From Curvularia clavata (Eukaryota), in NCBI GenBank assembly GCA_023920165.1, contig CP089275.1, forward strand, positions 1,178,001 to 1,242,000: a DNA stretch of 64,000 bases, in the 5' to 3' direction. The notes beneath the pieces were generated by a model, which was not told the DNA's origin, searched no databases, and was given only the letters and a program-made list of their open reading frames with translations. Positions 1 through 64,000 of the stretch are shown in pieces. The translations under genes and the position numbers were made by a program. The number at the start of each line of letters is the position of its first letter. The first letter of the stretch is position 1.

Positions 1-1799
1 ACTGGATCAGAAATAAACGGCGCGGAATCAAGCCACGTCACGTTCAGCTCCGTAGGAGCGTGCTGGTCCCACAACCTATCAACAACGTCCGCGTGTTGAG
101 TAAGACAAATATCGCCGAGTTCCCAGCCGTATAGCTCTTTGTGCGAGCGTAACGAGTTTATTAGATCGCGTGCAAGAGATAGTGAAAGACTCTGGGTGGG
201 TGATTCGAGGACAGGAAACTCCGTCTGCACCGCTAGGCGGAGAAGGAACGTGGTTGTAGATGACAATACGAATGCGGCTGTTGGTAGCCAAAAGTCCCAT
301 AGCTGTTTAGTGGACAGCTCGTTCACAAAGAAGACAATATCTTCCGCTGATCGACGTGCTTCAAGCAGTCGCTCGCTAGACACCTGACCTAGCGGAATGT
401 CTGCTTCCTCGACACTCAGGTCAAGACGAAGATTAAAAAACTTTAGTGCCAGATAACACAACCTGAGATTGGCTGTACCAGGGACATTCAAGTCAGAGCC
501 TCTGACGAGGATTCGCCTAATATCCCCGGGTAACATATCAGTCCACGTGTTTAGATCAAGCAAAAGGTTACGTGCCAAGGCAGCGATATTTGCGCCTTCA
601 CTAATGGTATATAGCTGCTCCAAGTAAGTTCCGAGGACGGTGCTGAGGCTAGCCAGAACCTCGAAAATCCTGCCTTGTTCGTCGGGAGACGTCCTCTTAG
701 GAAGGGGCACATCATAATGGGTGTGGCAAATGTGTGGCGGTGTCCCATGTGTAAGACTTGTCCATCGATCGTGAATGACAAGGCAGTACCATACATTGAT
801 GCGAAAAGTCTTTTCCTGATCTGTGATGTTCCAGGATACAGGATTCCTATGCAAGCCGAGGCTTTTGGCCAAGGAGATGGCAGAACCCAAAAGCATTCCG
901 TTGCCTACCATCGTCGTGGTTGGACGACCTCCAATATTCAGCAATATGGAAATGATTGATGGCATGCCAGGTGAAATATGAAGTTCAGAGTAGAGAGCAT
1001 CCAATGCCAAGTTCCAGATGAAACGGCTATCTGGGCGACGACAGCTGCTCAGTCGCTCATCGGAGGGCCAGTAGCACATGGCATTAGCATACACACAGGC
1101 AAGTACAGCTGGCGAGGTGCGAGAGTATATGCTGTGCTGGGCAAAGAAGTCTTCGTGGAGTATGGGAAAACACGCGTTTCCTTTGGTGCAATAGACCATG
1201 AGCAATGTGTCTTGGTGAGGCTCCAAAAGCTTGACAATCATCTGCAGCTTGGCTGAGGAAGGGTTCGGGTCTATGGTCAAACCCACAGGCCTCTTCTTCA
1301 CGCGCATGAAGACAACAGGCGCCGACGCAGTGCCAGGCAACGCGGGTCGGATAGCCCGCTCTCCATGTGTTGCATGAATGCTAGACAGATAGTCTTGGAG
1401 AAAATGACTATCCGCAGCGGTGGCTGGGGCCACAATATGTGGGTTGTCCTCATCGTTGGCGTCGAATGGTACCTCTGGAGCCGCACCGAGGCACAGACTA
1501 GGAGATGTTGAAATGGTGGTGGAGTTGGTATTGACGGTGGACGGCTGGTCACGTGTTCGCATCGAAGCCTGAGATAACGACTGGGGAGAGTAACGCGATC
1601 TCTGCTCAGTCTGTCGGTCCCTTGATGCAGTCTGTGCTGAACCAGTCCGCGGCGGTCGGACGCACTGCGTCTGATGCGCTTTGCACATGAGGCAGACGTG
1701 CTCCGCCGGTTCATACTTGCAACGAGACTTCCGCCTGCGGCAAGGGTTGCACGCTGGCTGGTTTCGGTCCTTCACAACGCGGTGTGCAGGGGATTGCAT
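1..1799 (-). CDS. Zn(II)2Cys6 fungal transcription factor, 3' end runs off the window
   Basis: Manual translation from ATG 1799 gives MQSPAHRVVKDRNQPACNPCRRRKSRCKYEPAEHVCLMCKAHQTQC (six-Cys cluster). A Fungal_trans-like segment follows (AKSLGLHRNP...RINVWYCLVIHDRWTSLTHGTPP). The frame is open with no intron to base 1; it is missing from the ORF track, presumably because no stop lies in the window. Confidence 0.9.
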   Translation of the reverse strand, partial: MQSPAHRVVKDRNQPACNPCRRRKSRCKYEPAEHVCLMCKAHQTQCVRPPRTGSAQTASRDRQTEQRSRYSPQSLSQASMRTRDQPSTVNTNSTTISTSPSLCLGAAPEVPFDANDEDNPHIVAPATAADSHFLQDYLSSIHATHGERAIRPALPGTASAPVVFMRVKKRPVGLTIDPNPSSAKLQMIVKLLEPHQDTLLMVYCTKGNACFPILHEDFFAQHSIYSRTSPAVLACVYANAMCYWPSDERLSSCRRPDSRFIWNLALDALYSELHISPGMPSIISILLNIGGRPTTTMVGNGMLLGSAISLAKSLGLHRNPVSWNITDQEKTFRINVWYCLVIHDRWTSLTHGTPPHICHTHYDVPLPKRTSPDEQGRIFEVLASLSTVLGTYLEQLYTISEGANIAALARNLLLDLNTWTDMLPGDIRRILVRGSDLNVPGTANLRLCYLALKFFNLRLDLSVEEADIPLGQVSSERLLEARRSAEDIVFFVNELSTKQLWDFWLPTAAFVLSSTTTFLLRLAVQTEFPVLESPTQSLSLSLARDLINSLRSHKELYGWELGDICLTQHADVVDRLWDQHAPTELNVTWLDSAPFISDP

Positions 1800-3164
1800 A
1801 CTTTTGGAGAGCTGCACAGACAACCAACAATTGGCCAGGTGGAGGGAGCGCGGAGCAAAACCTAGAGGAGTTCGAGGTGAAGAGTGGGCGGTAGAACTCC
1901 GCTCCGCGGGATTTGGTTGTGCGCGGCCCACGGATGGATTCACGTGCCTATCCACCCACTTCCAACCACGTATCTGGCAGCCACCAGGATCTAGTAGCGT
2001 AGCTTCGGCACACTGTAAACCGCCTACAATCATGTGAGGTGAGAGCTACAAGACTTCTTTATCAGTCAGGCGTGGCTCCCGGAAGGCGCAGTTAGATTAC
2101 GGCTAGACTGCTGCTTCAGTACACTAAGGATGAAGACTGCGCGACTCGATTTAAGAGTAAATTTCTGTCAAAGCCCAGCTACCTTACTAAAGGCCGTAGT
2201 TTGCTCGGTATGAAACCTCATGGCGTTCTTTCATAGGTTAATAAAGATTTGAGACGGACATGTAAAGGTAAGAATAGGCCAGAAGCAGCCCGAGCGGGCA
2301 GCCTTGTACAGGCTCGTGGCTTGTTGTGGTATTATAAAGGGAGTAATAATACTACGAGATAAGGACAATGAGTCTGTTTATACATAATGGTTTAAGTATC
2401 TATGCCGAGAATCTGCAAGTTATACAGTTGTTGGTGTCATAAAGAGAGAAGGTAATGTTAGTATTTCGCTACGGCAGCTGCATAGAATATTTTTCTCCAT
2501 GCTGCTATGATATGCCCGAACTGGGCACCGAAATAGAGAGTTTAGTGCGGCTTAGCAGGCGGTAGTCCTAAAACGGGTTCACGTAGAGATGACAACACTT
2601 GAAGTATTAACTGTACTACTCAAAATTACTAAGCGTATGGCTAAGTTGAGCTAGTTCGATAGTTTGAACTTATATATCCCAGTATATAAAGACCCAAAAA
2701 TATGTTTCGAGCATCGTCGTCCTCACTTTATTCTTTTCATGAAGCGGGGTCATTTCGCAAACTCCAAGCCACCACACCCACCACACCCACGAGCGGGGTA
2801 GAAAAGCACCGAAACCTTGGGTCGCGGGATCGCTGTTTTTCCCGTCTGAACCTTGTATCAAGCGTCATATACAGCTATTTAGCTTTTGTCCCAGGCAGAA
2901 AGTTTAGCCAAGATTTTTTATTTCCAAAACTTAGTTTTGTGTGATATACAAGTATTGACGAGTGAGGGGCAGGGATACAGACTCGAATATTCTTTATGCA
3001 TAATACAGAATGATTCCAGGTGCTAAGATGACGGTATTCGCAAAGTAAGCCTTCACAGATGCGCTCGATGCAAGCAAAGTCATGAATGTGTTATTCGTGA
3101 ATAATATTTATCATTACTATTCCATACCCATCACACTCTGTATATACACACCTGCCGCACAAAC

Positions 3165-4956
3165 CTAGAGCTCCCGCTTATACAGCGGCGTCTCACCGGT
3201 AAAGTTGCCCGACTGGCCTGAGAAGTTATCCGTGCTGCTAAAGTCCTTGACGCGACCGAGCAGGATCTCGAGCATGCGGTAGCCGACACCGGCCGTGTAG
3301 CCGGGCAGCTCGTGGCCTGCAAGGCGGGCAGTGTAGAAGGTGAGACCGCGCTCCTTGGTCCAGTAACCCTGGTATCCAGAGCCGGCGAGGGCTCCGCCGT
3401 TGTACTCGGGGTGGTAGGGCACGTAGAGGTTCTTGGAGGGGTACTGAGAGAAACCCTGGGCGCCGTGCCAGGTCATGTTTTGGATGGCGAAGAGGGTGCC
3501 GTTGGTGCTAAGGAGCATGTCGAGGTCGCCGGAGCCAATGATGGCGTTGTTGGTCTTCTCAATGACATTTTGAAGGACTCCGTTGTTTGCGGGACCCATC
3601 GAAGTGTCCGAGCCGTTGTCGGTTCCGTTGCCAAAGACGTTGGTGTCTGTGCATTGCTGCCAGTTGCTGTTGGGGCTTGCGTGAAGAGCCAGCTTGACAT
3701 CGGTGCGGTTGAAGTAGATTTGAGCGCCTGGTGGGCTATAGTCGCCGGGGTTGACTATGCCGAGCTGGGAGTACCTGAAGGGGCACATGTCGCTAATGTG
3801 GTAGATGTTGAAGCAGGGGTTCACCTCCTGGATTGCTCCGTAGAAGTTGTCAAACTGGTCGCAGCTGTAGTTGTTCGCATTTGAGACGGCGGGCAGCACA
3901 GGGAAGGGTCCCTTCGGCGGAGGGAATCTGAAGTACTTGTCCATGTACTGGGTGTAACCGCAATCCTCGTTGTGCTTTCTGGACCTCTCCATAAACGTGT
4001 CATTTAGGAAGAGAAGATTCTGCCAGAACTCGGCGTATGGCTGGATGACAACCTGCTGCTGAACGGTCTCATCGCCGATGATGGGGTCATTGATGGAGAT
4101 ACCAGCAAGGTTCCAGTACTTCTTGTTCTTGGCATTGATGAAGCTGTTGGCGATGTAGGGAACATACATTCCGGCGTAAGACTCTCCAGTGATGTAGGTC
4201 TTCCAGCTGTGGGTGTTGAAGGTGTCGACGAAGCTCTTGTAGAAGCCGCGGAACTCGTTGCCGAGTTCGATTTCGTTGGTGATGTTGGGTACGCCCTCAG
4301 AGTAGCCAACGCCAACGGGCTGCTCAACCCAGAGGACGTTGGTAAGGTTGTTCCAAGAGTATGGGTTCTGGGTAGGGGCGAGTGTGCCCTCCATCCACGT
4401 GAATGGTCCATTCTCTGTGAGCAATCCACTGAGCGAACTGCAACCGGGACCACCGTTCAGCCTGTATATGTTAGACTGACGTTGTATGAGAATCATATGC
4501 TGTAGAGGACTTACCAGATAACAATCTCCTCGGGCCTCTTGTCCAGGGTGGCTGGGAAGAACCAGAAGAAGAGCTTTCGCGTCTCATGTGGGTCGTCGGA
4601 GATGGGCAGCAAGCCAGCATAGCTCTCGCCTACGTCAAAGTCGACCTCTGGAATACCAGTGCCATTGACGGAAAAGGCTGAAAGAAATTAGCATCTCATG
4701 TCTCCCTGATACTTGAACGACAGTACTTACGTTTGGTCTTTTCAGTAGCGAAAAAACTCTTTGCCCTCTTCTGGATCTCGGGATTGCGGAAACCCCGGCC
4801 AGCAATACGTCTCTCGACGACTGGGGCAGTCTTGACGACCCTGTTGATGTCGTCGATCCTCTTGACCTTGCTAAAGGCACCCAGCTTGTGAGGGGTGTTG
4901 GCAGCAAGAGCTGTCGAAACACACAAGAAGGACCCAAGAACCGAAACCAGCTTCAT
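3165..4956 (-). CDS. Secreted serine carboxypeptidase (peptidase S10), 3 exons
   Basis: Signal peptide [18 protein letters not shown]. Motifs [10 protein letters not shown]...[27 protein letters not shown], catalytic GESYAG and AGHELP. Introns near 4680-4730 and 4462-4513. Confidence 0.95.
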
Positions 4957-5149
4957 CTTTGCAAATGACTGATGACCGATTGCTCTTGGAGCTGGCCATG
5001 GTTTGACCGGCGAGGGGCGAGATTTAAACACTTGCAACGAGCCATTTTCTCGGGATAGGCACCCTGGCGCTTGACCGAGAAGAGCAGGAGGTATGCAGAG
5101 ATTCAACGAAGGGCGGTAATAGCAGATAAGTTGTGGCCAGGATGTTGCC

Positions 5150-5175
5150 GGCCGTGCAGGCCGTGCAGGCCGTGC
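5150..5175. repeat. Three tandem GGCCGTGC(A) units upstream of the carboxypeptidase
   Basis: ggccgtgcaggccgtgcaggccgtgc read directly; a fourth GCCGTGCA lies at 5304-5311. Confidence 0.75.
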
Positions 5176-6453
5176 TATGTGGTAGATGTTTGCATCACCG
5201 GGGACAATCACGCAGCATGACGCAGTCGGCAATGAAGTACAGGCATGCCGACCTTCCTGAAATGAACGGGTAGGACGGAAAGGCAGGTGGTGATTGGCCG
5301 CTAGCCGTGCACGCTAGGCGGTGATGGGAACTAGTTCCGCAAGCATACGGGGCGAAGTGGCTTGGATCCAAATGCTTGTGAATGCTTGGTCGAGCTTGGA
5401 GATTTGGCGTCCGATATTGTGGCAGCCCGCAGGTACGCTGTATTGCCCTTTGGAGTCACTCGTGTGGCCGCCTGATAACGACATGGCCATGCCGGAGGGG
5501 TTGCCACCAACAACGACGCCGGGCAACTCGTCAGCTTCGCCCGATTCCAGTGGTAATGCCAAGCGTGGCTGGGCGAATGTAATCCTGTAGTTGAGGCTGT
5601 AGCATGAGGTAATGCTGCAAATCCAAGTAAGCATGCATGGTAGTGTGCGCACGCGCGTTCTGGGAGCGTATACTAAACTTACTGGAGATGAAGGGCTTGG
5701 GTGTGTATGCGTTTCCCGCTACGCGACTGCAGCTACCTGTGTTGCTGACATGGTTGGCTCAGGCGCAAATGCTCCGTTTCCCTAGCTGCCCCGTTTTGCC
5801 ACTATGAGTGTAAGCTATGCCTATCAACCACCTCGGACCGGCGCTGAGTTGGCCCGGCATCGTTCATAGCCTCTTGTCCGAATGGAGACAAGCACGCGTG
5901 ATATATACACAAAGTCCAAGGCTTGGTTGATGAATGTGGGCGCAGCATTGAACCAATCTAAAAGCACGTTGCCACTGCTTGTTTCGTCACGTCTTCCGCC
6001 GACTTCCGCATACCTGCACACAAACGTAAACATGTTTCGTTTTGACGAATATTCGCATAGACTGTCCATCTTGTCTGATGTGCAGCAAGGGAAAAGGCCC
6101 GATCGGGGTAATTGTGGTTAAAAGACGGCACCGATGCTGTTCGCAGGCAATGTATGTCAAACTCAAATAAGCCCCAGGACAAAGCACAGCAACCAAGCTA
6201 GTTACAACCAAGTGCTGACTTTGAAATTTGCCGCCGATCACAATCCGAGTAAGAACGGCAAACCTCATTGTTCGTGGTACCCACAGGCCGTTGTCCCTGC
6301 ATATAGGTAAGCTGAACAGGGATCATAGTGAACCTTCTGTTGCGCACCGCCACAACCTTTTGCAAGTAATCCGAGTCACGTTAGTAGCCATCGGCCCTTT
6401 GGTGCTCAACATACAGTACTCTGTACTCTGTACACATAATAGTTCATACATAT

Positions 6454-7565
6454 CTAGCTTTGCACACTACCCAGATCAATCAGACCACCAGCAGGCGGAG
6501 AGAACTGTCGCAGTTTGACGCCACTCTCTTCAAAGATCTTGGCCGTCTGGTCGTCGACTAAGTATCCCTGGTTATACACCACTTCCGTTATACCGACCTG
6601 CGTGATCTTAACGCTGCACGTCAGACAGGGACAGGTGTTGCAATAGAGGATGGCGCTACCGCCGATGCGGTCGCGGCCCGCCTCGAGTAGGGCGTTCTCT
6701 TCGGCATGAAGACAGAGACAGGTCGAGAGGCCTGAGCCTCCTTTTGCAGCGTTGTTGCAGCGAGGACCTGGAACTTGTCAGTACGTACAATTAAATTCCG
6801 TCGGCCATCGGCAACGTACATCCGCCTTCGTTACAGTTGGTCATGCCACGCGGGGTGCCGTTGTAGCCAGTACTTATGACGCGCTTGTCCCTCACTATGC
6901 AACAGCCCACTCTTCGCTTCATACAATTACTCCTCAGTGCAGCCAGGTCAGCCAACTGCATAAAGTACTGATCCCAATTCGGCCGCAAACGAGCCTCGTC
7001 CGTAAGGTCGAGCTTTCGAATGGCCGCACGCAAAGTCTCTATCGAATCGGTCGAGTTGAGCAGGTGAAGCTGTGCCCGGTAGGCCATCCAGCTCAGGCCC
7101 GTGTTTGGAGCAAACTCGTAGGCGTCGTGCTGTTCGACAAAGTCGAGGAGAGAGGGCGGAGCAATGCCGTTTGCAGTGCAGCGGTCGTGATAGCGCTGCC
7201 ACTGCACTTTGGCAGGGGCATGGACACTGACGAGCAGGAAAAAGGGCCGCTTCAACAAGGCATCCACGACGGCAGCATCCCATATGTCGGTAATGACCCA
7301 CCGCTCTCTCCACCTCAGCGTGACGAAGTCGAGGAGCGAATCGACATCTTGAAAGGTATACTGGGGGTCGGTAGCAGGCTGTGCTAGAGCTGGATGCTCA
7401 TTGTGAGGCGCGTTGGAGGGGCTGGCCAGGCGTAGGCGGGTGAAGTTGTACTCGTCGATGAGGCAGGACGCAATCTCGGACTTGCCCGCACAAATTCCTG
7501 CTGCCTGTCAGCAAGCGGCTGGCTTGTCTGGCGATCATCTTGCCTCCACACACTCCGATAAGCAT
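6454..7565 (-). CDS. DCD1: Deoxycytidylate (dCMP) deaminase, 3 exons
   Basis: Predicted N-terminus MLIGVCGGICAGKSEIA. Conserved RPNWDQYFMQLADLAALRSNCMKRRVGC and STGYNGTPRG. Zn motifs CLHAEENALLEAG and TCPCLTC. Stop TAG at 6454-6456. Confidence 0.95.
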
Positions 7566-7955
7566 GGCGATGGACGTTGGTGGTGTGTTGCTTAAAGGGC
7601 GCTGAAGAGCTACATGGAATACATACAACGTGTCGGTGAAGGGACCAGCAGCGCGTGTGCGGCTGCAGGAACGCGCTCTAGCGCTGCCCCGCCTCCCCGC
7701 CTGTCCGCCGGCCTGGCTCGAGATGGGAAGGCATGACACGGCGGGGCGAAGCGTGCCTGCCTAGTAGAGCCTCACCAGATGACAACTCCATCATGCGCCC
7801 TTGACAACTTCACGTGCCTCGCCTTCTGCCCTGCTCCTATGACCCGCATGCTCCTCGCCTGCTCGACGCCATAGACACTGTCCTCATCCCCCGTCGTCTC
7901 CCCTCAACCTTCAACTGTCCCTGGCCCCAGCCTACCCCACTACCACCCACCCACC

Positions 7956-10257
7956 ATGGCGTCGCTCAAGTTCGCTCCCTGGATGAGCGATGTCGACGTA
8001 CAGTTCTACGCCGCCCTTGCTCATATCAAGATCAACCATGATAAGCTCGACGACTCGGCGCGCAAAGTGTTGGGCTTATACGAAGTGCGCCCAGCTGAAC
8101 ACTCGTCGCGCTCGATGCGCATCCAGATCCATCCCAATGCGCTGACGTCGGATGAGTACGCTCTGCCAGTCCGATACACAAGCACACGCCTAACCGCGCT
8201 TCAGCACACCTCCGACCTTTTGCCGCGCTGAAGGCATCATCAAAAACTGCAATACCATAGAAGACTACAAGGCCCTTGACCGCGCTGCCATCCTCGAACG
8301 CTCCGCCCAGACGGTACGCTTACCAAGCCCTGCAGTGCCACCCAACTATGTGCTGACTACGCCTAGATATGGGAGGCCATACACGACGGCTCCATCTACG
8401 AGTGCCCATCACTCCTCTCGTCTTTCACTGCCATCATCTTTGCTAATCTCAAAAAGTACAAGTTCACTTATCACTTTGGCTTCCCAGCAATCCAATCAGA
8501 CCCTCCCTGGAAACAGATAGGTGACGTCACAAAGCTGCAGCCCAGAGAGACTACGTATCTAGTCGACGCTGTGCAGACGTGGAGATACAGCTCCGACGTG
8601 CGCCAAAGAGGCTTTTTCCTTGCCAAGCGCATACGCGGAGGTGGTGACTTGGAAGATAGACCAAAGACGCCCGTCACACCCCTGGAAGAGTTTGGCTATA
8701 TCTGGGGCGTCGGTAGACTAGAAGCCTATGAAAAGGGTTTCTTCGACAAGGTTGACAGCCAGGACCGCTTCATATGCTTCGCAGACCCCTCAACGTACGA
8801 AACGAACCCAGGATGGCCGCTTCGCAACCTCCTCATCCTCATACGGCATCGATGGAACCTGCGTGATGCCCAGATTCTGTGTTACCGTGACACACATACA
8901 CGGCGCGACCAGTCCAATTCTCTGATCCTCCAACTGCGCTCTGATACAGACCCTGATGCCGCTCCTTCATCTCCCATGTTGGAGCGGAGGAACACCGGCC
9001 CCCAAGTCCCACCACTTCCCAAGGTCACAGGCTGGGAGCGCACGGAAAACGGAAAACTCACCTCCCGTACGGTCGATCTATCAGAGTACATGGATGAGAC
9101 AAAGTTGGCAGACCAGGCCGTCGATCTCAACCTCAAACTGATCAAATGGCGCATCGCTCCCTCAATCGATTTGGATGTCATCAAGAATTGCAAATGCCTA
9201 CTGCTCGGAGCGGGCACTCTCGGCACTTATGTTTCGCGCACGCTGATGGGATGGGGTGTCAGAAAGATTACCTTTATCGACAATGCGACTGTCAGTTTTT
9301 CGAATCCAGTGCGGCAGCCACTATTCAATTTCAAAGACTGTTTGCAAGGCGGGGTCAAGAAGGCAGAAAGGGCTGCAGAGGCTCTGAAAGAGATATACCC
9401 CGGTGTAGACTCGAAAGGCCATGTCATGCAGGTTCCCATGCTCGGCCACCCCATGACTGACAGCGCGACCACCAAGACAGAATTCGAAAAACTGCAGGAG
9501 CTGATTGCCGAGCACGACGCCATATTTTTGCTCATGGACACACGAGAGAGCAGGTGGCTGCCGACCGTCATGGGCAAAGCCCAAGGCAAGATTGTGCTTA
9601 ACGCGGCCCTAGGATTCGATACCTACGTCGTCATGCGCCATGGTGTAAAGGCGACGCGGGAGGGTGACGTAGAGCTAGGATGTTACTTTTGCAACGATGT
9701 TGTTGCACCAGCAGACGTAAGTCATGACGAGCTAACCATAAATGAGAAGACAACTAACTTACACCCTACAGTCCCTTAGCAACGCAACTCTCGACCAACA
9801 ATGTACTGTCACTCGTCCAGGCGTAGCCCCACTCGCATCCAGCCTGATAGTCGAGCTTCTCGTATCCATTCTCCAACACCCCTCACAAGCCCTCGCTCCG
9901 CCTCCCTCTCACCAAACTACTTCATCTACCGCACCATCCCACCCCTCGCTCCCTCCTCCTTTCCAACATCCGCTCGGCACAATCCCCCACACTATCCGCG
10001 GTTACCTGTCCACCTTCTCTAACGTACAGGTCGAAGGCAAGCCGTTTGACTGCTGCTCTGCATGCAGCAACAAGGTGATTGATGCGTACAACGCCGACCC
10101 ATGGGGTTTCGTGCAACGGGCGCTGAATGAGCGGGGCTGGGTCGAGGAAATGAGTGGGTTGAAGGAGGTGCAGCGGTTGGCGGATGAGGCGGCTGCTGAT
10201 GTGGATTGGGAGGAAGAGGATGAGGGAGGGTTGGATGAGGAGGGAGAGATGCTGTAA
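7956..10257 (+). CDS. ATG7: Autophagy E1-like activating enzyme Atg7, multi-exon
   Basis: N-terminal [11 protein letters not shown] and [10 protein letters not shown]. ThiF-like domain [52 protein letters not shown]. Active-site region [12 protein letters not shown]. Confidence 0.97.
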
Positions 10258-11009
10258 TCGTTTCTTTTGATTTTTCTCTTAAGTCTCAATCTCTTTGGCT
10301 GTCTTTGTTGTTGAAAGTCTTTTCGTTTGATTAGCTGGGACCAAGTTTTTCGAGAAAGACCGAGGTCGAAATGGATCTAGCCATGTTGTATAATGAGTTT
10401 ACTTTAGTGTATTAACGTGCATCCCTTTATACCGGAACAACCGGTGTGACAGAACACTTTTTCTTAGGCAGGTAAATTAAAGGCAGAAAAACTTATAGAA
10501 ACATCTTTATAATCTCTTATTATATTCACTTGCATATATCCTACACATAACTAAGTTTTAGATAGAAAAATACACAGTAGTGCGGCTGTGGGACGTCAAT
10601 CTGCTGGCGGCGACATTTCGCGCCTTAACTGGCGCCTCAGCCTACGCAACCATTTCGTTCTAAATTTGCTCGTCGGGCATATTAAGTGATGTCCCACATA
10701 TGCAAGTCTCGGATCCTTGTCTCGAAATACCAGATGATGCTCTGTAGTGGTAATCAGAAAGTTTCTCCGTCGCCGAAGCGACTGGCAAGATTCGCGATGA
10801 GTTTAACTAGCGCAATAAGCCTAGCTTTGTTATCTGAATATATTCACGTGATCTTTGCTCTGGTCAATCATGTGACATGTTCTTCTGGCACGTTCTATCA
10901 CTCTTTGGTCTTTGCTCTATTATTAGCACAATGTCAGGAACGTCCACTACTAGGACCATCCACTTAGTAGACGAAGTTGCAATGTACTATACTAACTAAT
11001 AGAAACATT

Positions 11010-11501
11010 TCCTCCTTCTACGTTTGCGATAGACCGAGCGTCTTTGTTTTACAGCTTGCGGTCTGCGTTGTACGCTTTGTAGAGCGCATTTTTCTCTTCT
11101 TTAGACAATCTAGCCCACTCTTTGTATAGTATAAGCTAACTATGTAGTTTTTCATTCTCGTAGTAAGTTATATAATAAGTCTTCCATAGAATGTAATCTA
11201 GAGTGTCTGGCTAGTGTATACTCTCTACCTAGGCGTTAAAGTCCGCAAACTTCTGGTATCCACGAATTCTGCGGAGCGCGATGGTTTTAATAAAATGGTT
11301 GAGTATAGAGTTCTGGGAGATATTATATAGGGACTCGCAGCCGTGTTTGCAGAGCTTAAAGTTAATCTTCTAAAAAAAAAGAGGCGTTGTAAGCTCGTCT
11401 AGGCTTCTGTAGGTCTACCTAACTTGCTTCTATTCCTAGACATTAACGTATTCTAGAACTGAGAGTAAAAGCTCGTTTAGAAGACTAAAAAGTAATATTA
11501 T
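11010..11501 (-). pseudogene. RIP-inactivated F-box protein gene fragment
   Basis: One frame reads LFSLLNELLLSVLEYVNV*E*KQVR*TYRSLDELTTPLFF*KINFKLC...EWARLSKEEKNALYKAYNADRK. All 8 stops seen are TAG/TAA. Reversing CpA>TpA and TpG>TpA gives SLPNELLLSVLEY...QTCRSL, an F-box-like pattern. Confidence 0.6.
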
Positions 11502-12590
11502 ACTACTATAAGTTGTGGATAGTAAGAGCGTGAACTAGCGCTTTATAAGTAGAAGTATAGGGTACTAGTCTGTACGCGCACTAAGACTAAATTTACGAAA
11601 GTTCCGTTCGGTATCTCTGAGTGAACCGTATTTAGAGTAGTTAAGCATATTTCTAAGCGCAACTCCAAGTTAGCACGGGCTATATCTATGAACACTAACG
11701 CTCTCTTCTATGCTATCTGGTAACTCACGCTATATAGATCGCACGATAATAAAACGTAGTGCATTAAACGTGCGCGATTCTCTTGTATCTAAGGCGGAAG
11801 TTGTATCTATTTTAAATATCGTTCGGACGGTATCTGCTACTGCGAACTAGTGGGTAGATAGAGAGGGGTAAAACGCGCTATCCGACTATAATTCCCTTTC
11901 GACCATAATTCCGTTTGGCATAATGTGTAGGGAGAGAGAGAGGATGGGGCCAAAGCAGGACATGTTTGTCAAGCAGGTGCACCACTTGCTAGATGCGGGA
12001 TCGAGTCCACTTTTTGTTCAAGATTCTTTGGTGCTTGTTGCCTAATGCGCTAAAAACGAGTGCGGCGTTACACCGGCAAATGACTACGAAATTCTAATCT
12101 CAATCGAAAGAGGCAACAATGTGTTCATTCATTGAAATGAAGTCCGAGATTAGGCGTGCTGTTGTTTTCTCGGAGACCGCAGTTGGTCAGCTGTGCTTAT
12201 GGAAGGAGAAAGAAGCGGTTAGTCTGACGATGAAGGCTGACGCTTTCGCTGACTAGATGCGGCCCTCTCGCTACATGCCAGATATGAAAGAATTGAGCTG
12301 CCCCCTGTTTACCACAATGTTAACCCAAAATGTCGAAATATATGGTTTAATGTCAATGTCTTGACCGCTCCCGAAATAGTGTATTTCTTTTCACGAATGA
12401 AACCCAAAATAACTTGTCCCAGTGGCGCTGGGCTAAGGACAAAGCTTCTATGTTTTGCGTCGAGTCTTCTTATAGAAGTAATATAATTGCGCTTTGGTAA
12501 GGAGGCAGGGTATATAAACTGGCTGTGTCGCACAAGTAAAGGGGACACAGCACCTCAGAAGCTCGAAAGCGGCATTCAACTCTATTAATT

Positions 12591-13127
12591 ATGAAACTCC
12601 TTATCTCTACTCTTCTCTTAAGCGCCGTAACCCTTGTTAATGCATGTATCCGCATTCACACCCAGCATAGCCAAAGCCCTTGGCCCGAAAAGGACGGTCT
12701 GACTATCGAGCTTTACGACGATGAAAACTATTATCAGTGTCCAGGCTGCGTGTGGGAATCGTATTCAGATCAACATTGCAAGGTGCAATGTGCCCATTAC
12801 ACTATTGAGATGTATGATTATGGCCGTGGAGGACGGGTGACCAACAATAAGATTGGGTACACAGCTGAAGTATCGGTCAAGAAGCGGGAGGAGGCACACT
12901 ATTGCTGCTTGATCAATGGGCTTGGGACTTGCAGGGGTAACTGCCAGTATTGGGACACCTGTAATTGGGATTGGAATACATCCCACAATTGCGACAAGTA
13001 CCGCTGCGGCTTGTGCCCTGGTGGAAAGCAGTTCTGTGGGCCGGATAAGAAGAGAAGGGACTTTCTTATCAGCGACGAAGTTGGTAATACTACCACTCAC
13101 CTCGAGAATGAGAAGGCTCTCAGTTAG
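12591..13127 (+). CDS. Small secreted cysteine-rich protein (178 aa, 14 Cys), candidate effector
   Basis: Signal peptide MKLLISTLLLSAVTLVNA; intronless intact ORF; TATATAAA about 80 bp upstream; KKRR dibasic site before a short C-terminal tail. Confidence 0.85.
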   Translation: MKLLISTLLLSAVTLVNACIRIHTQHSQSPWPEKDGLTIELYDDENYYQCPGCVWESYSDQHCKVQCAHYTIEMYDYGRGGRVTNNKIGYTAEVSVKKREEAHYCCLINGLGTCRGNCQYWDTCNWDWNTSHNCDKYRCGLCPGGKQFCGPDKKRRDFLISDEVGNTTTHLENEKALS

Positions 13128-13186
13128 ACAGCTGCCGGATAGGACATATTGCTACAGATCTAAGAATATTGGGACTTCCGATTGTC

Positions 13187-13311
13187 TGTTACACAGAGTT
13201 GGGCTGTACTTCCCTAAGACTCAATCTAGATTAGGGCGAGTTAGCAGCTAGCTGTAGGCCGTATAATTTGTTACACGGGGTTGGGTTATACTTCCCTATA
13301 ACTCGATCTAG
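13187..13311. repeat. Degenerate 43-bp direct repeat, 2 copies
   Basis: 13187-13229 vs 13269-13311: 36/43 identical by hand alignment, and 6 of the 7 differences are transitions. Confidence 0.8.
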
Positions 13312-13390
13312 TTAAAATAAATTAGGAACTTAGCAGTAAGGTATATAATTGCCAAGTAATTTATATAAAAAAGGGTTATAGATATTGAAC

Positions 13391-13746
13391 TATGACGTGT
13401 CTTAAAAAACCTTATCTAACTAACGCGCTAGAAAGCGCTCCCGACGCGACTGCAAAGTATGTAAATTTTAAGCGTCTTAATTAGCTAGAAGAGTGAAATA
13501 TAGTTAAGCGTATTCTTTAAGAGTCTACACGAGGATTTGCGCCTATAAAAACTATCGTTCAAGTAATAGCTGATAAACTATTATAAAAGCAGGAGAATAA
13601 CCCTGCTAGCAAAAACTAGGCTAATAACTCTACCAAGCGAACTTCTGAGCTCCGTACACGCTAGAGCCGTCTATGTAATTACTAGCAAGCTACCTATAAG
13701 AATCTAGTAGCTATTTAGCGCTAGTTTGACTTAATCTAGGCTGTGA
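13391..13746 (+). mobile_element. RIP-degraded Fot1/pogo-type (Tc1/mariner superfamily) transposase fragment, N-terminal HTH region
   Basis: Reads YDVS*KTLSN*RARKRSRRDC, then after a frameshift KRLN*LEE*NIVKRIL*ESTRGFAP...ADKLL...NPASKN*ANNSTKRTSELRTR*SR...AI*R*FDLI. This fits the HTH_psq/CENP-B-type region of fungal pogo transposases (GKNW, ELRTRWSR, WF). Confidence 0.8.
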
Positions 13747-13773
13747 TAGACGGGCTCTATTAAGCCTCGCACG

Positions 13774-14924
13774 CAGGTGGCCACCATCATATATTCTCAG
13801 ATGCAAAAAGGCCAAAACTTAGCAATTAGTTAGTATGTTTGCTGCTGAATTCTACCTTGATTTCTACTGACCGACATACTTGAACTTGTGGACTGTTATG
13901 ATCGCTGTTATGCTTACATAGTAAGCTTAAGACGTCAGGTAAATTGTAATTTTAAGCTTAACCCTATTTAGCTGGCTTAGCGATTAAGATTATGTTAGCA
14001 CTGCTAATTAGTGTATTAGATACGGAGGTACTAAGCCGTATGGCGATTACGTATAAATCTGTTTACTGACCAGCTCTTACTGCTAGTAAGTAGGCTTGGA
14101 CAATTCTATTGAATATCTAGACGTATATAGAAGCAGTAGATGCGTTGCGATGGATAGAACTAATAGTAGTAGTTGTATAACTCGTGAGGCGTATTATTGA
14201 AATAAAGTAGGTGTCTTTGCATATCTAGAGGGAAGGTATCTGCACGATTGTAATTTTTGTATTGGTAGGTATATATTAACTTAGTATTGTAAATTATAAT
14301 ATAATTATTATATTATATTTTAGTATTATTCTATAAAAGATTAGCTATTCAAATTAGTTGTTTTTGTTCTTGTAGCTCTACATTTGATGTAGCTATTAAC
14401 TGCCGAGTATTTTAAGTATTTCTCCGCTTTCTTATCTAGATATAAGACGTCATTATTCTATATTTTAGATCTAGCTTGCTTAGCAAGCTAGATTATAAAG
14501 ATTTTAGTCTATAATAAAATCTTATAAATCATAAAAAAGATAAAAAACTAATCTAATTATACTTTAGTCTAGTAGTTGATTTGAAATCAAGATAGGAAAT
14601 AGACGCAGCGCCTATCTCCGTTAGTTGTCTATAAAAGACGCTGACTGTCTATAGTTATTTGACAACCTAGCTCCAATATATCTACTTATTACCTACATTT
14701 TGACCACTTACTAGATATTTTATATCTATTTCTCACCTCTTAATAAGCTATTTTAGTTAATTAAGAAAGTTATCCTATTTACCTACCTACAACTTTCTTA
14801 CAAGTATTAACTCTAGTAGTTATATACTTTAGTAGGTTAATATTATTTTTACGATAGTTGCAGGTTATGATATTACTATAAAGTTAAAGTACCTGTAATT
14901 TTGTTCGTTATGGTGGCTATTCTG
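13774..14924. mobile_element. Very AT-rich RIP-like relic, possibly a degenerate TIR element
   Basis: Visibly TpA-rich and CpA/TpG-poor with no ORFs. Imperfect inverted ends CAGGTGGCCACCAT (13774) and ATGGTGGCTATTCTG (14910-14924). No target-site duplication seen. Confidence 0.4.
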
Positions 14925-15461
14925 TTACGAAGGGATGTACGTTATATATGTTTTTTTTGTCAATATGCAACAATGCCTCGTGTCTCGAACAAGCTTCCAT
15001 GAATTTTCATCGAACAGTGAACTATATATGTATTCTTTTCATTTCCCTATTCTACAAGTGTGCGTGTATATATACCTAAACGATCATTTTGTGCCCTTTC
15101 TCACACCCTACCTTACGCCTTGCTTTTTCCCGCTCAAAAACCCCCGCTGTAGCGCGATGCATACACAAGACACAATGCTGCACGGCAAAGCCCTCCCAAA
15201 ACAAGGCGACTGCAAGATTTTCCGCCTCGTAATTGAGATGAATAAACAACGGTAAATAGGCTTACACAATCATCAGAGCTTTCCTCCCAAAAATCTCGAA
15301 TCACATGTTCTATATCCAACAGACGTCGTAGACAACAAGCTAGACAACATACCACAATATCGACAATGACGAAAACCCGAAAAAAAAATCTTCGCTAAAA
15401 CACATTACACAGACATACCAACACACGAAGTTAGATACAAACGACTTTTGCGCCTTTTTGA

Positions 15462-17683
15462 TTACCTGCCATATGTACCCTTTTCGAAGTCTTGTTGGTA
15501 CATTTCACCATCATCGTCGTCATGGACGTTGCTTCTTAGACGAGGACTCTGAGACTGGGTGTTCCGTGAGTAGGCAGCTGTGGGCACATGTGGCTCGTAG
15601 GCGGGACTCTCGGTACGCGGTAACCAGTCGTCGTCGGTGTAGCGGGGCGGAGCGGTACCAGCATCAGGGTGACCTGTACCGGAGACTAGGCGGTCGTCGT
15701 CGTCCTCATCGCTGGCGCGGCTGATGATGGGGATGAGGTTGGCGGAGTCGCCTTTGACAAGGCCAAGGCGCTCTTCTTCAGTGGCGGTGGCAATGCCTGA
15801 TTTGGTGTCGCGGCTGGTCCTCCGGCTGTGGCGGCTGGTGGGGCGGTGTTTGCTGGCGGAGATGGAGGACGAGGACTCGCCGGTTGAGTCTGCGCGGTTG
15901 CGTCCAAAGACGTTTTGGAAGGAGAATTGGCGCCTAGCCATGGGTCCTGCGGATCTTGGGGGAGCCAGCGAGGGGGACTCGGCGCCGCTATGGCGAGATG
16001 GAGGCGAGGCGAATTGGATATGCGAATCAATCGGTTTGTAGGAAGTGTCCTGCGTCATCATGCTTTTCTTGTACGATGCACCGTCGGATTCATGATCAGA
16101 GATGGCATCGGCTTGCGGAATGGGTGGTAAATTGGTCATGCCCATACCAGGGGCAGGCGGTGCATGTCCACTGTCGCGACTACTAGTCGATTTGCCCCGC
16201 GAGCGTAATCGCTGAAAGAAACCCGGGTGGAAGCTGTCATTATCGTCGTCGGAATCATCAAGCGGAAACTGCGACATTCCAAGCGGAGGGTGTACAGATT
16301 TGGTGTGTACGATGGTGGTGCTGCGGGTTGGCGGCCGATTGGGGTCGATGACAGTCTTTCGCCTGCGGATACCATCAAACTCAACCTGCTCGCCTTCGCC
16401 AATGGGCTGCATGTGCTCTTCCTGGATTCTGCGAGCCTCGGAAAGCTCCTTGTGAGATCGGGCTTTGGAAAAGGTCCTGAGAATAGCGGCACCGCCACGA
16501 AGGGTATCAGCACGTGGCTCGTACTCTGGCTCCTCGACTTCGGCGACTGTGCGGACCTGGTCGAGATCACCTTTGAAGACAGCCGAGTCTGGAACGTCCT
16601 TGGCTGACTTTGATAGTTGCAGCAACACGACTCCGGCGCAGATTTGAAGGAAGCCCATGATAACGGTCAGAATCTGAAGTGGCGTGCCCTTGAAACCCTG
16701 AAACAAGACGGCCGAGGTGACAATGGTAGCAGATGTGAAGAAGACATAGTATGTCGGTGTTACTAGCGCAGCGTTGAACAGATTCAAGGCTTTCTGGGCA
16801 AAGCTTAGCATTGGTCACGGGCCAAGGGGTGGGTGGGTGACTTACGTTGAGATAGATGATCTCTGTCAGAAGGGTCGCTACTACAAACACGAGCAGCACG
16901 TAAAGGAACCATTCCTTGAACTGGCCACCATATGTTCCAGACGCCTGGGCTACGACAGCGGCACCGAGACCTTGGGTTGCGACAACACTCAGACCTCCTA
17001 TCAGACTGCAGATGGTGATGTAGACCATCATGGTCCGCTTCCCGTACTTGGGGCCAAGCCAGAGGGCGATTACGACACAGGCGACAATGACGACGCCCGC
17101 ATAGCTGAGGAAACCAGGGGTAAGGACCCATTTCTTCATGTCCTGAATGCGTGCGACGGACGATTGTTCGGGAGCGTTGACGGCAATGACGACGGAACCG
17201 ATGATGCAGTTGAAGCAGCCTACTTTTCCAACGAAACTCAGACGTTCTTTCAAGAAGATTTCGGAGAGAATGGCGCAGACGACGACGGACAGTGCGCCCA
17301 TGGGGGTGACAAGAATGGCATCGGTGAAAGCATATGCGACCAAATTACTGCACCCAAGTTAGTGATGCAGTTCTGAAGAGCGTGGTGAGAAGCGCCATGT
17401 ACCATATTTCTCCAACAATCATGAGTGTCATGCCAAGCCACCACCAGGCGTTCTTGAGGTAGCCGTACCCCTCGCCTGCTTCTTCATTGTACTTTTTGTT
17501 GGCCTGCAACAGGCCATGCTTCTTGATGACGAACGAGGTGCCGATGAAGACTCCGGACGAAATGGCCAAGATCAGACCAATGATTTTGTAGGATGATGGG
17601 CGGCTGGCTGTGTCGCCGCCGATGCCGCCAGAGCGGGCGTGGAGTTGGTGGGCGGCATGGAGGAGGTGCGCAGTCGAGTCCAT
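15462..17683 (-). CDS. NIPA-family (DUF803) magnesium transporter, 3 exons
   Basis: Motifs IGLILAISSGVFIGTSFVIKKHGL, YLKNAWWWLGMTLMIVGEI, AYAFTDAILVTPMGALSVV and KALNLFNAALVTPTYYVFFTS, followed by a long disordered C-terminal tail. Confidence 0.95.
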
Positions 17684-18473
17684 GGCGGGCGGTGCGGTTG
17701 CGCAGGGTCAAGTGTTGGCGCACCAGATATGTGTGAGTTGGGAGCGCAGCCTATGGCGGCAACATGAAGGGTGTATGTTCTGGTGCGGGCCTCGGCGGCA
17801 GTGTGCACGAGGCTGCACGTGGAGGGGCGCTGGAGGCTGTGCAGCGTGGTTGACGTTTTGGGAAGTGTGTTTTGGATGAGAGTCTGGCCAGAGGACAAAG
17901 CGGCGGAGGGCAGGAGGGCAGGAGGACAGGAAGGCACGACTGCACAAAGGGAAGTCGCAGAGGCGGCGAGGGAAAGAGCAATGGACTGTTGTTGGCACAA
18001 GGAAGGCGCAGGCGCAGGCGCAGGCGCAATCTCAGTCTCAGTCTCAGGCGTCGTCTTCAGCTGCGGCTTGCTGGGTGCGTAGTCGCAGGCGTGGAGCAGG
18101 CGGATGGCCTAGATGCGCGGGTGATTGGACGTGGCCTCGTGCGTGTATACGACGCCCGTTGGAGACTCAGCCGACCGTTTGGCGACAGTGCGGGCACGGG
18201 GCGGTTGGAGTGTGGGAATTGCGAGTGCAGAATGTAACCAGACGACAGTGGATGCGACAGCACCGCTGGCATGTTTACCACCCGTTTCACACCCGGGCCA
18301 TCAACATGTTATTATCGGCCCTGGCTGGGTTGGCTGGCTGCAGGGGCAACAGCCGCCAACCATGGGTACGAGAGTGGGCTTGAGACGTCACCGGGCAGGC
18401 CATGCCTAAATCGTCCGTAGCCAAAAGCTGCACCAGGACAACACCACCCCCAGCCATTTCTCTGTGCCTGGCC

Positions 18474-20863
18474 ATGGCCGTTGACATCACCAACCCCCCC
18501 GACGTCTTTGCCGCTGCCAGCGTGGCCCAGATCCATGCCGCCCTCGGCCAATTGCACGACCACGAGGCCGCCGTGACGCAGCAGCTCAACGCCCTCGTCG
18601 CCTCCCAGAAAGACCTCTCCCGTGAACTCGGCCGCCTCGATCTGCTGCGCGCCCACCTTGGCACCCAAGCCGTCAACACGCGCGCCATCAGCAATGGCAT
18701 GCTCTCGGATGCTGCCTCCACCGCCAGCCGCATATCGAGCGCCGTCAAGCGCCTCGACCAGGAGCAGTCCAATGTAAAGGCGACGTTGCAGGTAGTCGAA
18801 CAAGTCGCCGAGCTCAAGGCCTGTGTCCTGGGCGTTCATGGCTCCATGGGTGCCCCTCAAGACTGGGAGACGGCTGCGGGGTACCTCAGTCGCGCCGCAA
18901 AGATACCCGACGACGTTGTAGACGGCAGCTTTGCAGAGGAGATTGTGCCCACCGCTGAGGTGCCAGACCCCCCGCGCGTCACGCTCAATGCGGCTGCCGA
19001 GTCGCTGTGTGGCCTCTTCCTGCGCGAGTTTGAAAAGGCAGCCAAAGACGGCGACGGGTCCAAGGTGACACGCTTCTTCAAGCTGTTTCCCTTGATTGGA
19101 AGGACAGACGTGGGCTTGGATGCCTACGGCCGATACGTGTGTCAAGGTGTGGCCTCTCGGGCGCGCGCAAACTTCAATGCCGCCTCGCCCGCCCAGAGGA
19201 ACGAGGGTTTCTTCTACGGCAATACCATCACTAAGCTCTTTGAGCACATTGCCCAGATTGTAGACGGACACGAGCCACTAGTAGAGCGCCATTACGGTCC
19301 CGGCATGATGCAAAAGGTGATTGAGCGTCTGCAGATTGAGGCCGATGTGCAAGGCGGCATTGTGCTCGACACATGGCATGAAGAACGCCACATTGATCGC
19401 AAACTGACTGATATCAAATCATATGCTTTTTCTTTCTTGGTCTCAAGCTTCCTCCCATCTCAGAAGCCTTCATCGGCAAACCCTCGCTCAAGCTCACCAG
19501 CTAACGGCGGGGTGCGCACAAGTGAAGATGAAGGTGTCGATATGAAGGAGATTGACGGCCTGCTTGGAGAGGGCGCCCTTATCTTGGGGCGTTATGCTCT
19601 GTATACTCGCTTCATCTCTGACAAGTGTGCAGTAAGTCCAACTTGCAGCCATCGTGACCCACTTACTCATGCATACAGCCCGCCGAACCTGAAGAGCACA
19701 TTGACTATGGCTTGGTAATGCCCAATTTCTTAGCCACTAGTAACCTTCACAAAAAGATCAACAGCCATCTTATCGAGCCCATCAACGCCATGACGACCTT
19801 TTTCTTCCGCCGATCGGTCGAGAAGGCTTTTCAGCTAGACGAGTCGCCATCAGACCTAACCCTGAATCCAAACAAGCCCCTTGGATCCAACCCCCCATTT
19901 ATAACATCGGCTGTTGACGACGTCATGTACATTGTCAACCAGGTCTTGCAGAGGACACTTGCGACATCGCAACGAGCAGTTGTGGCTAGCGTAGTGCCTG
20001 CCGTGAGCCATATCCTGGGTGCCGAATTCATCGGCATGATACAAAGAAAGATGCGAGATGAGAGCTATCCCAAGCCCGTCATACAGGGCGGATTGCCTCC
20101 CGAGAACAAGGTCATTGCGTTTTTAGTTTTGATCAACAATCTCGACGTTGCCAACGACTATGTCAAACGTATTGTACAGCAGCAGCTGCGTACACAACCG
20201 CAACCCGGTCAGGAAGATGCTCACTCTCCCTTGCAAGACCTTTTTCCCTTTGGTCATGATGCCACCTTTGTTGAAAATACACTCAAAGCAATGGAAAAAT
20301 CGTTTGCAGCCAAGAGCGGCGACCTGCTCAACGATGGCATCACTGTTCTCTTTTCCAACGTCCTCAAGCCCCGCATCAAGCCTATTCTAGCCGAGGCATT
20401 CAGGGATGTCAGGTACAATTATGATGCGGATGCAACCGAGGATGACGACGTTGAAGAGGGTGATATTGTCAAGGCACGTTTCGATCGCGGTTGGGGCGTC
20501 GTGATTCGGCCCATAAAACGTATCCTTACCTCCGCAAACTTTGAACGTCTTCTTGCCCTCGGCCTCAACTACCTCGCGTATGCACTGGAAAAACGCATCA
20601 AGGGCTTCTACGGCCGAGTCAACGAGCTGGGCGCTGTTCGACTGGAGCGCGACGTCGCAGGTATCATCACTGCTGCTACAACAGGCGGAGCCTATTCGCT
20701 TCGCGATGCATTCCAAAGGTGTACGCAGATGACTTTGATTTTGAACATGGAGGATGATGAGTTTGAGCAAATGGCTGCTGCTGATGCCACGGGTGAATCG
20801 GGTATAACGTGGGTTCTTGATGCCGAAGAGAGGAAGGGAGTGCGAGCCATGTTGAAGCGATAG
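18474..20863 (+). CDS. COG4: Conserved oligomeric Golgi complex subunit 4, 2 exons
   Basis: Motifs VAELKACVLGVHGSMGAPQDWE, RFFKLFPLIGR, FFRRSVEKAFQLDE, SAVDDVMYIV and NELGAVRLERDV. Intron near 19632-19678. Confidence 0.93.
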
Positions 20864-21603
20864 TGGAATTTATGAACTTAGACTCTAACGCTTGTAGCGG
20901 ACTTGAAGTATGGCTCTCCTTCACAAATACATGGTTGATGTGAAATAACATCGCTACATGAGGTATAGGTGGGCTTCCTGCCTCTCCTTCTGATCAGTAC
21001 CCTAGATGCGAACAATACTCTGAACTAACACACTACCTATCCCACACCTTATCCTGGCTCCTAGTCCTTCAGAAAGCAAACACCAGTATTTTTCACCCCT
21101 TGACCTCACATAAGCCATGAATCCTTTGTTAAAGCGAACATAGCGTGGCTTCCTCCCTGGTGCTGATTTCGTAGAACGCGCAGTGGGAGGAGACACTGTA
21201 AAGAATAAGGGTTTATGAGCAGATGGCTACAATAACATGTGATAACATATTCGCTATACCTTTTAATTGTACCGCAACGTACACCATTCGCCAATACAAA
21301 CTATCCCACCTACCAAAAACACTATTCCAACCAAGCTTTCCCCACCTTCCCGTATTCGCAAAGGATTTATATTGTCATCTAACGCCTTGGATCCAGGCCC
21401 GACCCCACTGCTGGAATCTCCATCCGCCTTTGCCGAAAAGGCGTGTGACCGAGCCCGGCTTGGCCGAACTTTAAGCTTTGGCTGGCAAATACAAACAGAG
21501 CTCGCAGTAATACGTGTCTTCCACGATCATCATCTTCCATATGCATTCAGTCTAACTTGCTTTTTTTTCGCGTCTACGCCACTCCCGTACGTCTGCTTGC
21601 GCA

Positions 21604-23249
21604 ATGCGGCCCTCATTCGCAGGCTTTGCCTCGCTTCTGCTAGCGCCCCTGGCAACCGCCCAATGCCCCCTCTACCAGAACTATGCCATGTACCGCCATG
21701 AACCCTTCTCTACGGGCAGATACAGCCTTAGTTATGCGAGACCCATTGTGCCGTGTAGGACGTTTCATGCGCCAGAGGTCGAGGAGACGATTGAGAGGTT
21801 GCGCGATGTGATTAAAGACCCTGATTTGTTTAGGGTATGACTAGCTTATGCTTATTGTTGGAGTACAACATGTTTATACTGATGCGTCTGTAATAGCTCT
21901 TTGAGAACACCTGGCCGAGTACGTTGGATACTACCGTTGCCTGGCGAGGAAAGTCGAACAATGCCAGTGATCTCGGTAGGCTAGACGGGCCTCAGATGAG
22001 CCGCAAAGCTGAGGAATTGGCCTTTGTCATTACGGGTGATATCGAGGCTATGTGGCTCCGCGACTCTGCCAACCAGCTTCAAGCCTACATTTCCGTGCTG
22101 AAGGCGAATTCCAGCGAAGCCAGCCTTGCAAGTTTGTTCCGTGGCGTCATCAACTTGCAAGCAAGGTACATACTTGGAAACCCCTTTTGCAACGCTTTCC
22201 AGGCACCAGATGAGAGCGGGATACCTCAACGTAGCAGCAAGAATGACGACCGCATCACTCCGCCCTACGACTACTACAAAGTCTTCTCCTGTCAATGGGA
22301 GTTGGACTCTGTCGCGTCTTTCCTGCAACTCTCCACCGACTACGTGACCGCAACCCGCGACTACGACTTCTTCCAGACCTCTAGCAACTGGACCAAAGCC
22401 GTCGAGCTAATCCTAGACACAGCCGAAAGCATGATGATTGACAGCTACACCGAAGACGGCGAATGGCAACACACACCATATACCTACTGTGCCCCCTACG
22501 GCGGCACGCCCATCAACGACTGCAACGGGAGCCCACACCGAGGCAACCTCGGGCTCGTCCGCTCATTCCACCGCCCCAGCGACGACGCCTGCACATACCA
22601 GTACCTGATCCCCTCCAACATGATGTTCTCGTCAGCCCTCAACTCCTCTTCCGAAATCATGTCGCGCCTGGAATCCTCCTCCTCTTCCTCGTCTTCGCGC
22701 AACCTAACCACACGCATGCAAGAAATGAGCACGGGCATCAACCGGGGCATAGAAAAATACGGTCTCGTATCCGACCCGCAATACGGCAAAATCTACGCCT
22801 ACGAGGTTGACGGCTACGGCGGCGCAAATATAATGGACGACCCTAACGTTCCTTCTTTACTTTCTGCGCCCTGGATCAAGTACACGACTGTAAATGACCC
22901 CGTGTATAAAAATACTAGAAAGAAGGTCCTGTCGAGAGATAATCCCTACTATGCGGTTGGACCCGACATCACCGGCGTAGCGAGTCCGCATACGCTTCCT
23001 GGAAAACCTTGGCCCATGGCGCTCATCATGGCGATTTTGACGTCCGAGGATGACGAGGAAATTAAGAGGAATTTGAAGTGGTTGGTGCAGAGTACGGATG
23101 GATTGGGCTTGATGCATGAGAGTGTGAATGCGAGGGATGCGGAGCTCTGGTCAAGGGCATGGTTTAGTTGGGCGAATGGATTGTTTGGACAGATGATTTT
23201 GGATTTGGAGAAGAGGAGGCCGCATATTTTGGAAATGTCGTTTCAGTAG
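21604..23249 (+). CDS. Secreted glycoside hydrolase family 125 (DUF1237; exo-alpha-1,6-mannosidase-like)
   Basis: Signal peptide, then DPDLFRLFENTWPSTLDTT, ITGDIEAMWLRDS, WELDS, FHRPSDD, YAYEVDGYG...MDDPNVPSLLS and WFSWANGLF. One intron near 21835-21896. Confidence 0.93.
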
Positions 23250-23457
23250 TTGAGGTCGATTTTTTTTACTAGCGTTTAGATTTGCATGGGTGAATTAGAT
23301 GCTCTTTGTTAATGGAATAAGCGGACGAAATTGCAACCCTAGTGCAATTTCCGTCTGATCATTATCCGGAGGAATGGTGAAAAAAAATTGAAATTTTGGC
23401 ACCTTCAACACCACGGCAACTGACGACGGCCAGAGGAGACGCAAAAGCAAAAAGAAT

Positions 23458-23546
23458 TGACTCGGCCGAGGTTCGAACTCGGGACCTTTCGCGGTCCTTC
23501 ACATTGAATGTGAGGCGAACGTGATAACCAACTACACCACCAAGCC
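23458..23546 (-). tRNA. tRNA-Val(CAC) with a ~15-nt intron
   Basis: GGCTTGG acceptor pairs with CCGAGTC. D arm TGGTGTAGTTGGTTATCAC. Anticodon arm TTCGC-CTCACA-[TTCAATGTGAAGGAC]-C-GCGAA. T arm CCGAG TTCGAAC CTCGG. Oligo-T Pol III terminator downstream. Confidence 0.93.
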
Positions 23547-23868
23547 AGTTTGATGTCTTTGGGAAAAATTTTGTTCATAATAATCTTGATATTTCTCGAG
23601 GCGCGAAGACCAACCCAACGTCTGGTTCCTCTTTCTGGAAGATTTGACATCCTAAACACACGAACTTGGCGCCGTGTAACAGTGTTTCTTGAAGACCCAC
23701 GATAGTCTGGACCCATAACCGCCATGTAAGCAACTAGTGCTGGAGATGATATTGGCAAGGCGTCCCACGTTACAGCGGGTCCCGAGGTCTGGATAAAAGG
23801 TACCTATTTAAGGTCAGCATCCATCTTACCAATACATTTACCCCCTCATTTCCTTTTAATCGCCCACC

Positions 23869-24915
23869 ATGTCCAAACTCAAAGATCAGCTGCCATGGAC
23901 GACCTCTCCACTCATCGTGAACGCGCCCATGGCAGGCTTCGCAGGCGGTAAATTGGCGTCCGCAGTCACACTCGCAGGCGGCCTTGGCATGATCGGCGGC
24001 CTGTGGGACATGGATGCCGTGCGGAACGAGATCGGTATAGTGGTTGAGACACTCAAAAGTACGCCTGTCACCTCGGCGGCGTCGGGGACATTACCGATCG
24101 GTGTCGGTTTCCTGCCTTTTGTCACGAAGCTGGATGAGGTGTTGGCTATTCTCCAGGACTACAAGCCAGCGGTGATGTGGCTCTTCGCGTCAAAGACGTT
24201 GGATGACTATGCGGACTGGGCGCAGGCGATACGCAAGGCTTCGCCTGAAACCAAGATCTGGATCCAGGTTGGTAGCGTGGCGGCTGCACTACATATAGGG
24301 AAAACAGCACAGCCAGATGTCCTCTGTCTCCAGGGTGCAGATGCCGGCGGTCATGGTTTCGAAAAAGGTGCTTCGATCATTTCGCTGCTACCAGAAGCTT
24401 CGGACGCCCTCGCCGCAGAAGGCCTTGCTCATATTCCGCTTGTAGCATCAGGCGGCATCGCAGATGGGAGGGGTGTCGCAGCTGCTGTCGCTCTGGGTGC
24501 TCAAGGTGTGGTAATGGGAACCCGGTTTCTTGCGTCGGAGGAAGTGAAGATACATCCCAAATACCAGGCTGCCATCCTTGAGGCGCAGGATGGCGGACAG
24601 GTGACCACGCGCTCAAAACTCTTTGATCAACTGCGAGGTCCTAATATCTGGCCGGAGCTATACGATGGACGCAGTTTGGTTGTGCAGAGCCACAAGGATT
24701 TTTTGAATGGCATGAGCCTGGAAGAAATCCAGAAACTGCATAATGAAGAGGCTGCAGGTGAAGATAAAGGGTACAATACAGGATTGCAAGGCCGCGCGGC
24801 GATATGGGCCGGCGCGGGTGTGGGATTGGTGAAGGAAGTTCAGAGCGCGAGAAATATTGTAGAAAAGGTACGAGGGCATGCTTGTGATATCTTACTTCGG
24901 GTTGCAAATATGTAA
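23869..24915 (+). CDS. Nitronate monooxygenase / 2-nitropropane dioxygenase family flavoprotein
   Basis: Motifs PLIVNAPMAG, AGGLGMIG, QGADAGGHG, LVASGGIADGRG, GAQGVVMGTRFLAS and WAGAGVGL. Confidence 0.93.
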   Translation: MSKLKDQLPWTTSPLIVNAPMAGFAGGKLASAVTLAGGLGMIGGLWDMDAVRNEIGIVVETLKSTPVTSAASGTLPIGVGFLPFVTKLDEVLAILQDYKPAVMWLFASKTLDDYADWAQAIRKASPETKIWIQVGSVAAALHIGKTAQPDVLCLQGADAGGHGFEKGASIISLLPEASDALAAEGLAHIPLVASGGIADGRGVAAAVALGAQGVVMGTRFLASEEVKIHPKYQAAILEAQDGGQVTTRSKLFDQLRGPNIWPELYDGRSLVVQSHKDFLNGMSLEEIQKLHNEEAAGEDKGYNTGLQGRAAIWAGAGVGLVKEVQSARNIVEKVRGHACDILLRVANM

Positions 24916-25021
24916 GGCCGCAAGAAGCAAACAACAGCAAACGGATTGATGACGTCACCTTGGAACAGTGAAGGTGTCAAACGCCCTTTGTTTACATGGT
25001 CTCGTATACTCCATCGTCCGA

Positions 25022-27031
25022 CTATATGAGTGTGATAGTGCGCTTCTCCATGTGGTCCATAATCTGTATGAAGCGTTCGTAATTTCTTTCTCCTTCCACT
25101 CCCCTTTCTGTCATTTCATCCTCAGAAGACTCTGTGTCAGTAGCGCTCCAAGTCGCATGCGCCTGAAGACCAAGTTCCACGACGCCTACCCGTCTATATT
25201 TTCCAACTTCACTGGTCCTTTCAATCACCAATGAGTTGATGAAACGCCGAGCATATTTGCTTTTCATCTTTCTCTTCGGCATTATCAATGGTATAGCAAG
25301 TGCTTCTGTATGTTGCTTTCCGTGGGTGGTGGCATCCAAGGGACTGTCCCAGCGAGGTGAATACCACACAACCTCGTTGGGATTGGTCTCAACTGTTTCC
25401 AATGACGACAACGTACCCGTCTTGCGGAGGTCCGAAAGCTTAAAAATAGGAGCTTGGATCACAATATGCGCTTCGATGGCATCGCCAAGAAGAGGTGGCC
25501 CTCTTGTCTTGTACGCAACCTTCATGATCTTTGTGTGTGGGACTTCCTCAAATTCGTTCAAAGCGGGGATGTTGTCCCATATAACAGGGGCTTTAACGCT
25601 AACCCATGACCAAGTTGGTAAGCTTCGTGGTTCGAGTCCAGAAGAAGGTCCAGGATGGTGGTCCGGTTTCCATGTATCTACGGACCATAACAGATCTAGA
25701 CGGAGAGAGTCCTCCCACAGTCCGTGCACATATTTCTTTTGGTGGTTCTCTGCTTCAATTCGACTCGCAAAGGCAGCAATCGCGGGCAGTCGATCCTTCT
25801 CGAATGTAAGGCCTCGCCAAGAGTAAGCTCCTACGATAGAGTACCACAAACCTTCTATCGAAAGGTCCGGCTCCCTTATCAGGTTTGCTGATACAAGAGA
25901 CGATATTTCAATTGATCCGTCTGGATCGCCTTCACAAATTGACCTTGATTGACACTGCCAAACAACTTCGTTGCGACCATAGTGTATTACGCGCGGGGAT
26001 AAACTGAGCTCTTGAAAGGTCCAACCGCGCTTGTATAGTGTGTGTCCGTCATTGAAGTCTGGATCCATGAAATCGTCACTTGCAGAGGGTAGCTGTGCTT
26101 GCTTTCGAATTTGTATCCATGGATATCCAGGCAGAGAAACACTAGTTAGGCGGTCGGAAATATCGTTGAATAGCCCTTCTGTGGAGTTCCTGGCAGCGAC
26201 TGCCGCAATAGTTACGTATGCATTCTGATAGATTTCTGCCATGCGTGAAGCTTGTTCACTCCAATCGTGGCTGCTATTCTGGATAATGCAAAGACTGTCG
26301 ATCCATAAATGATTGATACCGAGCTCTTTACAGACAACTACGCTGTCTCTATAAGTTTTTGGGAGATTCTGGATCGAGATTCCATCCTCCATATGGACAG
26401 CTTTGTTTTCAAGCGTTGTTTTCATGGTATTCTGTGCACTACCCCAGCAATGGCTCAAACATGCGTATCGTGCTGGCACGATCCTTTCTTCGAGAAAAAC
26501 GGAGTCGTCATGAATACGAATAAACCGGATACCTTGGAGAGCTTTGTCATTCTGATCTTTCGTGCCGCAACTTTGATGATTTGATTCACAATCGGCGATC
26601 CACTTCTTCAGAACGTTGAAAGTCATAGCAGACGACGTGTCTCCAGAAAACCTAGTGAGCCGACGTTTCTTGTCTAATGAATGGAATGTGTCTGAGCCAT
26701 CTGATTATCTATGAGCTTTCATCCGACTTTTAGCCTATGAGCGCATACCTTGACTAGGAACCATCCATTCAAATACATGGACTCTCCCATCAGCTCCAAC
26801 GTAGCCCATCCCGTCTCTGTATAGAGATGCGTGACCGTTCTCAGGGCTTTTTATAAGACCAAGCGTATTTTTGAAATCCCTATCGATCCAAGCATGTGCT
26901 AACTTGAACCATAAGCAGTCTCCCCGAATACCTTGACCATGATCAACAGTTAAATCCGCTGGTGCAAGAAATGCATCTTGTTCAGCGCAATGCGAGCAAC
27001 TATGAGAGAGTAGTTCCACATGTGACGACAT
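25022..27031 (-). CDS. HET (heterokaryon incompatibility) domain protein, 2 exons
   Basis: Motifs YACLSHCWG, LPKTYRDSV, LWIDSLCIIQN, MAEIYQNAYVTIAA, LYKRGWTFQELSLSPR, DRLPAIAA and PTWSWVS. A GTATGC...CAG intron near 26701-26748 joins the upstream ORF in frame. Confidence 0.9.
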
Positions 27032-27476
27032 GATTCTTGGGCAAGTAACCTCACGAAAGACTTCGTAGAAAATGCAAAAGGAGTAACCAAGCAGGCTGAC
27101 AGGTGACTGGCGATAGCACAGCCTGGGAGCTAAGTCCCCGCTTGTATTAGTGCGGGGCTATAACGATGTGGGTGAGGCTGAAGAATACGAGCCCAGAATG
27201 TATCAGTCACGCGCATCCATTCCAGAAAGACAGGAGAAAAACAAAAACGGAGGTTTCACCGCGCTATTCCTGACTGACAAGCGATCTCAATCTGCTCCTA
27301 GTATTGATATATGAATTACCTATTTCTTCTGTACAACACTACACCAACAAGGCTAGCCCCCTGTTCCAACGCGCTAAGCTAGAGGGTATCCAAATTACCA
27401 AAGAAATTTCGCATGAAGCAGCCGAAAGAAAAAATGAGATAAGGAAAGACCCGAATGCTAACTACCAAGCAAACCC

Positions 27477-30435
27477 TTAGATCATACACACACCAATTAG
27501 TGCAACTATCAGACCCAGTATGCTCGTCTGTGAAGGTAGATGAACATCTCGCGCCGCTGCACCAGTAAATTGTTCAACACCTGTTTGCAGCGCGGGCAGG
27601 GCGCTGCCGTTTGTCGGCATCAAGAAGCCGGCGGCCACGGTGAGAGTGGCGGCTAGAGACTGAAGGGCTTCGGTCGGGAATGCTGGTGGAGCGGGTATGG
27701 CCAGGGTTGGTGGCACGGCAATTTGACTCGGAATGATTGCAGTTGATGACGCGATGGATGCAGGAGTTGAAGAAGCAAGAGTGGAGGAGCTGCCGGGGGT
27801 GGAAGACGCGGAAGTCACCGTAGATTCTGAGGACGAGGCGTCGGTACTGAGAGCAGACGAAGACGCGGAAGCGGAACTGGTCTCAGGTGTAGAAGTTGTT
27901 TCGACTGAAGATTTGGCTTCCGATGAGGTGGGAGCGGCGCTGCTCTCTTGCGTAGATGTGGCTTCAACTGTAGATTCAGGCGAAGTGGAAGAGCTGCTCT
28001 GCGGTGTAGATGTCGCTTCCGTCGAAGACCTAACTTCTGAAGTCGAAGTCTTCGCAACTTCTGTGGAAGAAGCCCTAGTCTGGCGACTAGTGGAAAAGAG
28101 AGTAAAAGAGAAGTTTGGGTCCAGTGTTGTAGCGTTCGCAAATGCTGGGGTTGCAGTCGTAATGGAAGGTGTAGTTGTAACGATGCTCGTCGACGTATTC
28201 GCGAATAATGCAGACGTAGAGGAGACGGTGAAGTTCGACACTGTTGTTGTGTTGACTCCAACAGAAGAGCTCGCCAGGGCGGTGCTGCTGGCCAATACGG
28301 TAGTACTGTTCAGGAATGACGGAGCTAGAGAGCTTGTGGTAGTGGTGTTCAAGGGCAATGAGGCTGAGGAGCATGGAGTAGTAGCATTCAGATATGTTGG
28401 GGCCGAGGAGCTTGCCGTAGTGATGTTCAGGGGTGACGGTGTTGATAAGCTTGTGCTAGTCGTACTGGCCGTAGCATTCTGGAATGAAGGCGTCGAAAGG
28501 CTCAGGCTGGTCGAAGTGGCGATCGAATCCGTTATAACTACAGCAGAGGTTGTAGCGTTCAGGACTTGCGATGTGTTTTCCGGGATAGCAGTAGCATTTG
28601 TCGCCGGCGCCGAAGTCTCGGTTGCACTTGATGGCGGCGCAGGGATAATGACCCCACGACTATTATCAAAAGCGCGGTCTGGAGATGTGCATTCGGAAAC
28701 AAGAGGAAACTGCGCTGTGAACACATTCTGTGAAACCGAGACTTGGTTGAAAGGTGGTGGTAGCACCGGGAGTGCGAGGTTAAAGGCAAGCTCGCAAGAG
28801 ATGGAAACATTAGCTTCAACTAAGGCGAGTGGACCCAGCTTGATGGGATTCTGGCGCCGCTGCAAAGTGCTGTTTGTGAATGGTGGTACAGGTGGCGCGA
28901 GTGGTGCCGTTGGCACTGCTGGCGCTGCTGGTGCTGTAACGTTGGTGCCATTGCCGCAGTTTGCAGCAATGTTGCTCGAGAGCTTTGCATCCAGTCGAGG
29001 TAGTTCCAGAGTAGCAGTCACCTCTGCTTTCAACTGGTCGAGAAACTCGAAACCGACTGGAATGGAAGGCTTAAATGCAAGACCAAGCAAAATATCAGCA
29101 TCCGTGATATTGACTGTAACTGGCAAAGGAGTGAGACTGGTGTCTTGGAAGCCAGTGAGTTTGCTGCCGCCGAGGTTTGTGAGTTCGACCCGGATACTGG
29201 AGGCATCTGGTACCTTGAGATCGAGCCCATAGTTCACTTCAAGCCCGCCGCTGACATTGAAGTTGAAGTTGACTCTTGGTTCAAATACAGCGCCTGCCTT
29301 ACCAATACCAGGTATGGTAAACCCAGCAATTGGAAGCTGGAAGAGAGCAACGTCAAAAGCCCCGCTAGAGGATGGTCGCGCAAATAGCTCCAGTCGCGCA
29401 CCAACGCCAGTAGCTACCAGCTCCATGAAGCCACCCGTAATGACTTTTGAAATCTCCTTGCCATCGTCACCGCCTTGAAAAATGTCGGGAATCAGGTCGA
29501 TTTGTGACAGGTCAATGTTGAAAGCACCTTGGGAGAGCGCCAGCTGTCCCGTGGTAGCGCATCGCTTACAACCGACTTCAATAGGTATATTGGGCAGCTG
29601 AGGGATTGGAACGACGCCTCCAATAACATCCAGAATGTCTTTTGGATCGAAGGTCTTATCAAGTATCTCGGAGTTCAAGTTGAAGAGGGCGGTGTTAACA
29701 TTGTCCGGAGTGTCCTGAGGGATGCTGACCCTGTTCTGACGCTTGCCCCGAATCCTGGCAAAGTCGGAGTGGCGGCGGTAGATGTGGTCGTCATTGGTGT
29801 GTCCAAACGTTACGTTCACGTGGTCGAAGGCTTCTCGCCATGTTGTCTTCATAACGGATACCTCGAGTGCTTCTCCATCCTCGGCAAAGGATACATTGTT
29901 CACACTGGGGCTGTCAGATCATGTTGTTGAAGAGTCACGGGTGACTTACCGATACACTGATCTCTCTCCTTCGTTATTGCAACCCTCATGCGACGTGATG
30001 ATCAAACCACCAGTTTCGCTTTCGCAGGCAGCTCTAGCATCGCGAGCAGACGAAGTATCAACGAAATGGAGCTTCATAGCATCTTGATCACACTTTACTG
30101 CTTTCAGATGATGCTCATGCTCTTCCAAGTTGAAGACTGGTTTCTGAGAACCGACTTTGACCTGCGAAGCAAAAGTAGATGCGTCGCTCCATACGTTTTC
30201 ATCTACTCAATGGTTAGCCAGTGTGTATACAACCAAGAATGAGCAACCCACGATCCACATAGGCCATCTCGGTCTCGAATCTTTTCGTGATGCGAACACT
30301 TCTCCTGTAGAGATCAGAGCGCTTCGTAGCCGCTCTCAGCACACGATTTGGTTGCGCTTGTAAGCCACGGTCCGGCATAGCAGCCACATGGCTACCGACG
30401 GCCGCGACCACAACAATCGCGTGTAGAAGATGCAT
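27477..30435 (-). CDS. Putative GPI-anchored Ser/Thr-rich cell-wall glycoprotein, 3 exons
   Basis: Signal peptide MHLLHAIVVVAAVGSHVAA; globular N-terminal region (IITSHEGCNNEGER, VGCKRCATTG); long S/T stalk with many NxT/S sites; EQFTGAA plus a hydrophobic tail typical of a GPI signal. Confidence 0.85.
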
Positions 30436-31747
30436 ATTGGTACGCGCCTGGAGCGTCCTCAGGAATCCGGAAGAGCGAGAGTATCCCGGTACAATAAGCT
30501 CAGGCGTCCAAGTAAACTGACCAAACGGTACGTCTTCCTGCTAGGCAAATCCCAAAAGCAACAAGACGATACAAAACAACCAACGCAAGCAACTTCAAAA
30601 AAAGAGCGACTGAAAACGAGATGTCTCAAAAGCAAAGGAGCGTGTAGACAGCCAGAAAAAGAAAGAACCAGGATCGCAGATAAAGCCCAGGTAGATATTT
30701 GATGCTCGCCAGCGAGAGACAATAATAACGAATGACTGAATAAAATGAACGCAAGAACCACCAACGGCCTCGAGTCGAGTCGCGAGAGATAGTAGAGAGT
30801 GTGAGTGAGCGATAGCAGCAACGAAAAAAAGCACAGGCAGCGGAAACACAGACAACCGGGGATCAAACCAAAGAGATATGTACCCTAACACTCTTCATCC
30901 CCCTTCATCGTGGCCTCCATACCCAAATGAGAAGGTATGCACCCATGTCGCAACACCGCGTTGGGCAAAGAACGCGGGTTCCTGGCTGAACCCACGACTC
31001 GAGAGGAACAAAAGAGGATTGGGGCCCTGCGTCTAACTCGTCTCTTCTTCCTGGTACCTGGCAGCTAACACGCCAAGAGCCCCCCATTTTGTTCCTTCCA
31101 GCCCGGGAGGGGGGTCGGAGGTATTATGATTAGTACTATCGTGATATAGACTGCCAAGCCACCAAATGTCACCACCCCCCCTTCGTTGCGCCTTTGTGGC
31201 TCCTGCATTAAGAGGCGGTGCTCAATGTTCATGTTACGCTGTTCTCCACTACCTACTATCTACACGGCGAAACGGTAACTGCCGTTGATCCCCATGCATG
31301 GGAAGATCTCCTCGTACTGTGCGGACATCCGTAGGAATCGCAGTCAACATAACCCCCCCAATATACCAACATGTACATACGTACGGAGTACATAGCGCAA
31401 CTGATAGTTCCAGATGCAGCCCCCCCAATTCCCAGCCCCAAACACGCTACACACGCCAGCCGCGCAGACACGCCTGACGTTTGAGAACCAGCGTTCCTGT
31501 GCCTCAGGTTCTGTCCAACGGGCGCTAAACCGTATCGGGCCGTACCTGAGACGCCTTGGCATTTGCTGTGGGAAATCCGCCTTGGGCGCACGTCCAGACT
31601 CCTCTCTCTTTCACAATACATATGAACGTCACGAAGTCGTACTGAGGATCAATCTGTCTCGCTACCTCGATCGCGATGAGCGCTACTTGGATACTGCATC
31701 TCTGATCTTTTCTTTAAATCACTCCGAGGAAGAGTAGGATGGGTATG

Positions 31748-31748
<1 letters not shown>

Positions 31749-31793
<45 letters not shown>
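31749..31793. repeat. (TG)~22 microsatellite
   Basis: Perfect TG run read directly. Confidence 0.97.
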
Positions 31794-31795
<2 letters not shown>

Positions 31796-32578
31796 CACTC
31801 ACGCATGTTGGTGGCGTGTGTCGCAGGGAAAATGTCGGCTGGGACAATGTGGAGTCTGGTGCAGAATGGGGGGCAGGGCCAGCCTAAGGCCGAGACACCA
31901 CGCTGGGTTCCAGGATGATGCACGGCACGAGACAGAATCAAGAGAGCCACCTTTCGTCGAATGGGAAAAGTGTTTTTTTCGGATGATAAAGGTGTGGCCC
32001 ATCTGTCAGTGATGCATTTCTTAGGATGCCGCGATATCCTTTTGGCACCGGCCTTATACCTGTCAAAACGACGTGCAAATTATGCCGTGACCCATCCAGT
32101 AAATCCTTCGGTTTTTTCCCACGTCGTACCTGAACAGCACATGAGTAATGATGGTGTTTATTTCTTGCTTGATAAACGGATGCAACATCCGACCAATAAA
32201 TCTACACGTACTATATGTGAACCAGGGGGCAGTATATGCGATATCAGTTATCTTCACTTTTTTATTTTTTTGAATTCTTTTTATAGTTTCTATGATGCAC
32301 AAGAGGTCTAGAGGCATAGATAGACAGATAACTATATGTATAGATGGAAGAATGGGGGCCGGAGCCATAATAATGCCAATAACTTTAGACCAAGGTGACA
32401 TCTATACAAAACCACAATCTCACCCCTTAACCCACAAAAAAGGCCGCGAGAGAAAAGGAAAAGGGGGAGGAGGAAAGACCAGAAGCAGCATAACCGGGAC
32501 GATTTATTTCATACGGCATCTCTTGATCAATTTTTTGATAAACAGCCTCCTCTTGTGAGCAGGCCGTTTCTTAGAATG

Positions 32579-34642
32579 TCAGCTGGAAGGTTGAGCCGGA
32601 GGGGGTGGCTTCTTTTTGAGTGTGTTGCGGCGGGGCTTCTTCTCCGCGTCAAGTGTTCGCTGGGCGCTGTTGTGTCCTTCGCCATAGCCCTCTCCCGTCG
32701 AAACAGCACTAACTGCCTTGCTCGCTCCAACGGTGATGCCTTTGGCTCCGAACTTGCCAGTCATGCTCTTGGTGCTCTGTTGGCTACCAATGCTTAGTCT
32801 CCTTGCCGGAGTGGGACTGGCTGGCGTTGTTGATTGAGATGGGTCTGTGCCTGCGACTTCATCGGACGACCACCAGCCTTCTGGGCGCGAGGTTGAGGTT
32901 TGTGCGGTGGTCTGAGACTGGTCGGGTGATTCAAAAGTAAGCGATTTCCTGTTATTGGGTGGCGGGGACATGATCCTGCTCCTGATTGAGGGAAACATTT
33001 CGCTGTTGATACTGTAGGCTGCCGGATATGACATCCTCGACGCGAGAACAGGGCTGGTAATGACAGAAGGACCGTCAGCTGCTGATGGACCATGGTAGGA
33101 AATTGCTCTCCGTGTTTGCGGCGAGGTTCTTCTTGTTCGCATGGTCGGCGAAGCTGGCTTCCTTTCGTCTCCTACGTCGTCGTATCCTTCGTGCTCGGGC
33201 AAAGTATCAGACGGGGGCATATGGTTTCTGAAGTTGACTGGTGACCGCAGGCGTCGGTCCTTGGGACTATGCGATGATCCGTTTTCCGAGGTCGCAAACT
33301 TTTCCAGGGCCTCAAAGACGTGTGGGAAGACAAGAGTGTTGACAGACTCTGCCCACAGGAAGTCGAGGTGCTCGTAGTGAGGGATCTCCTTGGCGATGGT
33401 ATGAGAGGGGAGCTCTTTCAACATGACACTGATGTCAACGAGGCTATCTGAGCCACCATAGACTAGCACGATAGGCGTCTTGATATTCTTGGTGGGAAAC
33501 TTGGCGACCTTGTAGTACTTGGACCGGTTGGATGTGATGGGATTCGGTGCATCATCGTCGTACATCTGGAAGGTGCCGTTGCGGATGATCTGAAACCAGT
33601 GGACGACGCTCTTGGTGGAAGTGTATGAGTAAAGATGAGGGTAAGCCGCAAGTTTTTGTTCCGGCAGAATGTTGGTGGCGGTCCATCCGAAAAGAAAGCG
33701 CAAAGACTTGTCGATAAGGCGAACAAAGATGGGTGGGTATAAGATGGATTGCCACATGGTGGTTGAGGGAAGGATAGATTTGCGGCCGAAAGCGAGGTAC
33801 AAGATGTCTGGGGAGGCCTTTACAAAGGCGTCAACAATCCCTGAAGCAACACCTTTGGGCGACATGGCTGGAGCCAGAGCAATAAAGACATCGACCTTTT
33901 CGTTGAGCGTTGGGTGTATGGACAGAGTCGCAAAAGCCTGGGCAGTTCCCTGGGAGAAGCCAATGTATGACAGCGACGGCTGATGCGTGGTCTCGAGGAT
34001 GTACGATATGGAGTCGGGGATGTCGTGAAAGGCGAATTGGTCCATGCTGAAGTTCCAAAAGCTGCTTGATGTCGGGGGAGTGTGTACACTCTTCTTGGAG
34101 TACTTGTTGCCGCGGTTGTTGCCGAGCCAGACATCGTAACCTCGCTCCACCAGCTCAAAGGGCAGGCATCGCTCCTTGGCCGTCAAACACACCCATACTT
34201 CGCTGTTCATCATCAAGCCATGATGCAGATAAACTACTTTTTTCCTCAGCCCCTTGGCACGGTCGCGAGGGTTGACCCGCACATTCTCCTCGCCCCTTTT
34301 CCAGCCGAGGCGATGCAGACCCAGCAGATATCCGTCTCCTGTCTGGACAATGTGCTCTTCACATTCGTATCCGTAGAGCTGGCATAGCTCGGCGAAATCG
34401 GAGGCGTTTGCGATTGAGCCCCAGACGCCCTTTTTCTGGTCACGCGAGCGCTTGGACGAGGGCGACGAGAGGTGGTTGAAGAGACGGCGCGTCAGGCGAT
34501 AGCAGAAGTTGATGATTGGGCTGGGGAGGGCGAGGGTGATGACGGCGATGAAGGACTCGAGGATGATGAGGTTGATAGACAAGAACAAGGCGATGTACTC
34601 TCGAACGTGCAGGCGCGAGAGAAACGGGATATGGAGCGCCAT
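32579..34642 (-). CDS. Sterol esterase / lipase (Tgl1/Yeh-like alpha/beta hydrolase)
   Basis: N-terminal TM segment; EEHIVQTGDGYLLGLHR, HHGLMMNSEVW, YDVWLGNNRGNKYS, nucleophile GFSQG and YEHLDFLW. Confidence 0.93.
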   Translation of the reverse strand: MALHIPFLSRLHVREYIALFLSINLIILESFIAVITLALPSPIINFCYRLTRRLFNHLSSPSSKRSRDQKKGVWGSIANASDFAELCQLYGYECEEHIVQTGDGYLLGLHRLGWKRGEENVRVNPRDRAKGLRKKVVYLHHGLMMNSEVWVCLTAKERCLPFELVERGYDVWLGNNRGNKYSKKSVHTPPTSSSFWNFSMDQFAFHDIPDSISYILETTHQPSLSYIGFSQGTAQAFATLSIHPTLNEKVDVFIALAPAMSPKGVASGIVDAFVKASPDILYLAFGRKSILPSTTMWQSILYPPIFVRLIDKSLRFLFGWTATNILPEQKLAAYPHLYSYTSTKSVVHWFQIIRNGTFQMYDDDAPNPITSNRSKYYKVAKFPTKNIKTPIVLVYGGSDSLVDISVMLKELPSHTIAKEIPHYEHLDFLWAESVNTLVFPHVFEALEKFATSENGSSHSPKDRRLRSPVNFRNHMPPSDTLPEHEGYDDVGDERKPASPTMRTRRTSPQTRRAISYHGPSAADGPSVITSPVLASRMSYPAAYSINSEMFPSIRSRIMSPPPNNRKSLTFESPDQSQTTAQTSTSRPEGWWSSDEVAGTDPSQSTTPASPTPARRLSIGSQQSTKSMTGKFGAKGITVGASKAVSAVSTGEGYGEGHNSAQRTLDAEKKPRRNTLKKKPPPPAQPSS

Positions 34643-35115
34643 GGCGTTGGCAGCTCGGAGGAGAGAGCAGCAGCAGCAGCGGCAACGGGGTTGAGACGAA
34701 GGCGAGACGGGACAGTTAAAGTCAAGGGCGCTCCATCCAACGACTGCAACGCCAACGCATCGCCCCTCTCTTCGCGCCGGGGCCTGATAAACGTCGAAGC
34801 TTGAGCTGTTCTGGGAAAGACGGTGAACGAGCCATTCGAGGTCCAGACAGCGGATGGGGAAAAATGACGTTGGCCGGCACTACTGCAATGCCATTTGGTG
34901 CCAAGTCGACGTGTCGCTGACATGTGACAGAGCATTTTGCCAGGGCGAAGGACGTGGTAGGCTGGTAATAGGCTGGCGAGTTGGCGGGCGTGCGGCCTGT
35001 CGGGGCCTGGCGCGGCAGCTTCCCGTAGCCGCTGATGCTGGCACTTTGCTCTGCTCCACTCTCATCATTCGACTCGACGTCGCTGCATCTCGACTGCACT
35101 GCCCGATAGCCAAAG

Positions 35116-35569
35116 ATGCCCCAGTCATGTAAAGACATCCGTACGCACCCGCCCTGTCCGCTTGATTGGTGTCCATGTCGCTAACCCACTCTGTCCATTG
35201 GCAGGCGCCGCCCTGGCCTTTTGCCTCCAAAATAGCGACTGCATAATGGTCGAACGACACACACCTGGCGAGTGTCTGCGCCCGCCCCTCAAATACACGC
35301 TCCCCACCCAGTGCCAGCAGCTGCAAAAGGGCTACGCCGAGTGCAAAAAGGGCATGATCGATATGCGCAAGCGCTTCCGAGGCAACAGGCCCATTGCCGT
35401 ACAGGGCCAGCTCGAGACGGGCGCGTTTGGTCAGGGACGAGCCGAGCAGGACGAAAAGGCCGGCACAATTGAGGAGAAGGGATACATGCTGTATGCGGGG
35501 CGACCGTACAAGGGCGTCAAGGAGACAAAGGGCGATGAGGATCCGGATGGGAAGGGTCTGGAGCGGTAG
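35116..35569 (+). CDS. PET191: Cytochrome c oxidase assembly factor Pet191/COA5, 2 exons
   Basis: MPQSCKDIR, intron 35141-35204, then AALAFCLQNSDC...CQQLQKGYAECKKGMIDMRKRFRGN (twin CX9C family signature). Confidence 0.92.
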
Positions 35570-35844
35570 TGGTTGGTGATGGGCAGTTTGAGAGGTGGTG
35601 GAAGAGGAAAAAAACGAAACAAGAAGGAGCACGCTCAAGACAATGCTCAACACCACTCACGAAGCGATGAAAAAACGACAATGATAACAGCATGGTTCGG
35701 CGTTGGCAACGGATTACCCACTGCATCTCCCCTCTGTATAGTAAACCGGTACATTGCGCACACTCGGCAAATACAGCCTCTACACACGCATATACGCACA
35801 CACATACTTTGCATGGATAAGGGACTTCGCATCTTGTTTACCGT

Positions 35845-37820
35845 CTAGATGATAAACACATAGGCCCGGTCGAAGCACTCATCCCATCCGGCCACTCCGC
35901 CTTTCCAGTACCTCTTCAGCACCGTGCACGCTTTGAGCGGACAGCTCGTTCCCAGCTGCCTACTAAGATCCCCCAGACTCGCCTCGATCCAGTTATGTGT
36001 CGCCTCGCCGCGATGTATTGCCTCAACCCCTGCCACGACCAACGGCCACACCATATGCCTCGCCAGTCTTGGCTTCTTGAGCGCACTGCGCAAGTTACTC
36101 ATAAGCTCATCCGCTGTCTCCATTTGTGTTGCTTGTAGTGACACGGTCGGCGCCAGGACAGTAAGTGACTGTAGCGACATGGTGCAGTAGAGCGATACAG
36201 CAGCCTTGTAAATCCTGCCGAGCAGCTGCCATTCGGAGAAAAAAGGCCTGCCTTGAGCCCAGCTCTCAGGCGAGAATCTCTCGATGCGACTGGTCAAGTC
36301 GTGTGCCTCCAGCGCGTGGGTTGGGTTAGCGTCATACAGCAACAAGGACGCTGAAGCCTTGGAGCGCAGCTGGTTGATCTCCAGTATCTCAATAAAGAGC
36401 TCCTGTGGACATAGCGTGTATGGGAAGATGAGGTCATACACGCTCTTCACATCATCAATAATATTTCGGTTTGCGCCAGTGATGTCAACCTGGTCCCACG
36501 ACGGACTACATGTGTTGGCCAGGGAGATAATGCTACAGGCGGGGAACCGTTAGCCAGTGAAAACTCAATACAAACGCCTCAAAGTTAACCTACAGCAGAT
36601 ATATCACCAAGGATGACAGCAGGTGAGGGGCATCTTGCATGAGCTGCCTAGGCCCGCCTCGGAGGTCAATGAGTCGCTTCATCCCGTTGACATGTGAACG
36701 CCAATCTGTAAAGCTAGGGTTCTGGAGCTAGATGCACGCATTAGCCCATGGCCCAACAATTTTATGAACGGTATCATGAGCATACCTCCAAGCACATAAA
36801 CATCAGTATACTGGTAATTGTCATGTCAGAGCATCGAGTCTTGTCTTGTGCGATATACGAACTCAGCGATCGCAACGCTTCACCACGGTGCTGGTAAATC
36901 TTTGACCGATTCATGGATACAACTGCACTATTCGCACCTAACGGTTGTGAGTGCACGAAATGGCTCAGAGAAATGCACACCAGTGTGTGATGAATCGCAG
37001 GTGTGAGAAGATGCAGTGCTTGCGGAGGGAAGGTGACAATGGCCGGATTTAGTGCCAGCTCCCCCTGGCCCTTCCAGTCTGCATGGATTCTGACATTGTC
37101 TGCAATCGTGAGTCACATGGCCTTCCTCTAGTGCTCTATATGTCTGTACTTACAGTATTGGACAGCCTGGACTACTTCGGACGTCTCATTTGAGAGGTAT
37201 GTGTAGCTTGGCACATCGTACTTTTCCAAGACACCCACCATGAGCTTTAATCTTTGAAGCGGGTCTCGTTTAGATCGTAGTATCCTTGCAGCCTCTTCAT
37301 GCGACTCATTCTTCACCACCTCCTCAATTTTGGCTCGGCCCCAAGTCTTGAACAACCGACCAGCCTCGTTAGTAATCGAGGCCAGTTTCAAGGACAAAAT
37401 ATGCAGCTCCGGCAGTCCTTCTTGGTCCTGATACTCCAGGTTCGATAGATTCCCATCCAGAGTGTCTTCAAATTCGACTGGCTCACGAATGTAGTCATGA
37501 TCGTACAAGCACTCGTACATCTCTTGTTCAGACCCTACACCCTCCCGGAGCGACAGCTGCCTACCCTGGCACGGCGCGGGAGTGGCAACATAGGCTTTTG
37601 GCGGGCCACTACCTTTCTTCCTCCTCCTTCTCGAGGTAACCATGCCTGTCTCAACCCATTGGAGTGGTTTTGCGTCGTCGTAGCCGGAACATTGTCGTCC
37701 CGCTTTTTGGCACTTTCTGCAGTGGGGTAGCATGCGGTCGCAAACTAGACGCCGTTTTATGCATTCCCAGCATTGTCGGCTTGCTTTCTTTTCTCCATTT
37801 TCGGCTGTAATTGTAACCAT
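35845..37820 (-). CDS. Zn(II)2Cys6 transcription factor with Fungal_trans_2-type C-terminal domain, multi-exon
   Basis: Cluster CWECIKRRLVCDRMLPHCRKCQKAGRQC. C-terminal CPQELFIEILEINQLR, WPLVVAGVEA and WDECFDRAY. Confidence 0.88.
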
Positions 37821-40657
37821 ACTTGGTTAACGTTAGATACTGATGCGCGCTGGGGTAATCTCAAAGTTCCAAGAATCGGACACGGTCTGGATCTCGGTCT
37901 TTACACATAAAGTCGTGGCAGTTGCAGCTTGTATGAACGCCTCGTACCAGTGAGCACATTTACATTCTTATTACCGTAGACAGTTCGGATCTCGTTGTTG
38001 CGGCTGAGGAGGCAATGCTACCCCCAGGCATAGTCCTGATGACGGCCCCCATCTCTTGGCCATCCTTGTTGCCTCATAAGGGCTAGCTGCAATCAACCTG
38101 CTTACGTGACGAGGGGGGCCTTGAACTCACCTCTGCTCGGTGACACCGGTACGGCTGCCCCGTCTAAATCGTTATGGGGGTGGCGGATTCCCGAGCGGTT
38201 GTGTTCTGCAAGCGAATTGGATAAATGGTTGCGAATTTGTTCATAGCCAAGCTAATGATGTAGTTTGCTGACGCCGATGCACCAATTACACCACACATGT
38301 CAACTCGGTTGCAGCGGGACAAGAGGAGCTGCATTAATACAATCCCGCGATTAGCTGAATGCCATCTTTTGAGCAACGAAGCCGAGGATCCATCAACATG
38401 AGCGGCGTACTGTGTAGATCTCCAATGCGGCCGCGCGCAGGGTACTCATGTCAAAGCCACTGCACAGCCACAGTCGCCACCCTTGCTTGTTTGAACAACC
38501 TTTAAAAAGGGAAGCGGACAAAGACGAGTCTCTTTTTCGTATGCGGCACCCAGTCGGTAGTTATCATTCCGAAAAGCTACTCTGTATCGTGGGTATGTCT
38601 GTAGCCGTATGCTCAGGTAAGATCGCTCATCGGAAGACAATCATGTTCTTGTGTTGCAAGATGGTCGGACAGAGTTGGAGGTTTGGGTCTGAAATAATGG
38701 CATGTTAAGGCGGATATATTTGGTCGATTCTTAGCGGCAGGCGGCGTCATAGATGACCGAGAAAAAAGAAACTCCGTTCTGGGATAGAAACGAGGAGTAG
38801 AGATAACAGTGGGTAGAGTAAAATAGAACATCTATGGGTGGGATTGAAGAAGTGAAACAAGGGCCTCAAATAACGATTGCAAAGCATAACCATCTCAAGC
38901 TCACTACTGGCTGTGCTGTGTATGTCGTGCTGGTTGGCTTATGCCTTTCCATTCCCAGCTTAATGACCCTGTGCTCCCCGTTCATGAAGTTGTGAAGTTA
39001 CAATGACGTGTTATCGACCTGGCGCCGGAAAAGCCATGACGCAAGACGAGTTCCTCTGCTGTAGTTGCAGCCGCTGCATGAAATGGTCCCTCATATCACA
39101 TAACCGCGCTAGCCGCTTTGGAACCTTTTCACTCCCTTGTTGAGAGCCATTGTACCATTGTTTCGCCGGTCGCCGCCCACCAATGCCTCGTACCGCGGCA
39201 CGACAATTGCTGCTCCTCTTTCGATTACTAGGAGACTTCTGTTTCCATTGCGATCGTGCCCCGGTCCATTAAATTCACCATTTTGTCGCCTGCAGGGCTG
39301 TGAGCCCTGCTTACACCTTAGAGCATGGATGCAACAACATCCAAATTTAGACTGATCAGTATCACATGAAACAGGGTTCTGAGAGACTGTAGCGGGTGAG
39401 ATTAACCAATGTTGCTGAGGTTGCCAAGGAAGATGCGTCCCTGACGACCCGGACAAAGTATCGTCGACGCAAACTTCCTTGGATTGCAGCGCAGCTACGG
39501 AGCAACAGACATTGCTCAATACGCCCTTTCAGGCCTCAGCCCGACCAAATTATGAGCCGTTACAGTACATGTGACAAAGTTTGCTGGCGGTAAAGAAATA
39601 AAGGGATGTGTGGTCTGCGAAGCCAATTTCAGAACCAGTACAACATCAAATAATGGACGAGGCGAGATGGGAACCATCGTAATTCTGAGCGAAGGGGTAT
39701 CCAAAGATGCTTCTTCCTCCGACTGCAGAAAAGTGGGGGTTCTTTTGACCCTCTGATCCTTCACAGATGACCCCACAACGGGCAATCGGTGTATTTCGTG
39801 TAGAGGGACTTCCACCGTTGGGCTACCCATGTATTGAGAGTTGTTCATATGACCATAAGAGATCACAAAAGAGATACTCATTGTATTGACGCCTGTCGTC
39901 GTTCTTATTACTTCCGACGTCAAGCTCCAGGGATGATTATGCTCACAAATATGTGGTGATGATAACCTGGAACTTCATTTCGCTCTGTTTCGGGCTTTCC
40001 CAGTGTAAAGTCATGTTCCCACTCAGTCTTTCTACACATGGACATGTGCAAGAATGCGGGGAGCGTCCCTGATATGTTACATAGCAGCTGAGACAGGTTC
40101 AGTATAGCAGACTTGACTGCTTCGTGTGCTATTGACTGCAAGCTAGCCACATTTTTGAGCGATGTAAGGTTTGTGCATGCTAAGAGTTGGAGGCATGGGT
40201 AAGCATGCTCGTCGAACATGCTTCTGTTCCTCAAAGCCACATGCTATCTAGATATTACCATTTTCAGTATCTTTATATTGACGAGCGGGGCCATCTATTG
40301 GGTATTCCATAGCCTGAGTTCGTCATGCTCAATCGAAGTCCCACCAAACAACCCTTCGTTCAGCGAGTTCAACAATATGCAATACTATTCAGTAGAATAC
40401 TGGGTCATGAATAAGGAGTACATTTGGATCAACACATGGTAAGATACCAACAAATAGGGTCTGTACACTACCAACCTCTAGGTTGTGTACCCGTCATCGT
40501 CCCACACTACCGAATGGCTTCAAGGAAGAGCTCCTTTTTTTCTCATGTGGAAAAGATCTATAAAGAGGGCCAACTTCGCTCTCAGAATTTGAACAAGCCG
40601 CACAGCACTCATCTTCTTCTCCATCAACAGTTTCATTAGCCTTGCTGAGTGACCATC

Positions 40658-43600
40658 ATGGCGGTCTGCTCACTCGTGGTCCCTGGACTGCCGTCTCTCG
40701 TCGGGACGGCAACTCCAACCTTCAGCTACAACCAAATCGCTCACCCAAGCGATTACTTTGGAGTTCAGATGACCTACATGGCCGGAACGTCAACCTGCTT
40801 TGGAACCAAGCCTACCTTCACCCCCGTGATCTCGAATGTTGCGGCAGGCTATACACGTACTTGTCAGTATTTGACTTCGCCCGCTTACACTGGAATCTTT
40901 TGTACCGGTGCGGCCATTTCCGGTTTTCCTAATTCTGGCGCTCTCACTATCAGCAACTATGCCACGGGTTTGCTGGGTATACAGCTGCCCGTTCTGAACG
41001 CTATACCTTACACGGTCACGTTCGGCACGTCTCCAGCGCCTGCTACCGCTACGTCAACAGAGATAGTCGCCGCATCCATTACTGACACTGTTACCGCACC
41101 TGCTGTACCTCTGGCAACAGCGACGGTTACTAGTGCCTCTGCGACGACAACCCAGACCAACTTCGTCACCAATTTCGTACCTACCACAAGTACCGTGACC
41201 GTTTGCCCAACGGCTGGAGGTGCTTTGCCTTTGCTCTCAGCCGTGCCTTTGATATCGTCGATTCTACCGGTTCCTTTGCCACTTACTTCCGTTCTATCGG
41301 CTCCACTGGCGGTAACTTCAGTGTTGTCGGCTCCGCTAGCCATCACATCTGTTATAGCCGATCCTTTGGCAGGAATCTCATCAATCATTCCAGTTCCTGC
41401 GCCAGAGGTGACTTCAATTTTGTCCGCTCCCCTGGCGTTAACTTCTGTTCTGTCGGATCCATTGGCAGTCACATCAGTCATAGCGGATCCTCTAGCAGGC
41501 GTCTCCTCTATTGTTCCAGCCCCCTTACCAGCCGTTACATCTATCATAGCTGACCCTCTGGGAGGAGTGTCATCGATCGTCCCGGTTCCCGTGCCAGCGA
41601 TCACGTCCGTCCTGTCAGACCCTCTAGCAATCACATCAGTCGTGGCAGACCCACTAGCAGGCCTCTCCTCCATTGTTCCAGTCCCTATACCACCAGTCTC
41701 ATCCATTCTGCCAGACCCACTATCAGTTGTGGCAGATCCTCTAGCAGGCATCTCGTCCATCCTTCCAGTTCCATTGCCAGCAGTCACGTCTATTCTATCG
41801 GATCCATTGGCAGTAACATCGGTCGTTGCGGATCCTCTAGCAGGCGTCCCGTCCATCGTCCCAGTTCCTCTGCCAGCAGTTACCTCCATTCTGGCTGATC
41901 CCATAGGGGTTACCTCAATCATAGCAGATCCACTTGGGGGAATTTCATCTATCGTCCCAGTCCCTCTACCAGCAGTGACGTCTATCCTCTCAGACCCACT
42001 AGGAGGAGTCTCTTCAATTGTCCCTGTTCCATTGCCTGCAGTAACCTCAATACTCTCGGACCCTCTGGCAGGGATTTCCTCTATTGTTCCAGTTCCTGTT
42101 CCAGCAGTTACATCATTACTATCCGACCCTTTGGCGATCACATCAGTATTAGCAGATCCACTGGCAGGGGTCTCATCTATCGTTCCAGTCCCGCTGCCAG
42201 CAGTCACCTCAATACTCTCGGATCCTCTGGCAGGGGTCTCTTCCATCGTTCCAATTTCTGTCCCAGGAGTTACATCTATTCTTTCAGGCCCGCTGCCATT
42301 AGTGTCTTCTATTCTATCTGTTCCCATTTCGGTCGTCTCATCCATCTTGTTAGACCCTATTCCGGTGGTCTCATCGGTGCTACCGGGTGTCTCGTCCCTT
42401 GTACCAGTCCCTGTTCCAGCCGTTACATCCATTCTGTCAGCGCCTCTACCAGCGGTAACATCTATTATAGCAAACCCTCTGCCTGCAGTCTCATCTATTG
42501 TGCCGGTTCCATTGCCAGCAGTTACCTCTATCCTATCCGATCCTCTTGGAGGGGTCTCGTCTATCCTACCAGGGGTCCCATCAATCATTCCATCCGTAAT
42601 TCCAACTGACATTACGTCTATTATTGCATCACTCCCATCAATCGTTCCCTCCGTAATCCCTACCGACATTACATCTGTCATAGGATCGCTCCCTATATCT
42701 ATACCCCCAGTCTCCCTTCCTATCTCTTCTATCATACCCTCCATCATCCCATCTGTCATTCCGTCTCTTACTTCAGTGCTACCGTCACTCCCGGTTTCAC
42801 TGCCGACTTCTCTTCCAGTCTCGCTGCCGACCTCTCTCCCACTCTCGCTTCCAACCTCTCTCCCGATATCTTCTATCCTAGTACCGACTTCTCTTATTAC
42901 GATGCCATCCATCTCACTCCCGGCTTCGATCCTTCCGACCTCGATTCCCATCTTATCTCTTCCTACAGTCATATCAACTCCCAGTGTTGTTACCCTCCCA
43001 TCAACCTTGCCCTCAACACCCATTTCCAGTGTTCTCTGTCCAGGTAGTGATGGGACAACGTACACTACGTCCAAGGGCGTCTTTAAGATCGAATGTTTCA
43101 TCGATCGCTTTGACTATGACATTGGCGAGGCAACAAACAACCCGACGAACTTCGAGCAATGCATCCAGGCTTGTGTAGCCAATTCATTGTGCCAAGCAGT
43201 CTCTTTCCTGCCAAATGGCCCTTGCTACTTGAAATGGGGAGCTGGAAAAGCTTACTCTAATAGTGATGTCTGGGGAGCTAAGCTTACAAACGCTCAAGGC
43301 CCACCTGGAGTCTCCTCTCCGGTAATGTCTTCGGTCTTACCTACAATCTCTTCGCCGATAGCGTCATCGGCTCTGCCTACAGTCTTTTCACCGATAGTAT
43401 CTTCGGCTCTACCCACAATCTCTTCCCCAGTAGTGTCTTCGGCTTTGCCTACCACCTCTGCACCAGTAGTATCTTCCATCCCATCTTCTCTGGTCATCCC
43501 AACCGGTATCCCAACGACTCCCGCAACCACTTCGGCAGCCGTTCCCACAGGCAGCGGTGTATCTTGTCCTGCATCCAATGGGTTGCTGGCCACTGTTAGT

Positions 43601-44656
43601 GGAAGGCAGTATCTTGTCTCGTGTGGAATTGATTGGTATGACAGCGATCTGTCGCTTGCACCGACGTACCCAAATTCGTATGAGGGCTGCTTGGCTGATT
43701 GTTCATCCACTCCAACCTGCGCCGCTGTCAGTTACGTTAAAGGCGGTCCTTGCTACTTGAAGACCGGTGCCGATCAGGGCTACAGAACAGACAGCCACAT
43801 CATCGGTGGCAAGCTAGTCAGGATTTTGCCTACTTCAACGAATCCCTCAGGTCCCACCGTGACAGTAACAACAACAATCTCTAATGCTGCTTATCAATGC
43901 GCTTGTACGCCAGTATCATTTCCCCAGTTGGCCTCTGGGGCATGCCCTGCAGATGATGGCAAGATATATACAACCAGTTGTGGAGCAACCTACCAAGTGG
44001 AATGTGGTCAGGACCGCTTCGGCAACGATCGTGAGTAGGATCCAAGGGATTTCTGTGTACATTGCTAATTCGTATCATAGTTCCTCACGGTTTCCAGTAT
44101 GTCGACAACTACGGAAAATGCCTTGAGGCGTGCGACGCGACTGCCGGTTGCATCGATGTATCTTGGATTGAACCGATTCCCGGAAACCGGGGTCCATGTT
44201 ACATGAAGGGTGCCATTGGGGCTGTCCGGTCTACTCAGGAAGTGACTGGCGGTCGCAAGATCTCGGGATGCATAAATCTCCGTTTCAGACGCAAGCGCGT
44301 CGTGCATGTCGACACTAGCAAGAATCTGGCGAAGCGCGCTGGTGTAGCCATCGGCCCCGACTTCACTTTTGTTCTGACTACCAATACTGTGACGGCAACT
44401 TCTACATCCACCGCTACCTTCTTCGCGTTAGTACCTTTCCCTCCATTTCAAGACGCTTTTTCTAATGCAATATAGCACCCAAACCCCCGTTTCGGGAACA
44501 GCTACCTCGACCGTCTTTACTCTGGCGACAGCTGCTGTTCTATCTACTACGACCGCGCAGCAAGCGGTGACGAACACTGTGAGCCTCAGCACCTGCCCGA
44601 CGACGGCGGTAGGCGGCATTCTCCCCGGTCTCCCCGGTCTCCCCGGTTTGCCATGA
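40658..44656 (+). CDS. Large S/T/P/V-repeat protein with C-terminal PAN/Apple-like Cys domains (adhesin-like), 3 exons
   Basis: TATAAA at ~40559 and CATCATGG start context. Tandem (TSILS)DPLAGVSSIVPVPLPAV repeats. Three C...C..AC.....C..VS.....PCY[LM]K modules. Introns near 44031-44080 and 44427-44475. Confidence 0.8.
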
Positions 44657-45458
44657 GGAAGTCAAGCTACTTTATCCGTGCGTTGATTCGACCAAGTTTA
44701 AACTGCGGTCTTTTGCTTCGCGATGGATCCTTCTATCGTCGCTCATTTGAAAACCTCCCTCTTTTTGTTTTTTTATTGCCTGATCATCTAGGCATATGAC
44801 TCAGTTATAGAGACAGTAGAATAGTTTAATCAGGATTCTTTCTTTCCTTGCCAAGCCGGATCGCATCTGCTGTCGCCTCTGTGAAGCATACTAGACCCGG
44901 CAAAATACTAGGCTTGACTGAATTTTAGGTACGATCAACGAAAGGTTGTGCATTACAGAAAGTTTGTAGAGAAAAAGGTAGCAATGCAGATGTAACAGGG
45001 ATGATACATTGTCCGCTGTCTCGCTTCATGCAGGAGAATAGGCAGCAGCGCATCTCAGACCCCAACTCGACCAATCGCTTACCGCGCTCCCAGAAGCAGA
45101 TAGTTATTTCAAAGTAGGAGTAGTATTGATTGGACATTACTCTAGTTGCTGAGGCAAACGCTGACATGTGGCAGACGTCGAGAGGAATCAATGTGGGTGA
45201 GATCCCTGCATTCACTCCATGCCGAGCACGGACCTTATGCGTTACTTCGAGCACTAGGGCGTGGCAACAAGAGTGATAGCACTCAACGACTTTCCAGCAC
45301 TGACGTCTCCGTCCGCTGCTTTGGAATCGCATCGAATGCGCAAACGAGTCGCCGTCAGAGCCGTCTTATCGTAGCATTATCCTATGGCCAATCACACCTG
45401 CGCTTGAGCCAAACCCCGACGTTGATCAGCACCAAACCCAACCACAACGCCAGTTATC

Positions 45459-46300
45459 ATGAATCCCTTTTTTGAGATCTCTCCGGACCGCAAAGCAGAG
45501 CCCAAGACGCCCCATGGTAGAGCATCACCAGTATCAAGCGCAGAGGCTATCCCGCCGACACCTAGCAAACCAAAGTCTAAGCAGAGCAAGCTCACACTCG
45601 GAGATGAGACGGCAGATTTCACCATCATATGCGAGGATACACGGTACATGGCGCACAAGGAACTTCTCTCGACCTCATCACCGTATTTTGCGCGCATGTT
45701 TCGCTTCAGTGGTAGTGTCCGTTCCCCCCACTTCCCCAAGTCTACCTATTCGCTTTGTCTAAACGAGTCGTATAGGAAACTAGCGAGAGAGAAGTAGAAG
45801 TACCGGGTGTGGATGCCCTCTCCATGAAACATATTCTAGACTACATGTACAAGGGCGAGTATGCGCTTCCAGACGGCATCCAAATTCCCAAAGCCGACTA
45901 CTGCAGCCACAGCCGTTTTGCTCTGCTGGAGGGACCAGCTAGTAGCCCAAAGATCTTTAGGCGCAAGTGTCCCTGCGCAAGTAAGTCTCTGGCTCCTGCT
46001 CATCTGCTGATGCATGTGCGCATCTATACGATTGCGGACTACCTCGGCATGTCGGATCTCAAGTTTTATGCGCAGCAGGGTGTAGTAGATGTGCTGCATG
46101 TATATTGGCAGAGCAGAGATTTGGAACTAATGGATGCGTTGGAAGAAGCGTTCACGGCTACGCCGGACGATGATAGGGGTATGAGAGATGTACTTGTCAA
46201 TGCGTTGAAGGAGCATCCAGGCTTGGTTGTAGATAGAGGGAATGTGAGGGAGTGGCTGGATGAGAATCCCGATGTGAATGAAAGCGTGAACTGGGATTGA
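45459..46300 (+). CDS. BTB/POZ domain protein, 2 exons
   Basis: ADFTIICEDTRYMAHKELLSTSSPYFARMF, HILDYMYKGEY and HVRIYTIADYLGMSDLK. A phase-0 intron GTCCGT...TATAG joins the two ORFs. Confidence 0.88.
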
Positions 46301-46811
46301 ACATAGAAGGGGCTGTTATGTTAAAGGACTTCACTCGAAGAACGGCTGCGTTATTACTCTTATTCCTGCGCAGCTATAGCCGGGGATTTGTATAACATCG
46401 AATTTGTTCTGCTCGAGCGCTACGATAACAAGTGCGTCGTACGTTACTTTGGGGCAACTAATACCCACTGGAATGCCTATTAGGATCTAATTAGTGGCAA
46501 GTTCCACGTGAATAAGGCTATACTGTTATGAACCTACAAAATACATTTTAAAATCACAAGTACATCTACAACCCACAAACGGTCTCCTTTGAGCTTCAAA
46601 TATGGCCAGATCTTGTCTTTGATTTCATTGATGTCTGCTGGTGTAGTGTGACGAGCATTGAGCTTTGGTGATGGATGCAGAGGCTGAAAAGCAAGAGTGC
46701 TGTCGGTTACCGATGCTGTTCATCCTCTTCGGTAGGACACATTTTAGATGCCCCATACCTGAAACGTTGGTACTGGCCTTTCAACATCGGGTCAATATAG
46801 TGTGTTGGACA

Positions 46812-47306
46812 TCATTGAGAATGAGTAATCTCGACATAATGCGACCAAGCATCATGGTATGATAGCTTCCGTCGCAACGAAGCCGCGAAATCACCACAAA
46901 TGACAACACTCTGACCATAGTACTGTGGCTTCACAATTCTTGCTTTCGAACCTGGGGTAGATGGTCGCAGTTTCTCAGTTTGCAAGCGGTCCAAGACGCC
47001 TCGCATACGTTTATGCAATGGTCCTCGTCCCAGTCATCTAGGTAATTCCACATTGTGTTCATGGACTTAGCCTGCAAATCATCAGCATCTCAATCCATGA
47101 TATATGATGAGACAGTCAGTTGTGCTCAAGTAACTCACTATGTCCTGTGGCGAGGGCTTGCGTGGACCAACATCCTCCTGAGGGGGTGGTAGATGGGGGC
47201 GCCGATCTTCAATGAGGATGGCAAAGGCGTAGTAGATGCTGTAGAGTAGTAGAGTAGAGAGAACCAATATGAGCGAGATGTGCGCGACACGGTATATCAG
47301 CTTCAT
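46812..47306 (-). CDS. Possible small multi-exon membrane-anchored protein of unknown function; 3' end uncertain
   Basis: MKLIYRVAHISLILVLSTLLLYSIYYAFAILIE (TM-like). A GTGAGT...TGCAG intron leads to AKSMNTMWNYLDDWDEDHCINVCEASWTACKLRNC. Confidence 0.35.
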
Positions 47307-49174
47307 CACGGGGTATGCCGTTCAATGGCGGTGTCAGTGAATTGTTTAGGCACTCAGCGAAGGTGGACCGCGCTAGTGGTCTAGCGTGTTTCTCAGCTAC
47401 TTTCTGCCACCCCCACCTTGTCATCGCCGGCCGGAAGTACATTTCATATCCCCATCTTCAATGTTGAGGTAAACTATTACATGCATTAGCATCGCACAAT
47501 TAGCCTTTCATTTTCTCTTTAAAGTCCCGCTACTCTACTGTATGTGAAGCACAAAACCTACACTACTCTGCACATCAGGGTTCTTCAAATTTCGTGCGTA
47601 CAAAGCGCAATACCTATCCGTTGCTTTGTTTTTCAGATCGATCGTCTTAATGCTTAGGTTCTAATCCCACTGCAACAGCGGCCGGTCGTGTTTTCCGCTT
47701 GTTGAGTCAACTTGAACAGCGTTCGCGTCGCGTGTCTTGATCAGTCCGTTCGCCATGTTCTACACGTGGTGTCTAAAAACAGTAACACGAATCTGTCCAA
47801 ACCTTCACCCAAAGTGATGTGCAGCCAGAGGATCGAAGGCAAAATCAGCAAACATATTTCTACGAACAGCTCCCAAAGCAACTAGGGTCTGGAATCGAGG
47901 GGAAGCGGGTCCTTGAGTATTCGATACGCATTTCCTAATAGGTAAAATACTCGAAGGGCATTTGAGACTTTTCCAGGAAACAAGGAAGGCGATAGACAAG
48001 CATAGCGATCAGGCTGCAGAGTACATGCTCTGTCGGTCTTCAACCCCGAAAAGGGAAAGCCTGCCAACGTTAATTGGTGCTAGCTATGGACTCCCGCTGC
48101 TACTTGTGCATGTTTGTTGAGGTGGGCGAGATGGCATTGCAGAGAAAGATTAGGATCTCCGAGAGCATTGGTTAGCTCGTATTAGACGCATTCGATGCTG
48201 CAGATATCATGAGACAGCGTACGATCGAAGTCCTCACAATGTTTAGCCTCGAGACAGCAAGGTTAGTATGGATTGTAAGAAAAACGGAACTTCTAGGGAT
48301 GACTCAAGCGAAGAGCGCCTGCATGCCGCGGACACCTCTACTATACCTGATCATCCCGCCAGAAATTCACCTACGGACAGCAAAACACTTGTCTGGAACC
48401 AGTGTCATTGTGATGCGCCCAAGGAAGCAAACAATGTTATCAGATCAAGGTTGAAGATGGTAGCACATGATGCCTTTGGGGATCCTTGCTAAAAGTATGG
48501 TCTAGGCTCTTATGGCCATCGTACCACCTGTAGTTTATTTATTCACCGAGCATCTAGAGCGCCCCCCACTTGGAGCCGCGGTCTAATAGATCTGACAGTA
48601 TACCTAGTGAAGCTAGCCCTTTCTGGTTGATCAATCCGATGACGTCTGCTCGCATTTCGCTGTCTCGTGAAGGAACCGGACACGGCGGTCCAGCAGGATT
48701 TCGCAGGAACTATTTGTAAACTTGAATATACAGTTTTTTGGGGGGAGCTGAAGCAGATAAGGCTTTTAGGAGCCAGTGCGATGCTGGCAAGTTGCAAGAG
48801 GATGATGAGTGGCATGGCCCTAGTCCGTGTTGGGCGTGTACCCCACCACACCATATGGGCACCAAGGGCTGCTTGGCCGGAGCCAATCATGAGAATCGAG
48901 ATCAGACGGCCTTTCTAGAAAGTTCGGACTGTGTCTCCGGCACCATCAACTGGTCTAGCCCTCCATGAACTGATGCTGTACATCGAAATCGGTGCACGGA
49001 TGCTTGAGAGCCGCCCCGCTGTAGCTGCGCGCGGTTCCGCGACATCCAGGTTACCAGGCCTCTCAATCCTCTATCATCAACTCTGAATAAGAGCCTCTCA
49101 TCCCCACTCTCTCTGGGCCGCTGTTGCGTATCACCTGCAAAGTCAACCCCTCTCTCCTCCTCAACGACACTGCT

Positions 49175-50677
49175 ATGAGACTCCTCGATCTTCCGCCGGA
49201 GATCCTCGATCTGATCATCGATCGCACAGCACCCACTGGCCTGGAAAATTTCGTACTCTCATGTCGCACCGTATATGGTCGAGCTGCATCTCAAATTCAA
49301 CGCCATAATGCCCTGAAGAGGGTATGGCGCAACACGCCCAGCTTTACCTTGACTCGCGCCGGTGATACTCTGTCAATTCTACACGAGATCTCACGTGAAC
49401 CCATTATCGCTGAGTACATCGAGAATCTGTACTTATGGGACCGCCGTTCGGAAGATGAGACCATGGGAGAACCTGCTGAATACAGCTTTCGCGAGGACCC
49501 CCAAGCCATGGAAGAGATCAAAAACTTGCTGCGAAGGAGTGAACACTACGCTAATGTTAATGAGGATGAATGGTGGAACCAGATTTTGGAAGAGGATAGG
49601 GCCAATGAGGGATCCAGCGTCGACAAATTATACGCTACCATTGCTCTACTGAGTCTACTACCCAATCTCAAAGTGCTCCAGTTACCCGACAGATGGCATG
49701 AAATTCGAGAAGGGGAGAGTGCCGAAACCCTTGTCCCTCTTGTGCAGGCTCTGGTATCCATGTCCAACGCTTCCGGGCATCGACAAAAGCCTTTAGCGCA
49801 ACTGGAGACCCTCTTGCCATTCGTAGAGGAAGGCTACGATACAAGAGTCGGTCTGCAATGTCTGGAGCCTTTCATGACATTGGAGAGCATTAGAAATATC
49901 TATGCAGTTAGCCTTACAGCTGTAGATGAGGGCTGGGGAGAGTCCGCATTTCGTTGGCTGAATCCAAATACCAAATCGCCTTTGACTCGGGTGGAGTTTG
50001 CAAGCTGTTGCATGAACGCTGCTGGTCTCGCGGGTTTTCTAGCCAATCTACCGGCGTTGAGGGTGTTCAGGTACTCACACCAAACCAAGTGGCACGGCGT
50101 TCAGTACGACTGGAACGCGGGTGAGATGCTGGAAACGCTCGCAAATTACTGTAGCGGAACTCTGGTTGACATCGCAATGACCATTGATGAGCTACCTGGC
50201 GAGGTCGTGAATGGGCTGTCTTCGTTTCTGCGCTTCACAAAGCTGGAGAGGTTGGAGGTCGACGTCGAGTGCTTCTGTGGGCCACCAGTAGAGAGTGGGC
50301 AGCGATTGGGTGCTGAAGCAAGGATTCCAGAGGGCGCAGTCGCGTGGCGCCATGCCGACATTCCCTGTATGGGCGACATGCTCCCCGAGAGCATACGGGA
50401 GCTGTATGTCAATACAAACTTCCCTCAACCATCTGAAGAGTCTCTCCTAGCCCTTTTCAAAAACATCGTAACGCGACGCCAAGACAAATTGACCAATCTC
50501 CACACGACGGTCATTCGCCAATACCGGTCGTCGAGTGCGATGTATATTGCAGACAACCATAATATTTTAATGGAAGTGTTCGATGCGGATGTCGAGGACC
50601 CACGGCCCCGGTCCATGATGCCGCTCTGGAAGAGGGAATTTGATAGACGTGTGGGGGGTATTGTGTCATCATCCTAG
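49175..50677 (+). CDS. F-box protein with LRR-like C-terminal region
   Basis: F-box MRLLDLPPEILDLII...LSCRTVY. LRR-like segments LLPNLKVLQL, LPALRVFRY, FTKLERLEV and LPESIRELYV. Confidence 0.85.
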   Translation: MRLLDLPPEILDLIIDRTAPTGLENFVLSCRTVYGRAASQIQRHNALKRVWRNTPSFTLTRAGDTLSILHEISREPIIAEYIENLYLWDRRSEDETMGEPAEYSFREDPQAMEEIKNLLRRSEHYANVNEDEWWNQILEEDRANEGSSVDKLYATIALLSLLPNLKVLQLPDRWHEIREGESAETLVPLVQALVSMSNASGHRQKPLAQLETLLPFVEEGYDTRVGLQCLEPFMTLESIRNIYAVSLTAVDEGWGESAFRWLNPNTKSPLTRVEFASCCMNAAGLAGFLANLPALRVFRYSHQTKWHGVQYDWNAGEMLETLANYCSGTLVDIAMTIDELPGEVVNGLSSFLRFTKLERLEVDVECFCGPPVESGQRLGAEARIPEGAVAWRHADIPCMGDMLPESIRELYVNTNFPQPSEESLLALFKNIVTRRQDKLTNLHTTVIRQYRSSSAMYIADNHNILMEVFDADVEDPRPRSMMPLWKREFDRRVGGIVSSS

Positions 50678-52539
50678 TAATCTTCTCGGGGGTTTATTGC
50701 GGTAGCATCGGCTCGGATCGTCTGTGATCCTTGTCGCATCACTGTGCAGTCCTTGCGTTTCTATTTTAGAAGGTATGAGACTGACTCGCAATCCTGCTAT
50801 ATATATAAACAAACGGGGTCTGTAGAACCTCACATCTTCATTTTTCATCCTGATTGCGTGTGACCGCGAACGTATTGCACACACTAAACAACCCAAGTTT
50901 AAGAAAAACAAAGTAAAAGAGCGAGATCAGGTAAGAGAAGCTGTTGGACAGATACTCATCGCAGCATCGTACTTCCTATTATCATTATGTCATTCTGATT
51001 AATTCTGTCATCGAAGTGAAATCGATGAAGGGGTATTAGATGGAAAATCTCAATGAGGCATTGATCGCCAACCAGGATGCTCTGAGATCCACAACAGCCA
51101 TCTCCACTGCCAATCAACTTCCTTGTATTACTTCCAAGACATTCCAATCGCCCCTCTTGGTGGTGCAGAACCAGATAGGGATCATTCCAGGCTATTTACG
51201 GCCCGCTTTCGCTTAGTTCTAGTGATCTTTCTCAAGTCCGCGGGAGTGTTCCCCTGAATGTCTAATTTCTCGATTCACGTTTTCAACGTTTTTTATCGAC
51301 ACCGTCCGACAGCCGTCTAGAGAATATAGCGAACCAACAATCAGGTTGTGTCCGGATCACATTTTCGGGTCTTGGGGAGCCTGGACGAAGATATTGAGGA
51401 AGGAAGTGTACTGACCAGCACGTTAACTAACCCAGTGTCCTTGGCAATTGTAGGCACTGCAGCAACTCAGTTCCGCTCGTTAAAGACTCTTTCACATTCC
51501 TGATCATCTGAAAACTCCGGGCTACATCCGTCACGTCTATAGTATACATGAAGCCTATAGCAAGATTCTCGTTGCATATGTTGATGAAAACGGCTACCAG
51601 AAGGATAGGCAATCAGTCAGCGCTCATCCTTTAGAGCAACCTGGAGACTTCAAAGCATGAAATGAACCTCATACAACCAATTGTTCACAGAATTGAAGGG
51701 GTTATACAAAAACTGTCCAAGCTTTGCCGACAAAAAATCTCATCCGACTTGTTCGTTGGAATGATATGCTAGCATGGTATAGGCAATGCGGCAATCGGGG
51801 TTTTTTTTTTCGCATATCAACTCGATAAAATAGATGATGTGTTGTTCGACGGTTTTCATCCGAGCTCTATTATATATTGCGGGTGGTGAGTCCACTTGGG
51901 CTGAAAATATAAAGCTGTGTGATGAAAGAGAGTCACGCCGAATAACTTCAAACCATGCTCAACGTCACATCAGAAACGCTAGGTCACACCCGAAAGATGA
52001 CAGGTGGCGTCCGGAAACACGACGGTCTGGCACTCAATATCGGGATTAGACAACTAACAGTCGCACCCAATAATGCGTGGTCCCGTTCGACCACACAAAG
52101 TTGCCCTCGACACCCCTGACGCCACGTCGTGCGCACCTTCACCAAAACTAAGCCGTATCTAGAGAAGGGTTAGAACTACACCCCAAGGGCAAGAAAGCGA
52201 GGCACATTATCGTGCATGGTTTGTTCACCATTCATGAGCATTGTATATACTAATTCATTCTATAGTTTCTCGTTGAAGAGCACACATTTTCTACCATGGC
52301 TCTCCATCCTCCGATGATGTAAAGGAAAACCCACTCTTAACCAAATCACGATGCTAGCACCATTAAGGTCCACCCTTCCGAGCTAAACATGCTATATTTT
52401 ACGGGGCTTTCTATTCGCGAATATCCTCTTCGTCGGAACAAATTCATACATAAAGACCTAAATCTTTCCAAAACTATCGTAACCCTCCAATTTCCACCTC
52501 GGTGACTGCCTCAGCGAGCGCTAGGGTCAAAAACATCAA

Positions 52540-53613
52540 ATGCGGCAGCTCATTACCATTCTTACCACCTTCTTCCCTGTTGCCTTTGCAACTCCCGTCT
52601 TCCCCATCATCAAGCCATTCATCCCTCACAGCTTATCTCATGCCATTCCTATATCTATCCAATCCGATCTGCCTACCGAAACTGTTATAACAGGCCCAAT
52701 TCCAACTAAGTGGCGCCACACACACGGGCCAATGCTTCATGGACCCCCTTCTGATGTCGGTCCCGTTTGCAAGTCCGATGAGCCTGCATATGCCATAGGT
52801 GCTAAGAGACGCTTACCAAGGGCAATCAATTGCCACAGCAATGGCATTGCTGCTGCCGCTGATACCGAGGAAATATTGCGCAACGCCCCGGAACGCAGAA
52901 TCCTGATCCCACCACCTCCGATGACGGATGTTGAAATCTGCGAAGCACTTTGCTCAATGTACGACGCTGAGCCGTGCGGACCATGCGAGGCCGTGTTCAA
53001 TAGCCCCAGTGCTACAAGACCGCTTCCCAACGCTGAGCGAACGGACACTGTAAGCGCCCGGGCTGCCACTACACCACAGGAAGATCCCTGGTTCCCGCTC
53101 TGGCGATGTCTCACTCAGTGCTTAGAAGAGAGGCGCATACAGTGTGATGAGTGTAATGGGTTCTGGGCAATCTACCAAAGTACTTTATCGCCGGCAGTGT
53201 ACGAGGAGCCAGAAGCGAAACACTACCTTGAGATGGTCAGGTGCTTGTTGGAATGCGGAAGGGGTAAGAGTGCCCCGATATGTATCTACTGCCAAACATC
53301 CTGGTACAATTGGGAGCGAGAGTTGTGGTCGTACTTAGGTTCGAGAGGTCCTATGCCGGTTGTCACCATGGGCAACAGGGTACCTGTTAGAGAAGACTTC
53401 ATTGGCATAACTCTTTACCGTTGTCTCAAAGAGTGCAACCCGGACGCACCAGAAACCTCGCAAGAGCTATGTCGTCGTTGCAAGATGATGGTGACCATCA
53501 TCCCTCCTGCTTTCGTGCATAACTGGATCCTTCAAAGGCTCATGGCTAAGCCTGAGGATTACAACCCTCTCACTACAGGCCCCTCGGGACCTTACGATCA
53601 CGATGATGATTAG
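52540..53613 (+). CDS. Secreted protein of unknown function with four CX3C-X7-11-CX2C modules
   Basis: Signal peptide MRQLITILTTFFPVAFA; 357-aa intact ORF; 18 Cys, of which 16 fall in four repeated modules. Confidence 0.7.
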   Translation: MRQLITILTTFFPVAFATPVFPIIKPFIPHSLSHAIPISIQSDLPTETVITGPIPTKWRHTHGPMLHGPPSDVGPVCKSDEPAYAIGAKRRLPRAINCHSNGIAAAADTEEILRNAPERRILIPPPPMTDVEICEALCSMYDAEPCGPCEAVFNSPSATRPLPNAERTDTVSARAATTPQEDPWFPLWRCLTQCLEERRIQCDECNGFWAIYQSTLSPAVYEEPEAKHYLEMVRCLLECGRGKSAPICIYCQTSWYNWERELWSYLGSRGPMPVVTMGNRVPVREDFIGITLYRCLKECNPDAPETSQELCRRCKMMVTIIPPAFVHNWILQRLMAKPEDYNPLTTGPSGPYDHDDD

Positions 53614-53903
53614 ACATTATAATAGCGCTGTAATGTTACAGCTTCAAGTACCTGAGTCTAGCTATGTAGCCAGTAGTTAATTGATCAATACATGACGTTG
53701 GGAGGTTTCTATGTAAAATTCACAAACGCATTTCTTCAGAGGCTAAGGTGTCTTTGGAGGGAAATGCTAAGATTTACCAGAAGGCGATTACAGCTTCTTC
53801 GTTGCGTTGCTAAGGATATACAAGCAATATTTGTCACATCTTCCTTGGTTCCGATGCCCACGATGCGTACTCCGTAATTGCTTAGACTTGTGGGCCACTC
53901 TCC

Positions 53904-54898
53904 TTAAATTTTCGCCCTCTCCAGATCAAGCGCTTCCTTTATCGGCTGCAACATGTTGTTCATGTATGTTTCGCTAACATTCACGCCCGTACCAGCGCCT
54001 TTTGGCGCTTCTACGCCCCATTCCGGAATCAGTCTGACACCGCCCACTGTGACCTCCAGCACACTTCCACATGGATATTCCTTCTTCTGCAAGAGTTCAA
54101 GCAGGTGCGTTGCACATGTCTCTGGTTTCAGTGTTCTCTCGGGGGTAATAGAAAACTGCTTCATCTTAGCGGCATCAAAGATGGGTGTTAGCACGCCACC
54201 AGGGCACATTGTTGTGATCTTGACCCCAGTCAAGGGTTCGCTGGCCGCTAAAGACTTTACAAACCCGACGATTGCATGCTTGGTTGCGCAGTACAATGGC
54301 GCAGCTATATTTCCAGCGAGGCCCGCAACAGATGACTATGTCTTGTTAATGTTGTTACAACTCGGGCTGCACACAAGTAACGGGGAAGCTGGATGCGTTC
54401 AGCTCAACTCACAATGATGCAAACACTCGTCCGCTTTCCCTTTTTCAAACTCTTCCTGATTGCCAGCCTCGTCAACTTGATTGGGTGATTCACGTTCACA
54501 TCGACCTCCATGTACCCCTTGTCCTTCTCTGGGTCTTGCCAAAAATTGGTAAACGGGGGATCAAAAAGTCCGGCGCAGATGGCGTAAGCATCTGGAACAT
54601 CGTTCCATTTCTTCTCGCATACTTCGAAAATCTTGTCAAAGTCGGACCAGCGTGTCACATCTACTTGCACATAGACGATGTTTTCTTTCCCGGTTGCAAA
54701 GGTATCAAAGTCCGGTGTCGTCTTAATGTCTGCCACGATGATCCGGGTGCCGAGATCATGAGCTTGCTTAACCACATTCAAGCCGATCCCTTTATGTCAT
54801 GAGAATAAGATACTATGGTATTGGTGAAGATGCGTACCCGATGCGCCTCCAGTGATGAGCAGGATCTTGTCATTTAATGGCTGGTCGATTGATGTCAT
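53904..54898 (-). CDS. Short-chain dehydrogenase/reductase, 3 exons
   Basis: ITGGASGIG across intron 1, VQVDVT, SSVAG, catalytic YCATK and CPGGVLTP; C-terminus ends -AKI. Confidence 0.93.
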
Positions 54899-55736
54899 TT
54901 TATGCTTTTTTATCTGCGCTGTATGGCCAAGTTATTAGGATGAACACAAAGAAATCTTGTGAAGTATACAGTGCCTAAAAATGGATTGCAGGCCATAGAG
55001 TGTTTATAAAGCGGCGGATAACAAATGCCGAGGGGCGCCTGACGAACGCCGCTCGTTCAAGGAGGGGTACGTACATGAGCGTTCCATCCAGACGGGTAGC
55101 TATTACCGACCTACTAATGGTGGAAATAGGGATTACTTAGGCAACAAATAACCGTCGACGTTCTTTTCCGAACATTATGAGAACCAAGGTAAGCACTTGT
55201 TTATAATCGATCCTCAGCAATTGTTGTGTGCTAGGTAGTCAAGCATGGTGGCATCGCTTGTACTTCTCGAAAATGACGCAACCTCTCATGATCGGCTTGA
55301 CTAACTTTACGTGTTTTAGTGGATGATGTAGAGTAATTTGAAGTGGTGCCATAGACACATAGTTCAGCGGCAGCTGAAAATCAATGCACCAATGCATCAC
55401 TGCAGAGCGACCATACACGGCAAGTCTAGACTAATCGTGAAGGTAGTAGCGACACACATTTATTATACACGCCACAAAGAGATGAGATAAGAAATTAGTT
55501 ACGAAAAGTAGGCAACCAATGTTGGTTTGTAAATACCTGCACGACGACGTCGATCTTGACGCACAAGTAAGCACTTCGCACAGCCTAAAACGCCTCCTCA
55601 CGCTCCTCTCACCACTTCCCCATCATCAACAATGACAACCTCAGTCCCCGCCATGGCCCTTAGGGTATTTAAATCGCATTCCGAACTCATTATTGGCCAT
55701 GCCTCTGGTCTCTGTCGCATCAAGGCCTAACAGATT

Positions 55737-57890
55737 TCAACGCCGATCGATCAGCAGCGCCCAAGGGGGACACTAAGACCTCGCCCCTTTCTGTTGTCGG
55801 CACAAGAGTATACCCTTCGCTCCAAGTTCCCTGTCCTGAAGATTCGTAAACAGTGCCTGGATACATTAATGACCATTACTCAAAGGTGCAAATAACATAC
55901 GTTGCAGGTGAAGCAACTCTCCCGCATCCCATTCTAACTGCTTATAAGTATCATGTGTCCTTCGCCGTCTCCACCACCGGACTAGAGGTTCGATTAGCAA
56001 GGCAGTTAGAATGAGAAAACATCCTAGGGCAAGTGTCAAAGCTAGACCTAAAACGCTGAATGAAACTGCGTCCGGATGATAGATGAGTCGAGATTTGCAT
56101 AAATTCTGCCAATTGGGATCTTCCATCTGCTGCCTGTAAGGCATGAATTCATCGCCGAGGACCATTCCTTCGATAAATTCGTGTTGCATAGCAGCCATCT
56201 GAATGTGGAACCAATTCTCCAATTCAATTTCCGTTTGGTTGGACTCCACTTTTAGGGACATAGTGCCGGCACCCTCGATTAGCTTGTCCTGGGCAAGCAT
56301 TGCCGTGCCGCCAATAGAGCGGAGAATCGAATGGTAGTTGAAGTTGAGTGCAAGTCCAGCGATTAGGGAAACTGTAGCTTGCTGAATCGGATTGAATCCT
56401 ATATTTTGTTTTACTTGGAAGTCAATTGTTTTGGGTATTTGTTCAACGATATTCAGGAGTGCATCTTGCCGGGTGCATTGCTTTGAGGTAGGGTTGCAGA
56501 ACTGATATCGCTCAGAACAAGCAAACGCCGAAACAGGTTGGGCTTTCCATGACCCTTGAGCACCTAGTGGTAAGTTGTTACATCCGCAATCTTCTTTAGA
56601 TACGAATCCCCTTGTACCAAGGAGAATGTCGTTGGATGGTTCCATGTATAGTGCGTTGGTATTCAAGACCGCTACTGTTACATCGGCATCCCGCAACCGC
56701 AACTCCTCGACCGGTTGTACCACGGTATAATTCATGTCGCTCAAAGTCTTGTTCAGGGCGGATTCGTTGACAGTAGCTCCTGGAAATGATGGATACACCC
56801 TGCCAAACAGTAAGCGAGGCCATGCAAAAAAGAAAAGAAAAAAAGGAATACTGACGAGAACCGGTACGGCTGCAAGTTTGCTAAGCTGCTTCTGAGCTTA
56901 TCGTATGGAATAGAAATCCCAGGTATGGTATAGTTCAAATCCAAGTAGTTATAATTCCGATAGAGCTCATCCGTGAAGTTCGCTGGTCGTTCCGTAGCGT
57001 ATTTGGGGTCTTCGGTGAATGGTAACGGAGTACAAACTGAGACTTTTCTATATTCCACGCGGTCTCCGACGCGAGAATTGATGCCGAAATGCTCATGTGA
57101 GTTCAGCATCTCTGTCTGCATCTTGATAGTCCCTCTCGTTGAGTTTCTGCAAAGAGAGGGTGGGTTGAAGGGACACGTAACACCTATTTCTAGTTTCGTT
57201 GGAAGCTTGCTAACTGGAAGACGTCGGCAAGTCGAGTCATTATCCGATCCACCCCTTATGTAGCAACTACGAACATATTCCGCGCTCCGTTGCAGCTGTC
57301 TGCGATGTTCAGACTGTATCTTATATTGCATAGTCAATGGTACTTCCTCAATGAAAAATCCGCAGTCCATCGATCTAAGGAGTGCGCTGTTTCCGACAGA
57401 AGCAATTTGGACTGACACAATGGAGGCAATTGTGAAACATGCGATATAGGCAAAAGCGAGAAGTACAAAAGGCAGTTGGCGACGAACTGCGCGTCTCGTG
57501 TTCGATTTCCAGGAATAGCCGAGCTTAATCAGATACCAGAGGGTGGACACCGGGGTTTGAGCGTTACGTAGCACGACCTGACGTTGATGATACAGTCCAT
57601 CTCTTCCTTTGTTTGTGGAGAGCAGTTGGTGTATCACAAAGCAGACGATATCTGTGACTTGTTATTTATCCCGCTCGTTAGAGTCCAGGCTACGTACTCC
57701 AGGCATATCCGCCAACAACCGAAACGAAAAGGGTAATCATGACCAACAAAACTTTGGATTCATTTGACGGTAATGTCAGCGTTGCCGCAAGTGCACCGTT
57801 CTTCGACCAGTTGTTCCAGAACCCAACTTTGTACGGCTTCTTGTCCCAGTGGAACCAGTCTTCTTCAAAGTCGACCAGCCTCGCCGTCAT
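55737..57890 (-). CDS. Fungal membrane glycoprotein of unknown function, 4 exons
   Basis: GFWNNWS...ATLTLP...LLVMITLFVSVVGG, DGLYHQRQVVLRN, YVRSCY, NSHEHFGIN, CSERYQFCNP, SFSVLGL plus TM helix, and EWDAGELLHLQR. Three predicted GT-AG introns keep the frame. Confidence 0.8.
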
Positions 57891-59368
57891 TGCGCAGGAT
57901 AATCCGTAGAAACCAATATATAGGTATTGTCTTACTTCTCGCACTCAGCATAAAATTATAATGCAAGCAAAGACAAACTACACGCAGCGCAACTTGCTGA
58001 TTTAATGCATCTTGGATCACACAGCCCAAGTGTTCGCAACTTTTGTGAGACACATTGCCTCAAAACAGGTGACGATAAAAGTGATCTGTCCTTTATTCAG
58101 CTCACCTCTAGCTGAAGCTCCCGTGGCCGCAGCGGCCTCTTGACCACGAGACTGGAGAGCCGTTGCCGCGCTAGTAAAACCAAAGATCAAGTTTCGTTTT
58201 CAGCTGGCATGGGCATGCTGTGCCGAAAAGTTTGGATTTCACATGTGGTTGGGGCTTGGTGGCCGGCCAAGATAGACTGTGTTTTGTGGGCGCTCACTGC
58301 CACGCCTCTGTTTTTCAGCACCGCCGCTGTCGAAAAAGCAGCCAAGAAGATAATACGCTAGTGGCTGGTGCGTGTGACTGCTTCGTGCTGCATCGTGCAT
58401 TATTGTTGGACAAACTGACTGATCTTCGAGGGACGCCTGATCGCTCACCTGGAATCAGACTTCTAACCACATGATTCAAGTCACGTGATTGACAGTATTA
58501 TACAACAAAAGAGTAGTTATCTCTAGATATAGAACTCTTTATCTCTTGGATGTGGGTGAGATTTTAGATGACTAGCCAACCCGTGTGACCGACAACCTAT
58601 GGGGTACATTACCCTATTATTGTAATACCGCCCACCTTCATGGCGAACTATGATAGAGCAGATGCAAACCAAACATCTCCTGAATTCGAAATTTGGTTTA
58701 GCAAATATCAGAATAATGCCTTGCAAATGCTAGCGATGAAGAGATTTAGCGATAAAAGTATATGCGATACCCAACCCAAACATAACGGGCAAAATCTCTG
58801 CGACTCAGCACATCCAGAAAGTCACAAGAGCATGGCTCATATTTGTACTGTACTTCGTAGCCCAACAGAGCTGGTCTGGTATGCCTTCTAGTAGAGGACA
58901 AGTGTAGAAAACGCAATGTTAGTTAGCACATTGCACCGTGACAATAGCATGGAGTATAGACTGGACGAATAGCCTTGAAACAAACAAAGCGCGAATTTAA
59001 AAGAATTCACGAATCGCATAGATGCGAAAGTCATTACGAACGCCAGCCATGCCATGAAGTCTTGGCATGACGCAGCCACTTGGTTCGGACCTCCGAGAAA
59101 TAATTTGGCGGGGCAGGCCCGAAGCGTAGATACGCAGGCAGACGCACCATCGCATGTACAACGATCCCCTCGTACCACAGCCACGTCAACTGTGCAGCAC
59201 GCTAGTCGCCCAAGAGATTCCCTATTTTCGCATACATCGTCTCTCTTCACCATAGGCCGAAAACACAAAGCCCATCGCCAACAGGCGCAGCAGGACAGGC
59301 CGTGGCGCAACGGCGAGAAAGGTCGCAAAGGTAGTGGCAAAGGCAAAGGACGCGGCAGACGAGGCAAA

Positions 59369-60691
<1,323 letters not shown>

Positions 60692-60901
60692 GTGATTGGT
60701 CGAATCGACGATTGGATAAGTGAACGAGTGAACAAATGAAAAGATGAAGATACGTGTGGTATGTGTATTGGATAAGGGTATATCGTCATAAATTACGGGT
60801 AACGATAAACATTGAGCTGCTTTTTGAGCAAGCGGTGCGTTTCTGCAGTTCTTAGCTGCAAATACGTTCCAAGGGTGGGGATGGTATATGTATTGGCGGC
60901 T

Positions 60902-61769
60902 TTAGTAGGTTGTTGTTTGCCGATCATCTAGGTGGCATAGTTAGCTAGCTTCATCTCCACTTTTGGACGAGATACCCAAACTCAAAGACATACAGTTTGC
61001 GCCCATTGCCTTTCTTAGCTTGAGCGTCACAGCCTCGGCATCCAAGTCCTTCTTGTCACCAGTCTGTATCTCGACGGCATATGTCCTGATAACCTGCTTG
61101 ACCTGCCCGCTCTGGAAGCTCATCTTGGCTTTGCGCATGACTTTGGTCTTGGGGCCTGTCACACAAGTGATGTCAATATTTATGTTCTCGCCATGAAACG
61201 TAGATCAATGTAGAACTGGAATGACGGAAAAGCAAAGTTTGGAATAAGACCAAGCCAGGACAACAGGGGGAGGGGTAATAAAAATTGCGTACCTTGCCAA
61301 ACGACAAAGGCAAACTTGACACGTTCGCTGTACTCATCATTTCCCAACTTCATACGCACATAAGCGTATGCTGCATCGTCCTCGTCGAGGCTTTCTGTCA
61401 TCTCAGCAATGTCTCCTGTACCAGTAGCCGCTAGCTTGAGGTTGTCTGAAGTTGCAGAAGCATACTATTAACATGAATTAGCGTTCTGAGTAAAGGGAAA
61501 AGCCCTATAAAACTCGTGATGTGCTTGCCGCAAGAGTCTCGTGACAAGACTACCAGAGCATTTCAAGGGGCAATACGACATGTGCAAATCCCTCCGCAGC
61601 AGCAACTCGTTCCACAAGCGTGACACAAGACATGTACCAGCAGATTGGGGTTACAGAGCTCGCCACATACCTTCAAGATCAGCCACGTTGTGTCCGATTT
61701 ATCCGAGCGCACATCTTCGTACGCCTGGGCGATATCAGGGTCGTTGAGGATATCGGCAGCAGCAGGCAT
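60902..61769 (-). CDS. Coactosin-like ADF-H actin-binding protein, 4 exons
   Basis: AYEDVRSDKSDTTWLILK/YAS, YAYVRMKLGNDEYSERVKFAFVVWQG, KVMRKAKMSFQ and LRKAMGANY/DRQTTTY*. Confidence 0.92.
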
Positions 61770-63848
61770 CGTTGTGTACCAGATGGGAAGTTTTGTACTC
61801 TGCGGTTAAGGCGACTCTGAGTAGACGAAGGCGTTTTCTGACAGGGATAAGAAAGGTTTCGAAAGGGAAAAGGATGAGGAAGTTGGGGATCCAGAGCCAG
61901 GGTCACGAAGCTAAGTGCGGCTAGTGCGGGGCTCTAGACCGGACCCAGCGAGATACAGGTGGTCCAATAGGAAGAGGTGTAGTGGGGGTATCTGGGCTCT
62001 TGAGAGCCGCCGGCGGTGTGGGGTTCACGATGTGTCTTGTCCGCCTCACGAGCTCTTCTCCTTGCTCCTCAGGAAATATCGGAGTCATACCTGGCAGGTT
62101 CTGCTGATTAATTCTGGCTTTGCTTCTGGCACACATTTTTTTTGGAAAGAGTCCGGTCTTTGGCTACCTCCCAGAAGCGGTGATACTACTCACGTTTCGG
62201 CAGTTTGAAGCATGTGATCAAATGGAGATACTCTGAGGTCCATCCGTCGTGTTACACTACATAAGGAATACGAGGACGCATTGCCATGCTTTCTGCAGGG
62301 ACTTGGAATGCATTGGTATCCATCGTTTGGTAAACCCATGATGCGTATGCATAACACGATGACTGACATCGCGACATAGCTGCGTGCTTGTATTGTCTCG
62401 GTATATTCAGGAGCAGAGCTCAGGCACCCGAACAGCAAGTCACGAGCTCACGTGGTTCTGATCCGTCCATGCCAAACAACGAGATGGAGGGCGACTACAA
62501 CCTGGGGACAGTTCATGTAAATGAGCTTAGACAAGCCATACATACAGCGCCGCGTAGTGTCCTGGGTTTCGAAAAGAGTAAGGGATCGGTATTCGCCTGC
62601 CGAAATGTGGACCGTAGCGCACAGTTGACTGGTCATCCTACGCATTTCCTACCACTACTCTAATTCCACTGGACTAGGCGCAAGCACTTCTGGAAACCCA
62701 TCTCAATCTTGATTGGAACAAGGAGGGTCGACATTTGGAGGTCAGCCTTGTCATTGACTTCCTGTTGCGAGGGCTGCAAAGACATGGGACATCCAACCCG
62801 ACTCTCTGTTCTCCATATCTGTTGCTTGAGGCCGAGAAAGCGCAGCTGTGATTAACAATTAGCAGGACCGAGTTGGGCGTATTTGAAAAAGCCTTTTTGG
62901 CGGTTTGTCGAGCCGTGGCATCAGAAACGTCGAAGCTCATACACGCAAAAGCGAGGGAGATAGTCCGAGGCAAGAGAAATCCAGCCAACTTCAAAACATA
63001 TACAAAGACGGACAAGATACCATATACAGCAATCACTGCCTAGTCGGCATGTGGCTGGTACACGCACTGTTATAGTTACTGGCAGGATTAACAGTCCATC
63101 ACGTGAGGCCGCGACAAGGTCTCTGTGGCTTCGGTGAGGAAAGCCGACGGAACTGACCGGCCACCAGTAGCAAGTCAGCATGCAAGACACGCGTTCGACG
63201 ACGAGTGACGGGAAATGGGCGACAACAGAGACGGCTAGAGGGTAGGTCAACTGCCGTTAGCGAGTTTGTAGCGCAAGGTCCTGGGTACGAGACTGGAAAT
63301 GAAACAGTGCTTTGGGCACGCGCAACCCCGCGGAGCTTCTGTTGATGCTTTCTGCTGGATGATGGCCGGTCGGGAGATGACCGGGAAATGCCCGCACGTG
63401 GGAAAAAAGAAATGCCTGGGCTGTGACAGCCGCGCGGTGTTGGGTCGACCTCGGTATTATTGGTGTCATGTTGTTGATAGTGGTGTGTTTAGTGCTGGCG
63501 GCCGTAGACAGCCTCCCTATTATTGGGCCCAGCCACCACAGGAGACCGCGGAATTGCATCATTCCATCGTAGTCGACCAGCGCAGCACCGTGTCAAATCT
63601 TGCATATTGTTGACCCTGTTTTCCTTTTGCATCCTCGCTGACCGGTTGTCGACATTTGCAAAGCTGCGCTTCCCCTCCTGTCGCTCTTTACAATTGTGTG
63701 CAGCGCAATCGCAGCTTGATCCACGTCCCCCACAACACAACCACCGCCGGCTTCTCCGGCCACCACGACCCCGGACGACCAACCCCAAACACAGCCCAAG
63801 CGCAACAAAACAAATCCACTGCAGCGTCGCGCACCTTCAATTCCGACC

Positions 63849-64000
63849 ATGCCGGCCTTCCACCAGCAGCTGGATGCCCTTGCGGCGCAAATAGACACCA
63901 AGGTGGCCCGCGATGCCATTCTAACGCCTCGACAGCCTCTCATGGACGCGCCTGCAATCGCCTTCGATTCGCCCAAGGCGGCATCCATGGCCAAGCGCCA
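63849..64000 (+). CDS. Probable 5' end of a gene running off the window; product unknown
   Basis: GACCATGC start context after a C/A-rich leader; frame MPAFHQQLDALAAQIDTKVARDAILTPRQPLMDAP... stays open to the window edge. Confidence 0.45.
   Translation, partial: MPAFHQQLDALAAQIDTKVARDAILTPRQPLMDAPAIAFDSPKAASMAKR

What the first reader, a model, noticed from the sequence alone, without database searches (positions are those of the whole stretch)
59252..59386. Putative non-AUG (ATA) start adding a K/R/G-rich extension to sirtuin Hst2, suggesting dual-localised isoforms
Seen: 117 nt upstream of the MGQDES ATG (59369), in frame and stop-free, is CTCTTCACC-ATA-G. This is a near-cognate codon in a strong initiation context just after a CT-rich stretch. 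It would add 39 aa, (M)GRKHKAHRQQAQQDRPWRNGEKGRKGSGKGKGRGRRGK, with 15 K/R and 9 G, a purine-rich run unlike the other leaders here. Known: filamentous fungi use near-cognate starts; basic GK/RG tracts act as nuclear or nucleolar signals; MGxxxS fits the N-myristoylation consensus; Hst2/SIRT2 is mainly cytoplasmic. Inference: leaky scanning could give a minor nuclear/nucleolar isoform and a major, possibly myristoylated, cytoplasmic one. A more distal in-frame ATG at 59054 offers an alternative route if transcripts start further upstream.
Basis: partly seen in the sequence, partly recalled or inferred. Interest (0 to 1): 0.75.

Follow-up and report, generated by a model that had tools for sequence, protein, structure and literature searches.

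The report
Conserved ATA-started extension of fungal Hst2
A fungal Hst2/SIRT2-type sirtuin gene carries a short, strongly basic stretch in front of its annotated start; this stretch seems to be translated from a non-standard ATA start codon, is conserved across many filamentous ascomycetes, and would give the enzyme two different N-termini.

Summary

**Gene.** The window is Curvularia clavata. The gene is the 398-aa Sir2-family protein annotated from ATG 59369.

**RNA.** Spliced RNA contigs from two studies run without a break through ATA 59252, reaching back to 59160 and 59052.

**Conservation.** I compared 67 non-identical sequences: the window plus 66 metagenome loci, mostly Dothideomycetes, some most like Leotiomycetes or Sordariomycetes.
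- An in-frame block I-G-R-K/R-H/R-K/R precedes the MGxxxS/T start.
- The first codon is ATA in 66 and ATT in 1, and never ATG.
- It sits in a Kozak-type context: purine at -3 and G at +4 in 65 of 65.
- The next codons vary at synonymous sites.
- 51 of 67 have an upstream in-frame stop with no ATG before the ATA.
- The frame is stop-free in 66 of 67, whereas a control frame has stops in 36 of 67.
- dN/dS is 0.46, against 0.83 and 1.18 in the other frames.

**Best reading (0.7).** Leaky scanning gives a minor AUA-started isoform with a basic, disordered N-terminus. It also gives a major AUG isoform with an N-myristoylation-type N-terminus.

**Not tested.** Localisation and lipidation.

**Novelty.** This is a new member of a known kind. 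Four full-text searches pairing Hst2 or sirtuin with other terms found no description.

The parts
59246..59255 (+). Kozak-type initiation context around the ATA (ttcacc ATA g)
   Evidence: One search gives the sequence. over 65 sequences: -3 is a purine in 65 of 65 (A 55, G 10), -4 is C 41 / A 23, and +4 is G in 65 of 65. The main ATG has the same pattern (-4 C 54, -3 A 65, +4 G 65).
59252..59254 (+). ATA, the candidate near-cognate start codon
   Evidence: ATA in 66 and ATT in 1 of 67 non-identical sequences, never ATG. Other Ile codons in exon 1 of the same sequences: ATC 108, ATT 36, ATA 36.
59252..59368 (+). 39-codon N-terminal extension, (M/I)GRKHKAHRQQAQQDRPWRNGEKGRKGSGKGKGRGRRGK
   Evidence: Conserved in frame in annotated proteins and in metagenome loci. 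No Pfam family at E-value 0.1 or better. Across the 67 sequences extensions are 21-62 codons, K/R/H make up 45% and D/E 4%. dN/dS is 0.46. The equivalent stretch of Lophiotrema P0070 has pLDDT below 50.
59369..59386 (+). Annotated ATG and MGQDES, an N-myristoylation-type N-terminus
   Evidence: P0001 (398 aa) starts here. The pattern G-{EDRKHPFYW}-x-x-[STAGCN]-{P}, recalled from PROSITE, follows the Met in 65 of 67 sequences and follows the ATA in 0 of 67.
59369..59491 (+). Exon 1 of the sirtuin gene
   Evidence: RNA joint 59490/59566 with the cut moved by 1, GT..AG, in X1 and X6. Alignment.
59492..59566 (+). Intron 1 (75 nt)
   Evidence: Skipped in the RNA contigs of X1 and X6. The 12 loose letters of X5 match the end of exon 1.
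59567..59895 (+). Exon 2 ([16 protein letters not shown] core)
   Evidence: Sir2 family PF02146, E 1.2e-59.
59896..59946 (+). Intron 2 (51 nt)
   Evidence: Skipped in X1, X5 and X6.
59947..60691 (+). Exon 3, ending in the TGA stop
   Evidence: 100% identity to P0001.
59052..59251 (+). Transcribed leader upstream of the ATA; the true 5' end is unknown
   Evidence: The spliced contig of X6 starts at 59052 and that of X1 at 59160. Neither has a joint at 59255.
59054..59056 (+). In-frame upstream ATG; position and downstream peptide are not conserved
   Evidence: Annotated relatives use ATGs at unrelated positions, and the sequence before the I does not align. 51 of 67 sequences have no such ATG.
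59059..59129 (+). Conserved leader element GTCTTGGCATGACGCAGCC with the uATG at 59067, which opens a 20-codon uORF (59067-59129)
   Evidence: Runs of 11-mers are shared with 14 Pleosporales-like loci. The uATG lies 126-185 nt upstream of the ATA in loci most like Pleosporales, in varying frames, and often opens an 11-codon uORF.
59154..59255 (+). uORF (33 codons) whose TAG stop overlaps the ATA-G
   Evidence: This arrangement is not conserved: an ATG-started uORF ends on that TAG in only 9 of the 67 sequences.

Best explanation
The Hst2/SIRT2-type sirtuin gene of Curvularia clavata, and its orthologues across much of the Pezizomycotina, appears to encode two proteins from one mRNA. Scanning ribosomes first meet an AUA codon (59252) in a context like that of a good AUG: purine at -3 and G at +4. 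A minority start there, presumably with initiator Met-tRNA. They make a form that carries a 39-residue, very basic, glycine-rich, disordered N-terminal extension. The rest scan on to the AUG at 59369 and make the annotated 398-aa form, whose N-terminus (MGQDES) fits the N-myristoylation pattern. In the long form that glycine is internal, so the two forms should differ in lipidation. Because of the basic extension they should also differ in location, with a nuclear or nucleolar pool the likeliest outcome. What is shown: conservation of the codon, its context, the frame and the peptide, and the presence of the ATA inside spliced mRNA. What is inferred: initiation at AUA, the isoform ratio, myristoylation and targeting.
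For: 1) RNA. Spliced contigs (both introns removed) of X1 (identical sequence, study P1) and X6 (a close relative, study P3) run colinearly from 59160 and 59052 through 59252 into exon 1, and no joint lies at the ATA.
2) Annotated relatives. At least 18 Pleosporales proteins carry IGRKHKAHRQQ...KGR...GK immediately before MGQ/MGN, with nothing alignable before the I. The same is seen in other Dothideomycetes orders (Aureobasidium, Hortaea, Diplodia, Phyllosticta, Venturia, Meristemomyces) and in the Sordariomycetes Grosmannia, Trichoderma and Paramyrothecium.
3) DNA. In 67 non-identical sequences (window plus 66 loci) the first codon is ATA in 66 and ATT in 1. The third base of the following Gly codon is free (A 8, C 16, G 11, T 30), and the Arg, Lys and His codons vary synonymously.
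4) Context. -3 is a purine in 65 of 65 and +4 is G in 65 of 65, as at the main ATG. A at -3 and G at +4 are named the most important positions for Pezizomycotina starts in PMC5487733 (passages read).
5) No AUG available. 51 of 67 have an in-frame stop upstream with no ATG before the ATA (median 24 codons upstream, minimum 8).
6) Frame kept open. A stop lies inside the extension in 1 of 67 in frame, against 36 of 67 in the +2 frame. Lengths range from 21 to 62 codons.
7) Purifying selection. dN/dS is 0.46 (bootstrap 0.36-0.59) in the extension and 0.35 in exon 1, against 1.18 and 0.83 for the same nucleotides read off-frame (31 independent pairs).
8) No RNA structure: z = +0.81.
9) The MG..[ST] N-terminus is conserved in 65 of 67.
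10) Neurospora NST-2, the Hst2-like sirtuin, affects telomeric silencing at one telomere although its yeast and human relatives are cytosolic (PMC2596135, passages read). This fits a nuclear pool.
Against: There is no ribosome-profiling, proteomic or reporter evidence of initiation.
AUA is, as I recall (not checked here), only a moderately efficient near-cognate codon. No lineage has swapped it for ATG, CTG or ACG, so the strict ATA could reflect some other constraint.
The Curvularia leader seen in RNA holds uAUGs at 59067 and 59154, and the in-frame 59054 lies 2 nt inside the longest contig. These would intercept scanning ribosomes on long transcripts. The real TSS is unknown, because contigs cannot show ends.
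In loci most like Capnodiales or Dothideales proteins, a peptide-like motif ([LF]-R-[STYF]-h-h-[AT]-[ATV]) sits directly upstream of the ATA.
In-frame stops are absent from the 7 codons upstream of the ATA: 0 of 469, against 3 and 10 of 469 off-frame. Some lineages may therefore start a little further upstream.
Ascertainment: only the best 80 of 142 confirmed loci were kept, and they were ranked with a query that included the extension.
Exceptions: L071 is frameshifted, L065 has a stop three codons before the ATG, and L079 has no motif.
In the window alone the open frame is not significant.
Confidence: 0.7

Rival explanations
1. The extension is translated, but not from the ATA. It would start at the in-frame AUG 59054 on long transcripts in Curvularia, or at other lineage-specific AUG or near-cognate codons a few to a dozen codons upstream. 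ATA would then be an internal Ile codon.
For: The X6 RNA contig starts at 59052, 2 nt before ATG 59054. 16 of 67 sequences have some in-frame ATG upstream of the ATA. Peptide-like conservation lies directly upstream of the ATA in some non-Pleosporales loci, with ACG/ATT/CTG/GTG codons nearby. No in-frame stop lies in the 7 codons before the ATA (0 of 469).
Against: 51 of 67 have a stop and no ATG upstream. The stop is as close as 8 codons in 4 of the 67 sequences (minimum 8). Sequence upstream of the I is unalignable among Pleosporales. A shared nucleotide element upstream is read in different frames in relatives. An internal Ile codon would not be expected to stay ATA in 66 of 67 when ATA is 36 of 180 elsewhere. 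Nor would it keep a start-like -3/+4 context.
Confidence: 0.15
2. ATAG|G is a 3' splice acceptor. An unrecognised upstream exon carrying an AUG would be spliced onto G-R-K-H-K, so the conserved TAG is an acceptor and not part of a start codon.
For: The conserved block begins exactly after ATAG. Gene predictors spliced upstream genes onto this point in Alternaria ventricosa (P0127), and onto the G-R-R-R-R block in Beauveria and Lecanicillium models.
Against: RNA contigs of two studies are colinear across 59255 while both real introns are removed. The nearest upstream gene in the window is on the other strand (55866-57661). The invariant A at position 1 and the purine at -3 are not acceptor features. 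The predicted fusions join different, unrelated upstream genes, and other Alternaria models use other junctions. This is what one would expect when a predictor needs an ATG for an ATG-less open frame.
Confidence: 0.05
3. The conserved stretch acts mainly as a translational control element, an upstream conserved coding region whose translation tunes initiation at the main AUG. The extended protein would have no function of its own.
For: A conserved near-cognate start with a conserved nascent peptide is how such elements look (recalled from work on antizyme inhibitor, not checked here). A conserved uAUG element lies further upstream in loci most like Pleosporales proteins. 32 of 67 extensions contain Trp.
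Against: A purely regulatory uORF need not stay in frame and stop-free up to the AUG. Here 66 of 67 are fused in frame despite lengths of 21-62 codons. The one sequence with a stop (L065) is the exception.
Confidence: 0.06
4. The stretch is a non-coding leader conserved at the DNA or RNA level (promoter, initiator or protein-binding site), and the open frame follows from its T-poor composition.
For: In the window alone, two of three frames are nearly open. The leader is purine-rich.
Against: Conservation has three-base periodicity with free third positions. dN/dS is 0.46, against 0.83-1.18 off-frame. Stops occur in 36 of 67 in the +2 frame but in 1 of 67 in frame. There is no stable fold. The ATA lies inside the mRNA.
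Confidence: 0.03

Closest known systems
Conserved near-cognate-initiated N-terminal extensions of Neurospora crassa cpc-1 and its Pezizomycotina homologues (PMC5487733; abstract and passages read)
   Same: Extensions without an AUG that are kept in frame. Near-cognate codons conserved across Pezizomycotina, with A at -3 and G at +4. Purifying selection in the main-ORF frame. uORFs in the same leader.
   Different: cpc-1 has several conserved near-cognate codons (ACG, AUU, CUG) and extensions of about 180 aa, with experimental support in vitro and in vivo. Here there is a single universally conserved codon, almost always AUA, a 21-62 codon extension, and no experiment. No sirtuin is mentioned in that paper's main text; its supplements were not read.
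Near-cognate (AUU, ACG) starts that add targeting sequences to single-copy aminoacyl-tRNA synthetases in Cryptococcus, and leaky-scanning dual localisation in Neurospora (PMC7049704; passages read)
   Same: One mRNA gives two N-termini through a weak upstream start in a strong context, which changes localisation.
   Different: Those extensions are predicted mitochondrial presequences. This one is lysine-, arginine- and glycine-rich with almost no hydrophobic residues, which is unlike a presequence. The paper's main text mentions no sirtuin or HST2.
Yeast Hst2 and human SIRT2, the cytosolic class I sirtuins, and Neurospora NST-2 (PMC2596135; passages read)
   Same: Sir2-family catalytic core (PF02146). 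Sources name the orthologues Hst2 or sirtuin-2. NST-2 is described as closest to Hst2p and as having a partial role in telomeric silencing.
   Different: Human SIRT2 isoforms arise from alternative AUGs or splicing (recalled, not checked). I found no report of a non-AUG extension or of N-myristoylation for any Hst2/SIRT2.

Membership tests
[quoted passage not shown] | In orthologues the frame between the candidate codon and the annotated AUG is open | tested here: met
   66 of 67 non-identical sequences have no in-frame stop (L065 is the exception), against stops in 36 of 67 in the +2 frame. L071 is frameshifted and L079 lacks the motif.
[quoted passage not shown] | No in-frame AUG is available upstream to explain the conserved coding stretch | tested here: met
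   51 of 67 have an in-frame stop upstream with no ATG before the ATA. 16 of 67 have an ATG, at non-conserved positions.
[quoted passage not shown] | [quoted passage not shown] | tested here: met
   Three-base periodicity of conservation. dN/dS is 0.46 (0.36-0.59) against 1.18 and 0.83 off-frame. Many pairs are near saturation (pS 0.52), so the values are rough.
[quoted passage not shown] | A conserved near-cognate codon in a favourable initiation context at the 5' edge of the conservation | tested here: met
   ATA 66, ATT 1 of 67. -3 is a purine and +4 is G in 65 of 65.
[quoted passage not shown] | The codon lies within the mature mRNA | tested here: met
   Spliced RNA contigs of X1 and X6 cover 59160-59490 and 59052-59490. 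This is shown only for this species and a close relative.
[quoted passage not shown] | Ribosomes initiate there, or the longer protein exists | not testable with these tools
   No ribosome-profiling or proteomic data could be examined.
Sir2 family, Hst2/SIRT2 type | Sir2 catalytic domain | tested here: met
   PF02146, E 1.2e-59, residues 43-226 of P0001. The [16 protein letters not shown] and QNIDCLER(E) motifs are invariant in 29 orthologues.
Sir2 family, Hst2/SIRT2 type | Orthology to yeast Hst2 or human SIRT2 rather than to other sirtuin classes | not tested
   Rests on the names given by sources (Hst2, sirtuin-2). No tree was built.
N-myristoylated proteins | N-terminal Met-Gly with a small or uncharged residue at position 3 and Ser/Thr-type residue at position 6 | tested here: met
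   The pattern (recalled from PROSITE PS00008) fits 65 of 67 AUG N-termini and 0 of 67 ATA N-termini.
N-myristoylated proteins | Myristate actually attached by N-myristoyltransferase | not testable with these tools
   Needs metabolic labelling or mass spectrometry.
Basic nuclear or nucleolar localisation signal | Clusters of K/R in a disordered segment that is sufficient for nuclear import | tested here: inconclusive
   K/R/H 45%, D/E 4%. Disordered in the model, pLDDT below 50 for residues 1-32 of P0070.

The most novel reading that the evidence does not exclude
Start-codon choice on the Hst2 mRNA is an ancient switch, predating the split of Dothideomycetes and Sordariomycetes, between two mutually exclusive N-termini of one sirtuin. 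One is a lipid-anchored, myristoylated cytoplasmic or membrane form. The other is a form whose glycine-lysine-arginine-rich, histone-tail-like extension takes it to chromatin or the nucleolus, or acts as a built-in pseudo-substrate. The near-invariant AUA, together with the conserved upstream uORF in loci most like Pleosporales proteins, would set the ratio. It would also let the ratio respond to conditions that change start-codon stringency or reinitiation, linking translational stress signalling to chromatin deacetylation.
Probability: 0.25. Interest if true: 0.85.

Novelty: new member of a known kind. Interest (0 to 1): 0.7.

Why it matters
Hst2/SIRT2-type sirtuins are regarded as cytoplasmic, yet Neurospora NST-2 has a chromatin phenotype (PMC2596135). 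A conserved second isoform with a basic N-terminus would offer a simple and directly testable explanation.

It would also be a clear case of a single, almost invariant AUA start maintained across classes of filamentous ascomycetes. That makes it useful for studying how weak start codons are tuned.

There is a practical consequence for annotation. Current models of this gene are inconsistent. Some lack the extension, some are extended to arbitrary upstream ATGs, some are marked 'partial', and some are fused to unrelated upstream genes. A non-AUG start would resolve these conflicts.

Tried and rejected
- **RNA structure.** Folding 59240-59380 gave no stable fold: -33.6 kcal/mol, z = +0.81, and 162 of 200 shuffles fold at least as well. 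This rejects a structured RNA element or a start-enhancing hairpin.
- **uORF stop on the ATA.** In the window a uORF (59154-59255) ends on the TAG of aTAGg. An ATG-started uORF ends there in only 9 of the 67 sequences, so this was rejected as the reason for conservation.
- **Splice acceptor at ATAG|G.** Rejected for Curvularia from the colinear spliced RNA contigs and from the opposite-strand upstream neighbour.
- **Known domain in the extension.** No Pfam family at E-value 0.1 or better.
- **Docking of the extension on the catalytic domain.** The AlphaFold2 model of Lophiotrema P0070, built with a 48-row alignment, has residues 1-32 at pLDDT below 50 with no secondary structure. There is no support for a folded or docked extension, and this is no evidence against transient binding.
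- **Loose 5' end of the X1 contig.** The 21 loose letters have no match in the window at up to 3 mismatches. Their origin was left open.
- **Run X14.** This metatranscriptome covers only 60100-60900, so it says nothing about the leader.
- **Earlier findings of this scan.** None by place or by words.
- **Literature.** Four full-text searches found nothing relevant: 'Hst2' + 'near-cognate' (2 irrelevant papers), 'sirtuin' + 'non-AUG' + 'fungi' (3 irrelevant), 'Hst2' + 'non-AUG' (1 irrelevant) and 'sirtuin' + 'N-myristoylation' + 'fungal' (listing only, none on Hst2). The library lacks most subscription journals, and supplements were not read.
- **dN/dS for the codons upstream of the ATA.** Considered but not run, because an ungapped anchor misaligns lineages.
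Full report
**What is there.** The window comes from Curvularia clavata. Exon 3 of the gene is 100% identical to the 398-aa protein yc1106_02241 (P0001; lineage).

The gene model is:
- exon 1: 59369-59491
- intron 1: 59492-59566
- exon 2: 59567-59895
- intron 2: 59896-59946
- exon 3: 59947-60691

It follows from the sequence, the open frames and two GT..AG joints in RNA contigs. The protein is a Sir2-family enzyme (PF02146, E 1.2e-59), and sources call its orthologues Hst2 or sirtuin-2.

**The observation.** It is correct. ATA lies at 59252-59254 in cttcaccATAg. It is in frame with the ATG at 59369, 117 nt downstream, with no stop between. The 39 codons encode 15 K/R and 9 G.

Taken alone this is weak evidence. 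The stretch is T-poor. One other frame is open from 59256 to 59495, and the third has only one stop.

**RNA.** I laid four public runs on 58400-60900.
- X1 has identical sequence. One contig has both introns removed and covers 59160-59490 before continuing into the gene.
- X6 is a close relative. Its contig also has both introns removed and starts at 59052.
- X5 is spliced but starts at exon 2, with 12 loose letters that match the end of exon 1.
- X14 covers only the 3' part.

No joint lies at the ATA. Contig ends are not transcript ends, so the true TSS is unknown.

**Annotated relatives.** Of 29 full-length Pleosporales orthologues, 28 are annotated from MG(Q/N/S)... The 29th, Lophiotrema nucula P0070 (marked 'partial'), begins IGRKHKAHRQQ... 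directly upstream of MGN.

A search with the leader ORF found 25 longer proteins, and at least 18 of them carry the same block. In the alignment, IGRKHKAHRQQAQQxKPWRNxEKGR...GK precedes MGQ. Nothing before the I can be aligned, and the annotated ATGs lie at unrelated positions.

A profile search extended this to other Dothideomycetes orders (Aureobasidium, Hortaea, Diplodia, Phyllosticta, Venturia, Meristemomyces). It also reached the Sordariomycetes Grosmannia, Trichoderma and Paramyrothecium (lineages).

Several models are fused to unrelated upstream genes: Alternaria at 668-738 aa, and Beauveria at 541-561 aa with PF00808. One Alternaria model (P0127) joins exactly after the I codon. I read these as artefacts of a predictor looking for an ATG to start an ATG-less open frame.

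**DNA of relatives.** One metagenome scan matched 238 stretches, of which 142 were confirmed and the best 80 were kept. The search patterns came from the catalytic core and the MGQDES start. The ranking, however, used a query that included the extension, which favours loci that have it.

The 80 loci break down as follows:
- 75 have an in-frame I-G-R-K/R-type block.
- L033 and L061 also have the block in frame. A script filter dropped them because the contig end cuts exon 1.
- L022 is cut off before the block.
- L071 has the block out of frame.
- L079 has none.

After removing 9 identical copies and adding the window, 67 non-identical sequences remain.

By best match to 33 named proteins, a rough guide only, they fall as follows:

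| Nearest named relative | Sequences |
|---|---|
| Pleosporales | 26 |
| Other Dothideomycetes | 26 |
| Leotiomycetes | 8 |
| Sordariomycetes | 4 |
| Lecanoromycetes | 1 |
| Sareomycetes | 1 |

The window was not in the database searched and so is not among the 66 tallied. L065 is among the sequences nearest a Leotiomycetes protein.

**The codon and its context.**
- The first codon is ATA in 66 and ATT in 1 (L066), never ATG.
- As a control, the other Ile codons in exon 1 of the same sequences are ATC 108, ATT 36 and ATA 36.
- At -3 there is a purine in 65 of 65 (A 55, G 10), at -4 C 41 / A 23, and at +4 G in 65 of 65. The main ATG shows the same pattern.
- PMC5487733 names A at -3 and G at +4 as the key positions for Pezizomycotina starts (passage read).
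- After the ATA, conservation has three-base periodicity. The Gly codon's third base is free (A 8, C 16, G 11, T 30), and the Arg, Lys and His codons vary at synonymous sites.

**Frame and selection.**
- 51 of 67 have an in-frame stop upstream with no ATG before the ATA (median 24 codons upstream, minimum 8). 16 have some ATG.
- Inside the extension (21-62 codons, median 31) there is an in-frame stop in 1 of 67 (L065), against 36 of 67 in the +2 frame. The +1 frame always holds the TAG of aTAGg.
- For dN/dS I dropped L065 and L060 because they contain stops. I chose 31 independent pairs greedily, requiring exon-1 pS between 0.10 and 0.70.
- dN/dS is 0.46 in the extension (bootstrap 0.36-0.59) and 0.35 in exon 1. 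The same aligned nucleotides read off-frame give 1.18 and 0.83.
- Divergence is high (pS about 0.5), so these are rough figures.

**What the extension looks like.** K/R/H make up 45% and D/E 4%. It matches no Pfam family. In an AlphaFold2 model of Lophiotrema P0070, residues 1-32 have pLDDT below 50 and no secondary structure.

The AUG N-terminus fits the N-myristoylation pattern (recalled from PROSITE) in 65 of 67. The ATA N-terminus fits it in 0 of 67, because Arg follows the Gly.

**Mechanism proposed.** Leaky scanning past a weak AUA in a strong context gives two isoforms. The minor one is long, basic and not myristoylated. The major one is the annotated form with a myristoylation-type N-terminus.

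The composition is unlike a mitochondrial presequence, so nuclear or nucleolar targeting is the likeliest role. This is inference. It would fit the report that Neurospora NST-2, the Hst2-like sirtuin, reduces silencing at one telomere although its relatives are cytosolic (PMC2596135, passages read).

**Complications.**
(a) The Curvularia leader seen in RNA contains uAUGs at 59067 and 59154. The in-frame ATG 59054 lies 2 nt inside the longest contig. On long transcripts these would capture ribosomes, and ATG 59054 would itself give a 105-residue extension.
(b) The region between 59054 and the ATA is not conserved as coding. The shared element near 59085-59116 is read in different frames in relatives.
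(c) In loci most like Capnodiales or Dothideales proteins, a peptide-like motif sits directly upstream of the ATA. Across all 67 sequences there is no in-frame stop in the 7 codons before it: 0 of 469, against 3 and 10 of 469 off-frame. From codon -8 upstream the count is normal, 14 of 469. Some lineages may therefore use additional starts slightly upstream, as cpc-1 does with several near-cognate codons.
(d) There is no direct evidence of translation.

**Rivals.**
- A splice acceptor at ATAG|G is contradicted by the colinear RNA, the opposite-strand upstream neighbour, and the start-like -3 position and first A.
- A stop for an overlapping uORF is not conserved: 9 of the 67 sequences.
- A structured RNA is not supported: z = +0.81.
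- A purely regulatory upstream coding region does not explain the in-frame fusion in 66 of 67.

**Novelty.** Non-AUG N-terminal extensions are a known kind. Examples are cpc-1 (PMC5487733) and the Cryptococcus aminoacyl-tRNA synthetases (PMC7049704). Neither paper's main text mentions a sirtuin. Four full-text searches pairing Hst2 or sirtuin with other terms found nothing relevant. Supplements and subscription journals were not covered.

I rate this a new member of a known kind, notable for its phylogenetic depth, its near-invariant AUA and its pairing with a myristoylation-type AUG N-terminus. Interest is 0.7. Confidence in the AUA-started two-isoform reading is 0.7.

Noticed in passing
window 59059-59129: A conserved leader element, GTCTTGGCATGACGCAGCC, contains a uATG at 59067. 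Runs of 11-mers are shared with 14 loci most like Pleosporales proteins. In such loci the uATG lies 126-185 nt upstream of the ATA, in varying frames relative to it, and often opens an 11-codon uORF (MTQxLRRTPE[IK]). In the window a 1-nt difference makes it 20 codons. It could be a conserved regulatory uORF or a bZIP-type DNA site (TGACGCA).
   Followed up: partly
window 59052-59490 versus 59567-60900 (run X6): The relative's RNA contig has 0 differences over 439 nt of leader plus exon 1, but 8 in exon 2 (330 nt) and 20 in exon 3 plus the 3' UTR (954 nt). All 8 in exon 2 are at third codon positions. Either the leader and exon 1 are under unusually strong constraint, or the contig is a chimera of two strains.
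   Followed up: no
window 59160 (run X1 contig 5' end): The contig carries 21 loose letters ending in GGGG before 59160. They match nothing in the window at up to 3 mismatches. They might be a library or template-switch remnant marking a 5' end, or an assembly artefact.
   Followed up: partly
L031, L035, L040, L043, L045, L056, L044, L029, L037, L036 (8-12 codons upstream of the ATA): In loci most like Capnodiales or Dothideales proteins, a hydrophobic motif containing Arg ([LF]-R-[STYF]-h-h-[AT]-[ATV]) directly precedes the ATA. The Arg codon varies as CGN, and ACG/ATT/CTG/GTG codons lie just upstream. This suggests additional lineage-specific near-cognate starts.
   Followed up: partly
P0127, P0133-P0137 (Alternaria), P0194, P0197, P0199, P0201, P0202, P0232 (Hypocreales): These deposited gene models fuse the sirtuin to unrelated upstream genes (668-738 aa, or 527-644 aa with a PF00808 histone-fold domain). 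They probably arise because the extension looks coding but has no ATG.
   Followed up: partly
L065, L071, L060, L079: Natural exceptions. L065 has a stop three codons before the ATG, which turns the extension into a uORF. L071 is frameshifted after IGRKHKSH. L060 has a stop inside exon 1 (MGQE*). L079 has no I-G-R-K block. These are single metagenome contigs, so sequencing error is possible.
   Followed up: no
window 60900 onwards, minus-strand ORFs 60941-61464: The 3760-nt RNA contig of X6 runs about 2 kb past 60900, across minus-strand ORFs. This suggests a convergent neighbour whose transcript overlaps or abuts the sirtuin 3' UTR. The neighbour was not identified.
   Followed up: no
PMC2596135 (Neurospora nst-2 RIP allele): The nst-2 RIP1 allele used as a null changes the predicted start ATG to ATA (passage read). 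If near-cognate starts are used on this mRNA, that allele might not be a complete null.
   Followed up: no
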